From: Macrostomum lignano
Lineage: Eukaryota
DNA: 64,000 bases
Assembly (NCBI GenBank): GCA_002269645.1
Contig: NIVC01000264.1
Span: forward strand, 124,001-188,000
Direction of reading: 5' to 3'
The position numbers and the translations under genes were made by a program. The notes beneath the pieces were generated by a model, which saw nothing but the letters and a program-made list of their open reading frames with translations, was not told the origin of the DNA and did no database searches. Shown here piece after piece: positions 1 to 64,000 of the stretch. Within the stretch, counting starts at the first letter, position 1; each line of letters starts with the position of its first letter.

Positions 1-179
1 AAATGGATGTCGGCAATGCGGGATAAGAGGTCTGCCTCCTCCCCGCAGACTTCGCTGAGGCTGACGCAAGTCCAGTTCTGCATCTCAGCAAGTTTCTGCT
101 TGCATTATTGCTGCTTCACCCTGTTTTGCAAAATTTATGAGTAGCTGCGAAAGAGAAAGGTTGAGAAGTTTGGAAGATA

Positions 180-630
180 AAATGAGACAGGAAAGGGAGA
201 GCCGAGAGGGGAAATAATGGGGGAGAGTAGAGAGGGGGGTGGGTAGGGAATGGGGATAGAAGAGAGGGAAGAGAATGGGTAGAGAATGGGGAGAGCAGAG
301 AGGGGAGAGAATGGGGGAGAGTAGAGAGGGGGGATTGGTTGGGAATGGGGATAGCAGAGAGGGTAGAGAATGGGTAGAGAATGGGGAGAGCAGAGAGGGA
401 GAGAATGGGGAGAGCAGAAAGGGGAGATAATAGGGGAGAGCAGAGAGGGGAGAGCAGAGAGGGGAGAGCAGAGAGGGGAGAGCAGAGAGGGGAGAGCAGA
501 GAGGGGAGAGCAGAGAGGGGAGAGCAGAGAGGGGAGAGCAGAGAGAGGGAGAATGGGGAGAGAATGGGGAGAGCAGAGAAGGGAGATAATAGGGGAGAGA
601 ATGGGGAGAGCAGAGAGGGGAGAGCAGCGA
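180..630. repeat. Purine-rich minisatellite, ~14-bp unit (AGAGCAGAGAGGGG-like)
   Basis: Direct inspection shows tandem GAGAGCAGAGAGGGG variants. The overlapping ORFs (85..669, 370..690 etc.) are repeat translations. Confidence 0.9.
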
Positions 631-2235
631 GGGAGATCGGTCAACAATGACCTCATTACACCAGCTCAATCCCGCCTGAGCAGCAATTGAAGAGAGGATA
701 ACGAATCACATGGGGCTGAGGGCTATGGCGTATTTAATCAGGATACCGGGCAAGCCCGCTACGGAAGTCATATTTTGCCGCACTTCAGAATCCTCGCAAA
801 GCTCACGGGGCGGTCAGGCCCACAGAGGGCCTCTCTCACTGCCTTCCGGAGCTCTGTATGAGAGCGCACAAGCAGAAATGAGCGAGGTCTCTCCCATATT
901 GCCTCTTGCGAGAGTGCGAGAACGGGCGCCATTAGCCCCGCAGGAATTCCGCCAATAAACTTCCACCTATCCTCCAGCATCTCTCGCACGCCATCCGCGG
1001 CAGAAACCGGAGACTGAGACGCATACGAATAGAGAGAGGGGACGGAACTATGCTGACAGCTGATCAATAATTAATAAGGAACTGTTTTCCGAATGCTGTT
1101 GGGTCTTCACCTCTTTGAGCTGTGCGTGTGTGAGCGTTTCGTATGGTTGAAAATGAAATATAATTCCACAAATTTTGTAGAAATTCAGCTCAAGAAAGTG
1201 CATATCGTAGTCTCGAAGCTCTACTACTAATCACAGATCAGTTAGTAGGATAATAAGGACATCCATCGCATCCACAGATACTAGAATAACTAGATGGGCC
1301 ATTCAGCACATTTGCATGCAAGCTACTTTCAGTTCAGTTGTAAGTTAAACTGAAGCATTTAATGTATTTTAAAGCCAAGGCTCATTTGTTGACTCTTACA
1401 ACACTACCTTCCAACCGCGCCTTTCCCACACTACCCCCCCGCCCCAATTTTATTGCCTTTCTCGGTATTCCAGCCTAAAGCTGCTATGTACATTTCAGTG
1501 GACTGGCTAATGTACATTACTGCTGAACCAATTAGCAAGCTGTTTACGCCTGCAAGCTTTGGCTTCTAAACTTATCAAAGTCATTTCAGCTGCCTTTATT
1601 TTTATAAAATAAGCTTATGTATTCTTCTTTGCTACTGAACTGAAAGTAGAAAGCTGTTTCACTAAGTATAAGTATAAATTTAAAATTGTCTGAATTATAT
1701 CATAGAATAATTAATAGTTTTGCAGTACCTTACAGCTTACAAGCAGCAGTTAAACATATATTTGAGCACCAGGAGGAGAGGCAGAGACCGAGGAGACGCC
1801 ACCAGTCAGGCCCGCTATGTTTGTCTTTCTACTACGCAGTTCTACCTGCCAAAATTCTTGGCCCTCAACTTTACCGTCTCGAGACCGGAATTTCTTGGCG
1901 CGAGAGCGGCGACAACCTCAGACCCTGTTCAATGTGCAGCGAGCACGCGCGCTGAGATCTACTCGCGAAAGGAAAAGTGTACACAGCCGCTCACCCACTA
2001 GCTGGCAGGCAATAGCCAGAGAGAAAGCAGAGACAGGCAATGTAAAAAAACACACTCAGCGCTCTCAACAGCTGCCCTGCCCCTGCACCCCGAACTACCC
2101 CTGGCAGGTAACTCAGCCACCGAGCTCATAACTTATAAAACACTGGCCTGTTTAGCAAACTATTTGCTCTCCGCTCTCAACACACTGCGCAAAAGTCAGT
2201 CACCCGGCTTGCTGCTAGAAGCAACAGAGAAAAAA

Positions 2236-8267
<6,032 letters not shown>

Positions 8268-8379
8268 TTGGAAATTTCCTTCGACCATCAAGAGTTTTGA
8301 AAGTTACTCCACGTTATGTAATGATTTGAGCAAACTTGCTTTCTTATTTATCAGATTGTATTCTGAGGAGCACATCTTA

Positions 8380-8625
8380 TTGGGATTTCCCCGATCCTCT
8401 CGTCTCATTGGCTAGTGGTTTGGTGTGACCTTGGCACTTCCAGGGATTTCCCCTATCTGCTTGTCTTATTGACTAGTGACTTGGTATGACCTTGGCACTT
8501 CCAGTTGGATTTTCCCAATCCGGCCGCTCGTCTCATTGGCTAGCGGAATTGGTGTGACCTTGGCACTTCCAGTTGGAATTTCCCAATCCGCTCGTCTCAT
8601 TGGCTAGCGGCTTAGCGTGGCCTTG
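8380..8625. repeat. ~60-68-bp degenerate tandem repeat (TCGTCTCATTGGCTAG..GTGACCTTGGCACTTCCAG), ~4 copies
   Basis: Recurring blocks just downstream of the BTB-NPH3 stop codon. Confidence 0.85.
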
Positions 8626-9597
8626 AAAGTTAGACATTCTTCTTTCCGTCCATTTTTACTACATTTTAGAACACGCTCGTAGTTTTAGGTGTTACAAAAA
8701 TGCGACATACTGAAAAGTGCACTGTGTACTCAGAGCTTGGATGCGTCAGAAAACGCAACGATAGTGTTCACTGGATGAGCGCTTGTTGCTACATTTATTA
8801 ATACTTTATAGCCATACATTTTTATAATACGAGTATTTAGGTTTTATATTTTATAGCACAGGCGATGCGTTTTACTACTTATTTACTTTCGCTTCAGTAG
8901 TATATACCGATACAAGATTTATTTTCAACAGTTCATTTTGCTGCTGCACTGATAGAAATCCATTAATAGCGTCTCTTTTTTTTAAATTTCACCCCAATTC
9001 TTCTTTTCCATGAATTTTAGGAACTATTTTTCAAGCAAAGGAAGTCAGTGAATAATCAATTCAATGCAGTTATACATTAATTTTGTTGGTCATTTCACAC
9101 GCTAAATATTGATTAGTTTGAACAGCACCCATGACTGAAGCTGTGCAGTGTTCTTGCAATTTTGATATTATTAATATTATTTCCATTGAATTTTCATCAT
9201 CCTTCAATATTCACAATTTAACAGGTGCAAAGAAAAAATAATTTTCAACTTCAAACAAGCTCCAACAAATTGCTAAATTTAAATAAATTTTGTACTTTTA
9301 ATGAAAAAACAAGTTTATAACAAACTCAGCCGTTATCGTGTATTTTCTTGGGTTTGATTAGCAGACAACATCTGAAAACTTTAATGAAACAGACATGTTT
9401 TACTGCGGATCGTAGGAAGCGAACAGAAAATTAGATAATTATAATCCAGCCAGCTAATTATGGTCTCAGTCGTTGCTGATTGAATTAAAACAAATTTACC
9501 GCATAAAAATCGCGCGCATCAAACAATCCTTTTGAAGTTGAAGAAAGCATTTTTAATCAAAATAATAACAAAAAAACTGTCGATCTTTGAAGCTTGC

Positions 9598-17986
<8,389 letters not shown>

Positions 17987-19298
17987 TTTGCAGACTGCAA
18001 TGATTCCAGTGGTGTTACAAGTGAATATATAAATACAGAATAAGTAGTAGTCAACATTTTAATCAGTTGCCAATAAGGATCTGATCAGTAATATAATTTT
18101 GTTCTAAACATTATTAAATAATTTTTTTTAATTAAGTCTCATTGTCAAAAATTAAAAAATGTAAAATGTTATGTAAAAAATGTAATATAAAAAATGTAAA
18201 ATTTATGTGCCGAATTTTTTTCGAGCATACTGAACATTAACTCATAATAGAGGATCTGTGAATCTGCACTAAGTAAGAAAGTTAGTATCTTCCATATACT
18301 AAAAATGGTTTATTTGTTTGTACAATCTAGTAACTAAATAGCTAGTCTAATGTATCTTTATACAGCAATATTAGTATTTAATTCCATTTTGGCTAAAATA
18401 TTATTTGACCTATTGATTTTTACATCTTTATTCTATAAATCATACTTTCTTGAAGTTTAGGCTCGAAACATTGCTTTGTGGTTTGACAATGATATATTAG
18501 TGTACTAACTTTAATATATAATGGAAATATAGCTGTGTATTGTCATGAACTAACATGCATAAAGATAACTTAATGTATTTTTACTAGTGTTTGTTTGCAA
18601 TAATCTTTGTTTTAGGAATGTCAAAATGTTTGTCAGAAGAGTTGCACTCTTTCTATTATTTTATCAAAGACCTTGATTCTAAAAAGATGGTAAACTCTGT
18701 TAAAATAAAAGGAAAGAAGGGATTCCGATGCATTCTGATTTGCTTGATGCCCTGACTGGCTATAGTCTATAAGTGTAGGCAGAAGACAATTAACAAATTG
18801 GCCTTTAAACCTTAGACAATTTGATTTATGCAACAGAGGTCTATTTAGAATAACTGAAAAGAAAGTTCTCAGACATAAAAAATCAAGGAAACAAGAAAAG
18901 AAGGTAACCAATATCAACAGAAATCTGTGGAATAATTTTCGAAATATTTATCGTGTACACGTTTCTTAAAAATCAATTTTATAGACTCGCGTTATAAAAT
19001 TTTCTACGCTGTTGTCATGGTAAAAGCGGCTATAACAAAGTAGTTCAGACAATTTATTTATTTTTTACCGTAAGGCAGTTTAGGTATTCAATATGATTTA
19101 AGAGAAATTTATGTGTCGATCTTATGTTTAATATGCAGTAGTATTATTGTTAAACTGTAAACAATTCCCAAAGACAAAGTCAAGCCTTTCGCAGATTTTT
19201 TACTTAATCCTTGCGAAGGCCGAAGGTTGCAGACAAATTCCAATTAAAAAATACTCTTTGTCCGTTTTCTTTAGATATTCAGGAAGTCTTGCTTAGCC

Positions 19299-24864
<5,566 letters not shown>

Positions 24865-25489
24865 GTGCTAAAATGCTCCCCCCTATTTGGACATCGGATA
24901 ATAATATACACGTATTTTTAGACTACTATTAGTAAGCAGCAAGCGTTTGTTATGTAGCTTCGCTAATAAAATCAAATTGAACCCGTAGTTATGAGCAGAC
25001 ATTTGTTATTATAGAATTTGTGTCTCCTAGCAATTGACATCGCTTTCTTAACAGACAGTATGCAAAAAACACCCAGTGAGTTTTTTGATTTTGCACCTAT
25101 CTATGTCTGCTCACCATAACAGACTACTGTCTAAGTAGGCACAGCAACATTTTACTCGTGTTTGTAGATTTGTTGTCAATTTTTCTCCCTTAGATATGAA
25201 ATCGATTTTTTAATTAGCAGTTTCTCTCCCCTGGTGTTGTTTTCAATTTTTTTTGCTTTTAGTTCCCTGGATGTACTACTTAATACACAGATAGTAAATT
25301 AGTAGTAAATAAAGAATATTATTGCCCATATTAGCTCTTTGTTTAGGTTTAAAAAAATACACAGAGTTAAGAAAATTTGATCCTGTTTTTTAGTACACCG
25401 CTTCAGTGTCCAGCAATCAGCGTGAACACCTTGCACTCTTGCATACTGTTGCTTTTAATTTGCTTCAACTTGACCTTCTGTGCAGTGGG

Positions 25490-26662
25490 CTCTGAGTTTC
25501 ATTCGGTGGGCTGTCACCAACTCTGAGTTTCATTCGGTGGGCTGTCACCATCCTTCGGTGGGCTGTCACCAACTCTGAGTTTGCTTCGGTGGGCTGTCAC
25601 CATCCTTCGGTGGGCTGTCACCATCCTTCGGTGGTCTGTCACCAACTCAGAGTTTCATTCGGTGGTCTGTCACCAACTCTGAGTTTCATTCGGTGGGCTG
25701 TCACCAATTACCAAGCATCACCCAATGGGCTGTCACCAATTACCAAGCATCACCCAATGGGCTGTCACCAATTACCAAGCATCACTCAATGGGCTGTCAC
25801 CAATTACCAAGCATCACCCAGCGGGCTGTCACCAATTACCAAGCATCACCCAGCGGGCTGTCACCAATTACCAAGCATCACTCAATGGGCTGTCACCAAT
25901 TACCAAGCATCACCCAATGGGCTGTCACTAATTACCAAGCATCACCCAGCGGGCTGTCACCAATTACCAAGCATCACCCAATGGGCTGTCACCAATTACC
26001 AAGCATCACCCAGCGGGCTGTCACCAATTACCAAGCATCACCCAATGGGCTGTCACCAATTACCAAGCATCACTCAATGGGCTGTCACCAATTACCAAGC
26101 ATCACCCAGCGGGCTGTCACCAATTACCAAGCATCACCCAATGGGCTGTCACCAATTACCAAGCATCACCCAATGGGCTGTTACCAGTTACCAAGCATCA
26201 CCCAGCGGGCTCTCACCAATTACCAAGCATCACCCAATGGGCTGTCACCAATTACCAAGCATCACCCAATGGGCTGTCACCAATTACCAAGCATCACCCA
26301 ATGGGCTGTCACCAATTACCAAGCATCACCCAGCGGGCTGTCACCAATTACCAAGCATCACCCAATGGGCTGTCACCAATTACCAAGCATCACCCAATGG
26401 GCTGTCACCAATTACCAAGCATCACTCAATGGGCTGTCACCAATTACCAAGCATCACCCAATGGGCTGTCACCAATTACCAAGCATCACCCAGCGGGCTG
26501 TCACCAATTACCAAGCATCACTCAATGGGCTGTCACCAATTACCAAGCATCACCCAATGGGCTGTCACTAATTACCAAGCATCACCCAGCGGGCTGTCAC
26601 CAATTACCAAGCATCACCCAGCGGGCTGTCTCCAATTACCAAGCATCACCCAGCGGGCTGTC
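25490..26662. repeat. Compound minisatellite: 21/31-bp units switching to a 32-bp unit, with a shared GGGCTGTCACCA core
   Basis: Unit change at ~25700; TACCAAGCAT recurs every 32 bp after that. Confidence 0.95.
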
Positions 26663-27044
26663 ATTTTTTTAAAGCAGCACTGGGAGAGTATTAAAGCACT
26701 TCTAAATGTACAATTTGTTATCTAAAAAGTCGTTAATTAAGTCCGTGTTTCGAGGACGAAACCGACACGTAAAAAATCTATAAAACGCCAGCTCCAAAGC
26801 GCAGCTGTGTAGATTGAAAAGCTGTCAGTTCTCGAGCTCGCTGCAGTCATTTGTCTCAGTTTAGTCTATGGCCCAGCCTCCCTGCTCAGTTGTATTGCTT
26901 CCTTAACGCAACGCACAGAGATTTCAGAAATCTACTAGAAGCAGCAAAGGCGTTGTTTCGGTCTCTGCTGCTTATGGAATTTGTAGGTTGATAGAAGTCA
27001 GGCCAGAAGTCGCTTCTACAGCAGCAGCAGATCGGGGAGCCGCC

Positions 27045-28073
27045 ATGTCCGCAGCCGACAGCAAGAACACGGTCTTCTGCACCCCGGGATTCGGAACTTT
27101 CGGCTCCGTGATCGACCTGGGCGTGGACCTGGCACCGGTGCGGGACCGGATCCAGGCCTGCAAGCTGCGCTACCACCGCGAGCTCTGGGAGATCATCTGC
27201 GACCGCGGAATTCAGGGAGGCGAAGGGGGCGGCGGCGAAGGTGGCGGAGGCGGCGAAGATGGCGGAGGCGAAGGTGGCGGAGGCGAAGGTGGTGAGGGTG
27301 GCGGCGAGAGCGGCGGCGATGGCGGCGGCGAGAGCGGCGGCGAGGACGGTAACCAGAGCAACGCACCCTCGCCTCCGCGACAGCGGCGGCAGCAGCAGTC
27401 ACCGCAGAAGCCGCCTCAGCCTCTCCGCCCAATCAGTCGCGGCCAAAATGCCTCGAACATGGCCTGGCCGGCCAAAAAGACTTTTCAAATGGGGTGCGGC
27501 GGCTTCCAGGCCACGACAGCTCCGCTACCGCCTCCGCATGCGCCGGCCGTCAGGTTCCAGCAGCCGACACTGCTGCCGCCGCTGCAAACGTCAACCATGC
27601 AGCCTCCGCCGCTGATGCAGCCGCGGCCTCCTCAACAAGCGCGGCCTCCGCAACAGGCGCAGGCGCCCCCAGACGGCAGGAACCAGCGAATTGCCTGCCT
27701 GATGCACGCGAAAGCCAAGCTGCCCCGGCCCTGCCCCAGCATCGCAGCCGGATACCTCAGCACCACCAGCCCCATCAGCAGTCCCAGCAGCCTGAGCAGC
27801 TGCAGCAAGACCAAAGTGAGCAGCTGCGCCGAGGCCAGCGTCTCACTTGTTGAGCACCGCAACAAGCTGGCACCGCCGCCGTCCACCATCACGGCTGACG
27901 ACGTGTCTCCGGCTCTCAGCGACGACTTTGTGCCGCTCCGCTGCGGCGACTGGTCGCTGGGCGGCGGCAACTCGGCCAAACCCGGCTCGAGCAAGAAGAA
28001 GCCGGCCGCCGCCAGCAAGCAGCAGTCAAAGCAGAAAAAGCAACAGACGTCTTCCAGTGCTGCGCTTAAATAA
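27045..28073 (+). CDS. Intronless ORF of unknown function (342 aa): short globular-looking N-terminus, Gly/Glu linker, Pro/Gln-rich middle, Ser/Lys-rich tail
   Basis: The ATG is in a GCCGCCATG context and the frame is open for 1 kb. GC-rich codon use resembles the recognisable exons nearby. No family recognised. Confidence 0.6.
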   Translation: MSAADSKNTVFCTPGFGTFGSVIDLGVDLAPVRDRIQACKLRYHRELWEIICDRGIQGGEGGGGEGGGGGEDGGGEGGGGEGGEGGGESGGDGGGESGGEDGNQSNAPSPPRQRRQQQSPQKPPQPLRPISRGQNASNMAWPAKKTFQMGCGGFQATTAPLPPPHAPAVRFQQPTLLPPLQTSTMQPPPLMQPRPPQQARPPQQAQAPPDGRNQRIACLMHAKAKLPRPCPSIAAGYLSTTSPISSPSSLSSCSKTKVSSCAEASVSLVEHRNKLAPPPSTITADDVSPALSDDFVPLRCGDWSLGGGNSAKPGSSKKKPAAASKQQSKQKKQQTSSSAALK

Positions 28074-28493
28074 CAGCTCACTGCACTAAATTTTAAGTTA
28101 ATGAAGTTGATATTCGCCTCGTTATTTATAATTTTGCGCTGCAGACCTACTCAAACTCAGCCGTCGCACTCCTGTATTTACCTGTACCTACGCCACCTTA
28201 GCTGAAGTGGAGGGCCAGAAGGTCTCGCCAGGCCACAATGCCCTGTGTGTGTATTGATTTTTCAAAATGGTCCCACAATGTTGCACCACAAGAACAATTG
28301 TATCCCGTATGCACTGCATATTTCTATATGATGCACTATTTTGTATACAAGCCATGAAGCCTACGGGTAGCTGAAAACGTCTTTTTGTTTTTAATTCGAT
28401 TTTTTTAATTCCATCACATCCCGCAAGTTAAGCAAAGTCGGTTTTGGTTAGTCATCTTTAAGGTATCAAAACTGGTGATCAAGGCATTAATTG

Positions 28494-28965
28494 AGAATCG
28501 GCCATCACATACCTGAGAATCGCCCATCACATACCTGAGAATCGCCCATCACATACCTGAGAATCGGACATCCCATCACCTGAGAATCGCCCATCACATA
28601 CCTGAGAATCGGCCATCACATACCTGAGAATCGGCCATCACATCACCTGAGAATCGGACATCCCATCACCTGAGAATCGGCCATCACATACCTGAGAATC
28701 GGCCATCACATCACCTGAGAATCGGACATCCCATCACCTGAGAATCAGCCATCACATACCTGAGAATCGGCCATCACATACCTGCGAATCGGCCATCACA
28801 TACCTGAGAATCGGCCATCACATCACCTGAGAATCGCCCATCACATACCTGAGAATCAGCCATCACATACCTGAGAATCGGCCATCACATCACCTGAGAA
28901 TCGGCCATCACATCACCTGAGAATCGCCCAACACATACCTGAGAATCAGCCATCACATACCTGCG
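28494..28965. repeat. Second copy of the GOT1 intron-3 minisatellite (CCTGAGAATC(G/A)GCCATCACATA)
   Basis: Same 22-23-bp unit and orientation, with shared rare variants. Confidence 0.95.
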
Positions 28966-29683
28966 AAAATACAGAGACATGAGGGGATGACAAAAACCCG
29001 GGCAAGGGATCAACTTCCCTACAAAAGAGTCCCAATTGAACTGGGGGAGGCTTCCACAAATCACAGTTAATCCTCAAGGCAGCCATCCAATGGGAGCGGT
29101 AGCAGCGCTGATCCCATCCGCCCGGGCCCCCTGCCAGCCGCAGCTACAAAGCGACCGCACGGAAGTGACCAGCAGCGGAGATCCCCACTGGAAAGAAGCA
29201 GAGTTTTTGCAAAGCTTTATCGTTTTTTTTGACTGACAGGTCCGAAGGCCTGCTTGGAACTGAAACAAAAGCCAAGTGCTGTCGGGGTTGCGAGCCGCTT
29301 CTGGAAGCAACTGCAGACAAAACGACCGACTGCCGGTGCCTCAATGGCTGCAGTAATAACAAAGCCGACTTGGCCACTGCCGCTACAGCGCGAGTAAGTT
29401 GCCGAACTGATGATGTGTGCTTTTGCACCCCTGGCTGGGATTATTTACGCAAGATTCTGGGGGTGCCCCCCCCCCCAAGCCGGGCTGGGTAGAAATTGTC
29501 CCATGGAGTTATTGAATTGTGATTCTGCTGGAAGTCAATGGCTGATGGTCCCGGCTGGGGCGCTAATGCATCCGGGTTGGCACCCAGCTGTGAGGACCGC
29601 GGCGCGGCCGGTTCTGAGATGGAAAGGGGAGCCTCTTGTCTGGCCCGTCCTGCATTTGGACTGGAACATCTTGCGGGCGATTA

Positions 29684-30623
<940 letters not shown>

Positions 30624-31159
30624 TAAAGTGGAATGTCACTCGGCAATTAGTTAAATTACAGTTAAATTTATTCTCAGGAATGCATGTCTTGGGAAAAAGA
30701 AAATGCAAATCAGCATATCAAATTCTGGAGTTCAATTTCACAGGAAAAAAATTAAAATTTCAATTCGCATAAAAGAGCCCCTGTGACCAGAGTGCTGTGT
30801 CCGTCCGCCCGCCCCAGCTCCAGTTCTAATCAATAATTTAGGCAATTCCTTGACTTTCTCTGCTTCAATGAGTTCCCTGCTCGTAAACTGACCGAACTCA
30901 ACGGAATCCCCCCCCCCCAGCAGGCCAGCCGTGTTTCTGTTTACTCATCACAGCTATTAAAGGAACAAGAAAGAAATTTGAGCGCTTCGGTGCTCAGCTT
31001 AAGCATTTCAGGTGCTCGTTCAGGTGCAAGGCAGATCAGCTTGATGATGAGCAATGCGCGGTGCAGATGAAGCTGGGCAGGGGATGCTGAGGAGAGCCTG
31101 ACCCAGCTGTGAGTCCCATAGTTTTTGCTGAATCGTGGCAGCGACGAGACAGACAGAGA

Positions 31160-31340
31160 CAGGGGAGCGAGGCCAAGGATTTCTAGATGCAGCACCTGGA
31201 TTGGAAAGCGAGGCTATAAGCAGGGGAGGGAGGCCAAGGATTTCTAGATGCAGCACCTGGATTGGAAAGCGAGGCTATAAGCAGGGGAGCGAGGCCAAGG
31301 ATTTCTAGATGCAGCACCTGGATTGGAAAGCGAGGCTATA
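31160..31340. repeat. 61-bp tandem repeat x3
   Basis: GGCCAAGGATTTCTAGATGCAGCACCTGGATTGGAAAGCGAGGCTATAA appears three times. Confidence 0.9.
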
Positions 31341-32024
31341 ATCAAGGCTTGCTGAATTTCTTTCAATTGTTTTTCAATCTTCTTTCGGCAAGATCGTCCC
31401 AGAACCGGCGCTTTCGTTCGCTCACAAGCCTCAAATGAATTTGGCCATCCATCCCTGCCAGCCAGTTTTGTTGCGAACCGCTTTTCAAACGCTTTAGCTT
31501 GCTCAGGCAGCTGGCTTCCTCTCCAGTCTCTGCATCACTGGGAGCTCCACGGCCGGGCCAGACTGGAGCCACTGGGAGTGGCGGCGGCATGCGGGGTGGC
31601 GGGGGCTGCCCGCGGCTTGAAATTCAAGTGAATTTCTTAGCGTGAATCGGCGGTCGCGTCTCCTTCTGTCTGTCTGGCTGGCGCGGCAGCTGTTGAAGCC
31701 CTAGCTAGGGATGATGGGGGGGGGCTTTGAGCGCTTGGGAGGCTGGGGAGCGAAAGGAGATGCTTATCGCTGTGACCGCGAGGGGCTTCGCTACACTGCT
31801 AATTGAAGGCAGCTCTGCGCGGTGAGGCAGTCCGCCAGTTCCGCCCCTGTTAGCAGACCCCGGCGCCGCGGCTGGGTGGACAAGAGTTTTGCGGTGTGAA
31901 TTCTGCGTGTGGATGGGGTGAATTTATTTGGGAACAGCACTTGCGGCTTGAAATCTAGTCGAGGAGGGGGTGAAAATATTTCCAATCGAGACCGGAAATG
32001 GAGGGGACAATATCAATCGAAAGA

Positions 32025-32885
32025 GTGACAATATCGCTAGTGAGAGTGACAATATCGCTAGTGAGAGTGACAATATTGATAACGAGAGTGACAATATCGA
32101 TAGCGAGAGTGACAATATCGATTGCGATAGTGACAATATCGATAGCGAGAGTGACAATATCGCTAGTGAGAGTGACAATATCGATAGCGATAGTGACAAG
32201 ATCGCTAGCGAGAGTGACAATATCGATAACGAGAGTGAAAATATCGATAGCGAGAGTTACAATATCGCTAGTGAGAGTGACAATATCGCTAGCGAGAGTG
32301 ACGATATTGATAGCGAGAGTGACAATATCGATAGCGAGAGTTACAATATCGCTAGTGAGAGTGACAATATCGCTAGTGAGAGTGACAATATTGATAACGA
32401 GAGTGACAATATCGATAGCGATAGTGACAATATCGATAGCGAGAGTGACAATATCGCTAGTGAGAGTGACAATATCGCTAGCGAGAGTGACGATATTGAT
32501 AGCGAGAGTGACAATATCGATAGCGAGAGTTACAATATCGCTAGTGAGAGTGACAATATCGCTAGTGAGAGTGACAATATTGATAACGAGAGTGACAATA
32601 TCGATAGCGATAGTGACAATATCGATAGCGAGAGTGACAATATCGCTAGTGAGAGTGACAATATCGATAGCGATAGTGACAAGATCGCTAGCGAGAGTGA
32701 CAATATCGATAACGAGAGTGAAAATATCGATAGCGAGAGTTACAATATCGCTAGTGAGAGTGACAATATCGCTAGCGAGAGTGACGATATTGATAGCGAG
32801 TGTGACAATATCGATAGCGAGAGTGACAATATCGCTAGTGAGAGTGACAATATCGATAGCGAGAGTGACATAATCGATAGCGAGA
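32025..32885. repeat. 21-bp minisatellite (GAGAGTGACAATATCGATAGC)
   Basis: 21-bp periodicity with a higher-order duplication of variant blocks; translates as (SESDNID)n. Confidence 0.95.
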
Positions 32886-33686
32886 GTGCCACCTGGACTG
32901 ACAGCAGAGAACCTGCATCAATTTGCAAGTTCATATTCCGCAGAAGCGGTGCATTCGCTTGAGCGACTGCTGCAGAAAGGCATTACTAATGCCATGCCCA
33001 GAGAAGCTCTTTAAAAACTAATGCTTAGGTAAGAGGGAGATGAGAGGGGAGCGAGTAGAGCCGTGGCAGAGATAAAACTCACTGAGCCCGGAGTTTGAGA
33101 ACCCCCAGGCCGCCTCAATCGGCTCTCCAGTCATCGAACTCAACTAGTGACCGCTAGCCCGCCACTGAGTCCGGCAAAATCCATAATCCCAGATCCCCAT
33201 TGAATCCATTCAGCCATACCAGCCCCCCCCCCTCCCGCGGCCTGAGCCGCTCCCATATCCTCTTTCACTGATCCCCACCGATTTTGCTCTGCGAGAGACG
33301 GAGACAGTTTGCTGCGGTGGAGAAAAATAAGAGTTTTTGCGCGGGCCCATTAGCAAAATCAATAAATCAGGACTGAGGCGGCCCGGGGAGCAGCCACACC
33401 GCCAGTGGGAGATGAAGGACGGCGCAGGGTGGGGGAAGCTGGGGGGGGGGCGGAAAGGCTGGGAGGCGAACGGCGCTTGATGGGGGATTTTCTTGTGACG
33501 AGATTGTAAAACTGCAGCTGGGAGCCGGGCTCAGCGGCGTGGTCATAATTTAGAGGGGGGCGAATCTCCACTCCAAATATCCCCGAAGAGGAAGCTGATG
33601 AGATAACTGGGCTGTGAGAGTCCGTTCCACCGAGCTCAGGGACAAAGTTTACTAGCAAAGGAAGTTAGTCGGAACTGATTGTAGCG

Positions 33687-34372
<686 letters not shown>

Positions 34373-35077
34373 CAAAAGAACAGTCCGCATAAATTTTCCC
34401 TGAGCTCAAAGTGGAGCAGAATTTCGAGGATGCCGCCATTGCAGAAGGGAAGAAATTCAATTTGGATCCCCAAGCTGATGCTGGGGTTCCAAATCGCTTC
34501 ATCAGCGGCTCCCCCTGATCCGGACCAAAGGGACGTAACGGGAGGCTGAGCTGCCGCATCAGAGCCTCGTTAGGCGAGAATCCGCGTTCGCTGGGATCTG
34601 CGGGATCGCACGCGCTGGAGCAGCCGGCCCTCTGAGAGCCGCAGATCCGATTGGCATCGGGCTTTGCATCTAATATCATCAGGCCATTGCACCCTCTTCC
34701 GAGGCTCTGGTCTCTCGTTATCTCCATCCCCTGTGGGCCAGCCCAGCGGGGGGTCTGCGCGAGACAAAAAACACACTAATGCTGAGCAGCAAGGCTCTCG
34801 GCCGGCTCCACGCTCTTGTCTTTCACATTTTTGCTATTCATTTTGAGCAGTTCAGTTCGTAGCAGAGCCTCATTAGCCCTGACCTGAGTGGACTTGAGTC
34901 TCGGTTTTCCTACGGAAACTTTTACGGGTTAAACTAGCTCTTGATCAGCAGGTTGCTTGGCACTTCGTGCTCCAAACAATGCACTGCTCTCGTCATGCGA
35001 TGCTTGAAACCAGTTGCTCCAACCTTGAGGACAAGTTACTCAGTAGCCTCTTTAACCTTCCAGATCCTTGATACTGA

Positions 35078-35732
35078 ACTGTTCACTCAGTCACTCCGAC
35101 TGTTCACTCAGTCACTTCGACTGTTCACTCAGTCACTCCGACTGTTCACTCAGTCACTCCGACTGTTCACTCAGTCACTCCGACTGTTCACTCAGTCACT
35201 CCGACTGTTCAATCGGTCACTCCAACAGTTCACTCAGTCACACCAGGTGTTCACTCAGTCACTCTAACTGTGAATCAGTCACCCCAGCTGTGAATCAGTC
35301 ACCCCCAACTGTGAATCAGTCACTCCAACTGTGAATCAGTCACTCTAGCTGTGAATCAGTCACCCCCAACTGTGAATCAGTCACCTCCAACTGTGAATCA
35401 GTCACCCCAGCTGTGAATCAGTCACCCCCAACTGTGAATCAGTCACCCCAGCTGTGAATCAGTCACCCCAGCTGTGAATCAGTCACCTCCAACTGTGAAT
35501 CAGTCACTCCAGCTGTGAATCAGGCACTCCAACTGTGAATCAGTCACCCCAGCTGTGAATCAGTCACCCCCAACTGTGAATCAGTCACTCCAACTGTGAA
35601 TCAGTCACTCTAGCTGTGAATCAGTCACTCCAACTGTGAATCAGTCACTCTAACTGTGAATCAGTCACTCTAGCTGTGAATCAGTCACTCCAGCTGTGAA
35701 TCAGTCACTCCAGCTGTGAATCAGTCACTCCA
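35078..35732. repeat. ~21-bp compound minisatellite (CTGTTCACTCAGTCACTCCGA changing to CTGTGAATCAGTCACTCCAG) just upstream of the protocadherin ectodomain exon
   Basis: Tandem units with a unit switch at ~35270. Confidence 0.93.
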
Positions 35733-35750
35733 ATCCCTCAATGCCAGCAG

Positions 35751-48163
<12,413 letters not shown>

Positions 48164-49328
48164 CCGCCCTGCCCTGCACTCTGAGCGCGCAGTTTACTTG
48201 TACAAAGTATACGTTTCGTTGTTTTAATGCTTTTCTGAATTGCGTAATTTGATTGGAGAATTCCAATTGGTTAATGACATGATAGCTTCTGATTGGCTGC
48301 ATGGACTGGGCACTCGAGATGTAGAGTAGCTTCTGATTGGCTGAATGGTCAGATCCGATATCGCTTTTGATTGGCTACTTTGTCTACTTTTAATACACTA
48401 ATCAATCAATGCTTATTACAGTGTACATATGCCTTCCCTGCTTACCAAAATTTTATACCAAGTAACTGTAGTACTTACTGCATGCTACAATAGAAGAAAA
48501 ATCAAATTGTCAAATAAAAAATTGGCGTTTCTAAAAGGGAGTCTGCTGTCTGACAAAGTCAACTGACACTGACTGTCTAGTCTGTACTTGGGACCGCATA
48601 GCATTCGGATGAATTCGATTGTATTCGCTCCGTTTATCCAACTACTAAAGCCAGACAAAAGGCAGGCAGAGAGATAAGCAGACGGCGATCCTCGCCATGA
48701 CCTGGCCGAGTCTGGTTGCTGTCCCGGCCTTGCGCAATTTGACCGATTATCAGGAGCAGACTGTGTATGACTAAACAGCTTCCAGCCCCCAATGTCCTGC
48801 CGGATATCTACTGAACCATATCGCTGCAGGAACTGCATGGGAGCAACCACTTGAAACCGACGGAGGCACCGGCTTCATTAATGCTTGCTAAGTTTTATCC
48901 AGCCTCCCGTGTGCCTCCTCTCTGTCCAGTCTCCCACTCCATCAGGCGCACAAGTAAAATGAATCTGTTTGACCGAAGAGACCCCTAGTGGACCGCCACG
49001 GTGCTTCGGTCACTCGCAAATTTCTCCTGCAAAACACCTACTAGCCTACTGTAAGTGATACGCATACGAGTTGAAGAGTTTTCCGATCAAACCGATTACA
49101 GTAGGTTTTATAAGAATAGAAAAATCAGGAATATGATTATCAAATATATTATTAGCAGTGAAAACTGGTTGCAAGAAACAAAGTCGTTTAGCGCAGACAA
49201 AAATATTTTTCACACTGTACGAGTTGACTGCTGTCTGTGCTGATCTGATCTCGTGTGTTAAAATTCGTTGGTGAATCGTCACTGGGGAGGGTACACTGGG
49301 GATAGAAAAGCAAACCTCAACCTTGCAG

Positions 49329-49575
49329 CTCGCTAAGCCAATCAGCGAGCAGAATGACCGTCCAAGTGTACACTGGGGATAGAGATGCAAATCTATCTAA
49401 CCCTCGCTAAACCAATCAGCGAGCAGAATGACCGTTCAAGTGTACACTGGGGATAGAGATGCAAATCTATCTAACAGTCGCTAAACCAATCAGCGAGCAA
49501 AATGACCGTCCAAGTGTACACTGAGGATAGAGATGCAAATCTATCTAACCCTCGCTAAACCAATCAGTGAGCAGA
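49329..49575. repeat. 74-bp tandem repeat x3.3, each unit with CCAATCAG and ATGCAAAT
   Basis: CTCGCTAA recurs at 49329 and 49403, with later copies at the same spacing. Confidence 0.9.
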
Positions 49576-49877
49576 ATGGCATTAAGTGAGAAGCGCTCTT
49601 CTAAACCAGGTACCACTCAGAAAAGACACATTCCAGTTGCATGATTATCAACTCACGGACAAAAAGCGAAGGAAACTCGGATCGTAAACTTACATTACAG
49701 TTTAGAGTAAAAGCAGAATCATGAAAATATTCGCTAAAACAAATACAGCTAAGCTACCAGTAACGCGTATTTGTACCTAACTGATTGAATAATAAAAAAT
49801 CAGCTTAAAAAGTAAAGCACTGTTATTAATGACTGTCGTGTTGCCCTAGTTCGTTCTATCGAAAAGTTCAGGCTGGA

Positions 49878-51690
49878 TTATTCCTTCGGCTGGTTGATGC
49901 GGCCGGCAAACAGCACACTGTTCGTGGCCTCATCCTTGATCAGCACCAGGAATGGCTCGGTGACAAAGAACGGCATCATCATTGGCATGCTGAAGCAGGC
50001 GATGGCAACGGCGGTGACCGCAGCGGCCTCGGCGCCCTCCTCGTTCACCTCCAGGCAGGCCTTGTGCACCACCTTGGACACGAACAGGTTCTCGGCGGTG
50101 CTGATACCGCTCAGGTCGGCGTGGCCGCGCTCGAACAGGCGCTTCACGCCCATGGCCGGCAGGTACTGGGAGTCGCTCAGCGAGAACTGCGTCTCCACCT
50201 GCAGAGGCAAATTTTATTTTATTTGGTTATTCCTCTAGATCGATAAGTTTACGCATAAAATTCCCACTGAGCCAGTGGGTCAGGTTTGTTATTCTGGGTC
50301 AGGCTAGGGTCATTCTTTATGTATTTCTAGGTCAGACAAGGTCATTCTGGGTCAGGCTAGGGTCACTCTTCATGTATTTCTAGGTCAGACAAGGTCATTC
50401 TGGGTCAGGCTAGGGTTATTCTTTATGTATTTCTAGGTCAGACAAGGTCATTCTGGGTCAGGCTAGGGTCATTCTACATGTATTTCTAGGTCAGACAAGG
50501 TCATTCTGGGTCAGGCTAGGGTCATTCTACATGTATTTCTAGGTCAGACAAGGTCATTCTGGGTCAGGCTAGGGTTATTCTTTATGTATTTCTAGGTCAG
50601 ACAAGGTCATTCTGGGTCAGGCTAGGGTTATTCTTTATGTATTTCTAGGTCAGACAAGGTCATTCTGGGTCAGGCTAGGGTCACTCTAGTTCAGGTTAAG
50701 CAGCACCGACAAAAGCAACCCACCTTGAACCTGGGCAGGTGCAGGTCGACCTCCTGCTCAGTGGCGGAGCCAGCCAGAGCCAGGATGTCCTCCAGACTGC
50801 CAACAGCTTGGAGAGCGGCGGACAGACCGTGGCGCTCAAACGGCAGCACGATGAGCATGCTGCAGCTGCCGCCGGCGAACGGCAGCTGGACAATTCTCAG
50901 ACCGCGACCTTCGGCGTAGGGAAACTGCTGCGTCTGCTGCATCATCCGAATGGGAGACTGGCTGCCTGGCGCCGACTCGAATTGTCCGTCGTAGGTGCTC
51001 TCCGGGTTGAAGGTGTGCTTCCAGTCGCCCTTAAAATAGATGGCGTTCACCAGCACTAGGCGAGTGTTGGAGTCCAGGGAGCCTCTGTCGGGTACAATAG
51101 TTAATGCGAGCGCAGTTGTAAAGTGCATTTAGAGTACTAATAAGCTGACGAGGCAAATTTCGTCTATTACTCGAATACTTTATTATCCCTTTTTAACGCA
51201 AAAGAAACCCACAAAACAATAGCATTTTTTTCTGGCCTTACTGAGCGAGCAGCTCCCTGATCTTGCTGCTGGTCTGCTGCTCCACCCACTGGTTGATGGC
51301 CTCTCTAGCAGCTTCGCACTGCTGCTTGAAGTCTACACTGCCCAGCTTGGCTCCGTAGCTCTTGGCCAGGGTGCCGCTGAACTCCGCCTCGATGGCGAAG
51401 CTTCTCTCCGCGAACAGCCGGTTGGCCACCGCCAGCTTCACGCCCTGACGTCCGCTGTTCAGCGCCGAGATCAGCCGGCCCATGTCCGAGTGCGGAGACT
51501 TCAGCTGGCTCAGGTGCAGAGCCTGCGACAGCTCCGCCTCGGTCTCGGTCTTGGCTCCGGCCAGGGTCATGGCGAGGGCCACCTGCACAGAGGCTGGCGA
51601 CAGAAACACATTCTCAGACTTGTGCTGCTCGATCACCTGGTTCAGCAGCGACCAGGCGAAGCGGACGGCGCTCTCGGTTAGGCTGGACAT
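49878..51690 (-). CDS. Intracellular serpin A (no signal peptide; loop EEGAEAAAVTAVAIACF-SMP), 3 coding exons
   Basis: Exons 51690-51242, 51084-50724, 50198-49878; phases match. Serpin motifs: NVFLSPASV, VANRLF, INQWVEQQTSSKIRELL, LVNAIYFKGDW, LHLPRF, VSKVVHKACLEVNEEG, PFLVLI..VLFAGRI. Confidence 0.95.
50285..50690. repeat. 53-bp tandem repeat, ~8 copies, in serpin A intron 2
   Basis: ATTCTGGGTCAGGCTAGGG recurs every 53 bp. Confidence 0.95.
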
Positions 51691-52791
51691 TCTCGGGATT
51701 GCTGCTGAGAAGGGGGACGCTCTGAGCTTTAAAAAGGCGATTGTTTAAGAAGATTTTTTAACAAGTGGAGAACCGCACCTACAGAGAGGCTACATATATG
51801 TGTTGCCTAATGCCTATAACCAGACCACGCATACGACACGACGCCAAGTCTGACTTGGTCCAGTCCAGTCCAGATTAGATATGCGGCGCCGCCCATGCCT
51901 TCAAAAAAAACACAGTTATCCCTCCCTAGTCAAGTCAAGACAGTGCCAGGGCGAATGGAAAGAAAATGGGGGTTGGGGTTTCGGGTAGAAGGAAAGATAA
52001 GCGAGGCGCAAAGGCTTGGTTGGGTTGGCTGGGCTGGGGTGGGGCACACACGCCCGCCCCGTACACGGGAAATGTACATTGAGGCCGAATAGCCAACCCC
52101 CCACTATACGATTCCACTCCTCCACTTTGCTAACACTGGCTGGACAATTTTAGTCTTAACCCTATACTACGGTTGGGCGGCCCGTTAGAAAAGCCAGCTG
52201 GGACAACAGCAAATGAAATGAATTGAATGCCAATTTAAAGTCGCGTCTATTTGTCTGCCAGCTAGGTGACCATGCGCCTGCCTGCTTTCAAGGGTCTCTT
52301 TCATTTTAAAAGAAGGCAATAAAATAAATTCTTACGAGTACGGAGTACCCATAATGACCAGTCATTTCATTTCACCCCGACCCCAGTGGAGATGATTAAT
52401 TGCTTAATACTAACATTTATCTCAGTCTCTCCGAATTTCGAAACACCGTCAGAGAAAGTAATAAGTTAAAGTACTCGAACAGATTGAGCAAACAGAAGGC
52501 AGCTGATTCTGCCTAATCTCTGCTGCTATTCTTTGTCGCCACCTGTGTATTTAAACTGTAAAATACAGCAAAATATGAGACTATATATAATACGTTTCTT
52601 TATGCACCATTGTTTAAACGTTATGAATATGAATTACTAGCTCGTAGCTACTTCAGTATCTTATTCAGTTGTTTAGAAAACGGTATATTTAAATTTTACG
52701 GTGTGAAGTCAACACCACACCGTCAGCTAATGAGCGATTGCCAAATCTCTAACGCTACAGTTTCAAATGGCAAAGTGTACTTAAGTTTAGC

Positions 52792-55700
52792 TTATTCGCT
52801 TGGCTGAGTAATTCTACCAGCAAACAGCACACAGCCCGTGCTTCTGTCCAAGATCAACACCAAGAAAGGTTCATTAACATTGAAGGTCACGCTGTCATCC
52901 TCCAGTTTCGCGCAGTCTACAACACAAGTGGCGGTGGCTGCAGCAGCCTCGGCGCCCTCCTCGTTCACCTCCAGGCAGGCCTTGTGAACCACCTTGGACA
53001 CGAACAGGTCCCTGGAAGACTTGCTGATACCGCTGAGGTCAGCGCAGCCCTCCGTGAACAGGCGCTTCACACCCATGGCTGGCAAGTACTGGGGATCGCT
53101 CAATGTAAACTGCGTTTCCACCTGCAAAGGAGAGGAAGGATTGGTTGCAGATGTGAGCTTGGCTTGGACTGGGCCAAATCTGGTTACGATGTGTCGGAAT
53201 CGGTCATTAACGATCATACCGCTGGGTCATGAAGTAGGCTAAATGCATACTGAACTTTGGGTGAATTGGATTTGATCTATTCAGGGTACATTACATCAAT
53301 TTACGATGATAGCAGCATTACGGATACTTGCTTATATAAGCTATTTTTCGGTAAGTTCTGTACACTCACTAGCTAATAAAGGCACTATCAATTGTAGGTA
53401 GCTGTTATGTGATCCAATTACATGTATGTTGCGATAAAATCGTGGTTGTAACCATGCACGAGGGGAGATGTAACTCGCTTCTTTAGGAGTATTGGCATTT
53501 TATTTTACGTAGAAACTAGTAAATATTTGTAAGTAAGTACTCATAAGTATTAAAGCAGTAAAAAGTTCATAGTGCACCATATGAGCATGAACAAGGATCC
53601 TGGTTTTGTACAGGTCAGTAAGACTGGAGTAAGACCGTCATTGGCCACAAGGAAAAATCTTATTGCTCTTCTGCCAGACCGAGTCCCGCTGCAACGCCTC
53701 AATCGGATGCCACAAAGACCCGGTGACTCTCTCGTGCGGCCTGCTGCAGATCAAAAGCACCTACTGGATTGACGCCTCAGACTTGCCGGAAAACCTATTA
53801 GAGGAGGTCTGCGTAATTTATGAGTCTATAACATTCCGACCATAAACCCTGACCCAAACCTAAATTGTCGGCAGTCAAATGGCTGGTAGTCAAATGCTTG
53901 ACAGTCACATATCGGGCTCCTGCAGTCTATAGGACTTAAATAATTCATTTTAATATCCATATCCTTGCTCCGTTCTTATTCCCAAACCAAACCAGACTGG
54001 ATGACCTGCACTACTGGGTTACAGAGTCTGCTTGTGCTCTGCTATATGGCAAGGTATGGCAAATATTGCTCAGGCGGAAGACAGCCAACCGATGAGTTGA
54101 AGAAAATGGCTCTTTGTTCAAGTGTGTTCGACAGACGGTGTGTTTGACCATTTGTGCAAAGCTTCTTTATGGGTTTAAAGATACATTTAGCTACGGGTCC
54201 ATCGATGAAGAAATGTCGCTTTAGCACAACCGCTGAATTCACAGGACTATGCTCGCGTTCACAATGGCGGTCCACTAGGTAAGACAAGAACACCTCACTA
54301 ATGTGAATTCAGTGGTTGTGTTAAAGTGACATTGCTTCATCGATGGCTACTGGAAGAAGAAATGTTTAAGAATTCGTCTGCCTTGTGTGTATATGAACAC
54401 TTGGCGTCGCAAGTATCAGTTTGATGTGCCCTCTCTGCAATTTAAGATGCACTCTCGGTCTGCCGATTCAATAGAATCATGCAACTCTCGCCTGCTGCTG
54501 CAGCCTGATGATTCTTATTTAAGTTGCTTATTAGTTAGTCTTTACAATTCAAACCCTTAATTTTCTCGGTAGCAAACAAATACAACAAATGCTCCTATGT
54601 AACGAAAGGCTTCCTTGTTAGAACGAAAGACCTCCGTTCCTTGTCTGCTCCGGCCCTGCCGTTGTTGACCCTGCAGCTTTAGCCCTCCCCTCGATAGAAT
54701 TGAGTCTCATCAGCTCAGTCGAGTAAGGTTGAGTTGATCTGAATAAACAGCTTCACTAAATAACTGACTAAATTTTATCGGGCGGACGTCATTAGAAGCA
54801 CGCGTGTGTTGCCTTTGCGTTCGTTCTTTGGGACAGACCAGCCATTTGGAACGGACAGACCTGTGCGTTCGTGCGACCCTGGTTGTCGGCCTTACTGCCA
54901 GCATGTGTAGTGCGAAATTTTGAACCTCACTAATCATTCAGAGCGCGGACAAAGCCGGCTGGTCCATCTCGGGACACAATTTCGTTGTATAGATCATAAA
55001 GTCAACCAGAAACACTCACCTTGAATCGAGGCAGGTGTAAGTCAACCTCTCGCGCCATAGCCTGACGCGCCAACTCCAAGATGTTGTCTAACCGAGCTTC
55101 AGACTTTAGAGCCGCGTCCAGCTGGTGCCGCTCCTGCGGCAGGACTATTACCATGCTGCAGCTGTCACCAGCGAACGGCAGCTGGACAAGACGCAATCCG
55201 CGACCTTCAGTGTAGAGAAAATCGCGTTTGTTCTGCATCATCCGCACGGGAGACTGGCTGCCCGGCACCGACTCGAACTGTCCATCGTAGGTGTCATCTC
55301 GGTCGAAGGGGTCCATCCAGTCGCCTTTGAAATAGATAGCGTTCACCAGCACAAAGCGAGTGTTGGTATCGAGAGAACCTCTGAAAGTGTTACATTGTTA
55401 GCTATCTGTGATTAATTGAACCTACTTAAAAAGTTTTAAAAGCAAAAAACGTTAACTTACTGCATACTACTCAAGTTAATAGCTTGAAAGACGTAATCAA
55501 GTTTTTTAAAGCATTTAAAAAAATCTTTACTGAATACACAGCCGTATTGAGAATATTATGTGGTTTTTGTATACAGTACGAAGTCGTGTCCTAAAGATTG
55601 AAGTAACATGAAGGAGACATTGATTTACCTATTAGCTATTAGCTTAGCTAGCTTAGCTTAGCATTAGCTATTTACGGCTACAAGACCAATCTAACTGAGA

Positions 55701-56195
55701 CGTTCTAAATCCAAGAGGTTAAATTTTCTAGCTTAGCTTAACTCACCGTGCGAGCAGCTCCCGGATCTTGCTGCTGGTCTGCTGCTCCACCCACTGGTTG
55801 ATGGCCTCTCTAGCAGCTTCGCACTGCTGCTTGAAGTCCACACTGCCCAGCTCGGCTCCGTAGCTCTTGTCCAGGGTGCCGCTGAACTCCGCCTCGATGG
55901 CGAAGCTTCTCTCCGCGAACAGCCGGTTGGCCACCGCCAGCTTCACGCCCTGACGTCCGCTGTTCATCGCCGAGATCAGCCGGCCCATGTCCGAGTGCGG
56001 AGACTTCAGCTGGCTCAGGTGCAGAGCCTGCGACAGCTCCGCCTCGGTCTCGGTCTTGGCTCCGGCCAGGGTCATGGCGAGGGCCACCTGCACAGAGGCT
56101 GGCGACAGAAACACATTCTCAGACTTGTGCTGCTCGATCACCTGGTTCAGCAGCGACCAGGCGAAGCGGACGGCGCTCTCGGTTAGGCTGGACAT
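52792..56195 (-). CDS. Intracellular serpin B (loop EEGAEAAAATATCVVD-CAK), 3 coding exons
   Basis: Exons 56195-55747, 55380-55020, 53121-52792. Intron positions and phases are the same as serpin A, with the full set of serpin motifs. Confidence 0.95.
54199..54346. other. 45-bp inverted repeat with a 58-nt spacer in serpin B intron 2
   Basis: 54199-54243 versus 54302-54346: 41 of 45 positions are Watson-Crick complementary. Confidence 0.85.
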
Positions 56196-57379
56196 TCTCG
56201 GGATTGCAGTTTCTGCTGAAATGCACCGAGAAAATACAGTCAGTACAGCAGTCTTCGAAAATCGAAATTTCCGAAAATCACAAATGTACTTTCAACAGTT
56301 GCCCTATCCATGGCCATGCACTTTATCATACCCATTGTATCGCATCTCAGTAACAAATAGGCAACTAGCTACTGGTTCCCTTGTTGGTCCCACTTACATT
56401 AAGTTATGAAACCATTATGGAGTATTCCATTTTTTAAACAACAGATATCCTTTGGGGTATCCCTTAACCAACACCAAGTCTGTTTTAATCAACACAAAGT
56501 TCTAAGAAATTCGTCTATAAGTTCCCTGCACTTGTTGCTACTCGTAAACGACTTTGTTGGTCGTAAATTTTCGGAAAGCAGTCTTCAGTAAAATTTATTC
56601 ATCGCTGACTTCATTCGTACACGGAATCATTATCAAGCATAGCTGCATGTCACCAGATGCATGAGTTCAGTTTCTAGTAGTTCACAAAGCTAATTCACGC
56701 TCTTAATGCATTCGATGCGCACTGAATCTTAATGCATGGCGTTACACGTACGCGGCAGCTTTCAATCGAAGCGTTTTGCTCAGTCGTTGCTTTTTTGGCT
56801 TATTAGACATCAAATACTATGACACCAATTGTGCATTGTTCTCACACTCTTGCTCGCCCTGACGCATTTAAAGTGAGACATTTCGGTTTGGCGTTTGGCA
56901 CCTTTGCGTGTATCCGCTTCAGGTCTATATACAAAAGTAATTAACTGGAAAGTCGATCTGTTGTTGAGTTCTGCTGATTTTTTGTTAATGAAGCAATTTG
57001 ACTTCGAGTAGCAAAATGGCTGCCCCCTTCACTACAGGGATACAGTGTCTGCCCGGCCATATTCCCGATTTCCAATGCACGTTGAATCACGCTGATCTGT
57101 GAGTGAACACTGACTATTTTATCGGTTCTCAAATTGTATGTCGTGTTTCTCAACGCCCAAAATCTGGACTAACGTGACTTAGCAAATTATTAAAAGTTTT
57201 CTTACGATGCTGTAGCTAAAACCAAGACAAGGCGCCAAGCATGCAAAGGCGCCAAAATGCTAAATAGGTAACAAACAAAATGGGCACCGAAATGCCTGGT
57301 AACCGATGTTTTCGACTCAAACCCTGATGCTGAGTACTTCCGATATACAATCTACCGCAATAGTACATTGTTTAGTCAA

Positions 57380-57752
57380 GGACTACTCAAGTTGAGTCAA
57401 GTATGAATAGTACAAAAGTCTAGGATGCAGGTTTTACCGAAAATACAGTAAAAATACAGGAGAATAGAGGTTTTCATTTTTTCAGCACAAAATTTGTTAT
57501 TGCTTTTGATAGAAGGTAGACCCAATGCTTATCTTTTGATATGTCTTGCCTTTTAGTACATGTTGGGTGCCTAAAAATCATTTAAATGGCACAGCTTGAC
57601 TCATGGGTTTCATGAATATATTTTGTCATTCTTATTTGACTGTGCAATAAAATGTGTAACAGAGCGATAAAATGGATTCTTAAAAAAACCAATGAATCGA
57701 GCTGTGCCATTCTTTATGAAAATGAAAAGCCGTCCTTCTACTTGAGTGGTCC
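57380..57752. mobile_element. Possible degenerate MITE with nested inverted repeats
   Basis: GACTACTCAAGT (~57382) pairs with ACTTGAGTGGTC (~57740). AATGGCACAGCTTGACTCATGGG (~57585) pairs with CCAATGAATCGAGCTGTGCCATT (~57689). Confidence 0.45.
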
Positions 57753-60192
57753 TTGTGTTTAGTATGCACCACAGATACTAGAATAATATGATATTTATTA
57801 ATTAGTTATTCTAGCCTTTTAATAGCTATACTTAGCATTTTAAGTATTGCCTTCAATCGATTTATACGTCGAGGCTGGAGAGAGCTGGGAAAGGCTTTTT
57901 ATCACTTTGGTTGGCTTTTGCAGTCTATGGCCCACAGACTTAGGCAAGACGCAGCCAAGGCCCCTCGTCACTTCAGCATTTGATTTCGTCCATTGATACA
58001 CGAAAGCCATAGAATAGGATCGTGTGCCACTAAAAAGGCACACTGCGTTTAATTTCGTCAACATTACGAAGCCATAGCCATAGAACATGAAATGACAAAC
58101 ACTAACTTGTAAGGAAGCAGCAGTCTGAACAGAGCAGAAAGTTTCCGGTAATTGACGGCAACCATTCAGCGATGCTTTTCACGTTGAGCCATGGATAGTT
58201 TCTTAGACGAAATCTAAGGCAGTTTTTCCCGAAATCCATTTCTTGTCTCTTCATTTATCCCACACTGCTTTGGCTATTTTGTTTTCCCAAAAGCCCTATT
58301 TGCAATGAATGAAGCTTGAAAAAATCAAACGCTGAAGTGACGAATTCAATCGTAAACGGTATAGCATAAAGGTATAGTATAGTTATAGCTTATTTCCTTA
58401 TCTGTCCTATGACCTTGATTTAAATATCGGGCAAAGCACGAGCGCGCGTGTTTTCTGGCAATTGTTTAACAAAGCTACACACTATAGACAAGTGTATTGT
58501 ATATATCGTATTTGCCCGGCACAGATGTCATTTTTCCACACTAGAGAGAAAAATAAGAAGGGTTGAAGCCGTCGAACAGATGATAAAGTTGGGAAAATAG
58601 TCACGTGAGTTGTAGAATCGTATAAAAAAGTTGCGAAAGAGTCGTCCTAAGAATCTTTGTGCCAGTGCTTAACTTTCGCTTTCTTATAACTGACTCTAAG
58701 TCACGAAGCGACGCAAATGCGCTTCAAACACATCTCAGTGACTCTAGCAGGTCTCAAATACGACTCAACGGCTCCAGAGTCACTTGCGTCACCCCAGAGT
58801 CGTTTCAGAGTTGCAGACAACAAAACGCTGTAAAATTGATTCCAGGGCGACTCTGACGACTTTTAGAGTGAGAAAGATCTCGTCGCTTTAGAGTCGTTTA
58901 GGGTCACTTCTTGCAAAAACTGATTGCCTATGAAATTTTATTCTTATGATTCTTATGCCACAAACTTCAAAGCACATACCAGTTAGTTACTGAACCCATT
59001 TCCGTTCATACGATTTCGAACGAATAGGAAGGGATACTGCCATCTGACTGCCGATGATTTAGGTTTATGGGCTTAGGGTTAGGTTCGGGTCAGGTTTAAG
59101 GTTGGAGTTGTTTTTTTTGGAGCTGCCGAACGTCTCATAAGCCTAATTAACAGTTCCATTAGAACCAACAAAAGTACGCAAAAAATCTCATGCATTTGAC
59201 TAGACGATTGCTATGGACTAAAATCGGTTGTAAAATTGAAAAAAAATGCAATGCATTAAAAAGGCGTGCAGAAAAAATTGTAAAAAACGCAACAATAGGT
59301 GAGAGCAGAATCTCTAGGGCTAGAAGACAAATATATTTTACTAGTGTAATACCAGTATTCATACAGGCCCCAGCAAACAATCAAAGCTTTTTAAGAAGAA
59401 AAGTTACTTTTTTTACAGAACGGGATCAATCAAGCTACTTGTTTGAGAAATCACTTGTACTTGTAAGTTATCAATAAGTTTATCATTTGTGATAGAATAC
59501 AATTTTATATAAGCGATACGCGTATAGGCTTGGCCTATTTTTGGCGGAAATCATTAGCAAGAAAACAGAGAAAGTCACTTTTAACTTTACTAAAAAAGCA
59601 ACTTGAGGTACGTAAGCTACAAGATTTATTGGGAGGGGCTACAGACCCAACCGCAAAGCTCGAATCTAATGATTCCCTGACTGTTAACACTGGAAAATGA
59701 TTTCAAATTTATTCAATACAATTTAATTCATTTTGTCATCACTCGGATTAACCATTGGGTGGCATTAAAGCACAGGGAAAGGTGGGCGAACGCCCCCGAC
59801 TGAAGGCAGTCCCGTGAGGATGTCCCTTAGTCCCTCCCCCACCCTCCGCTCCGCACAAACCCAGATCTCTTTAACGTTTTCAGGTCCGAGAATTTCTTCC
59901 GCTACCTAAGGTCTACCGGGCGAGCGACCATCCACCTCCTGGACTCTCCGGAAGTGCTCCCCCTCTGCAGCTGAGTCAAGAAAGTTGATGATTGGTCTTC
60001 AACTATATCGACTTTGATTTGGCAATTAATCAACAATTGATTAATAATCGCAGCTTTTCCTACCGCTTGAAGAGGATTTTTCGGCAGGTTAAGTCCCTCA
60101 TCTTTGCCAGTCTCCAATAGAATTTCGGATTTCCAAGAGCATTCATAACTCGCTCTAATGCCTAGTTCATGCAAGCTCAACAACCAATTGAT

Positions 60193-61695
60193 TTAAAACA
60201 CTGGCGACTCCTGCTGCTCCAACTGCAGCTTCCTGCCGCCGTCTGCTACTCCTCGGGCGTCACCTTCGCCGATGTCGCCGCGAGTGGGTTTTGGCGGCCT
60301 GGCCAGCAGCTCCACCAGGGCTTCCAGAGCCGCCTGACTCTCCACGAAGCCGGCATCGGCGGCGCTGGCCAGCTCGGCAGCCAGATGGCCACAGCGGAGC
60401 CGGTCAGCCTGGCGCAGGGCCCGCACCGTGTCGCAGCTGCCGTCGCTGCCGCCACCAGCAGCTTCAGAAGCAGCTCCCGCTGCAGTGCCGCCGCCGCCGC
60501 GCTGCGGGGCCAGGTGGGTCCGGCAGACCGGCAGCACCTCCATAGGCAGGCATTCCATAGCGCCGCCGGAGACACCGCCGGAACCCGGATGCAGCTGCAG
60601 CGCTGTTGTGTCCGTCACCAGAGCCTGAAGTAGGTAAATGTACGCTGCATTGGAACTCATGGCACACTCTCCCGATATACACGGTGCCCAGGCCAAGAAG
60701 TGTCCCAGAGTGACTTGCATCGCCCCAGAGTCGTTGCAGATGACACAGGTAAAATAGGAAAATACTCTAAACGACTCTAAAATGACGAGATGTCACGGTA
60801 CAAGTCGCCAAAAAGTCGTCAAAGACTCGCCCAATAATCACTTTGAAGTGTTTTATTATCTGCGACTCCAAAATGACTCTGAGGCGATGGTATAACGACT
60901 CTGCCGGCCGTAGACTAGTCACTGATTAGTATTTGAAGCACTCTAACTAGCCTGCTGAGTTAGTAGACAGTTAAGCGCCAGCACAACGATTCTTTAGATG
61001 ACTCTTTTAAGCATGCATTCATAGCCCTGAGTTTCTCATTGTGCCATTTTTCCGGAATCGAACCCGGGACTTTGGTGCTAGATCAAGTCGAATTAAATTG
61101 ACAGAACCACTCATTTGCCCTCTTTTTTCCAGTAATATGAAGCGGTGCCCAGAAGCTGACCACTCAGCCCCAATAGCCAAGAAGAGGGTCCACTCCAGCC
61201 CACCTGAGTAGTGGCATCCCTGACGTGCTGCACCAGCACCAGCAGCAGGTCGGGCTGTTTAAACTCCTCGCACAGCCGCCTGTGAATGTGCGCCTCCTTG
61301 GCTGACAGCTGCACCAGCTGCGGCTGCTGCTCCGGCCGAAGGCAGTCGCCGATCCGGCGGCGATACCAGCCGATAACGGCGCCGTCGGTGGCTTCGGCGG
61401 CGGCCCGAGCGGCGGAAGTGGCGCCGGAGACGGCCAGACGGGGCAGCGGCGCAAGCGACACGACCCGGTAGAGCCGGCTGGCCGTGGTGGCGGCCTCCGC
61501 CTGGTCGGTCCTGACGGTGCGAGACTCCAGCTCGCGGCTGCCCAGCAGGAGGCCGTCAGGCGGATCGAGCTGGGCGCACAGGGCAGCAAACTGCGGCGAA
61601 GGCAGCGAGACGTTGCCGGCAGTCGCCGCCGCAGCGGTCGTCGATGCGGGGGCGCTGAAGCCGCCATTGGTGAATTCACCGCCTGGGCTGAGCAT
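60193..61695 (-). CDS. ABRAXAS1: Abraxas family MPN- protein with a C-terminal SPxF motif (BRCA1-A complex subunit Abraxas 1-like), 2 coding exons, ~307 aa
   Basis: Exons 61695-61204 and 60624-60193 (phase 0, GT-AG). MPN- blocks: VSLPSPQFAAL..DGLLLG..TDQ, AVIGWYR, LSAKEAHIHRRL..DLLLVL. Ends ESPVF-stop. Confidence 0.82.
61045..61120 (-). pseudogene. tRNA-like relic (tRNA pseudogene or SINE head) in the Abraxas intron
   Basis: The minus strand reads ..AAAGTCCCGGGTTCGATTCCGG, a good B-box/T-arm. The A-box is degenerate and I could not build a convincing cloverleaf. Confidence 0.35.
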
Positions 61696-61779
61696 GGAGA
61701 GTCTGCAGCGACATGAATTAACAAATTGGATTTGCAGTCCAAGTGAAATATTTTAAACTACGGCCAGATCTAGTTAGCT

Positions 61780-62225
61780 CATCACGTGATTAAGATGACG
61801 GCATCACGTGACTGAACACAATTGCATCACGTGTTAGATAGCGACATCATGTGACTAAAGAAAATGAAATCATGTACCTAAGAAAGTTACATCACGTGAC
61901 TAAAGAAAGTTACATCACGTGACTATAGAAAATGACATCATGTGACTAAAGTTACGTGGCATCACGTGACTAAAGACAGTGGCATCACTTGACTAAAGAC
62001 AGTGGAATCACGTTATTGAAGACAGTGGCATCACGTGACTAAAGACAGTGGAATCACGTGATTAAAGACAGTGGCATCACGTGACTAAAGACAGTGGAAT
62101 CACGTGATTAAAGACAGTGGCATCATGTGACTAAAGACAGTGGCATCACGTGACTAAAGACAGTGGAATCACATGATTAGACAGTGGCATCACGTGACAA
62201 AAGAAATGGCGTCACGTGACTAAAG
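61780..62225. repeat. ~23-bp minisatellite (AAAGACAGTGGCATCACGTGACT) with 13 CACGTG E-boxes, upstream of Abraxas
   Basis: Counted by eye. Confidence 0.88.
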
Positions 62226-62839
62226 AAAATGATATCAATATGAGAGCGATTATGAAGAACACGAATTCCACTTTAATCAAGGCAGTTTAGAGGTGATTAA
62301 TATAATAGAATATACAGAACCTTGTGTTGACAACCTCTTACTTAGAGAATCGTCAGGGGGGTCAAAAGTCAGTCTTCTCTTCTTATTAAAATCTAAATTC
62401 TACACTGAAGTAATTGAGCAAAGATATTTTCAAAAATTCATAAAAACTGAATGAAGATCAACAGAAAAGTTCAAGTATATTAAAGCTCATGAAGTTTAAC
62501 AACAACATAAAATCTGATTTGAAAAAACCAATCAGACTACTCGCGAATGACAGTGAGATGCGCAAAATGGCCTACTGATTGCCAGTAGTATCGAACAAAA
62601 TGAATATTGCTACAGCAAAAAGTCGTGCTGAAAATGCATTGAACGATATACTCGTATTGTTTAATTCTTGATAGAAATTGATTAAAAATCATCGATGATG
62701 ACAAAAATTTTTATGATTTTTGCAACGGCTAAAAACGACAAAAACACGAAAGAGCAATTTAAGTCCCACAAGTTTTAACTTTCATTTTGTTTTAAATGAA
62801 AAAATACATGCGATAGTGTAAAATATTCAAATCTAACTG

Positions 62840-63425
62840 TACATAGTACATTGTCTCCCGCGCTAACCTTATCCGCCGACTCTGTCCCAATGTACATTGT
62901 CACCCGCGCTAACCTTATATCTCCACTCTGTCCCAATGTACATTGTCTCCCGCGCTAACCATATTTCCACTTTGTCGCAATGTACATTGTCTCCCGCGCT
63001 AACCATATTTCCACTCTGTCCCAATGTACATTGTCACCCGCGCTAACCTTATGTCTCCACTCTGTCCCAATGTACATTGTCTCCCGCGCTAACCTTATCC
63101 GCCGACTCTGTCCCAATGTGCATTGTCTCTTGCGCTAACCTTATCCGCCGACTCTGTCCCAATGTACATTGTCTCCCGCGCTAACCTTATCTCGATTCTA
63201 TCCTAACTCCTAATGTACATTGTCTCCCGCGCTAACCTTATCCGCCGACTCTGTCCCAATGTACATTGTCTCCCGCGCTAACCTTATCCGCCGACTCTGT
63301 CCCAATGTGCATTGTCTCCCGCGCTAACCTTATCCGCCGACTCTGTCCCAATGTACATTGTCTCCCGCGCTAACCTTATCTCGATTCTATCCTAACTCCT
63401 AATGTGCATTGTCTCCCGCACTAAT
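62840..63425. repeat. ~45-46-bp tandem repeat (TGTACATTGTCTCCCGCGCTAACCTTATCCGCCGACTCTGTCCCAA)
   Basis: About 13 copies with variants. Confidence 0.93.
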
Positions 63426-63650
63426 ATTTCCCCGTAAAAACGCCTGAAAATCAAAAGAAATGTAAGGACACGAAGAGTCCGATCTCGAATGCCCTCGGAT
63501 AACCTAAATCGAGCTATTTTGTTCCTGATCAATTGCTAAATTCTCAAACAGCTACTGAAAGTAGAAAAAAATAACTTTTTTCACAAAACAGACAACCGGA
63601 ACCGGATTAACTACTAGCGGTTAGTAGCATTTGATTATAACAATTTTGTG

Positions 63651-64000
63651 TCAGAACTCGCCGCGTCTGACCGGGCCAGCAGCCATGTCGGCGCAGTGGG
63701 CGGGCGCGCCCGGATCGGCCGGGTCGTAGGCCAGACAGGCGGACCAGAGCGCCGCAGGCAGCAGCGCCAGCAACGACAGGGCGGCGAGGAGAGCCAGCAT
63801 GCCGGCTGGGCCGCAGGCGGAGCCGAAGCGAGCCAGGCAGAGCTGAGCAGCCAGCCAGACTGACACAAGCAGCAGGCCGGCCGCTTCTCGGCCCTCCTCG
63901 TGCGCCAGAGGATTTCTAGCTAACGACTGCTGATGTTGGTTGCCATGGAGACTGGTTGGTAGCAGGGCCGACTGGAGCAGGTAAGCGAGGCCCGACAGGC
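63651..64000 (-). CDS. 3' end of a probable multi-pass membrane protein, truncated by the window edge
   Basis: The frame is open from 63998 to the stop at 63651: LSGLAYLLQSALL..AAGLLLVSVWLAAQLCLARFGSACGPAGMLALLAALSLLALLPAALWSACLAY..GEF. It is GC-rich with two or three hydrophobic segments; family not recognised. Confidence 0.6.
   Translation of the reverse strand, partial: LSGLAYLLQSALLPTSLHGNQHQQSLARNPLAHEEGREAAGLLLVSVWLAAQLCLARFGSACGPAGMLALLAALSLLALLPAALWSACLAYDPADPGAPAHCADMAAGPVRRGEF

What the first reader, a model, noticed from the sequence alone, without database searches (positions are those of the whole stretch)
52900..52962. Serpin B has a CrmA-like reactive loop (CVVD-CA): candidate endogenous caspase inhibitor
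Seen: EEGAEAAAATATCVVDCAK, with Asp 16 residues from the hinge Glu and followed by Cys-Ala; there is no signal peptide. Established: cowpox CrmA has EEYTEAAAATCALVAD-CAS, with the same spacing and P1 Asp followed by Cys-Ala, and inhibits caspase-1/-8 and granzyme B. Mammalian SERPINB9 uses VVAE-C against granzyme B. Asp-P1 serpins are uncommon in cellular genomes. Inference: a cytosolic cross-class inhibitor of initiator caspases, giving host-encoded control of apoptosis or inflammation that could matter in a regenerating, stem-cell-rich animal. By standard P17 counting P1 would instead be Cys, so the assignment needs testing.
Basis: partly seen in the sequence, partly recalled or inferred. 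Interest (0 to 1): 0.75.

Follow-up and report, generated by a model that had tools for sequence, protein, structure and literature searches.

The report
Flatworm cytosolic serpin with Asp-Cys bait
This is an intact protease-inhibitor (serpin) gene of the flatworm Macrostomum lignano whose bait loop carries an unusual Asp-Cys pair, so it could block cell-death proteases (caspases) as a cowpox virus protein does, but the sequence cannot show which protease it traps.

Summary
Window 52962..52906 (minus strand) encodes EEGAEAAAATATCVVDCAK, in the last exon of an intact 3-exon, 379-aa serpin. The window is Macrostomum lignano contig NIVC01000264.1.

The protein has no signal peptide, an inhibitory-type hinge, and a confident native serpin model with a disordered loop. 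Its closest relatives are vertebrate clade B serpins (SERPINB1, B3/B4), not poxvirus serpins.

With the hinge Glu (P17) as residue 1, Asp is residue 16 and Cys is residue 17. Cys is therefore the canonical P1, and Asp sits in the 16-residue register that the literature gives for CrmA. HMMER aligns this Asp-Cys with SERPINB1 Phe343-Cys344, both of which are used as P1 residues. Both registers are therefore workable.

An acidic residue here is rare, about 1% Asp at position 16 in diverse relatives. An Asp-Cys-Ala match is still expected by chance about 5 times across the superfamily.

The gene is the fast-evolving copy of a tandem pair. Its body is under purifying selection, and its loop is identical in three genomic copies.

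Caspase inhibition is the leading hypothesis (about 0.35) but is untested. Rival targets are a serine protease cutting after Cys and a papain-like cathepsin. This is a new member of a known kind, of moderate interest.

The parts
55747..56195 (-). Serpin B exon 1. The ATG is at 56195, and the GT donor at 55746-55745 follows the exon. It encodes residues 1-149 plus 2 bases.
   Evidence: It is 98.4% nucleotide-identical to serpin A exon 1.
55020..55380 (-). Serpin B exon 2 (361 nt), which includes the s3A motif NAIYFKGDW.
   Evidence: tblastn gives 100% identity.
52792..53121 (-). Serpin B exon 3. It encodes s5A, the hinge, the reactive centre loop, s1C-s5B and the stop codon.
   Evidence: The AG acceptor is at 53123-53122.
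52906..52962 (-). Hinge plus reactive centre loop, EEGAEAAAATATCVVDCAK (P17 to P2' by canonical counting).
   Evidence: In the AF2 model the stretch from P9 to about P6' is disordered, with pLDDT below 50.
52912..52917 (-). Asp (52917..52915) and Cys (52914..52912), the two candidate P1 residues, at positions 16 and 17 from P17.
   Evidence: HMMER aligns them to SERPINB1 Phe343-Cys344.
52891..52905 (-). LEDD-S on the prime side of the loop, a second (L)ExD-type Asp site. Its last Asp is 23 residues from P17, and the site lies just before strand s1C.
   Evidence: It lies in the part of the loop that is 2 residues longer in B than in A and in SERPINB1.
49878..51690 (-). Serpin A, the tandem paralogue (exons 51690..51242, 51084..50724, 50198..49878; 376 aa). 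It is the slowly evolving copy, with loop AVAIACFSMPMMMPFF.

Best explanation
Serpin B is a functional, intracellular, inhibitory serpin of Macrostomum lignano that resembles clade B serpins. It is the fast-evolving copy of a tandem pair whose other member (A) keeps a conserved loop like that of SERPINB1. Its exposed reactive loop offers two adjacent scissile bonds. One is Asp|Cys in the 16-residue register used by CrmA and by SERPINB1 Phe343. The other is Cys|Ala in the canonical 17-residue register used by SERPINB1 Cys344.

The most likely purpose of the derived Asp is to bait an Asp-specific cysteine protease, meaning a flatworm caspase. The caspase would cut after CVVD and be trapped when the loop inserts into sheet A. 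That would give a host-encoded brake on caspase activity.

Shown here: gene structure, serpin fold, hinge, absence of a signal peptide, the register, the rarity of Asp, and the selection pattern. Inferred: inhibitory activity, use of Asp as P1, a caspase as the target, and any biological role.
For: Intact serpin:
- The spliced ORF is intact and matches Pfam Serpin at E 1.8e-109.
- The AF2 model has pLDDT 90.8, a native fold and a disordered loop.
- The best fold matches are clade B serpins.

Inhibitory hinge:
- The hinge EEGAEAAAATA is identical to that of the SERPINB3/B4 chain 4zk0.
- It fits the consensus ExGTEAAAA for inhibitory serpins (PMC8233489).

Register and rarity:
- The Asp is in the 16-residue register reported for CrmA (PMC4493575).
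- It aligns with the functional P1 Phe343 of SERPINB1 (PMC11327461).
- Position 16 is hydrophobic in nearly all close relatives, and Asp is unique to this gene among the 120 best hits.
- Asp at position 16 occurs in about 1% of diverse representatives.

Selection:
- Nearly all amino-acid change lies on the B branch. dN is 0.21 for B against the other-species orthologue, versus 0.057 for A.
- The B body is still constrained. dN/dS is about 0.2-0.25 outside the loop and about 0.8 in the loop.
- The loop is identical in three genomic copies that differ at five residues elsewhere.

Precedent:
- Characterised serpins with Asp at P1 target caspases or granzyme B. Examples are Serp-2 and CrmA (PMC3458838) and NbSPN14 (PMC11741654).
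- M. lignano has caspases (PMC11463336).
- Granzymes are a vertebrate family (my own knowledge).
Against: - By canonical counting P1 is Cys, and it aligns with the P1 Cys344 of SERPINB1.
- CVVD lacks the P3 Glu and P4 Asp that most caspases prefer (my own knowledge of caspase specificity).
- There is no homology to CrmA beyond the shared superfamily.
- The Asp-Cys-Ala match is expected by chance about 5 times among serpin clusters.
- No orthologue of B was found in another species, so conservation of the Asp cannot be tested.
- There are no expression or biochemical data.
- Loop hypervariability after duplication is the norm for serpins and need not point to caspases.
Confidence: 0.35

Rival explanations
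1. It is a canonical serine-protease inhibitor that uses Cys as P1 in the 17-residue register, as SERPINB1 does. It would protect the cytosol against an elastase-like or other S1 protease from granules or the gut, and the Asp would be only an unusual P2.
For: - HMMER aligns the Cys with SERPINB1 Cys344, and SERPINB1 is the best solved relative at E 2e-78.
- Cys is the commonest residue at position 17 among close homologues, 67 of 127 loops.
- Seventeen residues is the near-universal loop length (PMC4493575).
- Asp at P2 occurs in a working flatworm serpin, FhSrp1 (PMC7437470).
Against: - Position 16 is hydrophobic in almost all relatives, so Asp is a radical change.
- An acidic P2 fits poorly in the hydrophobic S2 pocket of elastase-like enzymes (my own knowledge).
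- This reading does not explain the extra acidic LEDD insertion on the prime side.
Confidence: 0.25
2. It is a cross-class inhibitor of papain-like lysosomal or gut cysteine cathepsins, with a cytoprotective role like that of SRP-6 and SERPINB3. Val at position 14 or 15 would dock in the S2 pocket, and cleavage would follow position 15 or 16.
For: - The hinge is identical to that of SERPINB3/B4, which are top sequence and fold matches.
- Intracellular serpins that block cathepsin L prevent lysosome-dependent death from nematodes to mammals (PMC8755814).
- Cytoprotection is proposed as the ancestral role of intracellular serpins (PMC8233489).
- SERPINB3 is cut by cathepsins one residue before canonical P1, with a hydrophobic P2 (my own knowledge).
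- Flatworm digestion relies heavily on cysteine cathepsins (my own knowledge).
Against: - An acidic P1 is generally disfavoured by cathepsins L and B (my own knowledge).
- Nothing in the loop is specifically like SERPINB3 or SRP-6.
- The conserved copy A, with its hydrophobic loop, is at least as good a candidate for this role.
Confidence: 0.15
3. The loop has no dedicated target. B would be a drifting duplicate, a decoy or substrate cut at LEDD|S or elsewhere, or a serpin gated by a redox-sensitive Cys-x-x-x-Cys pair in the loop.
For: - Loop dN/dS is about 0.8.
- No orthologue was found outside M. lignano.
- The second Asp site, LEDD-S, is too far from the hinge for trapping (PMC4493575).
- Two Cys residues flank VVD.
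Against: - The body is under purifying selection.
- The ORF and loop are intact and identical in three copies.
- The hinge is fully of the inhibitory type.
Confidence: 0.15

Closest known systems
Human SERPINB1 (leukocyte elastase inhibitor, clade B)
   Same: - It is the best solved relative, at about 40% identity and E 2e-78, and its fold matches.
- It has no signal peptide, is of similar length and has the same kind of hinge.
- It uses two adjacent P1 residues, Phe343 and Cys344 (PMC11327461). These align exactly with the Asp-Cys of serpin B.
   Different: - Position 16 is Asp here instead of Phe.
- The prime side of the loop is 2 residues longer and acidic (LEDD).
- Orthology with vertebrate clade B was not established.
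Cowpox virus CrmA and poxvirus SPI-2/Serp-2 (cross-class serpins with Asp at P1)
   Same: - They are intracellular serpins.
- Their Asp lies in a 16-residue P17-P1 register (PMC4493575).
- Asp at P1 is needed for inhibition of caspases and granzyme B (PMC3458838).
   Different: - They are not close relatives. No CrmA entry appears among the 60 sequence matches listed or the top 50 fold matches.
- Serpin B is host-encoded rather than viral.
- P4 is Cys and P2 is Val here.
- Whether serpin B inhibits any caspase is unknown.
Human SERPINB9 (PI-9)
   Same: It is a cytosolic clade B serpin with an acidic P1 followed by Cys.
   Different: - P1 is Glu in the canonical 17-residue register.
- Its physiological target, granzyme B, has no known flatworm counterpart.
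Nosema bombycis NbSPN14 and bovine SERPINA3-1/-3
   Same: - They are non-poxviral serpins reported to inhibit caspases.
- NbSPN14 does so through a predicted P1 Asp348, and mutating that residue abolishes the effect (PMC11741654).
- Bovine SERPINA3-1 and A3-3 inhibit caspases 3 and 8 (PMC4593666).
   Different: - NbSPN14 is a secreted parasite effector.
- The bovine proteins are clade A serpins.
- Neither is a close homologue of serpin B.
C. elegans SRP-6 and human SERPINB3
   Same: - They are intracellular cytoprotective serpins.
- SERPINB3 has the same hinge, EEGAEAAAATA, with Ala at P14 (PMC8755814).
   Different: They target papain-like cathepsins, and their loops have no Asp at this position.

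Membership tests
Serpin superfamily (PF00079) | Full-length match to the serpin domain profile | tested here: met
   E 1.8e-109, protein residues 8-377 against profile positions 3-370 of 370.
Serpin superfamily (PF00079) | Native serpin fold with an exposed reactive centre loop | tested here: met
   AF2 gives pLDDT 90.8 and pTM 0.89, with only the loop disordered. Foldseek gives TM 0.88-0.93 to SERPINB3/4, SERPINB1, PAI-2 and MENT.
Inhibitory serpins | Hinge consensus from P17 to P9, ExGxEAAAA, with a small uncharged P14 | tested here: met
   The hinge is EEGAEAAAA with Ala at P14, identical to the SERPINB3/B4 chain. The consensus is given in PMC8233489.
Inhibitory serpins | Loop insertion (stressed-to-relaxed transition) and a covalent or tight complex with a protease | not testable with these tools
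   This needs recombinant protein.
Intracellular serpins of the clade B (ov-serpin) type | No N-terminal signal peptide or extension, and no C-terminal extension | tested here: met
   The domain starts at residue 8. The N-terminus has no hydrophobic core. The protein ends 2 residues after the conserved C-terminal Pro.
Intracellular serpins of the clade B (ov-serpin) type | Phylogenetic placement with chordate clade B | tested here: inconclusive
   The best hits are SERPINB1-like proteins at 39-43% identity, but bacterial and other invertebrate serpins score similarly. No tree was built.
Cross-class caspase inhibitors of the CrmA/SPI-2 type | Asp at the scissile P1 position | tested here: inconclusive
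   The Asp is at position 16, the CrmA register according to PMC4493575. Canonical counting and the SERPINB1 alignment put Cys at P1. The cleavage site is unknown.
Cross-class caspase inhibitors of the CrmA/SPI-2 type | Sequence or fold kinship with poxvirus SPI-2 serpins | tested here: not met
   No CrmA entry appears among the 60 PDB sequence matches listed or the top 50 fold matches. Clade B serpins are closest.
Cross-class caspase inhibitors of the CrmA/SPI-2 type | Measured inhibition of a caspase | not testable with these tools
   This needs a biochemical assay.
SERPINB1-type serpins with two reactive sites | Two adjacent residues at positions 16 and 17, each usable as P1 | tested here: inconclusive
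   The positional equivalence of Asp-Cys to Phe343-Cys344 is shown (PMC11327461). Use of either residue as P1 was not tested.

The most novel reading that the evidence does not exclude
A free-living flatworm encodes its own serpin brake on caspases. The gene arose by duplication of a SERPINB1-like gene and converged on the Asp-Cys bait and the 16-residue register that poxviruses use. That would make serpins, alongside IAPs, an endogenous layer of apoptosis control in an animal rich in stem cells. The flanking Cys pair or the downstream LEDD-S site might add a switch.
Probability: 0.3. Interest if true: 0.7.

Novelty: new member of a known kind. Interest (0 to 1): 0.4.

Why it matters
Well-documented endogenous caspase inhibitors in animals are mostly IAPs. 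The efficient serpin inhibitors of caspases are mostly encoded by pathogens, such as poxviruses and a microsporidian. A host-encoded cytosolic serpin using Asp as P1 in a flatworm would show that this solution also evolved within animal genomes. It would also give a tractable handle (RNAi is available in M. lignano) on how cell death is restrained during regeneration and tissue turnover.

If the target instead proves to be a serine protease or a cathepsin, the gene is an ordinary case of a serpin duplicate gaining a new function through its reactive loop. Either way, the public gene model at this locus is wrong and hides the loop.

Tried and rejected
- **Alternative loop exons.** I looked for mutually exclusive loop exons, as in Drosophila Spn42Da, in the long intron 2 and between the genes. 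tblastn finds only the six exons of A and B.
- **Orthologue of B in other species.** The full-length search found only M. lignano copies and an A-type orthologue from another transcriptome, P0002. Conservation of the Asp therefore could not be tested.
- **Expression or functional literature.** Searches for Macrostomum plus serpin, for the three gene identifiers, and for planarian plus serpin plus caspase gave nothing specific.
- **CrmA register.** I did not fetch or write out the viral sequence. I took the 16-residue statement from PMC4493575. A search for the phrase 'one residue shorter' found nothing.
- **P0123 as a natural recombinant.** P0123 joins the B body to the A loop. I rejected it as a real allele because the window is 100% identical to its contig. 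The model spans both genes and switches inside exon 3, within a stretch of about 40 nt that I read as identical in A and B. An annotation or assembly chimera is the likely cause.
- **Legumain as an Asp/Asn-specific target.** I judged the prior low, because legumain is lysosomal or luminal and no serpin inhibitor of it is known to me.
- **Loop-only database search for xVxD-C motifs.** I did not run it. The word-based search needs exact 5-mers and would not recover degenerate motifs.
Full report
**What is there**

The window is Macrostomum lignano genomic DNA. A 10,333-bp stretch (window 58210..47878) is 100% identical to contig NIVC01000264.1 of assembly GCA_002269645.1. The best protein hits are M. 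lignano proteins.

Two serpin genes lie in tandem on the minus strand, each with three exons and GT-AG introns.
- Serpin B: exons 56195..55747, 55380..55020 and 53121..52792; 379 aa.
- Serpin A: exons 51690..51242, 51084..50724 and 50198..49878; 376 aa.

Both match Pfam Serpin over the whole domain, at E 1.8e-109 for B and 5.8e-112 for A. tblastn finds no further serpin exons in the window, so there is no cassette of alternative loop exons.

**The observation**

The reported peptide EEGAEAAAATATCVVDCAK is encoded at 52962..52906 on the minus strand, in exon 3 of serpin B. With the first hinge Glu (P17) as residue 1, Asp is residue 16 and Cys is residue 17.

The protein has no room for a signal peptide:
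- The Pfam domain starts at residue 8.
- Helix A begins at about residue 3 of the protein.
- The N-terminus has no hydrophobic core.
- The ATG is the first possible start codon in its exon.

**Is it a working inhibitor?**

The hinge EEGAEAAAATA is identical to that of the SERPINB3/B4 chain 4zk0. It fits the consensus ExGTEAAAA for inhibitory serpins (PMC8233489). SERPINB3 also has Ala at P14, and mutating that residue to Arg inactivates it (PMC8755814).

An AlphaFold2 model built from 45 aligned sequences has pLDDT 90.8 and pTM 0.89. It shows a native serpin in which only the stretch from P9 to about P6' is disordered, and strand s1C starts right after LEDDS.

Foldseek puts SERPINB3/B4, SERPINB1, PAI-2 and MENT on top, with TM scores of about 0.9. 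The best sequence match among solved structures is human SERPINB1, at E 2e-78. No CrmA entry appears among the 60 sequence matches listed or the top 50 fold matches. Any likeness to CrmA is therefore confined to the loop and is convergent.

**Which residue is P1?**

HMMER aligns the Asp-Cys of serpin B with the Phe-Cys of SERPINB1. SERPINB1 uses both residues. Phe343 serves against chymotrypsin-like proteases and Cys344 against elastase-like proteases (PMC11327461).

The distance from P17 to the scissile bond is almost always 17 residues. CrmA is one of the few serpins reported with 16 (PMC4493575).

So the Asp sits in a register that works both in CrmA and in the closest solved relative, and the Cys sits in the canonical register. 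Sequence alone cannot decide between them.

**How unusual is the Asp?**

| Sample | Position 16 | Position 17 |
|---|---|---|
| 127 hinge-loop matches in the 126 proteins held then (the 120 best homologues plus M. lignano cluster members) | Phe, Leu, Met, Cys, Tyr, Ala or Val in most; Asp only in the M. lignano B copies | Cys in 67 |
| 181 other serpin domains from 150 diverse 50%-identity representatives | Asp in 2 | Asp in 0, Glu in 4 |

The two other domains with Asp at position 16 come from a centipede model and a midge model. In the midge loop the Asp is followed by Arg.

Acidic residues here are therefore rare. Under independence, however, Asp16-Cys17-Ala18 has a probability of about 1.3e-4 per serpin. 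That gives roughly 5 expected cases among the 43,227 serpin clusters detected. The resemblance to CrmA is not statistically remarkable. What matters is whether this loop, however it arose, is used by an Asp-specific protease.

**Evolution**

A syntenic locus on contig NIVC01000052.1 is about 97% identical to the window. I read it as homeologous or allelic. It carries the same B-then-A pair.

Nei-Gojobori distances:

| Comparison | Region | dS | dN |
|---|---|---|---|
| A vs B | exon 1 | 0.029 | 0.009 |
| A vs B | exons 2-3 | 0.84 | 0.22 |
| A vs B | loop, P8 to P10' | 1.14 | 0.90 |
| A vs the other-species transcript L001 (encodes P0002) | exons 2-3 | 0.685 | 0.057 |
| B vs L001 | exons 2-3 | 1.36 | 0.21 |

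- Exon 1 of A and B has been homogenised, while their introns and flanks cannot be aligned. This points to a gene-conversion tract of about 460 bp.
- An A-type orthologue from another transcriptome (Logan SRR28338164/5) is 85% nucleotide-identical to A. It keeps the A loop almost unchanged.
- Almost all protein change is on the B branch, yet dN/dS for the B body stays near 0.2-0.25.
- The B copies in the window and in the syntenic locus differ by 4 synonymous and 3 non-synonymous changes. The three predicted B proteins differ at five residues in all, none of them in the loop.

B is therefore a constrained duplicate that has acquired a new loop, not a decaying copy. No B orthologue was found in another species, so conservation of the Asp cannot be assessed.

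**Mechanism**

*Best reading (about 0.35).* The derived Asp baits an Asp-specific cysteine protease. In a flatworm cytosol the obvious candidates are caspases. M. lignano has several caspases, including one with an unusual kinase-like pro-domain (PMC11463336). Granzymes are a vertebrate family (my own knowledge). Characterised serpins with Asp at P1 act on caspases or granzyme B. Examples are Serp-2 and CrmA (PMC3458838) and the microsporidian NbSPN14 (PMC11741654). Bovine SERPINA3-1 and A3-3 also inhibit caspases 3 and 8 (PMC4593666).

Points against this reading:
- Canonical counting places Cys at P1.
- CVVD lacks the P3 Glu and P4 Asp that most caspases favour (my own knowledge).

*Rivals.*
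- A SERPINB1-like serine-protease inhibitor that uses Cys as P1 (about 0.25).
- A cytoprotective inhibitor of papain-like cathepsins, like SERPINB3 and SRP-6, with Val in the S2 pocket (about 0.15; PMC8755814).
- No dedicated target, a decoy, or redox gating (about 0.15).

**Additional features of the loop**

The prime side of the loop contains LEDD-S (52905..52891). This is a better match to the (L)ExD caspase consensus than CVVD is. Its last Asp is 23 residues from P17 and the site lies right next to s1C. Cleavage there should be substrate-like rather than trapping (PMC4493575).

Two Cys residues bracket VVD (Cys-x-x-x-Cys). This could make the loop redox-sensitive. That idea is speculation, based on my recollection of how Cys oxidation affects the SERPINB9 loop.

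**Comparison with what is known**

The gene is a member of the serpin superfamily and of the intracellular type that resembles clade B. It works like, but is not related to, the Asp-P1 cross-class serpins. I found no paper on it or on any flatworm serpin linked to caspases. One study that included a single M. lignano serpin noted only that it does not cluster with parasite serpins (PMC7437470).

I rate it a new member of a known kind.

**Annotation problem**

The public gene model at this exact locus is PAA86785.1 (Mlig013530g1). It spans both genes and joins the B body to the A loop. The CVVDC loop is therefore missing from the annotated product here. It is present in the models of two other copies, PAA92409.1 and PAA54694.1.

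**Verdict**

Caspase inhibition is the leading hypothesis but is untested. Interest is 0.4.

Noticed in passing
window 49878-56210 (minus strand): The public gene model at this locus, PAA86785.1 (Mlig013530g1), spans both serpin genes. It yields a chimera of the B body with the A reactive loop, switching inside exon 3 within a stretch of about 40 nt that I read as identical in A and B. It looks like an annotation or transcript-assembly artefact, and it hides the CVVDC loop.
   Followed up: yes
window 55747-56207 and 51242-51702: Exon 1 plus 12 nt of 5' leader is 98.4% identical between serpins A and B (dS 0.029). Exons 2-3 have dS of about 0.84, and the introns and flanks cannot be aligned. 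This indicates a gene-conversion tract of about 460 bp limited to exon 1. The same pattern is seen at the syntenic locus L003.
   Followed up: partly
window 52891-52905 (minus strand): LEDD-S lies on the prime side of the serpin B loop. It is a second, more canonical (L)ExD-type caspase-like site, 23 residues from P17 and next to s1C. It lies in the part of the loop that is 2 residues longer in B than in A or SERPINB1.
   Followed up: partly
window 52912-52926 (minus strand): Two Cys residues bracket Val-Val-Asp in the loop (Cys-x-x-x-Cys). This could act as a redox switch on the loop. The idea is untested.
   Followed up: no
window 49878-50198 (serpin A exon 3); L001/L002: The serpin A loop AVAIACFSMPMMMPFF is unchanged except for the P9 residue in a transcript from another, probably congeneric, species (Logan SRR28338164/5; 85% nucleotide identity). 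It carries Cys-Phe where SERPINB1 has Phe-Cys, so A looks like the conserved, SERPINB1-like member of the pair.
   Followed up: partly
window 50291-50687: A 53-bp tandem repeat of 7.5 copies, 96% matching, lies inside intron 2 of serpin A.
   Followed up: no
window 40868-41786, 43508-44597, 45311-45615, 46446-47683: A dense run of satellites lies downstream of the serpin pair: a 20-mer x46, (ATAG)x273, a 20-mer x15 and a 14-mer x90. They create long spurious ORFs, such as the SIYL repeats.
   Followed up: no
window 38666-39070 and 39786-40805 (plus strand): ORFs with cadherin domains (Pfam PF00028, E 2e-13 and 7e-29) are likely exons of a cadherin or protocadherin gene. They are flanked by GA-rich 19-mer repeats at 38000-38509 and 39087-39733.
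   Followed up: partly
L003 1-6079 (syntenic with window about 59900-64000): At the syntenic locus, the annotated genes upstream of the serpin pair are an RMI1-like gene, a TMEM220-like gene and a 302-aa protein with no Pfam hit. In the window, the 61111-61695 (minus strand) ORF tested in that region also has no Pfam hit.
   Followed up: no
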